From contig SMSO01000034.1 of the NCBI GenBank assembly GCA_004764695.1, positions 4,588,001 through 4,652,000 on the forward strand: a DNA stretch of 64,000 nt, given 5' to 3'. Below, in pieces: positions 1-64,000 of this stretch. Source of the stretch: Schizochytrium sp. TIO01 (taxonomy: Eukaryota; Protista; Bigyra: Labyrinthulomycetes). The notes under the pieces are model-generated. The model saw only the letters and a program-made list of their open reading frames with translations. It made no database searches and had not been told where the DNA came from. Numbering within the stretch: position 1 is the first letter of the stretch; each line of letters opens with the position of its first letter. A program made the translations under genes and the position numbers.

Positions 1-59
1 CATCAATGGAGGTGTTTTAGGCTGCAACTTGGTAAGAAGGTCTCCTCGTCGACCATGGC

Positions 60-520
60 GTGTTCACCTCAGTCGAAACATGATTTATCAGTCCCAAACG
101 TATCCCACTTTTATTCTCACCATAGGAACAAGGAACGAGAGAAGGTAACAAGGTTTCATATTGCACTATTCCTTGATTCACAATCCTAGCGTTGAGGAAT
201 TTTAGAGACTCGCCCCCTTCTTTTTGCTCGGCGGTAGGAACATGTTTTACGATTTTTATCAGTGTTGTCACACACTACGTGCATGGGGTACTGAAAGCCA
301 CCAACACTAGTAGCATCAAATGCAAGGAATGCGCAGAAAATTGTCAGCTGTGCACGAGCGAGGCGTTGCTCACAATGATATTCGATTGAATAACTTCGTC
401 ATTGTCGACGATAACTCGGTGTGAGTGTTTGATTTTAGCATGCCTATGGTTGAAGCAAGTGACTTGATTATTGCGTGTGAAAATGCAGCTTATGACATAG
501 TATTTACCTTTGTCAATTAA
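60..520 (+). pseudogene. Decayed protein-kinase-like pseudogene fragment
   Basis: Manual translation of 347-439 gives AVHERGVAHNDIRLNNFVIVDDNSV*VFDFS, i.e. an HxDxxxxN catalytic loop and a DF(S) motif, with in-frame TGA at 422-424. A hinge-like VVTHYVHG lies upstream in another frame. Multiple stops and frameshifts; 5' limit approximate. Confidence 0.5.
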
Positions 521-910
521 CAAGTTCAAACCGTAGGTGCCTCGGGCACGTGGTGCGTACAAACTTTCGAACGATTATGTGCAGTTTAATTCGATCATGT
601 GAAAAACATTCACCGTTGCAGAAGTTTTCGCATCCAGATTTGCTCTATCCAGTGGTCGCTGCTCTCATCTAGATGGCCACAGAATAGTATTGTAAACCAA
701 CCATAACTTTCTTGTTTAAATTGCACAATGATGGTAGATTGACTCAACAAGATGGACAGTTAATAAGAAATGTTCGTATGGAGCAAGAGGGGCTACTAAT
801 GTGCCAAAAGTAGAGCAGAAAAAACCATTTACAGACCTTGTAATGAAGTACATAACTAAGAATTGTTGTTTTACATGAGTTGTACATTTCTTTCAAGCTG
901 AGCTGGTGGA

Positions 911-3067
911 TCACTCAGAAGCTCCAGCACTAGGTTCTCGTGCCTGTGGTTCGTTTTCAGTTATCTCCCCACGTTGCTGGTCATCACCAGTGACTTGATC
1001 ATCGGGAATAGTTTGCTCGAGAGAATCTTCTACTTGTGCTCTGTTCTTCTTCTTCTTCTTCTTTTTCTTTATTTTGATTTCAGGCGGGGCATCTGCAACG
1101 GAGGGAGGAGTTTCTAGGTCACCACCGTTGACTTCTGCTTGGGTTTCCAGATCCTTAGTTTTCGTCTGGGCATCTTCATGAGAAGGAAGTGGTTCTGGAT
1201 TACCATCATTGTTGTCTAATAGTAGGTTCTCTGGATCTTGGTACTTTGAAGCTACCAATTGACCAATAATATTTGCACTGTCTTGCGAAGGCGTTGCATC
1301 ATCATGCTTTTCTGCGAGTATGGAGTTGAGAATCTCTTTGTTTCCTGATATAAGTGCTTCTGCATTCCCTGAAAGATCAATATAAGAGCTTTGGCCACTT
1401 GCTGAAGGCCCAATCATATCGTCGGTGTGCTCGGAAATAATTGTGGACCGCAAAATATCCTCACCACCACTGGGATCATCAGTGAGGTTCGAAAGGTCTG
1501 CAGAGATGAACGACAACGCTTCAAGATTATCACCCTTTGCTAAAGCGAGCATTGTACTTCGAACATTGGATTTATGGCGCGCTAGCCTTCGCCCTTCTTT
1601 GGTGTTTTCGTTCCCTCCCTCAGCTGGTGCCACTCGGCCGCGCTTTTCACTACGAGACTTCTTGTCGCCAACTTGGGACAGTTGTGATGTTACATGTTCT
1701 GAAAGCACTTTAGAACGGCTTGGATTGATTCGGGCCATCATGTTCTGCATATCTGTCATGTGCTTAAACTGCTTAAACTTATCAGTAGCATGCTCAATAA
1801 CATCCAAACCCACCATTTCTTCTAATGGGTTAACTCGAATACTGAATCCACAAAGAAGAAGGCCTTTGAGGTACAGATATGTCCAGAGCATGGACCATAC
1901 AAGAATAGAAATAGCACCTAGCAACTGTATTCCAAGTAGTTTGAAGTTAAGGCTATAAAACAATCCAGCGTAGGCAACTTCTGTGCCGCCACAGCGAGTT
2001 TCGTGAGCGAAAAAACCAATACCCACAGTCCCAACCATAGCAGAAACAAGATGGACAGGCAACACTCCAACTACGTCATCAATATTGAGCTTTGGCAAAA
2101 GCTCCATGGAGAATACAGCCGCGATCGCACCAACAGCGCCCAAAACAGCGGCCTCCCACGCGTTAATAACATGCGCACCGCCCGTCACAGCTACGAGTCC
2201 AGACAAAACAGCAACACCAATGGTTCCAGGTTTCATAACTTTAGATCTCCATAGTCCAAAGGCAGACCCGGCACTGCCACCAAAGCATACACCAAGGGTT
2301 GTAGTAAATGCAGCATGGGCAGCAACGATGTGGCCTCCATTTGTAAGTCCGAGAGAGCTACCAGCGTTAAATCCAATCCATCCGAAAAGTAAGAGCATAC
2401 TTCCGTAGAGTACATGCACAGACTCGCCTGCAAAAACCTTATGAGATAACTCAAGTTGTTTCTCAACACACTTCAATTCTTCAGGAATTGGGTAATTCAG
2501 TTTGCCCATTCGCGGGCCAAGCATAAAGCTGCATACAAGGGCTGAGGCACCACCAAGAAGGTGGACAACGCTAACTCCGGCAAGGTCGATATACCCAAGA
2601 GTGTTTAACCATCCTTGTGGGTGCCAGACCCAATGCGTAGCAACAGGATATGTAAAAAGGGTCATCCAAAAAGAAAGTCCAAAATAGACCCAGAGCTTCA
2701 TACGCTCTGCGCATGCACCACTATCAATGGTTGAAGCGGTAGCTGCAAAACTGAGCTGGAAAAACCAGGCAGCATAGTCTAAATATTCATCTGCAAAAAA
2801 TTGAGTGGTTCCAATAAATCCTCCAGCAGATTCTCCGTATGCGAAGCCCCATCCTAGCATCCAATATGCCATTCCACCTAACAACAGATCTGCAAGATTC
2901 TTCACCAAAATATTCACAGTGTTATTCAGACGTACACTGCCACTTTCTAGCAGTGCAAAGCCACCTTGCATGGTCAAGACCAGTACACCGCATGATATGA
3001 GCCATGATGTATCACCTGGATCTCGACCATATGCGCAAACCTCAGTATCTGTAATATTAGATGACAT
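911..3067 (-). CDS. amt: Ammonium transporter (Amt/Mep/Rh family) with long disordered C-terminal tail
   Basis: 718 aa intronless ORF with Amt motifs MQGGFALLESG, GACAER, DLAGVSVVHLLGG, FGWIGFNAGS, DDVVGVLPVH and EMVGLD. Many hydrophobic segments in the first ~430 aa. Confidence 0.95.
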   Translation of the reverse strand: MSSNITDTEVCAYGRDPGDTSWLISCGVLVLTMQGGFALLESGSVRLNNTVNILVKNLADLLLGGMAYWMLGWGFAYGESAGGFIGTTQFFADEYLDYAAWFFQLSFAATASTIDSGACAERMKLWVYFGLSFWMTLFTYPVATHWVWHPQGWLNTLGYIDLAGVSVVHLLGGASALVCSFMLGPRMGKLNYPIPEELKCVEKQLELSHKVFAGESVHVLYGSMLLLFGWIGFNAGSSLGLTNGGHIVAAHAAFTTTLGVCFGGSAGSAFGLWRSKVMKPGTIGVAVLSGLVAVTGGAHVINAWEAAVLGAVGAIAAVFSMELLPKLNIDDVVGVLPVHLVSAMVGTVGIGFFAHETRCGGTEVAYAGLFYSLNFKLLGIQLLGAISILVWSMLWTYLYLKGLLLCGFSIRVNPLEEMVGLDVIEHATDKFKQFKHMTDMQNMMARINPSRSKVLSEHVTSQLSQVGDKKSRSEKRGRVAPAEGGNENTKEGRRLARHKSNVRSTMLALAKGDNLEALSFISADLSNLTDDPSGGEDILRSTIISEHTDDMIGPSASGQSSYIDLSGNAEALISGNKEILNSILAEKHDDATPSQDSANIIGQLVASKYQDPENLLLDNNDGNPEPLPSHEDAQTKTKDLETQAEVNGGDLETPPSVADAPPEIKIKKKKKKKKNRAQVEDSLEQTIPDDQVTGDDQQRGEITENEPQAREPSAGASE

Positions 3068-6000
3068 TTAATTATAAGCACCAATGTGCTTTTTACTAAA
3101 CACTCTATTATGTGACTAGCATGTAGCAGGGTGACGTGCCTGCGTCTCCAAACAGGGTTTGCTTGATTGTTCTAATATTCTTCACTGGTAGAGGCCCCGT
3201 GTGCAGTTTCCAATTTAGCCTCTATTTTTTTTATCAATCTATCCCCACAGCTATTTCTCAACGGAGACAAATTCGGAAGGAGGAGGTCGTAATTGTGATC
3301 TTTGTCTCCATTCTGCACCATCCTTAATAGTGCAATAGAATTGGCTCAAAGTAGTGGTGACAACGAAATAGCACAAAAAGGAAGCGAAACTTGCAGATAG
3401 ATGGCTTTAAAATGGGAATATGTTTGTTACTCTCGTGAAAAGAGAAGACACCCACGTTTTATTATGCGAAACTAAAATGTGCCTTTCAATTGACAAATCT
3501 CCGTCGCCGTGTAAAAAACGGCGAACAGCTTCCTCCAGCACCTTCCCTTCACCACGAAGTCATTTATTTTCTTTTCTTCTTTTCTTTTTTTTGGGGGGGG
3601 GGTCCGGGACCCTTATTCACCAGCGTGCTTGAAGGAGTACTCGTAGATATCAAAGACCAGCCACCTAGGCAAAGGTTCCTCTAGCAACGTCCCTGCCTTA
3701 GTCTATCTCGGAGGAAGCACATTTTACACTTAGTCGAACGGATTTTTTCTGTTGGTCAGGATCTTGAAAAAATAGGAACCATTTCTGGAGATGAAAGCCG
3801 TGACATTAGTTTGGGCTAAGGCTTGCGTTACTCATGCTTATGTGAGGGTCCAAAGTCCCTTTAAAAAGACATGGAGCTCACAGCACTAAGATACATTATT
3901 TACTTTATTTTAACACGTATGATATTTAGACCCCCAAAATAATTGCTACACTCGAATGATTTGGATGCTGTTCCGTTGAGCTGTTCCAGCTGGTTCGTCG
4001 CATACATGCAAAACATGATACTGATGATACTTAAACAATCATTTTTGAGTACGCCACAACAGACCACTTGAAAGCTAATATTCAATGTGACATGAAAGTA
4101 GTGAGACTGCTCTCGAAACCTGTTCTCTTGAAAAGAAGTTTGTCCGTTACATCAATTCGGATTGCCCTTCTTGACACATTGGTACTTTGAGTCATAGACG
4201 CATGCTACATGGCTGTAGAAAGGTTATAAAAAGAACGAGCAGTGCTTGCGATCACCTGGAGCGCACTTAGAGTGTCAAAAAAGCTAGCAGGAAAGCAAGC
4301 AGCTCGCAAAAGTTCGATACCAACTGCCATTTTTACAATGATTTTTTTTTTTTTCAATTGTAAAAGCCACACTCGATTTAGCTCCAAAAGAAGTAAGATT
4401 AACCCTTTTCAATACGTAGGGCACGCTTCTATCTCTAAAGTTACGACTTCAGCGATGTTCAAATCTGTGGGAGATTGTTTTCTTATTCCAAGTTGTTGTC
4501 ACGGCTTCTTCATTTTGATTGACTGTTTTGGTTTCCTTTTCGTTTTTCCTTCGCTTGCTTTTCTCCTTCAACCTTTTTTCCGCAAGGGGGCATGGACAGC
4601 AGCAGGGAGGACAAGAGGAATTGACACGTAGAAAGTATTACATGTGCAATCGCGAATGATGTGAGTGCTTTCGTTTTAGGCGTCCTTGCTCTCCCCGGCA
4701 ATGTCTCACATTTTCTAAATATTTGAAAAAAGAAAGAAAAAGAAAGACCAAGAGGCAAAATATCTTGCTTGCTTTAAAACTATGCTTTGATGCGTTTAAA
4801 ACATAGCCTCAATTAAATGAATGAGCATTCTACGTAGTGCAAGCTAGCATAATGTTCTAGGTTCCAGGTCTCGAGCCGTTACTCTCTTCTTACTAAGTAA
4901 TTATGCTCGATTGAAAAAAACACGATTTGGACATGGATATGTTGGTTGATGCGTGATTCAAAGATTGTACAAGGCTACTGATAGTCTGTTGGGTATAGAG
5001 CCTATGGTGTTTCGAGCTTACAATCAAAGTATCTATAGCCTGTCAAATCAAGGAACGCGGTACTACAAAAATTAAAAAAGTTGACACTTAATGTGCTTGC
5101 CAGTGGAAGAGAAAACCAAATGGGCCATGGGTTGGCCGTGCTAAAAGTCCACCAAAAACTTAAAAAAAAAGACTAGGGAGTCGTTTCATTCAATTTTTAA
5201 TCTCATCTGATATATGGCCCTTCATAAAAGAGAATACATCGCGGAGGGCAGCACTGATAAGAAAGAAACCAGTATCAACGCTCAACATGTATATTTAGTT
5301 ACATGACTCGGAGATGAAAAACCTCAAGCCATTGCATAAATATTTGGAGTGATAAATGGGTCTTCTGTACATTCCCATGAAACGTCTTGCGATAGTTTAG
5401 AAAGTGACTGATCGACAAAAATGCCAACTGTGACATACATCACTTCAACACCTCTACTCTGTAGTCCAGGTTAGTGCTCGCAAAAAGGGGTAGCTTTGCA
5501 GTTTGTTTCTAACACTGAAAACCCATACCACATGTTTCCGAAAGAGTCCGTTTACGCTTCATTTATTCGCGCAAACATATTTTTGCTAATTGACTTTTAC
5601 TTGTGATCACCTTATTATTATACTTGCGCTCCAAATCCTTTCCACCAAACAGCTTTCACCTTGTGGGACATAACCGGCCTATATAGTTTCGTAGGACCTT
5701 GTCACTCAATAATAGAATCTTTGACATCTCATTGCAAAATTTTCAATATCACAAGAGCACCCATCTCCGATGTTTTCCTGCCCTTGCGCGTATGCCACCT
5801 TCATCTTCAATCACACGATACCATTCAACGGACCTTTTACTTGACCCCTCTTTACAACTTCAACTTAGCATTATATCTTTCCGCACAATAATCATCGTTA
5901 TTAGTAGTAATGATAAGAATGCAATTTCGTTCTGTTCCGTTCCTTTGCGCACGCGCTTCTTTCAACATGTTGATTGCACCTCCTGGGGTTTATGAATCAT

Positions 6001-7375
6001 GAATAAAATTGTGCAACAAGAACCGTAGAGAGAGGGCCAGGCTGCACATTCCTGAGGTGTTCTGGGCATATCCCGGAGGAAGGGTGGCCAGGAACGAAGT
6101 ATCCCGTGATGCATGGGCCAGCTGCGGCCTAGCTTGTGCCGGCAACGAGACGCTTTCTGCCGAGTTCCTCTCGTTGATACTAACTCTTTGACCCTTTTCC
6201 ATTACATTTTATTTCTTTTCATTTCCTATCTCTTTCCATAGTAATCATGGATCATAGCATTGTTCATGATTGTGCTTAAATAGACAACTGTGAAATAAAC
6301 ACATAGCAATTTTATAGAAGTAACTAAAAAATAAATAGACGGTAGGGTGGCAGAATATTACATTACCTGCAATTGAGATATATATCTTCAGTTCTCTCGC
6401 TCTGAAAGTCGGAGGTTTCTTTCCAAATTCAATTCTGCAAAGCACGGCTCGGAGAAACACCATGCCGACGGCCAGAAGAACCTTGGAGAAAGTCCAGTGA
6501 TTGCGGAGAACTCTGCCACATAGTAAACAATGGTTGGTTAATGACGTTTTGTCGAGAAACCACAATCGCAAATACCTTGTATTATGATGTGGCAACGTGA
6601 AAGAATGGAGACAGAAATGACATAGTTAGTTATACCCATTAAACGTCGTATTAGAGATCGCTGGAACGGTGTGGATTAGATGTACGTACATGAGTTGGAA
6701 ACCAGACTTTGTGATTTCTTCGAACAAATTGCACATGCAATGAATTGCTTAGGCTAACCTAGTAAATAGTGTAGCACTGATAAATTTATTCTTTAAATTA
6801 AAAAAAGAGTTTTGGAAACACTTTTGTATGTGTAAAAACATTTGGCCAAGTACACCGTGGCATCGCTGCTTTCGAAGAGGGCTGTTCAGACCGAAGACCT
6901 GCCAAATGCTTCTCCGCTTAGTTTCGAAGCATTCCCGTTTGAGAATGAAGATGACGATGATATAAGAAGGATGATGATCATGAGGGCATTTCACAACTAA
7001 TTTATTCACTCCTTCGCTGTTCAGTGTGTTAAACATTTCGATTGTTCTTTATTCTGGTGTAATATTTTAGTTTAAATTGGGTCCTTTTACTTACTAGTGA
7101 AAGCTCTACTATTTGTTGACTTTAGTTCACTATAGTTCATGATTTATAACTCACTTATTCAATAAATCCCACTTTTAATTTTTACTTTTCATTGAGCCGT
7201 AAACTTATTTACTTTGATTGTTTATTTATTCATTCATTCATTCACGCATTGCTATTTTGCTCGAAAGCAATCGCACGCGCCACGGGGCAGAGGCGGCTCC
7301 GCAGCAGCAGCAGCAGGAGCAGCAGAGCGGCGCTGAGGCCGTCGGAAGGTAGCTCGGGAACACAGCAAAGCTACC

Positions 7376-8799
7376 ATGCATCGTCGCCTGAATGGCTTCG
7401 AGCGGCCGTTCACCAACGACCAGATGCTCTCCTGGGTCTGCGAACCCGTGGCCGCCGTCATCTTCTATCTAATCGTCTCTCCGTTCGCCTTCGACGAGGT
7501 CCGCATTGCTCTCCTCACGGTGCACTCGGTGCTTCTGGCGGCACACGTGGCGTGCTGGCTGTACTGCAGCTTGACGGACCCTGGTGTGGATGTAAGTTTG
7601 GGTCTTGGGCTGAGACTCACGAGGCCATGAACGTGTACTTTTATTTGCGCTGGTTGGTGCTTGCTCCTAGTTTTATACTGAGTTTTATGCTTGCTGGGAT
7701 CATGTTTCATGACATGATGATATTTTTGGGCTTGGTATAAATGCTGAGTTTGTTAGCGTTCACAATCTGATTGCCAGCATTGCAATCTGTCTGTTTTACG
7801 AGGCTTGTGTGACATGGCTCTGAAATCAGTCAAGTCATTCTTCAATTTATAGAAGGCGAGGTTTCTGCAAATAAGATGAGGCTTGAATTCATGGAACAAA
7901 ATAGGAAATCAAGTTAAAGTTTGGCAAAGGCAAGCACCAACATAAGACTATAGTAGTGTGACAAAGATGACTGACGTTGACTGATTTATTGTCTCATGGC
8001 TAACCAATTTGAATTTCTTTGCGCGGGCGGTGTGGGGGGTAAAATATTATATTCTTTAGAGTGGATGCCCGTGGCCATGTATGGCAGAATCTCAAAAGGA
8101 GGTGAGGTACTGCTCTGTGTGTAATAAACAGGTCCCTGGCCTTGACCACCATTGCACGTGTAAGTTTTATGTCCAAAATATTGTTTGTTTGTTTGTTTTT
8201 GTAGAGACCCCAAGCCAGCACAAGGATAATTTACTCTCGAGAAACTGGAGGACTGATATGTACATTGTTTTCTGTTTACAAATCACCTTATCACTACTAT
8301 TTTGGTCATGTGGGGTGGTGCGAAACATTCATTCACTTGCATTTAAATAACAGGGTTAAACACGTGCATTGGAAAGAGGCAATACCCAGCCTTCTTTGCG
8401 CTTGTAACCATCGGAACCTTTATGTTTTGGTTTGAAGCCGTTATGTTTATTTGCCTTCTGACCGTATGGCGCACACCTGAAACTGAGGCCAAGGCGGTGG
8501 AGATTCTAGGATCCTTGGTCACCTACAAAGTCCTCTTGTCGCTCGCCACGTGTTTTGCAGCTGGCTTAGCATGTTCACTTTCTATCCTCTTTGTCTTTCA
8601 CATGTTTTTACAGTTCACAGGGAAAGGAACCTATGCGTGGATGATCTCCAATCGGGAAAAGAAGGTCGAAAAGGCAAAACGCGAAAAGGCCCTTGCTAGA
8701 GAACAAGAAATGACAAAAGCCAAGACAACTCAAGAAACAAATGGATTGGCGAAGGTTTCATCTGATTCTTTGTCTTCTCGCGAAATTGCACATGTCTAA
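7376..8799 (+). CDS. DHHC palmitoyltransferase, 3 exons (7376-7591, 8060-8159, 8354-8799), 253 aa
   Basis: GTAAGT donors at 7592 and 8160; AG acceptors end at 8059 and 8353. Splicing restores ...TDPGVD-SGCPWPC...RYCSVCNKQVPGLDHHCT-WLNTCIGKRQYPAFF in frame (762 nt). RRLNGF N-terminus and four TM segments. Confidence 0.9.
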
Positions 8800-9460
8800 A
8801 CTATTTGATTCTTGATAACATAAATCCTACACCGGATTACATCAAATGAACACAATCACACACGCCCTGGCCTTTTCATATTCGCTCCGGGTGCAAATGC
8901 CTTTCCAAGTGCCAATCAGTTTCGTTTTTGCTGCGTGAATGAGCATTTTTCTCTCAGCTCTTACGCCTGGCACTTGGCCTTTTTCTTAAGCGTCACGCAA
9001 CAACTTGAAAACCTTAAAGCCATCTCGCTCATCCATTTGCCTTTTCCTTTTCAGTGCAATCATAGTAGAGGGAACCATTTATTGTATTAGCACAATTATG
9101 CAGCCTTTATTTTTCTTTTTGTTTCTCATGCCGAGTTGTTCTTCAAATGGCTAGTTTGGGATGGATCGTACTGTTATGCGCGATAACTTCCTTCACAATT
9201 CGTATCCAAAAAAAAAAAAAAATCTGTCTTATTTGCGTCTCCTTTCAAGAAATAAATTAACTAAATCGAAAAGGAGGGAGTAACGTGACTCCATTTAGAT
9301 TACTGATAGAATGTTGTAATGTGCACTTCAAAGTGTTCTGTGACCACTCGCCAACGTAGAACTTTAGTTCTACAAGCATATGATAGTTATTTTCTCTATT
9401 GTGCTCTTGAAACAAGACTCAAAAGGATGACTTTTTGCAAGGTAATACTCTAATTAATGT

Positions 9461-12400
9461 TTAAGAGGATACAATGTTCCACTGCATCACAGTTCGATCA
9501 TTTCCACCGGTAGAAACAAGGGTGTCCAAGCTCACAAACGCAACGTTTGTTACATGAGAAGCATGGCCTGAGCCAATCGCAAATTGAGCTTTACCCTTCA
9601 TATCTTCTGGAAAGGGGAATGGGAAAAGTCTAACTTCGCCAAAATCATCACTAGTTGCTAGCAAGGCAGGTGCTGCAGGGTCAGAGCTTACTAAGCGACA
9701 GCAAGCATTGATATCAGTTCCGTCTGCTTCTGCTTGCCAAATACCTTCAGTTTCCCAGGTGAGTGGACAATTTGTGGTAGCCCACTCTGTATCCTTGAGA
9801 TCGCTCGCGAAGGTGTGTTGCTTCTGGGTGACCAAACTGTAGAATAAAAGCTCATACGAAGCATCCGAGGTACGAATATACTCGGACGTTTTGGAAAAAT
9901 CAATATGCGTGACCGTTGATGTAGAGGCCGAAAAGGCAAACTTCTTGCTGAGGTCTGAAGCAGACATGATATAAACCTTTGAATCGCTTGATCCAGCTGC
10001 GAGGTACTTTCCATTTGGACTGAACTCCAGGCAGCTAATGTATGGCGGGCGAGACTTGTTCGTTTGTGCAGATTTCTTTTTCTTACCCTTAACTGCTGTC
10101 TGAATATGCTTTAGAGAATCTGCATCAAAGAGCATGACTTTATTCTCTGCGAGGCCTACAGCAAGAAAACGACCGTCCGAAGACCATGCAAGAGTTCGCG
10201 AAACAGCAGGCAATGTGTACTGAGCGTGTTGTGTACGGCCTTTCGCATCCCAAATACGTAAAATTTTGTCGTCACCTGCAGTAGCGATTCTATTGGATGA
10301 GGGGTGGGCCGCGAGTCCCCAAAGCTCGCCCTGAAAATGACCTGTAACAATATTTGCTTCAGATTTACGATCGATGATGACTCCACTGGCCAATGCAACA
10401 TGATTTTTAAGCACTGCTCGAACTGGGTGTTCAAACTTGGCTCCGCTACCCTCCTGAACTAATTTATCGTTTTTGACTGTCCAACTGACTAGCGTACCAT
10501 CGTGATGACCGCTATAAAGTAGACTCGAGGAGCCGTCGAACCACAATGAAGCTACAGGCGTCTTCATATTTACACTATCGACACATTTAAGGTCGGGAGA
10601 CCAAAGCTGGACCTTTCCTTCTGAGGTACCTGTGGCTACGTAGCCCTGTGCTAGACGAACTGCAGATTTGACAGCAGATGGTATGCCTCCACCTATTTCG
10701 CCAAAGCTCATGCGCTTGCTCTTGAGAGACTTATCCAGAGAAACAAGGTACTTGGCTCCACCAGTAATGAATTGTTTTCCATTGTGTGTGACACAGAAGC
10801 AGTCCGACTTTTCGCCCTTACGATCAAGCTTCTTTTTACCAGTATGAGCATCAAATAAAATAAGAGTGTGACTGTCATCACCACCTACTGTCAGGACCTC
10901 AGATCCGTCCTCAGAAAATTGGACACGAGTCACTTGGCGACTCAGCTTGGAATCCTCAAGCTTACAGATTAAGCTTCCTGTTCGCGCATCCCAAACGCAA
11001 GCGAAGGGTTTCTTGCCCATTTGCCCTGTAACAACCTTTTCGCCTCGTACATCCATGTCCATGCATATAATGTCGTCTGTGTGACCGGAGAAAAAAGTTT
11101 GAGAATGCTTTCCGCAGTCGTAAATAATGCCAAGTGCTGCAGCAAAATAAACAAGCTGACCTGATGAATTGGAAAAGACTGCGTCACGAGCTGATGAATT
11201 GAAGCCATAGACCCAGCCCAATTCTAGCTTATGCTCCAGAGGAGGTACGCGCGGAATTTTGCTCGGCGCCTTAATGGCGCCCTTCCAAGGTTTTATTGCA
11301 AGAAACTCATCGCCTTCGTCAAGCAAATCAAGGTTTAAGGAAAGAGAACCTCGAGTAGTCCGCCGTTGCACCGGTGCGAATTCATTCACACGGTGATGAG
11401 TTTTAGGAGCTGGGTGTGACGCTAGGGCTTTTGAGGCCTTGGAAAAAAGTTTATCAAGGTCCGGGCCATTGTACGGGTGACGAGTTGACTTCTTTAGCAG
11501 CTCTTCCGGCTTCAGAACTTCTCCATCAAAACTCTGTAGAATCTTTCCATAGATAAGAAGTACACTCATCATGCGTGCTTGTTCCTCGCGAATACTGTCC
11601 AATTCAGCACGAAGATCTTCATTTTCATTTCGGAGGAGCTTACTTGCCGTAACCAAGCCCTCCAACAGGTCACGTTGGGCGTTAGGTGCGTCTTTGTAGC
11701 TATCCATGCTATGCCCAGGCAATGCTTCGTCGCCAGACCCGAAATCTTCGATAACATTGGGGCCCGTGAAGAAGGACTCATCACCAACACCCGCTGTACC
11801 GTAACTCTGGATGTATGCATTTTGGTGCTCTACTAAATTATCAAGCTCGGATCTATCCATTGTACTGTCGACTCCACTAAAAACATCAAACTCGGCTTTG
11901 TTTGGGGCAATACCGACTTTGGCAAGCCGGTCTTTCCACGTCTGCCATGTAATACCATCTTCCATAGAGTCTTTAAACATATTTGCAAGCTGCTTTAAAG
12001 ATACTCCGGCACGAGAAGCCCGCTCACAAAGTTGAGCCTTGTATTCTTCGAATTTCAACCAGTTTTGAACTTGGCTTGTGCTAGGGACAACACTAATAGT
12101 GTCATAATCGAAAGTGACGTGTTCTCCATTCTGTTCTTCCTCCTCAGCAATAAGCTCCCCATCTTCAAGAGCGATTGGTTTGTCAGAGTATACTTGCACT
12201 GCATATTTTCCAATGCTGCCAGGATTGAGTGTGCTGGGGACGATGACATATTCGCCTGCATCAAGCGTAAGGTCCACATCAATACTTAGATGTCGTTTGT
12301 AGGGCGGTTGTTCAACTGAAGGCTGTGAATTAGGGATAACATCAGGAGGGCGTCCACCTTGGTCTTTGGCAGACAATACACGAAAACTTAGAGGAAACTG

Positions 12401-13927
12401 CTTGCCAGCTTGGTCCTTGCCACTTTCCTGACGGGGATCTTCCTGATTTAATTGGATAAAAATTCTGGAAGATGGCTGAAGAACACGGAGCCGATGTCTC
12501 GGATTGATCGGCCATGTTTTACAAGTATGATTGCCTCCACTGTTTTCCCGAGTCCACAGTCCACATACCCGCTGACCTGCCCACGATACTGGAAAATCAA
12601 TAGCAGCAAAAAACACTGTGAAATATTGTTTCCACGCCTCCCACGTCATAAAGAAGGTTCCATCCTTTGCGTTTGAATCGATTGGAATAGAAGTAGAGCT
12701 GATATCCCGTCTGTGGCAAATCATATGCCCAAATTCTTTCTTGAGCTCCTTGCGATATTTTTTAAACTCTTCGGAGTTGTCAGACCAAGGTCCACTCCAC
12801 TCTCCAAAACCCCATGGATTGCGAAGACGAACTAACCTGACCTTCCCTTCGTCGGTCTGAATTGTGCCGACGTCGAGCAATGCATATGCATGACGCATAA
12901 AGAGGCCTGTATTATCAACCTTTTGTTCAACTTTAGCGTTTGCTTCGTTAGGATCTGGCTGAATTGAGCAGCCCATCATGCAGCCCCACTCATTTGCATA
13001 CTCGTGCAACCGATTCCACATTTTGTCGTTTGTAAGCCATTGTTCATATTTTGGCTGAAATCCGACATGACCACGCCGAAGGACAAGCTCTTCACACGCG
13101 AGGCCAGTAAAGTCTCTCAAGGCACTGTCTACATAACCTCGAATCAATGAGTCATAGCTTCCATGAAGTTTCGCGTAAGCCTTTTCAAGAAGAGGAACCC
13201 ACAATTCACGGCGGTCTTTACAATGAGCAAATACCGGCTTATTTGACTTGGAGAAGACAGGTAGGCTGTCATCAACTATAACAAAATACCACTGGTTATC
13301 TTTGAAGAATCTGCATACACGAAAACCGTACTTGCACATTTCCATTTGTCGCTTCCTATCTTTTGACCTCCAGAAAACCTTGGCGAGAAGATCTGGACGC
13401 GATGCCAACAGACTCATACCGCTGAGAAGCCAACAATCACCTAGACGTCCTTGGATTACATCATTTGCATTAACACCGTCTGCAAAAAGCCTTGCTTCCT
13501 CGCAGAACCAAGAACCACGGGTGGCACTAAGAGTTTCATCCTCGTTCGCCTTGGTTTCTGTGTCTTCGTCTTCGTCTTCAGTCGCGTCGCTTAGAACAGA
13601 TGACTCCTGACACGCGACCCCACTAATTAGTTGAAAATCGTTCGCCCAACGCGGGCGTCGCCACTCACATTGAGAAGGATCTGCGTAATTTCTGTCAGGG
13701 GCCTTTCCAGTGCGGTAGAAAGCTAGGGAGCCATCGGGATCAGATTTCGAAGGACCAAATGAGGAGTCTTCGAAGGTCCCGCTCTTTTTAGCACATTCTT
13801 GAATAAGCTTCTCTACAGCCTGCTCCACAGGTCTCTCAGCTTCTTCCCAGGCCTTTTGCAGGTCGGTGTGGCGGTCAAGCTTGAGAGCCCCCACGGACAC
13901 GATTGTCCAGTGGCTCTTAATTGGCAT
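9461..13927 (-). CDS. Calpain (CysPc + domain III) fused to coiled coil and EML-type HELP/WD40 beta-propellers
   Basis: 1488 aa ORF. Calpain triad QGRLGDCWLL / HAYAL / RNPWG, plus ELWVPLLEKAYAKLHGSY and domain III GGNHTCKTWPINP...GEYVIVPST. C-terminal EML motifs LELGWVYGF, GHTDDI, GHFQGELWGLAAHP, DGTDINA, GHASHVTNVAF. Confidence 0.9.
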   Translation of the reverse strand: MPIKSHWTIVSVGALKLDRHTDLQKAWEEAERPVEQAVEKLIQECAKKSGTFEDSSFGPSKSDPDGSLAFYRTGKAPDRNYADPSQCEWRRPRWANDFQLISGVACQESSVLSDATEDEDEDTETKANEDETLSATRGSWFCEEARLFADGVNANDVIQGRLGDCWLLSGMSLLASRPDLLAKVFWRSKDRKRQMEMCKYGFRVCRFFKDNQWYFVIVDDSLPVFSKSNKPVFAHCKDRRELWVPLLEKAYAKLHGSYDSLIRGYVDSALRDFTGLACEELVLRRGHVGFQPKYEQWLTNDKMWNRLHEYANEWGCMMGCSIQPDPNEANAKVEQKVDNTGLFMRHAYALLDVGTIQTDEGKVRLVRLRNPWGFGEWSGPWSDNSEEFKKYRKELKKEFGHMICHRRDISSTSIPIDSNAKDGTFFMTWEAWKQYFTVFFAAIDFPVSWAGQRVCGLWTRENSGGNHTCKTWPINPRHRLRVLQPSSRIFIQLNQEDPRQESGKDQAGKQFPLSFRVLSAKDQGGRPPDVIPNSQPSVEQPPYKRHLSIDVDLTLDAGEYVIVPSTLNPGSIGKYAVQVYSDKPIALEDGELIAEEEEQNGEHVTFDYDTISVVPSTSQVQNWLKFEEYKAQLCERASRAGVSLKQLANMFKDSMEDGITWQTWKDRLAKVGIAPNKAEFDVFSGVDSTMDRSELDNLVEHQNAYIQSYGTAGVGDESFFTGPNVIEDFGSGDEALPGHSMDSYKDAPNAQRDLLEGLVTASKLLRNENEDLRAELDSIREEQARMMSVLLIYGKILQSFDGEVLKPEELLKKSTRHPYNGPDLDKLFSKASKALASHPAPKTHHRVNEFAPVQRRTTRGSLSLNLDLLDEGDEFLAIKPWKGAIKAPSKIPRVPPLEHKLELGWVYGFNSSARDAVFSNSSGQLVYFAAALGIIYDCGKHSQTFFSGHTDDIICMDMDVRGEKVVTGQMGKKPFACVWDARTGSLICKLEDSKLSRQVTRVQFSEDGSEVLTVGGDDSHTLILFDAHTGKKKLDRKGEKSDCFCVTHNGKQFITGGAKYLVSLDKSLKSKRMSFGEIGGGIPSAVKSAVRLAQGYVATGTSEGKVQLWSPDLKCVDSVNMKTPVASLWFDGSSSLLYSGHHDGTLVSWTVKNDKLVQEGSGAKFEHPVRAVLKNHVALASGVIIDRKSEANIVTGHFQGELWGLAAHPSSNRIATAGDDKILRIWDAKGRTQHAQYTLPAVSRTLAWSSDGRFLAVGLAENKVMLFDADSLKHIQTAVKGKKKKSAQTNKSRPPYISCLEFSPNGKYLAAGSSDSKVYIMSASDLSKKFAFSASTSTVTHIDFSKTSEYIRTSDASYELLFYSLVTQKQHTFASDLKDTEWATTNCPLTWETEGIWQAEADGTDINACCRLVSSDPAAPALLATSDDFGEVRLFPFPFPEDMKGKAQFAIGSGHASHVTNVAFVSLDTLVSTGGNDRTVMQWNIVSS

Positions 13928-15016
13928 TTTTGTTTCCTGATTTGATGCTCAACAACACTCGGCAGGGCCTCGCGTTCGCACCCTGAACCAGGGCTTCAGG
14001 GAGCACGAGGTAGCTGGTGAATGCGAAATGATACGCGTCGACCTTGTGTGCCCGATTGCTCCTTCACGGGCAGCACAGCGTTTGGCTATGCCTATTATTC
14101 GTGATGTTTCTCACAGTTGAAAATTAATGATGAGATTGTAATACATTATCCTCATAAATAATTCAACTGATTACCTAAATATGAAATGCACACCCTTTAC
14201 AACAATTTAAAGAAGAACTTCAAGTAGCCCTCTCCCATTACATAGATATAGCTTGAAGAACTGTTTTGCTTATGGATCTGCTAATTTTACCGTTGGATCA
14301 GTCTATCAGTGTGTACTCCTCTAGAGACGTTATGAAACCAAATTCCATAGGCATGCGCTCGTATGATCCCTTAGAAGGTAAAATTCATCAACACCGCATC
14401 CAGAACGAAGAAACTGAAGGACGGAAGCGTTGACAGGCTTCCCGTGTTTTAATTTGGTGATCAGTTTACATGTAAATGTAATTTACATTTAGCGATTTAT
14501 TTATTTACTATTCCCAATCACATAGTTCAGTTCCAGCCAAAATAGCCTTATTAGAAATAAACCATAACTGATCGATAGGCTGAATGAAACCTGTGTCAGG
14601 ATTTTGAGTCTTTTGGCTTTGCAAAAGTGACCTCTTTGTCGTTCTTAATCCATGTGCTACTATTATGTTTTGATTTGGCATGTATAATATTGTAGTTGGG
14701 ATTTTAATTCTAATCTATCTTTAATTTTAAATTTTAAAATGAGATTTTTAATTGAAAATCTATGCTGCTTTGATCTCAATGTCTAACCGTATAAATTGGT
14801 GAACGGGTCAACGTTAAGGAAATTTCCTTGTTGTGAGAAACGAAGCGGTGTGTGGACTGAAATATAATTTTGATATTAAAACACAGTAGTAGTTGGTTCA
14901 ATTACAGAAACAGATTTTTGCTTGAAGAGTCGGAGTTTGCATGCTCGATTAAAGTCAAGACTTGAATGTAATATGCCGATTAAAATTGGCTGGCTAGGAA
15001 CAACTTTGAGGCAAGC

Positions 15017-16387
15017 TTAGACATATTCATCACTGTCATCATCGCTATCTGCCGCCGATGCCACGTGCACTCGGGTTTCCTTTTGAGTTTGGCGGGGAGG
15101 TGGTTTTAATTCGTCCTCGAATTCGGTGTGGAATGATGCAGCTTTTTGTCTAAATTGCTCCACAGTTTGATATGTTGAAAGCTCATTCAGCTCTTTCATG
15201 TTAATTTTGAATGAAGTGTTGGTGAAGGAGTTGTCTTCTGGGTGTGTAACTTCATCCTGGTCAGCGTTCATCTCTTGAATACGTTGGACTCGTGCACGAA
15301 GGACCTCCCATACATACCACTGGACGGATGCGAGGACACCGAGGATTGCCAAAATGAAGAGGTCGTTCAAAAGTGTTACAGGGCTAACCTTGCCAACCTT
15401 GGCGTACTCTTTCCAATTAAGTGCAAGGCCTGCATATGCTGCGCCCCCAATAAGTACAAGAGTCGCAAAGAAACAAGTGGAGCGGCTTGTGGTGCGGATA
15501 AGGCGCAACATATCGCGGTAGCGTTCAGTTGACATTTTGGAGCCTCCCGTACGCTTGTGAATGTTCCGAGCCGATGTAGTCACGGTGGACCCTCCCTCAT
15601 TCGGGCTATCCTGTGAGCTCGAGGTGGTTGCATTATAATGTCCGTGAGTAGAGGTGATACTGTTGAGTAGCGAGGTCATTTTGTGCTGGCCAATAAGAAA
15701 AGTCACAACAACAAAGAGAATAAAAGGGAATGAGACCAAAGTCGCATAGAAAGGAACATTCGCAGCCATGACAGCAATAATTGCAATTGCATAGGTTATT
15801 TCGAAAGCAATAATTACCTTTCGGTACCACGTCAAGTATGCAACCTGGTGACGGAGCCTCCTCGACTCGTCAGCAACTTGGAGCCACATGAGTGAAATGT
15901 TTAGCCCCGAGAGTGTGGTGAAGCACGCAGTTAATGCAGTTAGGGTGCGATCAGGTACTGTGAGCTCTGTAAGCTTGTCGGTGTCACCTGATATGTGCAT
16001 GTAGTAGAGATCCGGGCGGGTAAACATGACAATATTGACCAAACGCCATGCGAAGAGTAGCCAAAGGGCAAGGTTGCAGAAGATTGCTGTGATATTACCT
16101 GCGGTGAAGAACTTATTTTCGCGATCTACACGATACACCCGCCAGATCGTGTATGCGCCAAGAAGACCCCAGATAAGTGCTCCTAGTGCAGTGAGACTTT
16201 GGATACTGAGAGACACATAGGTTGGCATGGAGAGTTCAAGGCAGTCGTCTCCTGTCCAACCATACCATGTTGCGCATGCGCAGGTAGAATTGCCCACATC
16301 ATCCCCGAATCCTTCGTAGAACCAAGATTGCTCAGATGTGTAGCATATAAGCGTAGTAGGGCAGTCCCAGTCTGTAGTGCAGGTCAT
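15017..16387 (-). CDS. EGF-like Cys-rich / 7TM receptor-like protein, paralog 1
   Basis: 456 aa. N-terminal CTTDWDCPTTLICY...CACATWYGWTGDDC, seven hydrophobic segments, Ser/Thr-rich loop between TM5 and TM6, ends DEYV. Clearly homologous to 23523-24893 and 28469-29770. Confidence 0.85.
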   Translation of the reverse strand: MTCTTDWDCPTTLICYTSEQSWFYEGFGDDVGNSTCACATWYGWTGDDCLELSMPTYVSLSIQSLTALGALIWGLLGAYTIWRVYRVDRENKFFTAGNITAIFCNLALWLLFAWRLVNIVMFTRPDLYYMHISGDTDKLTELTVPDRTLTALTACFTTLSGLNISLMWLQVADESRRLRHQVAYLTWYRKVIIAFEITYAIAIIAVMAANVPFYATLVSFPFILFVVVTFLIGQHKMTSLLNSITSTHGHYNATTSSSQDSPNEGGSTVTTSARNIHKRTGGSKMSTERYRDMLRLIRTTSRSTCFFATLVLIGGAAYAGLALNWKEYAKVGKVSPVTLLNDLFILAILGVLASVQWYVWEVLRARVQRIQEMNADQDEVTHPEDNSFTNTSFKINMKELNELSTYQTVEQFRQKAASFHTEFEDELKPPPRQTQKETRVHVASAADSDDDSDEYV

Positions 16388-18499
16388 GGTGACGGCAATT
16401 AAAGCTTGTGAAAACTTGCCACAATGAGATATGATAGATTATCGATATGACAAGGTGCTTGATCCTAGAGCAGTTTACTAACTTGACTCAATATATGTTG
16501 GGGCTTTGTTTTGGTAAGACTAACTGCTACCTTGCAAGTTGTCCCTCGATTATCTGGTTCAAAATCACTGCACGTGCCAATGTAAACTTCTACCGTTTGA
16601 ACTTAATTTCGCGCAAGATATCCCTGAAGCAATTATATGTCTGTTGATGAGAGAATGAGAGTTATTAACCTCTGAGACGCTAGCGAGCAAACTTGCTGTG
16701 ACCAACTCGTATGCAAGAAGTTTGAGGTTTGTTGCTACATCTTGCGCATGTAGGTGTTACTTTTATACCTTTACAAGGATGTAATGCAACAATTACTTAC
16801 AAATAGAAAGTGATGACATACACCATTAGTGTAAACCATAAGTGCCTCTACTTCGATGCTACCTAACACACCAAGTAATAAAAGAGAAGAAAAGGAACAA
16901 AAAAACACTAAAAATACTCGTGTCCTTTTAAATAATTAGCTTCTAGAGAGAAAGGCGGACGGCTTGGCTCAGCTGGCTGGCGTTGACAAATCCACGCGAG
17001 TGGCGACCTGTGAATAATGCTGACTGGGTGTTGCGGAAGTTGGTGGCGGTCCACTCTAGCTTTAATAATCGTAGACTATCTCCACCAGTCGGGATTTGAG
17101 GTTCTGGTTTTAAAAGTTTTAAATCTGCAACATCGCAAAAAAACAAAACAAAAAAAAAACATCCAAAGATGTTACTTGAAATCAATCACTCAGTCATAAG
17201 CTGATGGCGCTAGAAATCCAATCCACAACTTTTACACATCGCATGAGTTAAGACAGGTCGATATTGTACCGGATGGTTGTCTTGTTGCTAGCTAGTTGCG
17301 CTTGAGTACGTCTGCTCGGGTTTATTTTAAATTCCAAGCTTTTTCCTTTTAGTTGTATTATTCTTTTAAAATATATTTTTATTTTATCCATCTGTTTTTT
17401 TCCAAGCTTTATATACATACTATTAATCCTAAATTAAGCTCTGCACGTGCACAGGTGCACGCTCTCTCCAAGCTGCCTGGCACCTAGAGAAGAGTCGTAG
17501 TACTAGTCCAACTTGAGCTCTACCTTGGGGCATGTGCTTACTAGGTACGTACTAAATCATGATTCGCTCCAAGGTTAGATTTCATTTCTACAGTGTCAGG
17601 CGAAGTTCTGAGGCGTTCTTTCGCAGCTTGGGTGCCATTTTCCACTGTTCATCCGCACCAAGGTCGTGGAGCAGCGTTCGTAACAATATGGGCTGGCAAA
17701 CTGTCGTAGCAAAAGCACTGGTCGAATCCTCCGAACTCGCAATTGCTTTTCATGGGCTGGCCACTAATTTAGTTTCATTTCAACCTCACCTTTAAGAAAG
17801 AACTTGGAATAGCAATACTTCTTGCAAGGTAGGAAGTTGTGATGACGATGCAGGAGGTGCACACCCCCACCTAAGCAACTTCTCAGATGCAGCCCAGCTG
17901 ATTGAGAAGAACAGGCTTTACACATGATGTTTTATAGTGATGTGCTATTTGTTTGTCGAGAAGTGAGAGATCATTCTCCTTAGGGCGTTTGTACTTCACG
18001 CGCATCTGCACTTGTTTCGAACCGAAAAGTCGCAATCTCGAGACTCACCCAATTCCCCTGCTTTAGTTCTTCTTCTTCGTGAATCGTGACCCTCTTTCTC
18101 TCCCTTCAACTTCATGACTTCTATTCTTTCCTTCTTTCCTTCTTTCCTTCTTTCCATTTTTTTTTTATAAATCCTTTTATTTTCTCATTTTGTAAATTTC
18201 TAAACTACTTCTGCGTGTGCTTATGCAAGCCAGTAATGGGCCCACTGGACGCGGCAGAAGGGTCGCTGCATTCCATACCAAGAAAGAACGTGAAGGCTGA
18301 GGCTAAACGATCTCAGACATCTTTGTTTAGTATAAATTTCAAGCTGCAGCCATTATTTTACATTTCCAGAAAGCAACTTTGCACAGTGGTTTGTGATTGA
18401 AGATAAAATAATATATATATATATATATCTTTATATATAGGTATATACAATATTTATTATTATTTATTATTATTTTTTTAAATGGGAATTGTTACAAAA

Positions 18500-18813
18500 A
18501 TCTGAATTTGGTTGGCGGATTCGGAGCGCAAGAAAGTTCAAGTTGAGAAGCGCGATCTTGGTGCACTATAACTAATTCCACGACCGCTGTTTCTGCAGAA
18601 CTGCACGTGCTGCGAACATTGCTTGCAATTGCAGGGATTTTCTCGCAAGAATAGGGAGAAGAGGCACCTTTTAACGATGGAGATGTAAAGTAAAGTGCAC
18701 TGCCGAGCTTGTGCACGGGCTGTGAACTTAAAGGATTGCGCACTGTAGTGCAGTGCACTCTCATCGGTTATCAGGACGTGCAAGATCTGCAAGAGGTCAA
18801 GAGATCTATGCTA
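18500..18813 (+). pseudogene. Possible FYVE-type zinc-finger relic
   Basis: One frame reads CEHC...*SKVHCRACARAVNLKDCAL*CS...IRTCKIC. Spacing resembles FYVE (CxxC, RHHCRxC, RVCxxC), with in-frame stops. Confidence 0.25.
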
Positions 18814-21800
18814 GGGAAATTACTACGTGTCACTTGGATCAGTTCTCCGTGGTCTTGGTGCCAGAGGAACCAAATATGGAGTAGTAAGGAGCACGCAGTA
18901 CCTACCTAAGTATCTATCTATCTATCTATGTGTTTATTATCGCTATCTACCTCGGACTATTTGCAGATCAACGAATCACTCAATGAATCAATCAATAAAC
19001 AAACACCCAAGCGCCGTACACGTCTCAGCGGTGGATACCTTTGCAGGATCAAGAACTCGGTAGGCGAAACGCCCGAAATCAGAAACCTCAAAGCTTATTT
19101 GAGAATTATGAATGAACGAAGGAGAAGATTCCTGTTAAGTTGAATTAAACATTGTTTATCCATGCGCCTTTTGAGATTTCTCACCGATGCTAATTGTCCA
19201 TTAGCCTTTGAGATGCACTACCAATCAAAGGTTCGCTGCTGTACCTGCCCGAATCTATAGCAACTTCCTCTGATGGTTATTTGATTGCTTGTATACAAAG
19301 TCGAGTTGGCTTGATAAGGATTGCAAATAAGGTTCTTCAGCACAAGTGCCCGAACTTAGGAAAAGCTTAGTTCATCTATTAAATTAAGCTCCGCTAGAGG
19401 ATGAAGAGAAAGAAGGTTTTATTTTGGCATGAAAGAAGAAAATGTGTTACCCCTAAAGCGCTTTCGGGGTCTAGTTTATATGCTAAGTAGGTGCTTATCA
19501 GGTGAGAGAAAAATTATTTAAGAAAAGAAAAAAGAAAAAGAAAAAACGAGGGAATCTCGAGGTCCGAGAGCATACTACGTACCTTGCATCTAGTTCTGTG
19601 TTATGAATGGAGGCGCATCTAAGGTAAAACAAAAAACCTTTATTTGGCTTGTAACGTGGCAATAAAACCTCATTTCGTGGTACATGATGGACTTCTGATT
19701 AAGAGTTAGGTTCGAGTGAAAAGAACGCAGTGTTTTGTTTAAAAGGAATTATAAATATTGCCTAAGTAAATAAATAAAGAGGTTACTTGAAGTAAATTGA
19801 CTCTCGTTCTACGCAAGCAGGTAGGAAGGTATCTAGTCCCTCGCTAAAATGTAAGTAATGAAAGTTTACGATGAGTGTGTATAACAGTGTGCTACACGAT
19901 ACTAGCACGTTCATGTGCTTCGAAAATTAAAGTTTCGTTTCGCTAATAGTGCCTATATATTTAGTAGTTTTGAAAGGCCTTGAAAACGGCCCATTCCGCT
20001 CCACTTGCTAAGTAAAAAATAAGTTTAAAAACTATTTTCATAATTACAAGACAATAAAAAGAAGAAGAATAAAACTTCCTTTTCGAAAAGATTTCGAGTA
20101 ACCTGTACGCGGCTTAAACTTATTCAGTCATTGGGATAATTGGGATAGTCGTAGCACGCACTCTCTCTCTAAATTCACAGCAACATCAGATGAAGTCTAA
20201 AGGGAAAATGTGATATTACCTACCTTCCGCCGCCAGTTTCTGTCAGTTTCGGGTGCAAGATGGCTACCCGCCTGTAAAAAGCAAATTAAGATGAGGCGCA
20301 CGCCAGGTTCTATGATTTAGGTTGGGCATGAGAGTGTCTGGCCAATCGAGATATGTTGTTGTGTGGGAGCACACATACTCACCCTCTTGGCCTTTCCTCA
20401 GTCTACTTACTCACTCGCCAAATAGCTCGCTCCGCACGCGCTCTGCTTTGAGATGGTTCGTACTTGAAGAGCAGAGACTTGATTTGACTGTACCCAGGAG
20501 ACTTAATCAACCTCTAAAGTTGCAACTGAGTTTTGCAAAACCAACAGAGAAGTATATTGACCTATGTCCAATTGCTAGACTGTACGAAATAGCTTTGGGG
20601 AAATAATGTATACAAATGAATGCAAATGAATGCAAACTATTCACTTCAAATGCTGAAAAGAAAGTACCTGCTGCAACGAACTCATCTTTGCCAAGAATTT
20701 CAAATAGTCTGCGAAATTGAGCCATGTTAAAGCACGTCGTGAGTACATTATACCTCCACATGTAGAATTTAGAGGCTTTAGATAAACGGTTTGATTTAGG
20801 GATTTAATTTATCAAACAAGAGAATACACAAAACAAATGATTGGGAGGTATTAGTGCAAGTACCTACAATCATAAAATTGTGTACAATAGCGACACCCAA
20901 TTCACTGCACAACTGCTGTTAGTAGTAAGGATTTTACCATGTATGTACTATTGTGTTCCTGCACAACTCGGAGTAACACGACATCTCCAGCCCGAGGTTT
21001 CCTTCATCGGAAACGAGGGAGTCCTAAAATAACACATCGCAACCTTGTCAACTATGGATGATACCTACAATTTGCAAAAGCTGGCGCGTGCCTTTTGAAT
21101 CATCAAAATGTAAGCTTGGCCGAGAAGACTCGTGTCGAAATTCTGATATTTCAAATTCGCTTCATGAAAGGCAACATGTATACTGTTTATTAAATATGTC
21201 GTGCCTCAAAGGATGCCAATGAGTAAGAATACTCCATTCTATGTTATTCAAAGATTTCCATTTTGGCGCTCTTTCATGAAGTGTGTGTATGTATTGTGTG
21301 GAACTAGAGCTGGGCGATCGTGACACGGACTCATTTGGACCTCCGGGCTCCGTGCGAGCGAGGGATATTGTAACAACACTAAGCTTCAAGTTAAAATACT
21401 AGGTAAGTTAAATATAGCAGCTTGAGTTACAATGCCTGTACTTGTTCTTGAGTTTGTGCCCGCTACGGAAATCCAAGACATTAGCGAAATTCCATCAGTC
21501 TTCAAGTTTGTTCAGTACGCACAGTATAGTTTGAGGCAGATGATCTTATTGTATAACTTCAGGTTGTGAACGGCACGAACATGTGTGCACGACAATTTCT
21601 TTGTTCAAGTGCGCTGCCCCACCTCTAATGCTTGCTACATGCTATTTGAAGCAATATGACTGCTAGGGCGTGCGCCAATTTTGAGGCCAAAGTGTACGTT
21701 GAGGAAGACACGATACCCACTGAGAGTCGTTCGAGCTATATTTTGTTGTTGCCGGCGAGATGGGTACCAGAGACCGATAGCTCGGTCTCACCTACCTAGA

Positions 21801-23522
21801 GGTTCTTCACAAGAAGCAATATGAAAAAGCAGTCCCGTTAATTTTTGTCGCTGGAGGACTCAAGTGACTACAAGCAGCCATAACAGTCAACATGCTTGGA
21901 TCTTGGCAAGCAGGTCTATCATCAAAGAGTCAAGGCATTTAGTTACATTGAATTGCCCATGTACCTAAGCCTAGCTTCGCATGGAAATAAATTGCGGCGT
22001 GCCACGCGCTAATCTACTGCTTCTTGATTTCAGAACTAAGGTGACCAAACTTGTAGTTATTTCTATTCCAGAAGGGCCCGTCTTGGGAGCCTTGAAGGTA
22101 CGGAACGCAAAAGCAAGGCGTCAAACATAAGGAAGAAAGGTTTAATTAAATTTTTCTTCTGCATATTCAACTAGCTTAAATCATACAATGCAAGCTCTGT
22201 AGCTCGTGCTCAAGCTATTAACTTATATACTCCCTTCTCGGGGTGGAAAATCTGCTTTAACGAGCAGTATATCGGATTCTCTCGAGCACATCTATCATCT
22301 TAGCTTCAAGCTGTTTACCACACCAAGAGTTGGATGCTATTGTACCAGAAGAGGAGCGACGCTCCGGCTGACCGGGCGGAGCCTATAAAGATCTAATTTG
22401 AGCGCAAGCCTATTCCGAGTCTACCTCTTATTTGAGTTCTTCCTCATTTCAGACGACAGAGTAGCTTGCATCATCATCATTAACAATAGCAGCAGCAGCA
22501 GCAGCAGCAGCGTCGCCTTGCCGTCTTGCTTTGGAAGTCCTGGTGCGCTCGTACCCAATGTCGAAAATGGAAATCCGCAAGCACACGAGCAAATGACTAA
22601 AGGAAGCTACGCAACAGCTTACAAGATGTGCGTGCAATTTAATGATGTAGCGATACCGCCCGATACAAAAACCTGGGGTCCGAATGACAGCAAAGTTTGC
22701 ACACAGAAAACTTACATTTTATTATTTATTATCAATAAATATAATTTTTTTCAAAATATCTTTTAAAAAGTAAATTAAACAAGTTGCACAGAAGTTTGGA
22801 AGGAGTGCCGGGCTCATCAAAACACAAGGTTTCAGGGATGTAATAAATTACAGGGGAACCGAACAGAAGAGGATAAGAACGTAAAGACTTCTATGTAGGT
22901 ACGTAGGAGTAAGAACTGCTTAGAGGTGTAGGTCCCGTGTTTTATTGGGACCAGGGTCCGAGATGCCGCCTATGTACGCCAAGATGCGCATCTAGCCATA
23001 AGTAGGTTTGGGGTGATTGGTGCGCAGAGATGATATGCAGTGAGGTGGACCCTTTTGATAGTAGTATTACCAAAGTGTTATAATTTGGATGAAGAAACGA
23101 ATCTTCGCATTAGAGAGAAAAGCCCTCCAAGATGTGAAGATGCAGGCGCATTCTCTTTTCAATGCTTTTTGAAGAACATGTGTTACAAAATTTGATTGAC
23201 TGATAATTTGAGTTGTGGTGGTAGTGCTCTCTTTAGCCTTGGGTATTGTTTCTGTTTCTTTGCATTTCCTTGGATTGTTTTACAAAAACATTGTTTTCCT
23301 AACATTATTCATCACGAAACACTCCTTTGCTTGGTAAAACGTACAGCAATGTCTATATGAGCTCTGACAGCAGGTTTTATGTAAGCTCTATTTATGATTA
23401 TTCGTGTTTTCAAGTGAATTGTGTCAAGACCGTTATACCGAAAGGGGAGATTCTCTTCATAGTTGAACAAAATAAGCCATGAGAATAATCAAGTGGCTCC
23501 TAACCAAGCTGTTTATACTCTC

Positions 23523-24893
23523 TTAAACGTATTCGTCGGCTCTGGCAGGCGCGTTTCCTGGCAAATCGCCATCTCTGGTGTGGAAAGATGCTACTTTTTC
23601 TTTGAACTTTTCGGCGGTACGGTATGACGCAAGGTGTTGCATGTTCACGCGAAAGGTTGATGTATCTGTAAATGATGGGTCAACTGGGCTTTCAAAGTTG
23701 TTGCTTAAATCCTGCTTTGCTTCAAGTTCAGAGATACGCTTCACTCGATTAGAGAGGACACGCCAAATGTACCATTGAGCAGCAACAAGAACACCTAGAA
23801 TCCCATACACAAATATGTCATTAAGGATGGTCGCTGCACTTATTTTCCCGACAGGAGCATACTGTTTCCAGTCCAAGGCCAAGACCGCATAAGCTACTCC
23901 GCCAATCAATGTCACGCATGACCAAAGTATTGCCGAGCGGGTGGTTGTGTGGACAAACTTTAACATCTTTCGATAGCGTTCGAGTGGAGCCTTCGCTTGA
24001 TTAGGTCCATACGTGAGTTGAGCTGGTGTTTCTACAACTGGTCGAAGTCCTTCGGTCTTTATGGTCTCAGGTGTTTTCGGTGGCGCCGTGAAGTCCTGTG
24101 ACTTGGATTTGGGTCGTTGGCGTTCAGGGTCAACAGTCGAACTAGCCTCGTGCAGGAGTGCTGTAAGACGACGGTGGCCGACAATAAAGGAAAGAACTAC
24201 AAAAATGATGAACGGAAAAGCAACTAGCATTGTGTAGAAGGGCTGATTCAAAGTCATCACAACAACAATGGCAGCCGTAAACACGATTTCAAACACGATG
24301 ATAACTTTTCGATACACGGTTAAAAAGCGCGGCTGATGTCGGAGCTTGCGGGTTTCATGCGCCACTTGTAGCCAGAGTAAGGAGACATTCAGAGCTACTA
24401 ATGTTGTGAATGTTGCTGTAAGACCTGTGAAAGCGCGATCATAAGAAACTAGTTCAGAATGTTTGTTTGGACCATTCTTCAAGCGCCTAGTGAAGAGACC
24501 TGGTCTCAAGAAAGTGCAGATCGCAATCAACCTCCAAGCAATCAATACCCATAACGCAGTTGTTGCAAAAATCGCAGTAACATTTCCAGCTGTGAAAAAA
24601 GAGAAACCTTTATCAACCCTGCTTACTCGCCATAGTGTTTGCAAGCCCTTGATTGCCCAGACGCAAGCATAGAGAGCTGTAAATGCCTGTAGGGAGATTG
24701 ATACGTATGTTGGCATAGAGTACTCAAGACAATCAGACCCAGTCCAACCATACCAAGTGGAGCATGCACACGTGGAGGGCCCTGCTTCGGCACCAAAGGC
24801 ATCATAATACCACGAGAGTTCCGAGGTATAACATATCAATGTTGTTGGACAATCCCAGTCTGTGGTGCAATTAACATTAGTACTATCATTCAT
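23523..24893 (-). CDS. EGF-like Cys-rich / 7TM receptor-like protein, paralog 2
   Basis: 456 aa. CTTDWDCPTTLICY...CACSTWYGWTGSDC, LNVSLLWLQVA, QWYIW, ASFH, ends DEYV. Confidence 0.85.
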   Translation of the reverse strand: MNDSTNVNCTTDWDCPTTLICYTSELSWYYDAFGAEAGPSTCACSTWYGWTGSDCLEYSMPTYVSISLQAFTALYACVWAIKGLQTLWRVSRVDKGFSFFTAGNVTAIFATTALWVLIAWRLIAICTFLRPGLFTRRLKNGPNKHSELVSYDRAFTGLTATFTTLVALNVSLLWLQVAHETRKLRHQPRFLTVYRKVIIVFEIVFTAAIVVVMTLNQPFYTMLVAFPFIIFVVLSFIVGHRRLTALLHEASSTVDPERQRPKSKSQDFTAPPKTPETIKTEGLRPVVETPAQLTYGPNQAKAPLERYRKMLKFVHTTTRSAILWSCVTLIGGVAYAVLALDWKQYAPVGKISAATILNDIFVYGILGVLVAAQWYIWRVLSNRVKRISELEAKQDLSNNFESPVDPSFTDTSTFRVNMQHLASYRTAEKFKEKVASFHTRDGDLPGNAPARADEYV

Positions 24894-25911
24894 TTTTTAA
24901 ACACGTGAGTGGGCAAGAACTCCTGCCGTATATAGTAGTCTGAGACGTTTTTGATTTGCTGCCTTGTTGTGCTGCTGCATTTTTTTTATAAATTATCTCC
25001 TCACCCCCAACCCCCAAACAGCTCTTTGCGAACTTGTTATCACAACTCCTTCTCCATGCTATTTGGACAGTACGAATCGGTGAGACTTTTCTCACGCGTT
25101 GGATCTTGGGGTGTTTAGGGGAACACATATTTTCTCATAGTGGTGTGACTGCGACAGAGAAAAGGTAAGCACGAGTCACCTAGAGCTACTGCACGTGCTG
25201 GAAGCTAAACTTGGTATCTATTAGTTTACAGTCGGCAAGTAGGTACTACTCTTTGATCTTGTTCTCCATCGCAGCCTCATACGATATTTAAGGGAGGTAA
25301 GTCAAATAACTCTCAGTACTCAGGAACTTCATAGTGAAAGTAGCTCCAGGGATGTTAGAACAAAGTGAAATAAAGAATCTCGATATACGATACTGAAATA
25401 GCAAGTCCCAAATGAGACACACGTACAATGTCTCCTGCACGTGCGGGCTGTGGTTGGCGCACGACTGCCCGTGTAAAGGCATATTTGTCAGCAATGGAGT
25501 ATCTAGGTGCTTGCTATGAAGGGTTCAAGGTTTGAGCTGATCTCTACTATGCTGAGAGATGTTTCACCATAAGAGACTTTTGTACACTGCTGGGGACTGT
25601 TTTGAGAAGCCCTAAGCCACAAGACCATCCATTTAGAATGTACTTCCAGTTTGAGGTAGTAGCACGTGTAGATATAGCATGCTGCGTTTCGCGAGAGACA
25701 AAATACAAGAGCAGTAATGTGAGCTAGAGTTGTATCCTTGGCGCTAATGTGGCCGATGTTGAATATTAGATATTTGCAAAAAGAAAGATTGGAAACAGAA
25801 GAAACAAATAACGTTAAAAGCGATAACTTATATTTCGATGTGATTGTTTCATATTAACCATATATTATGTTTAGTTAGATTATTAATAAGAAGTAGAGGT
25901 TAGATAAGAAA

Positions 25912-26610
25912 ATGGGGAGGCCGAGGAACCGACAAGCTCCAAACACTGCAAGTGGAGCAAACCTCGAATACAAACCAGCAAAGTTCTTTCACCAGAAGTT
26001 TGGGGTCTCAGCAAGCGCCCTTCGGGGCTGGGCCGACGGCGGACGCGTGCGCTTCGCGCGCTTCCCCGGAGGCAAGCGCATCTATGCCAGCGACGATGTT
26101 GAGCGCATCTTTGATTGCGGTTCCACCGGCCGCGAGCAACGCAGCTCTGGATGTACCGTTATCTACGCCAGAGTGTCCTCGGTCAAGCAAAAGGAGGACC
26201 TCGAACGCCAGGTTGGCGATCTCCAGCGCGCCTACCCAGATGCTTCCGCCGTCTACAAAGACATCGGTAGCGGGGTCAATTTCAAACGCCAAGGTCTGTG
26301 CTCCCTACTGGACGCCTGTGACCGCGGCGGAATCGGCCAAGTTGTGGTCATGCACCGCGACCGACTTGCGCGAATCGCAGTCGACCTCTTGGAACACCTT
26401 TTCGAAAGACAAAATGTCAAACTCGTGGTACACGGCCAAGATGCACATGCCGGAGACTCAGACACCTTCACCAAAGACCTCCTCGGAATCATCACCGTCT
26501 TTGTGGCATCGCATCACGGAAAACGAGCAGCGCAAAATAGACGGCGACGACGCAGCGAGGAAGAAGCGAGCTCGCACGAAGGCGCGCAAGACCATCAAGA
26601 AAGAATATAA
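25912..26610 (+). CDS. tnpA: IS607-family serine recombinase/transposase TnpA
   Basis: 232 aa. N-terminal MerR-like HTH (GVSASALRGWADGG...PGGKRIY) precedes the catalytic domain IYARVSS (Ser at 26176), QKEDLERQ, DIGSGVNFKRQGL, HRDRLAR, DLLGIITVF. This HTH-first order is diagnostic of IS607 TnpA. Confidence 0.95.
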   Translation: MGRPRNRQAPNTASGANLEYKPAKFFHQKFGVSASALRGWADGGRVRFARFPGGKRIYASDDVERIFDCGSTGREQRSSGCTVIYARVSSVKQKEDLERQVGDLQRAYPDASAVYKDIGSGVNFKRQGLCSLLDACDRGGIGQVVVMHRDRLARIAVDLLEHLFERQNVKLVVHGQDAHAGDSDTFTKDLLGIITVFVASHHGKRAAQNRRRRRSEEEASSHEGAQDHQERI

Positions 26611-27888
26611 CCTTGTCCGTACCAGAAAGGTTAGGGTATATCCTACTAAAGATCAACGTACACAGTTGCTTAAATGGTTTGGTGTCACTAGAAGAGCCTA
26701 CAATATTGGCGTTGCGTTTCACCGAGACATGGCGAAGGGCGAGAAAGAAGCCATCAAATTGCATCAAGAAGCGTGCATCAAAAAGGATCGTAAGACGAAG
26801 CAGGTTTTGGTAGATGAAGATGGGAATCCAAAAACACATGGGGCCCTTGGTGGAGAACTGAATGCCGTCCGATATAAAGAAAGACATGATGCTCCTAAAT
26901 GGGTTGTCGAGGTCCCACAGGCTATCCGTGATTCCGGGATTCGGGATTTCTTCAAGGCTATTAACTCGGGACGAGCCAAAAACGAAGAACTCGCTGTACA
27001 AAAGAAAGTCCATGAGCAACTTTTTATAAGTTTCGGACCAAGCGTGATGAATCACAGATTTTCGAAGTGAATGCACGTACCTGGAATTTGAAGAAATCAA
27101 AGACCTCCAACTTTCTAAAAGAATTCCGAACACGTAAAGAAGAGTTCCCCGACCAGATTTCGAACGCCATGCGTGTGCAAATGAATCGCCTTGGGCATGT
27201 CTACTTCTGCTTCTTACGAGAAGAAAAAAAGCGTCCAATGGACCAGGCACCCAAGGCGCACCATGGTGTCATTGCTCTAGACCCGGGTGTTCGCTCGTTT
27301 CAGACGATGTATGACGCCGATGGCCGCGCCATTGAATGGGGCACAGGGAAAGATTTTAGAACCATATTCTATCTCTGTCGCCGCGTTGATAAGATCCAAA
27401 GCAGCATTGATAAAAAGAAAACTGCATCCAGTGATAAAGACAATTTCAACACCCCCTTGAAGCGCGCCTTCTATCGCGCCCAACTCAAGATCAAGAACAA
27501 GATCACTGAGATTCACCGCAAGCTCGCGCTTTGGCTTTGTGAAAACTATCGTGTTATTCTCCTGCCCAAATTCGAAACCTCTAAGATGAGCAGGAGGATG
27601 GAGCGACGGATCTCCAAGAAGTCTATTCGAATGATGTGTCGTTGGTCCCATTTTGGGTTCCGCCAGGCTCTCATTCATAAGGCTGAGATGTTCCCGTGGT
27701 GCAAGCTTGTTCTTTGCCAAGAAAGTTACACTTCCAAAACATGCAATGAGTGTGGTACCCTCCACCATAACCTCGGGGCATCCAAGATTTTCCAATGCCC
27801 TAATCCCAAGTGCAACCATGTAGCAGACCGTGATATCCATGCCGCAAGAGGCATCCTTTTACGCTACCTATCCAAAGACATGATTTAA
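26084..27888 (+). CDS. tnpB: Fanzor2 / TnpB RNA-guided RuvC endonuclease, split by a single frameshift near 27021-27025
   Basis: 5' part (frame of ORF 25952-27070; first ATG 26084, alternative 26240): RTRKVRVYPT..Q...L.KWFGVTRRAYN and W...P..IRD...DFFKA. 3' part: YKFRTKRDESQ, RuvC-I IALDPGVR (D at 27280), ILLPKFE, QESYTSKTC (E at 27721), zinc finger CNECG...CPNPKC, RuvC-III DRDIHAARGI (D at 27832). Adding one T gives a continuous ~601 aa protein. Confidence 0.9.
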
Positions 27889-27994
27889 AAAAAATCATTT
27901 CATTGAGTCGCGGGTTAGTCTAACTAATCCGCGATCGGGTCTTAGACCTGCTATGAAATGCAAGTTTTGCAAATTTTGTAGTTTAAAATCTAAG
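27880..27994 (+). ncRNA. Putative omega-RNA (reRNA) scaffold of the Fanzor2; guide predicted from about 27995 onward
   Basis: Immediately after the Fanzor stop. Closing stem CATTTCAT (27896-27903) / ATGAAATG (27953-27960) encloses an 11-bp hairpin TCGCGGGTTAG-TCTAA-CTAATCCGCGA (27908-27934) and a 6-bp hairpin CGGGTC-TTA-GACCTG (27936-27950). Position matches the known right-end location of TnpB/Fanzor guide RNAs. 5' end unknown. Confidence 0.65.
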
Positions 27995-28028
27995 AGAAGA
28001 AACAAATTGGGTTTCACATTGTGATTAC

Positions 28029-28230
28029 AAAAGAAAGAAAGAAAGAAAGAAAGAAAGAACGAAAGGAAATTGGAAGAAAAGCTGAGGAAGCCTATTTCTT
28101 GTGGAATAGTACATACTCTTGGCTCGGAGCTTGACGATGTGATTGTAGAAACAGTTTCTTCAATCTTGAAGTAGAATGCGTACTACTAATTTATCCTATT
28201 CATTTTTCCTTTCTTGGACAGAAGGAACAG

Positions 28231-28261
<31 letters not shown>
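28029..28261. repeat. (AAAG)n at 28029-28059 and (AC)n at 28233-28261
   Basis: Directly visible simple repeats. Confidence 0.9.
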
Positions 28262-28468
28262 TCTATAAAACGTTTCCTCATGTTTAATTCACCAAAAAAC
28301 AAGCTCGAAACGAAAAGAAGGGGAGAATGATTGTGGACAGACCTAACGCTGTTCACAACATAGAGCATATCTCCATATTACAGTGAACTTAATTGAAGCA
28401 ACACTCTGGACACGAAAGAAGGAAAGAAGACAAGCCCAGTAGCGCCCCCAACATTTGTTCTGAGGCGT

Positions 28469-29770
28469 TTAGACGTAGTCATCATTGGGGTCGTGGTGCT
28501 TCTTTTCTGGCTCATCCTCATAATAGTCGGCATGAAAAGATGCTGCACCCTCCTGGAACCTCTGTTGGTATGGAACAACAGGCTGCGTTGAGCCTGGCTT
28601 GTTGTTAAATGTCGGGTTCACTGAAAATGTGTTTGTGAAGGAATTGTCTTCCTTAGAAGCTGTCTTGAACTCGGTGATCTGCTTACGGATGCGACGAGTG
28701 CGAGCACGAATGACTCGCCAGATATACCATTGAACGGTTGATACGACACCGAGAATACCAATGCTAAAAACCTCATTCATGGCGGCTGCAGAGTTTACAT
28801 GGCCAGGTTTTCCATATGCTTTCCAGTTCATGCTAAGAACCGCATACGAAGCACCGGCACCAAGCGTGACAAGGCCCCAACCAATAACCATACGGCTAGT
28901 GTTACGGATGAGACGCATCATACTTTTGTACTTGCGAGTTTTTGTGGATGCCTCAGATTCCTGCTTGGAGTTGTTAAAGGATGGTTCATCATCCTTACTG
29001 GTGTTGTTATCAACAGAGGCTGAATATGAGGTGGTCATACTATGCAACAACCTGGTCATACGGAGTTGACCAATGAAGAAGGTGATTTCCACAAAGACTA
29101 TGAAGGGAAATGCAGCAATGGTTGCATATGAAGGCATGTTGAGACCAAGGAGGATAATCAGAATGATTGTGAAGATCACCTCAAAAACAAGAATGAGCTT
29201 GCGGTAGAAGCCGAGATAGGTTGCTTGACGGCGGAATTTCTTTGAGGTGTTTGCCACTTGAATCCACATGAGTGAAACATTAAGCGCACAGAGAGTTGCA
29301 AAAAGTGCGGTAAGGCAAGCGAGCACACGATCTCCCATCGTGTAGTCAGTGTATTTATCAGTATCTTCTGATACCGTGTAGGTGTATTTGGTAGGACTTG
29401 CGTAGATCACCATCAGCAGTGTCCTATAAGTTGCGAGCACAATGAGTGCCACAGTAGAGTAAATTGCGGTGATGTTGGACGCGTTGAAGAATTTTCCTTC
29501 TTGCTGGACAGAAAATAGTCTAAAAAGTACATAGACACCGACTGCTGCCCAGCATATGGACACCAGCGAAACACAACCCTGGATCACCAGATACACATAG
29601 GTATGAGTGGAGATTTCATCACAATCGTCACCAGTCCAAGCATACCAGGTTGAGCAATCACACGTGGAGGTGATGTCAGATCCATATACGCTCTCAAACC
29701 ATGAAAGCTCGTTTGTGTAGCACACCAAGGTGTCAGGGCAGTCGAGATCTGTAGAACAGTTGTATGACAT
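28469..29770 (-). CDS. EGF-like Cys-rich / 7TM receptor-like protein, paralog 3
   Basis: 433 aa. CSTDLDCPDTLVCY...CDCSTWYAWTGDDC, LNVSLMWIQVA, QWYIW, EDNSFTNTF, AASFH, ends DDYV. Confidence 0.85.
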   Translation of the reverse strand: MSYNCSTDLDCPDTLVCYTNELSWFESVYGSDITSTCDCSTWYAWTGDDCDEISTHTYVYLVIQGCVSLVSICWAAVGVYVLFRLFSVQQEGKFFNASNITAIYSTVALIVLATYRTLLMVIYASPTKYTYTVSEDTDKYTDYTMGDRVLACLTALFATLCALNVSLMWIQVANTSKKFRRQATYLGFYRKLILVFEVIFTIILIILLGLNMPSYATIAAFPFIVFVEITFFIGQLRMTRLLHSMTTSYSASVDNNTSKDDEPSFNNSKQESEASTKTRKYKSMMRLIRNTSRMVIGWGLVTLGAGASYAVLSMNWKAYGKPGHVNSAAAMNEVFSIGILGVVSTVQWYIWRVIRARTRRIRKQITEFKTASKEDNSFTNTFSVNPTFNNKPGSTQPVVPYQQRFQEGAASFHADYYEDEPEKKHHDPNDDYV

Positions 29771-32700
29771 TGTAAAATTCTAAGCCTTCTATCGCTTCTA
29801 GGTATGTCTTTGCTGTTTTCTCAAACCAAACGGCTACGTGGTCCGGCGTGATTGTGCTAGCTAGTCCGCCCGCAAGGGTTTTATGCTAGATCAAAGCTAC
29901 ACCCGAAGAAAGCCAACCACAATTCCTCGCACGTGCAGGTTTCTAACGACAATAATGTTTTATTGCTCGCACGTGCCGTTGCGGATAGTACTTCACCTGT
30001 TGCACGGAGCAATATCAAACAACCACAATCACCGACACTCCCTCGAGTTCGTGTTGTATCTCTTTCAACAAGAGTCGAGAGAAGAGGCCTTGAAGTATGT
30101 TTTCTCCAAAGCAAGAGGAGCTGAAGAAATAAAACGAGCACGACACAAGGTGGTGATAGGGCGGGAATTCAATGCCCAATGTCTGGAGCAGCAAGCTCCT
30201 AGCCCTTGAAGCGTTCGTCACGTAAAGAGGTGCTCCGACGCAAGTGGCAGCCACGGTGGAGCCCAGAGATCAAAGTAGCAGCAATAGCCAACAACGGTGG
30301 CGCTTTTGCTTTACTTCCCGCCGCTGACCTTGGTCGGCGGTCTTTTGGTTTGAGGACTACCTCGGAAGCGTGGAGAAAAGCAAAAGTTGGAGATGAATAC
30401 TAATTCTTAAGACTTGGAAGGAAAGGACGAAATGCGAAAAAGGAAGAGCGGAAATTATCACAGGGCTAGCAAGCTACTAAGCTTAACACTAAAGCTAGTT
30501 CCTACCGCCACTAAAACATTTGGGGAAAAAAGAAAAGAAAAAGAAAGAAAGAAAGAAAAAGTTACTTTCATCGAGCCAACAGAATGAAACTTTAACAAGA
30601 ACTTGAAACCTCTCGCCTCGCGACGAAAGCTTCGATTGCAGGTGAGCAAGCAATTAGTAATCGGCACTGCAATCGGCGGTGGGCAAGTATTTGCAAGAGC
30701 CATTCGCTTACCTTGTATGTTTCAGATAATTCAAGTAAGACGGGCGACTCGGGGAGTGGTAAGTACTATGGCTTGGACTCGAAGTTTTATGGTCGCTGTT
30801 ACTTCCCGATGGTTGTTGTACCTTAGTGACTGCTATGCATTCACTTGGGTCTTGAAAGAGGATCATTTGTTCAAGTTGATCTTGGTTGCTCTAGCTCATA
30901 CCTCTCCAAAAGCTGACTGACACTGGAGTACCGAGGAGCTGAAAGCCTCCTGGAAATCAATCCACATCTCAGCCACCAGGTGGGATCATATTAGCCCACG
31001 TCTCTGCGGAGAACAATGCTCTCCTGCCTACAGATTGTCTCCTGCCTATTCAGTGAACTGTCCAATCAATCAACGACCTCATTCGCTGTGGCCTATCAAA
31101 GCAGCGGCATTCGACCGACTCGTGCACAAAGCTGAGTCCTTGGTCGCCGAAGAGGCATCTGAAGCCAGGTTAAAACTGGAGATTGCAAAGCCAGCTTCCT
31201 CATCGCTGCTGAGAATAGTGAATCAGGTCAATGAAATGGGCGAGTGAATGAATAAGTGAATGAAAGAAAAGTGCACTTCACTCCAACCTACAGCGCAATG
31301 CAATAAATCCAAGTGCTTTACCTTGAGCATAACAGTCGTATCACATTTCTTTCTCTGCGAAGAAGATATCGTCAGAAGCAGAAGCGATGCTTGCCAGAGG
31401 AAGTCACTCCTCTCAGGGCCTCTGTGCAAAATTGCCGTCTTCGAAATTGCGGCTTTTAGAGACTCAGCACTTGCTTGCATCTGTTTTTTGGGGATGTTCT
31501 GTAAGTGCATCGCCAATTCTCATTGTCGTCCTCCGTCATACAAAAGATACCAAACTAGCACTAAAAAACAGCAATTGCAATTTGCGATGCAGCAAATTGA
31601 GCTTGAAGCCACTGCAAACCGCACCCGCAGCACCTCCATGCCAGACTCTGCTCTGCCCAGACCTCTGCCACGTGCCTCTGGATACTCCAGTCTCCAAGCT
31701 TGCCACAACTTGAAAGTTCAACCTCATTGAAACCAACGATGATCATAAACAACGCTGACCTCACTTCATTCGGAGGATGGGTAATGCCGCGCGCGCCGCG
31801 CCAGTGGCGGGCTCCTCTGACACCTCCGTTGAGTCCCATGCTGATTACTATCCTTTCGCGTAAGCGGTCCTACCAGCACACACCTAATCTCTGCCTCTTT
31901 TCCTTTTTGTTGACTTTGCTGTGGGTAATGATAGTGGTAGCTGTATCTTACCAGATAGAGCTGGAATGAAAGGGGCACAGTAGAGGCCTGAAATGATGCG
32001 AAAGCCTTGCGAGATCAGGACGAGAGGATGACTTTGCTCTGAGGGGTGCTGGATGAACGTTTAATGGATAAGTCTTGGGATGGGTTCGGGCCTTCCAAAG
32101 GAAGACTGGCTGTTTCCATTGTTTGGGCGGAGCAGGTGTTTTATTTTACCCCTGAAAGAACGCTTTAATGCTTTTCTTCTGAAAAAATAAAAAAATGAGT
32201 TGTTTTGACGGAATTAATTCACTTTTTTTGTTAGGAATAATTCCTGAAATCAGATAGCCTTTGAATTGCTCTTTAAGACGCGCCTTAGAGGAAGCGGCCG
32301 CCCGCACAGCGGTGTGGTAGCTGGCTGAACGTGCGTTGTGTAACGAAATGAATACAAAACAATTTTCAAAGAATGATATCGCCTATGATGCATCGGAGGC
32401 TTAACAGATTCCCCTTCGCTATAGTAATAACATTCTCCTGCACAAAGCCAAACTCCATACGAGTGCTTTTTGTTATGAATGACTGACCAGCTGACAGACC
32501 GATGTCGAAATCAACAAGAGGGGCGGCACGTGAATCTGCATTTATCACATTGTACGAAGAGTTGGTGAATGCTGTAAATTATCGTGCAGGAAGCAACCTG
32601 GAGGTATCGAGGCTCGTATTCTGCAGAACAATGGCATGAGATGCGTAAATGATGCTTTGGCATAGAGTTTCGTTGATTCTAGTATTGTTATCAACTATCA

Positions 32701-35700
32701 TTTGCCCACGCCTGGGCCGACAAACTTGAGGGTACTTCCGTTATAGCTGTTCGAAAAGTCGTGCCACGAAGAGGAAACCTTGACTTTAAGATAAGTCAAT
32801 TATTGAAGTTTAAGCTGTAGTAAGTGGAGACCGCGACGAAGAGATCGGCCAACAACCCGGTCCCTCGCTCACGACTATTTTCAGCACAATACTTGTCCTC
32901 TAAAGTTCTTTCATTCCAAAATTTTTCAAGAACTGGCAGTTCTCTCTCTGCACATACAATATGTTCTCTCCGAACTCTGTATCATCCTGCAAATGACAAG
33001 AAAACTCTGCCAAAGTTAGATTCGTTCGGAGGCGTTTAAGAGCTGGTCTCCAGAGGGTCGGCGATTCCAGCGTCTTTGCTTCGAGTTGCTGTTGCTGACC
33101 TCAACGTTGTCGAAACATCAGTAAAACTAGAGGAATTGTTTATGATCTGAAGAATGTGGAGGTGCTTGCAGCGCTCAAGACGCAGGGTATCGAAAACCCG
33201 AACGAGTTCTTACCTTCTTTCTTTATTTCACAACGCTCATGTAGACCGCCATAAGTCAAGTTAGTTGGCATGGTGCACAAAGATCGATGATGAGAGAACT
33301 TGAAGCTGTTATGTTAGAAGCAACACACCGTCTACTGGTATCACTCTGGCATGGTGTCTAAGCGTGAGCTCGGCGCCACCATGCTTTAAGAGCACACAAA
33401 CGTTGCTCTTAGAGGCATACTGTTGTGGCTAGCCCAAATAAACAGTGCCATGGTACGCAGTGAGTGCAATGAGGCGCTGCGCATGTATGGTTTTGCACAA
33501 AATTTTTGCACAACTCGGAAGCTGCAGGAATAAAGCACAACAACAACGAAAACGAGTGAGCGCGTCAACTCTACAAGTGAATTGTTGCTTTTATAATCAG
33601 ATTGAAGAAGCTGCTCAAGCCGGGCCCGTCCTGCTCTATCTTTGTGGCGTACGCCACGCCCGGCAAGACCATGGCATGGAGTGTCCGTAAGACTCTGTTA
33701 CTCCACATAGGAGTCTGGCAAGTGCTATTTAGTACCAAGTGTGAAAAGTTATGATCAGTAAATTGCATATTACCTACCTATTATCAAAAAAGTCAGGTTT
33801 CGAAGGCTTTGATGATCGCGCAACTTTAGTACTATGTATGTGCAGAAGTCAAACCTGCTGCTACAGAAACTCTAAGCTCATGAACCAATTGTCTTAGTCG
33901 TATCGGCGGTGCTTCTGGCAAGAAGTTAGAATTGTATTTCATTTCATCTCATTTCATTTCACTTTTAAAAAAATTATAATTAAAATTTAAAATTATTTCA
34001 ATGAAAAAGAAGACTTGGATCATTAATGAACTTATAGCGGCCCTCCTCCGTGAATATTAGTAGGTAGTGACGAGGCCTGGCATGATACCAAGTAACGAAA
34101 TTTGATCCTTCACCGGTAGTAATGTAGCAATGGTACTCTACCAGTAAGGCGCCTTGTTGTAAGTCCATTTTATCTTCAAATGTTAGGCTCAAGCTCAGCC
34201 GATTAAATGATTTTGTGGAAATTTGCCAATCTCATCTCCACCTAAAGTGAGCGATTTTGCTGTGAATAAGTTCTCACACCAGTAGTGAGCTCATGCATCT
34301 TGCATTCTGTGGGGTTTTCAGACTCAGTCAATACGCGTGCTCGCTCGGCGTGCAATTGCATAACAAGTCTTGAAAGCAAGTGGTTAGCATAGCTTCGCAT
34401 TTATAAATTGTTTACTTTTTACAAGGTCATGCTTATAAAAGTTGAACACTCATATTATCATTCAGAAATGGCCCCTTTTCGCTCCCAGTAGCAGTGGAAG
34501 CTTCATAAAGGAGAATCAACGTGGCCTCATACAGCATCTTGTAAGTAGCGATCTCTGAAGTACCTCATTCAATACAGCCTGCAAAGATCGCTGCCGTCGA
34601 TGCCGGCACGAAGGAAGACCCCTCTTTTAGAGTGGCCGTACCTTCCCTCATTCTGCATCTTCTTCGCAGTGTCACCCCATGTTCAATGCCATCTTCAAGC
34701 AAAGGAAATCTACTGCATAGACAACATCTGCTACGATGTGGGCCCGGACAGGAGACAGCGCAGGAATGCTTAAGTTAGACTTTGTTCTTCACGATGAATA
34801 TCCAATGTTTGCGTGAAATGTATTTTGCATGAGAATGTCTCGTGAAGTCCCATGCGCAAAGTGGTGGGTGAAATGCAGGCATGCTCAGCAAGTACTGGCG
34901 TACGCATCGTGATTCGATTCGTTAGGATAGGGGAAGAAACTAATTGGCAGACCTCCAGCGATGAATTTGCGAAGGTGGGAATCCCGCATTCTCATGATGC
35001 CTGTGAAATGGTGGGTGATGTATCTCACTAGGAAGTGCGCAAAGGTTTATTCACCTGGAAGCGCTATGTAGCTGCTACTAATGTAGTATACCTGAACTTC
35101 TATAACGAAGTTGAATCTAAATAGGAAACATAACTTCACTGCAGTAGCAGCGTGTCGCCTAATTCATCATATTGCTGCAATCGAAACTGCACGGCAGGGC
35201 TTAACGATCGATGTTTATCAGTTCTTCGATTCACACGAAGCTTATCGGAATTTGGCATTGCAAAAGTTGGGTTGGCTTGTCTTTATGATGATACATGTCG
35301 CCAAGCTGCTCATGATTGTCCCCAAAATCTCAATAAATTCAGGAGTACTAATTCTTGCACCAACCCAGGTACTATAAAAAGACATGAGAATCAAACCTGT
35401 TGTTCATCATCTCCAAAATAATGTAAGGTTTATATATATGAATAACTCTAATAGGGCGCTACGATCCAGCCATTATGTGCTCGTTCTGAACGATATTATG
35501 ACGCCTGTTGCCGAACAGCTTTATTTATTTCTAGACCTCAGCAGCCCAGGGACTACTACTATTACTTAAGTGCCACAACTTCTGAGAGCTAATAAAAGTA
35601 GAAGCTAGCTATCCGATTTGATTGTAGTAGGTAAGTAGGTACCTAAGGTATGTATATATTAACCTGTAAACTTGGTTCAATTGACTTCTTGAACCCATTC

Positions 35701-38700
35701 TCGCGTAGTCTTAAAGTTTATAATATATGATGCTAAGAGTTTCACTTTTGACAAGGTGCTGTGGACACCATCCACGTTACTCCTAAACGTTTATGGTAAG
35801 TGACCATAGGAGTCTGGAGCTCCACCTTCTTGAAGCATGTAAGGAAGGACCAGCTCTCCACTTAAGTCGATTCCACCCCAACCGAGGATCGCTTTCGAGC
35901 AGACAACTAGAAAACCTCCAGACAGATTCGATGTTGCACCAGGCTCGAAGATCTTGGCTTCAAATCCATTCATCTTGAAGACGCGAGGTTGTAAAACACG
36001 TGAGCAGATTGGCGAAGGGTTACATACAAGTGGGTACCTACTTATACATTTCAAAGAATGCGTATTTTCTGTACTCCTGATGAAAAGCAAATCGAACATT
36101 GATCAATCAAGCGAGGGAGCGAAGACGGTGTTCGCACATCAGCTCCTGCTTGCAATCACTCGATGTGTCTAGAGAATACCATGGTTGTGCTCAAGGCGTC
36201 AGAGTTCAGGCGGGGACCAACTTCGGTGTGAGCGCGATGGGGGATGGGGATGGATGAGTTTGAGCAGGTACCAGGACGACCAGCAGACGCTTCTCTTTGC
36301 AAGGAGAAATAAAGAGACAAGCAAACGAACGGAGCAGCTTCAGGAGCTTATCCTTCTTAAACAATAGGTTGAAAGCACGCTGGATGAGCTCAAGACAGCT
36401 GTGGGAAGAAGAACCTCTCGTTGGACATCACTGGGGCATTGATTCGAGACACTGGGGAAGTCCTCCTGTTAATTCGTGACCACGGGGATGAAGAAAGCAA
36501 CATTACATTTCGGATAAACAATTTCATAGTGCCGGTTGCTCTGTCTCCTTTGATGCCTCAGTTCTGCTCCCATAAGCGTAGCGGTTTAAAAGTAACAATC
36601 GTCACCAGTCAGATAGTTGTTGTAGGGCTGCTGTCTTGCTCAAAGCAAGTTAAGGCATTTTGTCTGCTGAGCTCAATCATCTTGAAAAGTTGCAAAATCT
36701 TTGCAGAGAGAGTCTGTATTGATTTGTTTATGTTGGAGAAACCATCCCACATTCTGCTCTTTATAGATCAGAAAGACGAGGGTATCTTTAAACATCAGCT
36801 CTGCTAGGAGATTGCCTCAATGGAATGTTTGTGGAAAGAGTTTATCAAAAGAAAGGCAAAGCACCGGGCGTTTCTTGTCATAATATTCAGGAACTTGACA
36901 CTTCCTGTGATCTCTTTGACAGTAAACATGATATGACAAAGGCAGAAGTCCTAGTGTTGATATTAGTCGGCACACATGCACTGAGTATAGCGGTGCTCAT
37001 AGTCACCATGTGGCGCAACTGGATGATTAAGATTTCATTCCTCTGTTGATTATCATCTGGAAGGCTACGCAGTGAATGCAAATGGAATGTGTTATTATTA
37101 TTTCCATGTTGCATCATTTATGTAATGAACAGACATACATAATGAAGACGGCATTCCAAACCCAATGAAAATCTTCAGTGGATCCATGGTTTACCAGACT
37201 TTAAAGGAAAAGAAAAGGAATGTATTTTGATATATGGGTAGTAGTTGTCAAATCTGGCTGAATACTGACTTTCCTAAATTTGACAAATCAAATTGGCCTG
37301 TAAGGTATGGCAGTCGTAAGCCAGTCACGGACGTGGATGAGCCAGCACATTGTCCATAGTAATGTCAAAATTTAACATGGGAGCAATGATCTCTTGTTGC
37401 ATTTGCAAGGGTCTGTATCAACTAATTACCTTGTATGAACTCACTGCATACATGTAATTAATATAGCTGGGGGCATTTAGATAGTTTATGCTCGTTGGCA
37501 AAGCTCTTCGAGTGCATCCAGTGCATGTAAGGGACAAGTGTTTGTGTTATAGAGGCTAAAGGAGATCAGTCTAAGCTTATTTGAATACTTGTTTCAGAAT
37601 TGCGCTGTTTCCGAATTAGAGGGCAAGGTGCTTTCACTATATCCATGGGGTCCTGAGATTTCAAACACAAATTTGAATGTGGAAGGTGCTAGTTACTTAA
37701 ATGTGCTACTTGAAATCACCTACTGACGGCTTTTGTGTAAGCCAGGATTTCATTATTGGAATATTTTGTGTGCTTCATCATAGACTAGCTCAACCGCGTG
37801 TGACTATTACTTAAGTTATCTCGCTGATATTCTACATCATGTGTGAGTAGTAAATTAGGACTCTGAGCTCCGCTGGAGTCGATAGTGAATCAACGTGTGC
37901 TCTAAAATTGACGAGGTGCGCATACGACCCTAGCTTCATTGGGATTCTGATGCGTTAGGTTCATACTTTCTGAATGCCTAGCCTGGTTTGATAAAATGAT
38001 TGCAGTGTCATGCGTAGTTTGATGTGTAAAGTACTGGTCTCAGACCTCAATAGGAGATTGGTATAAATCTTGAAGCTTAGTTCTGAAGTATTGAGCATCT
38101 TCTACTCATACGCTGAAGCTGCACCATCAAAGTAAAGTCGGTTTACATGGGCCTCGATTTCTGTAGATGAGAAGTTAGAAATATCCTTCTCTTTTTGCGT
38201 ACGTTATATAATATATCATGTATATCCAAGCCCACCTTCATTCGAAGAATTGTATTTCAGGTACAGCTCTATGGATGAAAGTGTAAATCCGAAGAGAACA
38301 GTTCACTATTTCGTACAAAAATGTGAATATTGCTGCTGGTCAAACAAGGTGTTGAAGATGGAAAAAACGATGTCGTCGTAGATGATTTTGATACGGTGAC
38401 AGATGCCTCAAAGTAAGGCCAAAGGGAAGGTGAAGCTGCGTTTGTTAGCATAAAAGTCGCAGCGCGAAACAACTTGCCTTCACTGCCCACAGAGAGGACT
38501 ATATCTTAAGGTAGTTATGTAAGAACTTTGTTGTATACGCACGCACGACGAACCTCCCATACTGCATTCGTTTCTCGCCGCTTTAGAATTTTATATTTTG
38601 TGGCGGAATTATATTGGCATGATGAATTAAATTAAGAATACTCTGACTCTGGGTTCTCTCCGATCATGCCAGTACTTTAACAGCGGTAGGAATTCCAGGT

Positions 38701-41700
38701 TTGAATTCATCCAGTAAACTCAGTGTTTTGGGTGTGATATTCGAAGGTCCGTTCAAAGATATTTTATCTACAAATGAAATCTAGCCAGATCTGGTACACA
38801 GAATCAATGGGGAGATGATTTACAAATGAAATCAACAAGGTTGCGCTTCCCTCTAAGTCGCATGTCCTGAATTTGTTGGGAAAACCAGTATGAATTTTGC
38901 TTTATCTGAGATAGACAACATTTGGAATCAAGCAGGATCTCAGAAAGGCATTCTTGAGTCATTCGAAAGCGCTGCGTAGAGACTCATATTTTATATCTCT
39001 CAACTGCTGTGAGCTATAGAGTAATCTCCTCTGCCTGATGCTAAGGGCAATGATTCATTTCAAGATGATCAAATTTAAATCTGGAAAAGGAGATCTTTCT
39101 GGATTGAAAGTAGGCTTATTCGGGGTTGATTTGGCTCAAACCGTTAGTTTACTTGGAGTGAATGCATGTGGACTAAACTTTGGAGAGCACCATCGCGTGC
39201 ATCGTGCCTACAAATGTTATATTGAACTAAGGCAGGAATCTGGGAAATTTAATATGAGTTCTGAGATACGTGACAGCAAGTTGCATTTAAGAGCATATCG
39301 AATTTCAGGAGTGATTCCCAATCTACCTTATTCGTTAAGGTTCCTGTCAATAAAATCGACTAGTCACTCAGAGACCTGTCGACAGAACGCATAAGAAGTG
39401 TTTTATCGATCTGATCTTTCTATCCGGCGTTATGGAAGTGCATTAAAAACATTGATGATAAGCAAACTCTCGTTTCCAAAAAGAAAAGATTGCGAGTATA
39501 AACAAATTTATACTAGGAAGCAAGCAATTCTATTTCACGGCTACTCAAGAAATTCGGCATCTCTGTTTGTGGGATGTTCAGAAATTAAATATCCTCGTGC
39601 TCGATCTTTTGATCAATCATCTGTTAAATGGAAGCAACGGAAGCGGGATGTAATTCTTAAAAGGGACAATCTGCGCAGGGGGGAATTTTCAAAAACAAAC
39701 TTTGAAAATATTTTCTGAAAGAGAAGCATCACGACAAGAAAATCTTGCTAAGTGTCTCTAGGGCTGTGGTAATTCCTTAGTCTTTCGATGGCGATGTTTT
39801 TCTTTTTTAGAAATCTTCAAAATGACTCCTTCCTGTGAGGTTGAAATTTGGCAATTGATTTCTTACTCTCATTTCTCAATTCTGTGAGCCTAAGCCTCTT
39901 GTTAACATAGTAGGCTTTGCGCTATAGATTGTAAAAAACAATTAGGGTTAGACTGTTGCAAATCTCTTTAAACCCTCATGTTGATGGAATTCCCGAGTCG
40001 GACTTGCTAAGAGCCCGTTTTTTCTACACGTTTCTTTTTTACTTTTTTGCTTCAAACGTTGCAATGTAAAATTGACGTATATAGACATCTCTCATGTTCT
40101 ATTTGAAAAGCTGCCGGATCGAATGTTAAGCCTTTCAAATTTTAATCGACACAATCTTCTGTGAAGGTTGTGCTTTAAATTACACAACTTTGGCTCATCA
40201 AATTGGAAGCAGACATACTTTGGACCAGGACTTTTGAGAGCAAGCAAGAATTGTACACCGGCAGACTTGTTTGTCTCGGGTAAGACTACGATGAAAGAGA
40301 GTATTCGGTGTTTACCTCCTCCTTCTCATTTCCACTAATTGATTCCTTCATTCACTCATCGAGGATCTATCGATTTTCGGTGTGCGGGATATTCTCACTT
40401 CCTCTCTCTCACTCTCCTTCGTTCCCCTATTGCGAGTGATTTTTACTTTTGCATTTTCTCAGCTTCTCTCTTACAGTAAGTAGTGCTCTTTTAAAACTCT
40501 TACTCTTTGCCAAATGCTCACGGCTCTCTGGACCTCCTAGAAGTGACAAACGTGAACAAACGTAGAACTGCCAACGCTAATTCTTTCTAGTTGGTCACTA
40601 GGTGTCGCTCACCTAGCGCGTTCGAATATCGTTGGCGGCGATTCAACATCACATTTGCCCTCTCTGAAGAAGGCCTTTCCGGCAGGACTCTAGTTGCCCA
40701 AGTGTTTGCTACAGCTTAAGAGCGTCATTCGGGTCTTGGTCGTGAGCTAGTGCTGTGGAGGACTGTGCTTCTGCGAAAGGCAATTGAAGGATAAGAGAAC
40801 GGAATTTCCGGGTAAGGGCGTCGGTCGCCCGCCCGATCACCAGGGCCCGTCACTTTGAGTATGTGTAAGGGAGTGAATCCTTACGATCGGTCCAAGGTTT
40901 CGCGGCGTAGCATTTTACAGTGGGCACTGTTTCGCATCAGTCAGCTGCGAAATACTTTTTTTATTTTGATTCGTTTAATTCTTTTCATTTTCAGGGTTTC
41001 TTTTGTTTACCCCGATGGATTCACCACTGGCGCTTTCCATTTAAAAAAGTCCCGTCCTGAAGGAGAGGAGAAGAAGGGGAAGAAGAATATTTCTTTTTTA
41101 TTCCTGTGGCACGCGAAAATTACGTTTTCTTACTAGACTGTCAAGAACAAACAAAAAAGGAAATCGAGTAACGTTAAAAGGCACTTAGGCGCATGGTTGA
41201 AAATCAACGATAGAAAATTTTCTGCTCTCACTCTAGCGGTCTCGGGATTAGCGAAATTCCTTCCTTTTCCTCTTTGCTGATCCTCTCATTGCTCTAATCT
41301 TTTTCTTCTTCTTTTAAAAGAACATCTGCCACTAAGAAATCTGGCTCAAGTTCAGAACTCACCATAGGCGAGATAAATTCCTACTTTCTTGCAAAGAGCA
41401 GAGAATGTTTTCTCTGTAAAGAAGAAGTTTTGAAATAACTCTCATCTGAGGGACCACCATCATGCTGGGCTCATGATGAATTAATTATTCGACTTCTCTG
41501 CCAGCATGCAATCAGATAATTTCAGTCTCTCACTGCTGGGATACTTTGAAGAAGCTCTCACAATTTGAGTAGAGAGCCGTGGCATCCGACACTGTTCATA
41601 GTACTAGGCTTATTCGCATTACGATCTAATTGCCCGTCAATCGTTGAGCATGGTTAAATATATGGGCGTTTCTTCAATATCGTTGGGGAGTTTTTCCATG

Positions 41701-43046
41701 CGTTATGCTATGTATAAGAGGGTCTATGGTACTTTTACATCTCTTAGTCTTTACTCGTCTCTACATTTATTGCGTTTGGTGATTTTGTTTTACTATAGTG
41801 CCGCGCTCGCTATTGAGGGTTCTCCTTTTTGTCGATTTCTTGCATGCATCACAGCTGAAGCAGTATCAATGGGTGTGCGGCTTTCAGGCCGCCAGCTCTG
41901 CTGAGGGTTTGGAGATTCAATGATGTTGCTTCAGTTTGACTTCTTTTGCGTTGCTCTTTCTATGCAATCACATCTAATTTACGCTTTCTTCACACACGAA
42001 TGGCATGCAAAAGCAAAGAAACTCTTTCTGCAAACGTTCTCACCTACGAATGCCCTGGAATGCCTAATTACGAGATACTTCTGGCCTGGTGTTGTTGCTG
42101 TTGTTGAAAAAGTGATGTGCGAAATCGTTCATTATGAACTTTGTTTCGTTCTGGTGAGCCCGTTTGCCCAGATTGAATCACCTGGTCCATTACTTTTACC
42201 AATATTTCTCAATGTAACATGCTCGGTTTCTCTCCAGCACTAATTTCATATTGATGACTGCGCTCCTCAACCAGTTCTTTCATATTTGTGGATTTTCTTC
42301 GCTGTCGTTCTGGTTAAGAGTCGAGATACTTGGACTGTGTTGGCCAATCTTTAGGATTGATCTGCCTAGAAGATATTAACCCAAATAATCACTCCTCCTG
42401 GTGCAGTATGACGCAATGCAGTGCAGCGCAGTGCAGTGCAGCGCAGTACGAACCTACTGCGTAATCTGAAGGAGCAGTAACGATTGTGGCAGGCAGCGCA
42501 AATATGCAAGGTAGCATGTCGTGCTTAGTTGGCGGTAGTGGAATCAAGGAAAGGATCCATTCGGCGCAGAGTTTGTTATCCTATCCTTTCTTTTACTTCA
42601 ATTCGACGGGTCTCCTGCTCTTTGGGAATAAGGAAACCAGGTTGGCTGGTTGGCTCGAAATGCCTCGACTCACTGCAGTGAATTGTTTGTAAGCTAGCTG
42701 CACACGTTCCTTTTCTTTCTTGGACGGGCTTTGAGCTACTTACATCCCTCAAGCTAGGTACCTACCTAGCTACCCAGCTACCTAGCTACCTTTTCATTCA
42801 TCTTCTGTTGACGTCACGAGGTTGTGTTCTCCGACTCCGCCTCCTATCCCTGCGTTCTCGTCGGGAGAGATGCAATGCATGTGTTCATCCCAACCAATTC
42901 ATTTGCTTTTCATCTCTCTCGATTCCAACAAAGCAATCTTTCTCCTTAGTCCGCTGCCCGTTTCCTCGAAATGCCAATTCTTGCAGGCATTAATAAAGGG
43001 GACCCTACTCTCCTATTCTCCCACGCTCGACTGCAAGTGCGGACCC

Positions 43047-43125
43047 ATCATTATCCTCATCCTCATCCTCATCCATCATCCTCATCAGCAGCAGCATCGT
43101 CATCGTCATCGTCATCGTCATCATC
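43047..43125. repeat. Degenerate (CATCCT/CATCGT)n hexamer repeat
   Basis: Directly visible. Confidence 0.8.
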
Positions 43126-44160
43126 AAAAGCTTGCTTGCTTGCTTGCTCTCCCTCTTGCTGATGCTCGAGACTACCATTCTGCACAGCTTCGCGACCGAA
43201 GCTTTGTCCTTCGACTTTCAAGCGCAGATGCAGGTTCTAGGCGCAGGGAAGCTCGCTCTCTCGCTCGCTCATTCCTTCTGATAATGTCAAGTCGATTGAC
43301 AATCAACAAGAAGGACGTAGACAGATAGATAATAGGTACCTTCGCTGCCTTTAGCACGAGCTTCGACCTCAGGCTTTTCTGTGGAAGCGACCGAGCGAGC
43401 TGTCAAACTCCTATTTTGGGATTCCTAGGCCTATGAAACGCCGCCCTTCTGGCACCTTCGCCTATAATTCTTGGCGAAGAGCGCGCCTAAGCTATCATGG
43501 CTCTCGCTTACACGTGGAAGGATACTTGACTTTGCGGTGATCTCTCTACTATTGTTGTCGTTCTTGTTGCTGCTGCTGCTGTTGCGATTGTCACGATCAT
43601 ACTTAGCCCGCAGAAGAAACCGGGCAGAGGAATTCTTTTGCAGGATCTTGCGCCACAGCCAAATCTTGTCTCCTTTCGCTGCTTAGTATCTGCTGGTGCT
43701 ACTTCTTATTCTTCACTGCTTCGTTACTCGATTGCTTCAGCTCTCAGGACCTTGGACCGAATGGCGGTGTCTTGAGGCGGGCGTGAGATCGGGCCTCTTG
43801 GGCAGTGCCGATGGTCAGATTTCTATGCAGCTTTCAAGCTGTGCGTGGATGAGCGTCATTCGCTGTGGAGCCTACGATGCATACTTTGGCAGGCAGAGGC
43901 AGAGGCCAAGAGGGCCAGCCAGCAAGAGGTGGCACGTAAGGCCGATTATTATTCTTTCGAATGTCGCAAGATTCCAGCCAGCCAGGATGACAATGGCTGG
44001 CCTTGTGCTACAAAAGAGTGCCGCTTACGATTACTCCTAGGACCGTCATAACGACGGGGCTTCTGAAGAGCTCCGGGTGTGGAATCAATCCTCCGGAGGC
44101 TTTTAGTTATTTTGTTTACTGCAAAAGACCTGCTAACGTCTTTTACAAACGAAACCTAAT

Positions 44161-44225
44161 ACATCTACATTCACATCTACATTTACATCTACATTTACAT
44201 CTACATTTACATTTTCATTTACATC
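44161..44225. repeat. (ACATCT/ACATTT)n hexamer repeat
   Basis: Directly visible. Confidence 0.85.
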
Positions 44226-45705
44226 AAGATCGAGATCTTTTGTAGTCCAAGCTGAGCTGCCTGGCATTTGTTTGCGGGAAAATCCACGGCCGAGGCAAAA
44301 ATCCTCTGTTCCTCCAGAGGCTACTACTGTTGCTTGAAAGTTTAGCTTTCATCAAGCCCCCATTTTACAATGCGATTACAATGCAAGGATGTAAATTCCA
44401 TTTGCATCCATCACATCTTCCATCATCCATGTTGATGACAAGACTGTTAATTGTAGCCAACAAGATGCAGTGCAGCGAGCACCCTCCACGCTTATGGCAT
44501 GCATGCTTGCTTGGACGGAAATCTCACTTGCGGCTTGTTTTCTGGCGTGGTTCTGCGGCGCTGGTGCCGAAAAATCAACTTACTTATAGCGGCAGTGCAA
44601 CTCTGGTTTTGGCTTCCAATTTTCACATTGTGGTTAAAAAGAAGAGGCAATTCTTTCCACAAACTGTGGCGCTTCGAGGTCTCTAAAAGAACAATAAATG
44701 CATCAAGGTGCCGCTGGTGACGCTGATTCAATCAACTCTTGACCATAACGGAGGAAGCTTCTATTTCGATTGTTGCCTCTCGAGTGTCAGCCAGCCAGGT
44801 AGGCACGCAGCCAGCCAACGCCCGATTAAAGGAGAGCGCCATTCGCAATCGATGGTTTCCTTCTGGGGAAGTGAGCATTACTTACTAAGGAGTTGCTTAC
44901 CAGTAGGCACTTTTATTCGGGTACTGGTAATATAATATCCCCACCCCACCCCATTGCAATCCTCACATGATACACAAACAAACAAATTCACTCAACTTGA
45001 AGGCAGCAGGAACATAAATACATACATGCATGCATGCATTCGTTCGCTCAGGCATCGCTGGGTATCTATCATCCATCTGTGTCGCTAGCTAGCTCAGCTA
45101 GCTGCTTTTGCCGGTCTGGTACCTCGTACTACACATATCAATGATGCGTGGTCTACTATTTATTGGCAAGCTTCCTTCGGGTCAAAGTAATGGCGCATCC
45201 TGAAAAACTCATCTATCTTCCGATGAGATTCTTTCCAAGAGATCAATCCATCCATCAATCAATCAATCATTCTTCATCACTCATCGCTCAGCTAGTGAAT
45301 GAGTGAGCGGAATAGATCAAACCACGATTGAGAAAGACCCAGAGCCACGAAGCGCGGCGATGATGACCAGGCAAGACGGAGAAGTAAGTAATAACTGGCG
45401 GGCGACTACAGCCAGCAGCAGCGCTTGGGCCTGACTGATTGATCGATCCTTGCAGCGAGCACCTTGGTTTCCAAGAGATGAGCTTTCGTGAACACGACCG
45501 CTTTGCCAACACTTGGGACCGCAGCTGCGCCCGAAGATGGATGGATCTGTCCCGCCTCGAGTTTGCTCGGCGCTTGGCGCAGCAGCGCTGTGTGAGTCCG
45601 CGGAGTTCGGGGTGGGTCCGTAGCCGGGAGTAGGTTTGTGGAAGGCAGTTCGAGCGGAGAACTGGGCAACAGCTTGGGCGGGAGGAGGCAGCTTCAAAGC
45701 AAAGC

Positions 45706-45804
45706 AAGCTCGAGCTCAAGCTCAAGCTCAAGCTCACCTCGCAGAGAGAACTAAATAAATCCAAGTAGGTAGGTAGGTAGGTAGGTAGGTAGGTAGGTAG
45801 GTAG
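45706..45804. repeat. (AAGCTC)n followed by (TAGG)n microsatellite
   Basis: Directly visible. Confidence 0.85.
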
Positions 45805-47301
45805 TTCGTTTCGATGGATGGTAAAAGCAACTCGGTAGGCTTCTTTCTTCTTGAATGCGGACTGCAATAGGCAGCTAAGGAAAAGATGCACTGCAATCAA
45901 TTGGCGTATATGGAGTGTGATTGTAATTGCTGGAACCAATTGGGGAGATTCGTTTGTTTATTTGATTTATTTATAGATGATCAAACTGAGCGAATGAAAC
46001 GAGGAATGTAATATACATCGCTTTTTGTTAATCGCAATCGTCGCCGAGTAACAAACAGCTTGACCTTCATCTAAATGAGGAAGTACTCTTGTTAGGTAGC
46101 TTTCAAAGTTGAAGGTAGCAAGACGCAGGAACTGGGAAGGAGTGCTAGGCCCTTTGTCCCTTTGCCTTGCCTGCCAGCATCAATTTTCGACGCCTTTAAC
46201 CTAGAGAAGGAGTATGTGTGTAAAAGTCAAGCTTGCGTTTTACGGTTCTTCTGCTGCTTTTAAATTTGATCAATAGCAGCAATTATATGAGAGCGGGGAT
46301 TGTGATGTTGTTGTGGGCGCCCCTATCGGGCATACGAGGGCCTAAGGTTTTAATGAACATTGCAGCATCATTATAGAGTTTTAGAATTAATTGTGTTGTC
46401 ATAAAGTAATCATTTCTGTGATTTTAATTTTTGCCGGTGGCCTTGACGATAGATTTGTATTAAATCAAGATCAATCTGCTCGTGGTTGATTGGTTGTGTT
46501 TCCTTGGAGATCGTCAGTAAGTTACAAAACGTTCGACATTGATAAGTACTATTCTGGTGGCTGAGTCTGCCGGAAAGAAGTCATATTGAGCGGACACTGT
46601 CAATGCTTACGCTGCATCTAGGTCTCAGCAATAGCATCATGAACAGCAGCAGCTGCATGGGAACTTAATCTTGGCATCGCTGTCAATGGAAAATGAATAT
46701 AGCCAAGCGATGGTGGAAATTTTGAACGAATTTGAAGACCAGGTTTAACAGGACAAAGATAAATTTGCTTTCTTGGAAACGAAATCGCATTCTTCTTGTT
46801 CCTTAGAGGCACACTCCCAAAGGAAGATTTGGCCATCTTTGTTCGCACTGTTCTGGCTTCAACAATGCATCGGTCAAGTTGTGGAAAAGCAGCGTGGAAG
46901 CAACGAAATTGCACTCGTTCAATCCAAGTCCTAGGTTTGATTAGCATGTTACTGTTGAGGAGATACAATCAAGAGGGAAATTCCTTCGCGCAGCCACTTC
47001 CGACATGATTGGCTTCAGGGACATTGCAAATGTCTTTGGCACACTTGCTCGATTGCTCACTCCGCGTTGGTCCTTTGTGCTGGTCGGGCTGACCTTCTTT
47101 TTGTCGCGCGGGAGGCATGCTGTCTTGGCCTTCTTTAGAGCAGCACGGGAATTCATCACCCAACTCAGTTGTGCTTTTCAACCATCGTTCTTGACTACGC
47201 ATCTCCACATAAACATACGATAACGTCCACTCTCATTCCAGAGTTTGCGGGTTCCTCTCGACTCTGCATCAGTTGCTTGCCTCTCGTCGCTCCTCAGCAT
47301 G

Positions 47302-47349
47302 AGCCTGAAAGCCTTGAAGCCTGAAAGCCTTGAAGCCTGAAAGCCTTGA
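47302..47349. repeat. Tandem 16-mer AGCCTGAAAGCCTTGA x3
   Basis: Three perfect adjacent copies starting at 47302, 47318 and 47334. Confidence 0.9.
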
Positions 47350-50300
47350 AGACTTAAACCTTGGAACTGACTGGCGTATTTGTACAAGCATCTGAACATT
47401 CGATTTTACAACTTCGAAAAGTGGTGGTGTCTACGCAAGGGAGGAGGACACGAGGTGGATGACTGGCCTTGGCTGCATCTGTTGTTCCGCAGACGTATTA
47501 AGAGAATACGTTCATTGCTGGCTGCGTCTTGAACGATTGCTCAAAAGAATTCCTGCCAACATGGTTTTTATTTTATTTTAAATTAAATCAAAGTAATAAA
47601 TCTATTCATTAAAAAAATAATATTTAAAAACAATTCTAAATCTCAGAATAGTTTGTTCAAGGTTTTTAAATATGTTTTTAGTATGTTAAAAGCAATCTAA
47701 TTAAATATGATTTTTAATTTCAAAAATGTGGCAAAGGAAAAAATTACTATTGCAAAAACAAAAACAAAGAAAAGTAACAATTTATTTTGATTATTTTGAA
47801 ACAGTCATAGCCTGCAAGTTAGTTATTTCTGGATGAAAAACATAACCCCGAAAGTATAAGTGAAAGTAAAAACAAAAAAAAAAACAAAAAAAAAACGAGA
47901 GAAGAATAAATATAATGTTAAAAGAAAATTATTTCCTTTAGGTGTAAATATTAAATCAAAAGGAAACTAAAAATTCAATATTTTATAGTTTTATATATAA
48001 ATATTTTTTTATTTTTTTTTTAATTTTGCATAATCATAAATTTTGCAGATTATGTCTTTAACTCAAGTTGTTAAATTAAAATGCAAAGGTTTAAAGAATT
48101 TTGAACATTTGACAGTGAGAGAGCGAGCGAGAAGACCTTATATCGTTAGATATCTGATATTCTAGGTAATCAATCTTCTTGTGCTTATCGTTAAGGTATG
48201 TTGATAGATGGTTGTAAACTGCATGCATGTTATGATATTCGTACAAAGAAAGAAACCAGTGAGACGAGTCTCATTTTTGCACTTTTACAGAATTGAAAGT
48301 GAGATCGCTCGATCGTTTGTTCGAAAAATAAATGTTAAAGAGAAAATCTTGCGCGTGCCTTTCGACTGGACAGTCAAACTATTCTGGCATCTAAATTCGG
48401 TTATGGCGTCTTTCTTTTACACTAACCGAGCAAATGACCCACTGAAGATGCTGATTTTTGTCAAAAAAATCGGCCAATCCAGGCAGCCAGTATCGATCAT
48501 GTTTTTATCCACTAAACGCTATAAAATCTTAAAAGCATTAATGGACGCGCCAATGATACATTACCTGGTGAATTTGATTGCGGTACAAGGAGAAGCAGGA
48601 AGTTGGCATATCAATTCAATTTGTTTATGCACATTTAAATTCTCCTCACGATTTGGCAAAAGTTATAAGTAGAAAAAATTGTCAAATGTATGGTGGTAAT
48701 TTTACATAGATCAAGCCTATGCTAAGTTGCCACCACAGAATATATATTACTACTGCGTTTCACATCAGAGAGGTTCCTTTTTCTCAGTAAATCAACTTTC
48801 ACATCGACCGGGAATATTCGTATCATATTTACCGGCCGATGTAACCAATCATTTCCAGAGAACATGATTTGTTATCATAGAGAGCAAGTCTACATGCAAC
48901 AGTTGCTACATTTCTATTATCTATGAAATCATTCCATTCTGAAGAAACTACCCTGGTTCTTTTATATTATGTGTATCTTTCCATAAAAAAATAAAAAGCG
49001 CATAGCTAGGCTCTGATTAAACTACATTTACCTCATTTATACATTTGGCTAATAACTGTAATGCGATTTGAAATTTGTCGATGATTAGTTTTATGCCAAT
49101 TCATCCGTGAATGGTCGGTTTCATGAGCTCCACCTGAGCTCAAGGAAACATATAATTTGGCAATCAAGCGGACGCCCAGAACACAGCGCACGCCTATTAT
49201 GAAAAATAATCTCACGTGAATTCCCACCGTCGCCATCCCTGACTACACGCGCTCGAAGAGGCCTGGCCAGTTATTCCAGGCATATAAAGAACATGCGAAA
49301 GGAGAGAAAAAATCATTTGACAGCACACAATATAGCCGCCTACCTACATATCAAGAGCTAACAAATAAAAGTGCTCTTAGACGCGTGAAGTCTGCTAGCG
49401 TAGATTTATTTATTTATTTATTTATTCATTCAATAATTCGTTCATTGTTTATAGTCGGGGGTTATTATCGAAAAAAGAAGTACAGCACTGAGCACACGCA
49501 ACAAGCTACTAGTGGGTGAGTCAGTCTTCGAAAAGCCTGTTGCTCGTGCCAGCGTAACTACATTAGGCGACCCTGTTGCAATTTCCTCCATCTCAGAGCC
49601 CTGACCTGTGGGCGCCCGTTCAAATCTGCCAGAGATGCCTCTTTTGCTGCGGATGATGCTCCTTCATTTCAAAGACTCTTTCACTCCCCGCTGCTCCTCC
49701 TTCAATGTCCCCCTTCCTGCCCGCAGAAACAGGAGAGCTAAAAAGTATCAGGATTTGGAATTCCACTTTTCATTCATTCTATAAAACAACTCGAACGAAC
49801 GAACCATTCATTCAATCATTCAATCATTCATTCCTCTTTCCTTCTGCAACTTACTACTCGTAGAGCGTAGTGCAGTGAGCTTCAAGTACTGCTGTCGATC
49901 TCAGCGAACAAACGACTCATCGACAAACCTGAATGTTGGGTGCACCATGGCATGAACTTGGATTTACCCGCTGACTGCTGCTGCTAAATCTGCCGCTATT
50001 CCTGCTGCGATGATGGATACTCAGAAGCGGAGAAATGGGCCTCAACACTGAGCTTGGGAAGCCAGAACTCCAAGTCCCACCGGTCCTATACATACGTGGA
50101 GAGGCCTCGATGAGTAAATATCGACTCTCAGTTTGGCTCTATCTATCTATCTTTCTATCTTTCTACCGCTGTGACAGGAGCTCTTTCGGGTTGACTTCCG
50201 CGCACCAAACAATCACACACGGAAACAAAGCAAACCATTGGATTTTATCAGCATAAAACTCAAATCCATTGGTTTACTGCCGGTTCTCCACGAGCATGAA

Positions 50301-52771
50301 ATGAACTCAAGCTCTGCGAAAATCATTGATTGATTGATTGATTGATTGATTGACAAAACCAGATTCATCAAAACCTATCCCTAAATCTTTCGTCTGTCTG
50401 GGAAGTACGTACTAAGTACGGTTTACCTAAGTACTGCTAAAGGGAAGGAGGACCTCCAGAAGGAAGGAAGGCCTGAAAAGAGTAATTAGATTAGGGAAGT
50501 TCAAGTCCTCCATTCCGGACCTGGCAATGCCGAAGGAATTCATGAAGGAATGAATTCATGAATGAATTCACGAATTTATGAATTCTTGAACGAATTCCGA
50601 GAGCAAACATCGCACGTTCTGCTTCTGTTTCCAGAGTCTCGTTTCTATGGTGTCTAGTCATTGCGCAGCACTGCTCCAGGAGCGGAGCCTCGAATGGAGA
50701 CGCTTTTGAGGTCCAAAGGGCTCAGAACTGAAGAGCTGAAGAACTGAAGAAAGAAGGAAAGAAGGGGGAAAAAAGGAAAGAAAGAGGAGTGTTCAAAGTG
50801 GAAGAAGAGCTCCAAGATCAGCTGAATCCCAAGTCGACGACGGCTTCTCTTCGTTCTTTTTTTCCACCTTTTTCCCCCTACTCTGCAATAGGCTATGTGT
50901 ACGAAGGCATGAATATGGTACTCTTCGTCAGTCCTCGCGTCTATCTCGATTCAACTTCTTCAAGGCAGGCAAGCAAGCAAAGCTGCAGCTCTGGACCCTT
51001 TCGAGACGCAGCTGTTGCTCTTTCGATAGCTTAGTCCATCTCTCACCGAGCTCCTCTCGTGTAAACAAAGCTCGCCTCAACAAATACTCCAATCAACCAT
51101 CAACTAACTTGAAACAATCATTCATCTCCGAACTCTGCGCTGAAAACCTTTCCAAACAGAACGCCCCTTTGGAACACCTCCCCTGCTTCTCCCTAGCTTC
51201 CTTCGAGGGAACGAGGGAACGGCGTTCTTTCGGCTCCCGGTGTCCTACCGGGCGTCTACCCGCAACTATAGGACGCGGTGCATGTGCCTCGCCCTGAGAG
51301 TAGACAGTCCTCGGCTGGGTTTTGGAAGTCCGCGCCACTGCGGGTCTTTGTAGTGTCCATGGTAAACGAGTACCACGGGAGGCAAATCGAGTGTACCCTG
51401 GTTTCCGATTCCTACCTCTGATGGAGACTTCTGCTGCGCCATTCAAACTTTGGTGTTTGCTTTCTCTCTCTCTCTGAGCCAAGAAGCGGGCAGTCAGCAA
51501 AGCAGTCAGCAGAGCAGTCATTCAGTCAGTGAGGCGGTAAGTAAGTAGGTAAACTAGCTGAGAGTGGTAAAGTCAGCCGCTCACATCCATCCATCCATCC
51601 ATTCGCTCGCTCGCTCGCTGCCTCGACGCCCTCTTGTTCTTCTTATCTGTCAAGGCTCTCTTTCTTTCTCTCTCTCTTTCTGTCTGTCTTTATTTACTGT
51701 TCTTTACTTTTCTTTATTTTTCTTTCTTTCTTATTTCTTTCTTTCTTGTTTCTTTCTTTCTTTCTTTTCTTCGAGCTCTTCCTTCAACTTTTGAAGTGCT
51801 CACCTCTCAGTATTCAACAATAAGCAATTATCTAACCTCAAATGAGAACTAGGCGTATCGTTAGTGGTAGGTAGGCGAGCTAGTAGCGGGCCGGCTCGGT
51901 TCCTATCAATCGGTAGGGAAGGCTAGGCATGCTTGTTTTCTTTTTTCCCGTGGGTTCTTCTTTGGAAATTGGGTTGTGCAGATTTGTGCTGTGAGTTCGT
52001 TTGTTGGCTTGGCAAAAGGAGAGTGGAGTAGTTCGAATGGGATATAGATTCTTAAACTAACTTAGAGGCCTCTCCTGTTGAGGGAGTTGGTTGTACCTAG
52101 GTAGGAAGAAGTTGAGGGCTTTGCTACTCTGCAGTATAAGGAGAGGAGGAGAGAGAGTGTGTGTATGTGTCTGATTTATTATTTATGGTTGTTCTTGCGT
52201 GGCGATTGATTTCTTGACGCCGTTTGACGAGGAGTAGAATCAATGCCTGTCATTCGCCCATCAAGCTGGACGATAGCGCAATGGCAATTTGCATGGAGAC
52301 AAGAGCAAGCTCGTTTAGACTTACTTTCCACAAATATGAAGTGGAGCGCCACGGCTCAGCAGAAATTGAATAGTTTCACTGCGGAGAGGTCCAGGAACGA
52401 AGGTAAGGCGACCTGAGCAGTACATGCTGCTGCGAATTGACCTCGTATCTAGTTGATCATAGAGACAAAGGTCGCGGAAACAGACCAAACCCAAACCAAC
52501 AAGCAGAGAGGGAATGTGCAAAGGCCAAACTCATGAAGTCAGCGGCAACGCTGCTTTAAGAGCGCTGAGTCGATGACGTTGGTGGGTTATCATCGAACAT
52601 TATACATTCGAAGAGCTGCAAATTGGAGTCGGCGGAGACCGCAAAGTAGATGCTCTAATCTACGACGCTTAGAAAAAGCGTGAATGCGTATGGTCATGAC
52701 ATAGCACGCATGTGCTCTGTTCGAGAAACTGCATTTGTCATCGTTTCTCGAAACTTCTAGCTAGTACATTG

Positions 52772-52829
52772 TTGCACATTATGAATTATGTTGCCGTGTT
52801 TTGCACATTATGAATTATGTTGCCGTGTT
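52772..52829. repeat. Perfect 29-bp tandem duplication TTGCACATTATGAATTATGTTGCCGTGTT
   Basis: Copies at 52772-52800 and 52801-52829. Confidence 0.9.
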
Positions 52830-55800
52830 CTCTCTGGGAACCCAATTAAACAAGCTGCACTCCCGCCGAGCTGTGCGAATAGGAAATCATGAGCATTCAA
52901 GTAAGTGGAATTGATTTCTTCAGAAAGGAGGACCCAATGATAAGACGCGAATCAACATGTGTGTAAATAGCTGCAAATGAGTAAATGTGTGACGCTCAAT
53001 CTATAAGAGCTTAGCTGAAGTTGCAGGCACCATAGGTAAAGTATCATAGCCAGCTTATTTTGTCTGGGTATTCTCAACACTACAAACATAATCAGAGGCA
53101 GCAGCCGTATTGTTTGAGAGGACTGACTCGCGATTATCAAAAATGTAGACTTGAAGGGTCCTTCAATTGAAAGCACGCGGAGCAAGCTGACCGCTGAAGA
53201 TACATATAGCTGGGAAAACAACTTACCAAAGCCGAGTATCAAGTTCTTCCTGCCCTACCTCCGGGTTATCACACATAGCGTTTTCTTAATCTTTAAAAAG
53301 AGTGCTGTTTGAAGGGGGCCCGGTCGCGAGGTTTGCATGCTTCAAAGTATATTATAGTATATTTGACGTAGTCTTCTATCTTCGCAGGAATGTATACACG
53401 TTTGTTTTAAGGGGATCGGTGCCCGACAACGAAATTTTAATCGATTTCGTCAAGCTGCCAATGTCTGTCTCTTAATTTTCAATTTAAGAATTGGTATATG
53501 TTTGTTCAATCCAAGAAGGCAGTCTTAGAGGGTACTAATTCCAAAAGCTAATATTTGAAGATCAAATCAACTCAAGAGTAGATCTGAAAGTTCTAAATGA
53601 GATTCAAAGCTGTCTGGTGTAGTTTTGATGTTTGATCTTAGGTAGGTGCTGATTCCACTTTTTCAGTTCAACTTAAAAACTTTTTTAAAATGATTTTAAG
53701 TTTTAATTTAAAAAGAGAACTAAATTTAAAGACGTTTTAGTTTATTATATTTTGAAAATAAAAGCATTTTTCAATTTTTATTTAAAAATAAAAAAGGTAT
53801 AAAAAAATAATCCTTGCAAACAAATTTTAATAATAATAAATAATAATAGAAAAGTTTAAGTAAGTTAAAATAAGATTTAGTAAAACTAAAATTCTAATCT
53901 TCAAATTAACATGAAGAATATTTATTTATATCATCTAAAGGATATAATTGTGAGAAGAAGAAGCTATGGTTTTGGCAAATTATCGCAATAAAGGAAGTTG
54001 GAAACTTCCAACCTGCAAAAGCGTAGCTCTCGCGGGGTTTATATATGATCACTATGGAGGCTTCAATTAACTTTAATTAGCCAGGAAGTAAGTTAAAGAG
54101 CGACAGAAAAGCGCGAGGAAATACAGAAAAGAAAAGCAAGCGAGAACATGGCTTCTCTCTCCGTCTCGCTCAGTTAGACACGACAAGCGGCACAATCATT
54201 CACCACCTATTGCTCGTTTTGGTTTCCTACTCTCTAGAGAGGTTTCTCAGGAGTTCCTGCCCAGTGTTGAGGAGGATGGATATCCGTCCGAAGGTCCCTG
54301 GCCTGGGTCAGAGCGACTCTCATGATTAAAAATCTATTTGGCATGAAGCCAAGAAGATCGGTGTGCTCACTGCAAGTTCCAGGCAGTTGTGAAATCCACG
54401 AACTTCATTTAGATCCAACTTGCTAGAACAGGTTCTTTCTTCTGCGGTGAGCCCACATTGCCAGAATTCAAGACGACGGGATACGTACGAAGAAATGCCG
54501 CAAGGACCAAGATTGATCATCGTCTGGGAGCCACGGGCTTTCGCTCGTCAGAGGAAATAAGTAAGTTGCGATCTTTTAGCTTCGGGGCAAGGTAACCAAT
54601 CACTCAACGATAGCCACACACTCGTGATTCCGCCATTGCGATGTTAGAGAACAGACTGTCGCAAGAGAAGTTATTGCAAGGGACAACAGTGATCTTGGCA
54701 ACCCATTCCTGGCGGCATTCCCCCGCCGGAGATCTTATTCTAATTAAAATAAACAAACTATGAACTATTAAAGGACAAACAGCGCTTTACAAATACTGCA
54801 CACGTCATCAAGCCTAGAAGATAGATAGTGTGAGACTGTAGTAGAGATTGGCCTTCTGGTCTTGTTAATTGTAAAAGTGCAGCCTAATATCCTCTCCAAC
54901 GCGCGTTTCCGTCGTCAGGGAGGATCCTGAGGTTCGGGAAGAGAAGCATCCCTCATGAGTTAGTTTACTCGGACCCGTGACACGGCATACCAACTGCAAA
55001 ATACTGAAAACTCGCTTCCATTACGCTGGGTGTATAGGGTTGTGCAAGATCTTGGATAATCAAGGTATTGGCATTTGCTTACGCTGCTCTGGTGAAATCA
55101 GGAAACTCTGGCTAGCTTGATTCCAAAAACTTTAACAAATAGTTTATATTTTTCCTTGCATTGCAAAAGTTGCTCAAGTTGGTACCACCAAGAAACATGA
55201 GTTTCTGAGTTTGGTCCAGCCAGCCACATACGGGTGGTGGTTGATATCTTCATCACCATTCGACTTGGCTTGCATCTCCACTAGAAATGGCTGGAGATCT
55301 ATGTTTCAAACTGTAGGGAGAAGCTATCGTCGGTCTCGGTTTCTCGAGACTCGCCTGTCCTTTTCAGGAACGCCAAAGTTAGATGAATTTGACGAGGAGC
55401 TCTGAGGGTGTGCGTCTGTCTACCTTGTAAGTACAAGTAGTTCGTTCAAGATCTCAATTGATTAAGAAATGTGTGTTCTCTTTTGCAGTTGAATATCAAA
55501 TATCCATCCCTCTATGGTCTTCAGGGTGAGTGAACTAGGAGCAAGAAGTAGTTTGCGCGAACATAGTCTGCGTTGTTTTTTCGGTGTAGCAGTTGTTCTG
55601 GCAATCAAGATCGGCGTGACGACCATCGTAAAGCTTGGGGCTCGAGTGCTGAGGCAATGATGCACGGGACCAAGATTGAGAAACTCGGTCAATGAATGGC
55701 TGCTGCGCACATGCTCAGCCAGTTTTGCAGCTCCAGGATGGAAGGCCCCGGCTTAAAGTGGAGCGCCATCCACGACTGTTACTTCGTGCGGTAGCTGGCT

Positions 55801-56697
55801 GCACCAAGCAACTGCACAGCTGAAGACAGTGACTGCATTGAAGTACGCATCGAAATTTCCAAGCTCGTCGTCATGCGTTTTGGTTAGTAGCTTCTGTGGT
55901 TGTTGTCTACAATTCGTTCTCATCATCATCTTGCGAACAATCAACAGCCTGTGCTGCTGTTCAGCCTCCTCGAGGATGATCGAATAGACAGGAGTCGACA
56001 ACTCATGGCTGGCCAGGAGGGAGGAGCGTGGCTGTTGCCTGGCATGTCCCGAGGAGAACCTGTTTCTGTCCTCGACTCCCTCCTTGCCGCGCAGTTTCGC
56101 AGTTTTGCACAGGAACCACAGCCAATAAGGCAGATCGCACTTAAAGCTGTCTGTCAGCACGGGACACCTACGAGGGATTTGGCGGACAGACAGAGTTCAG
56201 ATGGGGACTAGTTGAGAACCATCGCCCTCCATGCATGGCTCGCAGGGGGGGTGGCCGTGACTTTGACATCGACATCAACATTGCCATTGACATTGACACT
56301 GGCGATGGTTAGTGGCCAGGCAGCAGCAATTTTCAAGGTCGCCTTCATTTCGCAGTACTGGCTGACGCAATGATCAGATCATCGGTCACTGTGTATCTCA
56401 CAGACAGCACAAGGCTCCAGCCAGCTGAACCCGTGCTGGACTTTTTAGTTGGAAAATGTGCTACGTACTACACAGAGCTTGCTCGAACAAGAACTTCGGG
56501 TCAAGTCACTTTGTTCTTCTCCTTCGGGTTCTCATTCCTCTTCCTCTTTGCACGTGCGTCAATCGTCTCGTTCTTTGGTTCTCGCTCACGGTGAACCCTT
56601 AGAAGCGACAACGATCGGTCTCCGGGTTGGTCCTGGCCGTGCGTGCCTCGAAGCTGCGACGAGTCCGCAGTACGTCGATCGATCTTGGATAAATCGA

Positions 56698-56966
56698 TGA
56701 ATGGATGAATGGATGAATGGATGAATGGATGAATGAATGTACGATGAGAGACCATGATGCAATCAATGGCTAGGCACGGAGAAAGTCCTACTGCTTTTCC
56801 TAGCCACCCTCTTCGTACTTCGAAGTACCTTTTCACCTCCTCGTGGTAGTCACCGACCGCACACCGGTGCGTGCTCCAGCACCTCCATCCGTGTGAGCCA
56901 TTCTCTTCTTCTTCTACCACCAAATCATCAGGCTGCTGCAGGTCCTTCCACTGCCTCAAGCTGCTA

Positions 56967-57026
<60 letters not shown>
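56698..57026. repeat. (ATGAATGG)n at 56698-56738 and (ATTG)n at 56967-57026
   Basis: Directly visible. Confidence 0.9.
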
Positions 57027-57027
<1 letters not shown>

Positions 57028-60000
57028 CTGCTCTCTAAGTCGAGATGATCCAGAGCTCTCCAGGCTCACGAAAGCGTGCTAATAATGCGAAGGCACTAGA
57101 ACTTGAAGGAATATACTAGTTTATGAAAAAGTCTGCTTCTGCGAGCGAATTACGGAGGACGAAATCAATCGACCACGGCCGAAGCTTTGCTCGATAAATT
57201 GTAGTATATAATTAAACTTCTTGTGGGACTGACGGTGATGAGGCTTCTCGACGGAAACTTGGGGCCGACGGCGATTGCGTGTAGGAGCGTGGCTTGACAC
57301 GTGTGCGGTCGTCATTCAGGGTGTTTTCATTATACTTGAGTCAGTCAAATGAAGGCAATGTATGTATTGATGATGCCTTGTGCTGCTAATTAATTACTTC
57401 TCCGAAGTGCTTTGCTTTCTACAGTTGTTATCGAAAGAATGGCATTTCTTTCCGAGCCTTGGGTTTCAAGGATCGTGGTGGGTTTCTCTTGTCTCTTCCA
57501 CGGGAGCAGAACAGCTTGTTTCCATTACCGCCGCCCGATTGCTGCGCGTGGTGCGTCGCTGCTGAGAAGCCATGAATGCGTGCTGTGCTGTGAGCACTGA
57601 GCAGAGGGCACGGGCCACGACGGACAGACACCTGATGAGAGGGGGAAGATTGTCGTGTTTTCTTCAATTTTTAAAGGAAAAAGAAGGCTTCAAAGAGAGC
57701 AGAAAGAAAAGACTGCGACGACGATGAAGTTTAGTGGACAATCCTATCCAATCATTCAGCAGAGAAGATCGCTCGCTCGCATGATAACCCGTACCAATGA
57801 TTGCGTGCATGCATGTGGCGCGAAGGTTTTGTCTTCTGTTGTAGAACATATTACCATACACAGTGCTTTACGCAGTTAAGCTTCCTTCCTTGGTTTAGGG
57901 CTTTAGAATAAAAATCTCTCTCTCTATAAAAACATTTTAAAATAAAAAAATAACAGATAAAGTAAATAACTACAAATTGATAATTAGTAAGAACAGGTGA
58001 AAACCAACCTGTCATGTGATCTTCCGCACTGTACCTGTTCAATTTTGAGGGCTCCAGCGATTTCAACTTCTCCAGTCTCAAAGCTGAAGAAGAGGAAAAT
58101 GGAAAAAGAAAAGAAGCCCAGAAGCAGCGCGTGTGTTGGCGAACACTGCGAGCTTCAAGTTTCCACCAAAACAAAACAAAAAAATTCCTCACGTAGCAGG
58201 TGCTATCTATATACATGTGTGTGCAGGCAATAAGTTTTTGTGAGTTTGCGCATTGTCCACGTGCCCAGGCAGACGCCCTCTTACTTCCTAGAAGCAGTAG
58301 AAATCTCGCATGAGTGGCTTTTACTTTCTGCCTGCTTGACAAAGAGAAGACAGAAATACATGCATAAATTCATAATAGACAGACAAGCGTGTTGAATATC
58401 CTCGCGAGCTTGAACAGAGATGGCCGCCGGCTCATCGTTAAGGGATTAATTACTTAATATATTATTTAAATAAGTATTGCTCGCAAGCAAGAGGATGGGA
58501 TCTCAAGACAGACCTCAGTTATGGTGCAAATCGATTAAATCGAATTCATGCCAGCGAGCCCTTTTTTTTTTATCTTGGCAGTTCAAGATACTTGACGAAG
58601 ATGACATCTTTTGGCGCAACTTGCAGATAGAGATTTCGAAAGCCACGATAGGCTGGATCGTAAGAGATGACTAGGAATTCACGGTACTTTTTTGTAATCG
58701 AATAAACGAAGCTCGAGAGGGGGATCTTTCCTCTCCATTGCACACGACAAGATCTAAGAAATAAGAAGCAATGACTGTTTGGCACAGAGGGTTTTTTCAG
58801 TTCGTGCCGTGCACCGATGCCCGTCTCACGCCGCGCTCGCGTGATGTCGCAAAATTTTCAACCACTTCAAAATAGTTGAGTCATCGATTTTATAGCGCCG
58901 CACTCCATGCGTGAAACTCCGTGGGTCAGACCTATTTGGCAGGAACACTCTTGGACCGATTAATGGTTCAAAAATAGCAACATTTGCTCGTGATCCTCGC
59001 CTCCGAAATAATTTTTATGAAGTTCTGGTAATGAGTATTTAATTTATGCTTCCCATAATCGTTTTATTGTAAGTTAAATTATTTATACATATTTTCTATT
59101 TTTTTTAATATAGTGATAAAGAAGCAGAAGCAGAACAGGAAAGAAAATAAAATAAGTATAACTTTTAACAAAAATGTTAAAATGGAAAAGACAACGTAGC
59201 ATTTTTGACTTTGAGAAATACAAAAAAAATTAAAATTGTGTAAGCTAAGAATAAAAACAGCCACCATCACTAACTAATCCATTCACTTAGGTATAAGATC
59301 TCTCACACAGAATCGGATAACTCAGCCTCAGCGAAAAAGACGAAAACCAGGCGTTTCAGGCGCCTGAAGCAGCAGTTCAACTTTATCTTTTAGGAGCGTT
59401 CTATACCCTCACTAGAGATTACGCTGCCATATAATGTGGCCTGATAGCTCATCTCGCCCCTTTTATAAGATGAAGAAAGCAACCAAAGCGCAACTACCAT
59501 ACTCTGAAACATCTGTATAATTAGAAACATCAAGAATAATAATACTTAAAAAGTTTGTTTTAATGCGGGAAAATAGAAAGAGATATAAAAGATAAAGATA
59601 AAAAGCAAAAAATAAGTTGTCCTGATGGCTGGCGGGGGACCAGGAAACGCGCAAAAGAAAAGCTATTAGTGACCAGGATTCCAAGAGCTTGGTAGCAGCT
59701 CCTAAGCGTCAGCGACCAACATCGTGCTCGCTACAATATAAAACGCCGAGACCTCTACTTCCTATCATTTGTTTAATAAATTAAAAACAAAAAGAATATC
59801 GCTCTGTCGGTTGCCCTTTCATGCCTTCTTCCTAGTCTTCATACAGATTAAGTCATCGTTGCCACGTTTCAGATCGCGACACTCTCGTACGAATCAAGCA
59901 GGTCTGAGCGTGGGATCCGGTTAATCAATATACGCTCTGCAGAATGATAGCCAAATATTTGATTGATTCGAAGAGCACATTACGTACCTACTGTCGAAAC

Positions 60001-62086
60001 GCCACCCGACTGACCGGGACATGGTACTTGTGTCCATGGGTCAAGATGTTATTTCTCTGTTTCGACCTTGTTTGAGTTGAGGCATTTCAAGAGATGCGAA
60101 TGGAGCTCGAGTTAGGTCTTCTGCGGCACAAGACTGACTGACGGACTGACTGTTTAGAGGAGATTAAGAACCGGTCTGCGTCCGGGTTGAAGCAGCTCGC
60201 AGAAGTCGCTTCGGTTTATGTATGCTTCCGTGCTCTGTTGTGGTTTCTTGTTTGTAAAGGCCACAGATATGTTCGCAACGAGATCATAGCCTTTTCTGCG
60301 AAAGGGCGGATGAAAAATAGCTGCGAGAATCTTTCAAGATAAACCGGGATGATCGAAGGAAACATCAAACAGAATAAAACATGAAGCATCGAACATGATT
60401 CATGATTTGTGATTAGCGATGGGGGTTGTGAGCCGGGGATTCGTGAGTTTGCATTCATTCCAACGAAGGAATCACGCTCCTTCATAAGTTACAAGTTATG
60501 AAACAAGCAGAGCCGCCAGAATCTCAATTTGCTTGAAGCAATTCATGTAGTTGTTTATTTATTTATTTGGCTGGCTCAAAGCAGAGAAGGTCAAAGTCGA
60601 AGTTTGACTCAGGGGCAGAGTACTAAAGTAGCTTCCCTTCTTTGTGTTCCATTGTCATGTTTGATTGGCTCAGCATTCGTCGCTGCTCAGTCCTAAATTG
60701 GTTGATCTTCCCTTTCTCCCATGATTTATTTATAAAGTAAAAAATAGATATAAAAACGAATGGAAGGATATCATATGCAACTGAAAAACTACTTACTTTC
60801 TGTTTTTTTTTTTTTTTTTTTTTTAACTGGTAGCTGTTGCCTAATAATAGGAATACCTCTTTACGAGCCTACCTACTTTAGATAGATATCCAGGTTCGAT
60901 GGTTTCATTCACTCGCCCAGAAAGAGCTCCACCGACTTGTAGTCTAAAACTTATCACGCACACCACCGATGGATGCATGAGTTTCAGGCGAGTGCTCTAG
61001 TTTTCCTATCTATCAATAACTCCATTCATGATTACTTACCCAGAACCATCAGTATTGTATTCAATATCTACTATAAAATTATCAGAATTTAGCTACCTCA
61101 GATTCATGGCAATTCCAAAGCTGTGCCTAAAGCTATGATGCGCGTGTGTGTCTGTGAGTCTGTGTTTATTGACGAATTTATCGATCTTCAAGTTATTTAT
61201 TCCATCGTTCGCCGTTGATCTCCGTTGTTTGCTTGGTCAGTTAATTGATTGATTAATTAATTCATTTGCTTGCTTGCTTGCTTGTCTTCTTGAATAATTA
61301 AATCATTGATCCATTATGATCAATTCATTGATTCATGGATTCATTGATTCATTGATTGAGCAATCTTCATTAGCTCGCTCGAATCCCACGAGCCAGCGTG
61401 AGCCAGATCTCGACCGCAACGCTGAAGCCTGCTTTTTGGTATTTCGCCCACGCTATTTCCTCTTAAGGCGGTCGGCATAGTCCTCGCTTATGCACTCGTA
61501 GCGCGGCACTTCCCGTCTTCGCAGCGATTTGGAAAGAAAACTTAGACTCTCAAGCACAGAGAAAAGAGAAGGCCTAGGCGCCTCGCTAAGGGAGCGCTAG
61601 GGGTGCGCTAAGCCACCCGGGATTAGTACTACCTCTTTCGATCCAAATTTCCTTTTACACACACTCTGCATTGCAAGTTTTTAGTTAGATGGATGGGAAG
61701 GAAATCAGAGATCGTGGAGGATTCCGCGGCGGCCTTCGAAAGCAAGGGAAAATAGCAACATCGAAGTTAAATTTTAAAAAAATCCCTTCGCTCTGTGCTC
61801 CCGTGGAAGCGCAGTGCCACGAGCCCTGTTTTGGTCCTTGGAGTGGTATCGCTTGCGTTTTGATAAAATTACTATGCTGCTGTTTTGTTTTAGTTTGATA
61901 ATTTTGCGCGCTTCTTTCTCGCAGGGGAGGGAGAAGAATGATGAAAAAAATTGTTTTTCGTTGTTTGCAAAGACTAAAAGTAAAAGAGTGCTGGAAGGAC
62001 GGGGAAAACATGAATATCTACCTCTATTTAATTCCTATTGGGGCTTGATCATATTTTCATATTCAATCCTTAGGTTAATCCCACTT

Positions 62087-62260
62087 TGAATGAATGAATG
62101 AATGAATGAATGAATGAATGAATGAATGAATGAATAAATGAATGAATGAATGAATGAATGAATGAACGAATGAATGAATGAATGAATGAATGAATGAATG
62201 AATGAATGAATGAATGAATGAACGAATGAATGAATGAATGAATGAATGAATGAATGAATG
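62087..62260. repeat. Long (GAAT)n microsatellite
   Basis: About 170 bp of nearly perfect GAAT units. Confidence 0.95.
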
Positions 62261-62487
62261 GACCGATTCCTTCCTCATGCTTCTTGATACGATTCCTGAC
62301 TTGGTCTGTCTGATCTCTCTATTTTGGTGTCAAAAGGAAAGCTCGAGTTCGTGTTCCTGGTTCCCCTTTTCAAGCAACACCAACTAACACATAGGCACCA
62401 CCACTGCTGATTCCGTTTTTTCAATTATCTATTCTGCCGTTCATTCATGAGGCGTGAAAAAGGTTAGTTCGCATTTTCAAATATTCA

Positions 62488-62638
<151 letters not shown>

Positions 62639-63811
62639 ACTCACTCATTGATTCACTAATTCAAGTTATTTATGTTATGTTATCTTCAATTCTCCTTTTC
62701 ATATCATAACTTTGTTACTTTCAATTAAAAAACAAACATGAAAAGGGTTTTTCTTCCCCAAAAGGACGACCCGGCCTTAAAGAATTGGTAATTCCATGCG
62801 CAGGCAGTAGCGAATCAAAGAAACGAAGGCACTTCGAAGGAAGCCTTTTCAATACTGCACTTTTGACAACAACTGCTCTAATTAGCAAAATCTGTCTACT
62901 CCACCTACGGCCTGAGCACTTTTCACGCCGCCTCCATCGCATGTCCTCTCAGAACTGATTATCGCCACGGCTCTCGCGCTGAAGGATCATGTAACAGTAC
63001 TTTGAAATATACCCTTTTGCAATGGCGGTGGTCTTTCATGCGAAGTTTTCCGAACTCAAGCATTCGCAATTCCATTTGTGATTGCTTTATTTCGTGGTTC
63101 TCAGAAGACCCTACACCACAGGGTTTCGCCAAGCGAGGCGCGGCCTTGAGCAGAAAGAATTGCCTTGCGAGGAGGTTCCATAGAGGAAGCTCCCGATTAA
63201 TTAATTGTCTAGTGCCGCTCGCCTGAAGACTATCTCGTAAGGGCGCTTTATGTCGCTTTATGTCCCATCCATGCGCACGGAAGAGTTCTACGGAGCGAGA
63301 TCTTTCCGTTTGTATTCGATGCTATGCTCGATCACTTTATGGGCTTTTCACCTTTACGTCAAATTCTTGCGACATTGAAGGAATCGTGATTCTTAACTTT
63401 CTTCTGTGTTCAATCGTGAAACTTGAATAGAAAAGGTGGTACTAGGTAGGAAGCAGGTACGTTCGTAGGTAGGTACGCAGGTAGGTAGGTAGTATAACCA
63501 TGTTTTTGCTTCTTCATCCCCATTTTACAGAAAATTGCTGTACGATCGCTTTGTTCAAAGTTGAGTTGCGAGGTATGTAAACTCCTGAACACCTCATTTC
63601 ATGTTATGAAAAGATGAAAGAACTCCTCTAATAACTCCTCCTCGAAGACCCGCCTGAATAAAGCAGTATTTCCTTTTTCCTGAGTTTCATTCTTTGGAAA
63701 ATACAAGCAAGAAAGGCCCTACCAAGCAGGATTTCAGAATCCCTCGTTTCAAGGAGATAAGAGGAAGGGAGGAGACCCATAGAAAGGCGCGCCGTTCCTA
63801 TTCCGCCTAGC

Positions 63812-63854
63812 CTTCTTCTTCTTCTTCTTCTTCTTCTTCTTCTTCTTCTTCTTC
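63812..63854. repeat. (CTT)n microsatellite
   Basis: Directly visible. Confidence 0.9.
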
Positions 63855-64000
63855 CCGTTTATGAGTTCTTCTTTCCAAGGTTCCTCTGTCAAGAATGAAA
63901 GAAAAGAATTATGGTTGTTTCTTTTATAAAATTGGTTTCTTAAAATTTTATTGTTTTATGCTTATTTTTAAACAGAGTAAAGTTGCAGCCCTCATAAACA

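Follow-up and report, generated by a model that had tools for sequence, protein, structure and literature searches.

Fanzors are RNA-guided nucleases of eukaryotes that derive from TnpB, have a shifted catalytic Glu and are able to cut DNA both in vitro and inside human cells. Described examples include Fanzor1 (SpuFz, GtFz) and the Fanzor2s of animals (Mercenaria, Dreissena, Batillaria), several of whose mollusc elements have terminal inverted repeats (TIRs) and TSDs. The best match, by sequence and by fold, to the nuclease reported here is that of Acanthamoeba polyphaga mimivirus, ApmFz2 (also ApmFNuc; L79, PDB 9B0L), which belongs to the IS607-type element ISvMimi. ApmFz2 combines an HTH with a RuvC domain that has DPG, an alternative Glu, a zinc finger and RD. 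It lies adjacent to an IS607 TnpA, its element has a conserved, structured non-coding right end of ~200 nt, and its N-terminus has an NLS region and is disordered over 64 aa (PMC10530073). In the literature examined, no overlap with tnpA is described for ApmFz2. Bacterial IS607 elements with an alternative-Glu TnpB, such as ISXfa1, carry tnpA and then tnpB on one strand, lack TIRs, share a crossover dinucleotide (described as GG) between both junctions, and have a right-end guide RNA whose scaffold includes the last bases of the element (PMC10711439).

The Schizochytrium element that we describe is of this known kind, and its tnpA/Fanzor2 gene layout is new to description. It has the same nuclease domains and motifs as ApmFz2, together with the adjacent tnpA, structured right end and N-terminal NLS-like region, although the two nucleases are only ~18% identical over the Foldseek structural alignment. 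The second Cys pair differs (CxxxxC), the non-coding right end is shorter (108 nt), and in place of a short disordered N-terminus there is an extension of ~175 aa overprinted on tnpA. Gene order, the single coding strand, the absence of TIRs, a presumed crossover dinucleotide common to both junctions and a presumed right-end guide RNA containing the last element bases recall ISXfa1. Unlike bacterial IS607 elements, this one resides in a eukaryote, its crossover is apparently AG, its nuclease carries the NLS-like stretch and the extension, and from 26084 onward practically all of its tnpA is shared with the nuclease gene. Overprinting itself is familiar from viruses: in paramyxovirus P/C, as here, an older gene also encodes, in +1, a second and mostly disordered protein region, which may be reached by leaky scanning on a single mRNA. 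In the present case, however, overprinting has supplied the N-terminus of a large enzyme that already existed, and it has done so in a DNA transposon.

A complete IS607-type element occupies positions 25799-27996 (2,198 bp) of the window, that is, the whole 64,000-nt stretch of DNA analysed. Its limits were set by an alignment of 20 copies. It lies between two paralogous minus-strand ORFs (23523-24893 and 28469-29770), neither of which has a Pfam match. The first-pass annotation had proposed an element at 25770-28014, with an intact serine-recombinase tnpA, a Fanzor2-type nuclease with rearranged RuvC-II and a structured non-coding 3' end, in a eukaryotic chromosome. The evidence below bears out each of these components; the ends had to be moved. 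The anatomy, observed directly unless qualified, is as follows.

25796-25798, + strand: left-flank CAG, presumed target or TAM-side motif (copy comparison)
25797-25798, + strand: AG, presumed crossover dinucleotide
25797-25809 and 27995-28007, + strand: 13-nt exact direct repeat, spacing 2,198 bp
25799-25911, + strand: left end (LE), 23% G+C and without coding sequence, presumed to hold the promoter and 5' leader (20-copy alignment, composition)
25912-26610, + strand: tnpA, IS607-family serine recombinase, 232 aa, intact (NF033518, PF00239 and PDB matches)
26084-27070, + strand: 5' piece of Fanzor2, read in +1 with respect to tnpA, ending at a premature stop caused by a frameshift (ORFs, HTH_OrfB_IS605)
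26084-26596, + strand: N-terminal extension of Fanzor2, overlapping tnpA (ORFs)
26558-26590, + strand: basic NLS-like stretch
26630-26704, + strand: HTH of Fanzor2 (HTH_OrfB_IS605)
27016-27888, + strand: Fanzor2 3' piece, stop at 27886-27888 (Pfam, motif regex, 9b0l_P alignment)
27019-27020, + strand: site of a 1-bp deletion (missing T)
27280-27288, + strand: RuvC-I DPG (in ALDPGVR)
27559-27573, + strand: LLPKF, with Pro at the canonical RuvC-II Glu position
27721-27744, + strand: ESYTSKTC
27721-27723, + strand: alternative Glu, with CNEC after six further residues
27742-27813, + strand: zinc-finger cysteines
27823-27834, + strand: ADRD, with the RuvC-III RD at 27829-27834
27868-27996, + strand: right end (RE), presumed omega-RNA (reRNA/fRNA) scaffold (folding)
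27873-27905, 27907-27935, 27936-27950 and 27950-27982, + strand: RE hairpins
27997-28012, + strand: right flank, would-be guide of a read-through transcript (by Fanzor2/TnpB architecture)

Both genes can be assigned to their families directly. TnpA scores 144 bits against the NCBIfam equivalog model NF033518 'IS607 family transposase' (cut-off 110; model positions 3-187 of 187). It also matches Pfam Resolvase (2.6e-19), weakly a MerR-type HTH, and the IS607-family TnpA domains 3ilx and 6dgc in the PDB (both ~1e-18). No inverted pair joins the two tips of the element. For the nuclease, the 5' piece matches HTH_OrfB_IS605 (PF12323, 2.2e-09) and the 3' piece Cas12f1-like_TNB (PF07282, 8.3e-14), with a match to OrfB_IS605 (PF01385, 1e-03) below cut-off. 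The guided_TnpB model NF040570 reaches 92 bits, just short of its cut-off of 100.

The signatures that define Fanzors, namely DPG, alternative Glu and RD (PMC10711439), are all present. DPG is invariant across 17 homologues, and the Pro at the canonical Glu position and the alternative Glu both align with the mimivirus chain 9b0l_P. The four zinc-finger cysteines and ADRD are likewise in place. We used the motif regex of Yoon et al. but relaxed its second Cys pair; the strict version fails because the Schizochytrium family has CPNPKC (CxxxxC) rather than a second CxxC, which close homologues retain. By phmmer, 9b0l_P is the best PDB match (3e-20), all other solved chains, Cas12f included, scoring 6e-08 or weaker. 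The same chain leads the Foldseek search (2.6e-17), whereas Fanzor1 is far more distant (SpuFz, 2e-05 only) and gives no sequence match. Judged by its sequence and modelled fold, the nuclease is a Fanzor2-type TnpB homologue, and neither Fanzor1 nor canonical TnpB is as near to it as Fanzor2.

In the window copy, the Fanzor2 frame is broken. One T is missing after 27019; it is present in 19/19 other copies and in RNA contigs, and this deletion is private to the window copy, whose tnpA and both ends are kept. An intron or programmed frameshift at 27020-27070 is ruled out by the one extra T in every other copy. Intact copies encode Fanzor2 proteins of 601 or 617 aa, the sizes of the ORFs in two MMETSP transcripts (P0001 and P0121). 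The first-pass annotation had seen the break and proposed a frame-corrected protein for reconstitution; since naturally intact copies exist, no correction is needed.

We find 59 matches to the element in this genome. By direct count, at least 20 are near-full copies, 94-99% identical, on 10 contigs (13 when more diverged matches are included). The 20 near-full copies have unrelated flanks and sharp common ends, and both ORFs are intact in eight. The window copy is 98-99% identical to its nearest sisters. It is a recent, slightly broken insertion of a multi-copy eukaryotic IS607-Fanzor2 transposon in a thraustochytrid-type protist.

Old, decayed copies (67-87% identity) share the genome with these young ones, which indicates that the family is a long-standing resident. 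Diverged same-genome copies (L021-L029) are all decayed and are therefore uninformative on selection. The copy had been called young and probably horizontally acquired; its youth holds, and its acquisition from outside is not supported. Relatives with the same layout do occur on two giant-virus contigs (L041, L042), a further relative is also from a giant virus (L043), Fanzor2 is enriched in giant viruses (PMC10530073), and tnpA has 57% G+C in a window of 43%. These observations could fit a recent transfer, for example from a giant virus, in place of a resident transposon family. However, the closest foreign relatives are just 35-49% identical at the protein level, while sister copies in the same genome differ from the window copy by 1-2%, and the fossils speak of long residence. 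Recent horizontal acquisition is therefore improbable, and the many near-full copies together with the fossils indicate that the window copy is the product of transposition inside a family long established in this genome.

That a bacterial IS607/TnpB element entered the assembly as a contaminant or chimera has only the bacterial ancestry of both genes in its favor, and we regard it as practically ruled out by the rest of the evidence. The genome measures 64 Mb, its contigs reach 9.8 Mb, at least 20 copies are embedded in unique flanks on contigs of megabase size, the nuclease bears the Fanzor signatures DPG and alternative Glu, and MMETSP protist transcriptomes contain transcripts at 96% identity. 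The stretch was also found in at least 16 runs from nine studies.

The presence of the element in RNA assemblies is likewise a direct observation. Oligo-dT RNA-seq contigs fall inside the element. RNA contigs extend to within a few nucleotides of the LE tip, and RNA-assembly contigs continue beyond 27996, where they enter flanks that belong to other copies. Contigs of two runs (X15, X16), whose designation as RNA is a software guess and which cannot show starts, ends or expression levels, cover 25804-28025 and not the left flank. RNA assemblies over the element contain zero GT..AG joints. Some low-depth joints were considered as introns and rejected; they lack GT..AG and look like deletion derivatives.

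Comparison of copies also defines the junctions. CAG directly precedes the left end in 15/19 copies, GAG in one and TCG in two, with no conservation further upstream. AG stands before the LE in 16/19 copies and ends the RE in all of them. By analogy with characterized systems, CAG may serve as the TAM. In the window copy, the LE has lost 2 bp and its tip is atypical. Direct repeats of 8-13 nt span the junctions of 3/18 copies, including the window copy, against a control maximum of 8 (306 pairings); such repeats are not expected from a serine recombinase.

The RE is strongly structured. Positions 27868-27996 fold with -41.5 kcal/mol, compared with -20.5 +/- 3.1 for shuffled sequences (z = -6.8; 0/200 as good), and the tip (27989-27995) is able to pair with 27940-27946. 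Pairing is conserved across copies (89.7% of cells paired vs ~42% in slid controls), and a short stem covaries between subfamilies. An Rfam search of the RE returned no family. By analogy with Fanzor2 and TnpB systems, the RE RNA would be an omega-RNA that guides cleavage next to a TAM.

The most distinctive feature of the element is its gene overlap. The second AUG (26084) opens the Fanzor2 frame ~510 nt ahead of the TnpB core, and for ~175 codons this frame runs over tnpA in +1. The first-pass annotation had overlooked this overlap. In the window copy, L004, L015 (from the other subfamily), L031 and L041, the Fanzor AUG is the next AUG after that of tnpA. The +1 relation and the open frame recur in L031, L041 and L042, a metagenome element and two giant-virus contigs, respectively. 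The conservation of the overlap is observed directly, and much of the extension's apparent conservation is forced by tnpA. Alternative-frame similarity lies above that of synonymous shuffles (BLOSUM z = 1.8-4.6), the excess in identity reaches z = 1-3.5 only, and absence of stops alone is weakly significant (p ~0.004-0.11 per lineage).

The case for the extension therefore rested on loci without tnpA. On giant-virus contig L043, tnpA has been lost (16 stops in its frame) and the extension kept, with 41% identity to that of L042 over 129 aa (E = 1e-22; pN 0.43 vs a saturated pS of 0.86). A solo gene with an intron (L030) retains it too. The extension thus persists as protein where tnpA is gone, which makes it real coding sequence. 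Furthermore, it is kept in 17/17 aligned homologues (38-49% identity; the closest are P0002-P0017, a Durusdinium protein among them), with invariant Trp, Ser and Leu positions. Among the eight intact copies, 19/524 sites vary in the overlap vs 109/1,224 in the single-coding part (p = 5e-05).

Alternatively, the overlap might be non-functional: Fanzor2 would start at an internal AUG (e.g., 26441, just before the NLS), and the open +1 frame would be a by-product of a G+C-rich, constrained tnpA. Synonymous shuffles alone reach ~20% alternative-frame identity with only 2-5 stops, which agrees with that explanation, as does the character of the extension itself. AlphaFold predicts it to be mostly disordered (pLDDT < 50 save two helices), with no confident fold, a Pfam search of it yields no family, and a protein language model and atlas place it in Resolvase clusters (0.80). 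Such placement is expected for the off-frame translation of a real gene and is therefore no evidence of extension function. Survival in L043 and L030, retention with invariant residues in every aligned homologue, the lower variability of the overlap and the recurrent position of the Fanzor AUG all count against a non-functional overlap, and we consider it rather unlikely.

On balance, we favor a functional overlap. Probably, though with real room for doubt, a protist and giant-virus Fanzor2 clade (including thraustochytrids and a dinoflagellate) carries a 150-200-aa extension wholly overprinted on tnpA in the +1 frame; leaky scanning on one mRNA would give both proteins; the extension would be functional in its own right, because it is kept after tnpA loss; and derivatives with dead tnpA and intact Fanzor2 would still spread. 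Copies with disrupted tnpA have multiplied in the same genome. The extension could direct the protein to the nucleus or to chromatin, or it could regulate how much transposase is made relative to nuclease.

We propose that a plus-strand transcript would yield TnpA from its first AUG (25912) and, from the next (26084, +1), a 601-aa Fanzor2 that comprises in order ~175 overprinted residues, the NLS-like stretch, HTH/REC and RuvC. Leaky scanning may account for the second product; the strong context of the tnpA AUG (A at -3, G at +4) is unfavorable to it. The last ~130 nt would form the structured RNA, and read-through into the flank would complete a guide RNA. For transposition, TnpA would recombine the element at AG, with a preference for CAG before A or T. 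The empty site, in which CAG meets the former right flank, would be cut by Fanzor2 with the RE RNA, and repair would restore the element. Leaky scanning, RNA-guided cleavage, a CAG-type TAM and homing are what we infer for the family. Overall, the locus is very probably best explained as a young IS607-type copy with an overprinted Fanzor2, its frame lost to a 1-bp deletion, that belongs to a family with this presumed RNA-guided mechanism.

Our results make this genome material for asking which role Fanzors play for their transposons inside a natural eukaryotic host. It offers a young multi-copy family, present in RNA assemblies, with tnpA and Fanzor2 both intact in several copies, and natural controls in the frameshifted window copy and in the tnpA-disrupted copies that still multiplied. 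The layout also matters for expressing these Fanzor2s, because the start codon and ~175 residues would lie outside an annotated "core" ORF. The dual-coding arrangement clearly exemplifies the extension of a large enzyme at its N-terminus through overprinting of the neighboring gene.

A search for other copies, as proposed in the first-pass annotation, returned 59 element matches in the window's own 64-Mb assembly. Twenty are near-full copies (89-100% identity) on 10 contigs, or 13 contigs when more diverged matches are included; older matches have 67-87% identity. When the 20 copies are aligned with their flanks, similarity begins just 3' of a CAG (window 25796-25798) and stops at 27996, and the flanks are unrelated to one another. 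These limits define the element, and its ORFs follow from ORF listing and translation:

25799-27996, + strand: element, 2,198 bp (limits from the 20-copy alignment)
25912-26610, + strand: tnpA ORF, 232 aa
stop at 27068-27070, + strand: 5' piece of the nuclease, +1-frame ORF
27016-27888, + strand: 3' piece of the nuclease, back in the first frame

The element lies between two paralogous intronless ORFs (23523-24893, - strand, 456 aa; 28469-29770, - strand, 433 aa), both Cys-rich at the N-terminus and with several hydrophobic segments; no Pfam family was found for either. Microsatellites, (GAAA)n at 28022-28071 and (CA)n at 28219-28272, stand just 3' of its right end.

The 232-aa ORF is an IS607-family serine recombinase. 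It matches Pfam Resolvase (2.6e-19), NCBIfam NF033518 "IS607 family transposase" (144 bits; cut-off 110) and, weakly, a MerR-type HTH, and its PDB matches are IS607-family TnpA catalytic domains (about 1e-18). The intact, IS607-linked serine-recombinase tnpA that had been read from the sequence is thus borne out.

Together, the two nuclease pieces match HTH_OrfB_IS605, OrfB_IS605, and Cas12f1-like TNB in Pfam, which identifies a TnpB-type nuclease. One extra T after window 27019 gives a continuous nuclease frame in 19/19 other copies and is also present in RNA contigs. The break is therefore a plain 1-bp deletion, confined to the window copy among 20 copies. An intron at this point is ruled out, the other copies and RNA contigs merely having one more T, and the same evidence rules out a programmed frameshift. 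Both ORFs are open in eight copies (L002, L004, L006, L011, L013, L014, L015, and L016). Natural intact copies served as input for all full-length analyses, and Fanzor2 identity was tested on one of them, L004.

Among solved structures, the closest relative of the L004 nuclease by sequence is mimivirus "TnpB-like protein L79" (9b0l_P; E = 3e-20); the remaining chains, including Cas12f, score 6e-08 or weaker. An AlphaFold model based on a 17-sequence alignment (mean pLDDT 67; core mostly 70-93) has the 9B0L Fanzor2 ternary complex as its top Foldseek match (2.6e-17), followed by ISDra2 TnpB and Cas12f, with Fanzor1 SpuFz at only 2e-05. Fanzors are told apart from ordinary TnpB by DPG at RuvC-I and a moved catalytic Glu, which lies six residues from the zinc finger versus about 50 otherwise (Yoon et al., PMC10711439). 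We find both the DPG and a catalytic Glu six residues ahead of the zinc finger; a CxxxxC second cysteine pair is one deviation. The Pro of LLPKF occupies the canonical Glu position, as first noted, and the proposed Fanzor2 type holds by motif, sequence, and fold.

The nuclease reading frame of intact copies stays open over 661-662 codons, beginning close to the start codon of tnpA and lying +1 relative to that gene. The AUG that comes next after that of tnpA (window 26084) starts an ORF of 601 aa; the other subfamily has an AUG 16 codons upstream of this position, for a product of 617 aa. Exactly these 601- and 617-aa proteins are encoded by two MMETSP transcripts (P0001, 96% identity; P0121). 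An N-terminal extension of 150-280 aa also occurs in 17 homologues (38-49% identity) and contains invariant Trp, Ser, and Leu residues. Three foreign relatives have the same layout in their DNA:

L031, 2.4-kb metagenome element: tnpA/Fanzor2 overlap, +1 frame
L041, 281-kb viral contig: tnpA/Fanzor2 overlap, +1 frame
L042, giant-virus MAG contig: tnpA/Fanzor2 overlap, +1 frame

Under synonymous-codon shuffling, tnpA by itself accounts for about 20% identity in the alternative frame and for just 2-5 stops there. The excess over shuffles (identity z = 1-3.5; BLOSUM z = 1.8-4.6) is real but modest. Loci lacking tnpA provide stronger evidence. L043 comes from the giant-virus MAG that also contains L042. 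Its tnpA-equivalent frame has 16 stops and it shares no nucleotide similarity with L042, yet the two extensions are 41% identical over 129 aa (E = 1e-22), with pN 0.43 versus a saturated pS of 0.86 (core, 0.22 versus 0.77). The extension motif is also retained in L030, a G+C-rich solo gene interrupted by a GT..AG intron. Across the eight intact copies, variable sites number 19/524 in the overlap and 109/1,224 in single-coding sequence (p = 5e-05). From persistence without tnpA, lower variability in the overlap, and the excess over shuffles, we conclude that the extension truly codes for protein and is overprinted on tnpA. In the AlphaFold model it is mostly disordered, with two helices, and it terminates in a basic NLS-like stretch (26558-26590, + strand). 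Neither the Fanzor papers examined, PMC10711439 among them, nor a full-text search gave any mention of such an overlap.

The tnpA frames of L041 (2559-3356) and L042 (2748-3449) are open but seemingly compromised: the former misses three residues at the catalytic-serine motif and the latter has no ATG in frame. The solo Fanzor2 of L030 (1981-4305 of a G+C-rich metagenome contig; ~150-nt intron at about 2848-2994; no tnpA) probably represents a copy that is resident in a eukaryote or domesticated.

The structured non-coding 3' end also stands: window 27868-27996 folds at -41.5 kcal/mol versus -20.5 +/- 3.1 for shuffles. In an alignment of 23 distinct right ends of this genome, pairing involves 89.7% of cells versus about 42% with slid partners, with little covariation because the family is young. 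In a short hairpin (27936-27950), the stem differs between subfamilies while the loop is kept. This loop could base-pair with the invariant tip that immediately precedes the element end; such a contact would be similar to the pseudoknot reported for omega-RNAs of Fanzor2 (PMC13565253). The right end matched no Rfam family.

CAG closes the left flank in 15/19 copies, AG terminates the right end in every copy, and the next base is A or T in 18/19. No inverted repeat links the two tips. This pattern is compatible with crossover by a serine recombinase at a dinucleotide common to both junctions, as in IS607, although the dinucleotide would be AG here and is GG there (PMC10711439). In the window copy, the two junctions each fall within one copy of an exact 13-nt direct repeat (25797-25809 and 27995-28007; 15/16 nt over 25794-25809 and 27992-28007), the usual left-end tip being swapped for a copy of the right flank. 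Repeats of 8-9 nt occur in L014 and L016; the longest across 306 non-self pairings is 8 nt. A serine recombinase is expected to leave no such duplication. Unlike the invariant right-end tip, the initial ~6 nt of the left end, 3' of the conserved CAG (window 25799-25805), vary across L001-L020, even among copies otherwise 98-99% identical.

RNA evidence consists of assembled contigs, which do not define RNA starts, ends, or levels. Two assemblies presumed to be RNA cover 25804-28025, without the unique left flank, and continue beyond 27996 into other copies' flanks. Two oligo-dT RNA-seq assemblies (another organism label) contribute short contigs that lie inside the element. None of the RNA contigs shows a canonical splice joint.

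A 294-bp insertion (L007:1207-1500, equivalent to after window 25995) lies between the tnpA and Fanzor AUGs. It lacks a target duplication, contains a (CTAAC)n run, and is one member of a repeat family that matches the genome at 40 or more places. The identical insertion occurs in five copies of the element, which lie at different loci (L007, L009, L010, L018, and G000:C13:5455966-5456259), so a tnpA-disrupted derivative has spread in trans. The Fanzor2 frame is still open in 3/4 copies examined, L018 being truncated, and RNA contigs also contain the insertion.

The window copy had been considered probably horizontally acquired, a reading that we do not retain. Relatives sit on giant-virus contigs, and the family may have arrived long ago by a viral route. 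Because old fossil copies (67-87% identity) coexist with young ones in the same genome, the family is a long-term resident, and the window copy came from transposition inside this genome.
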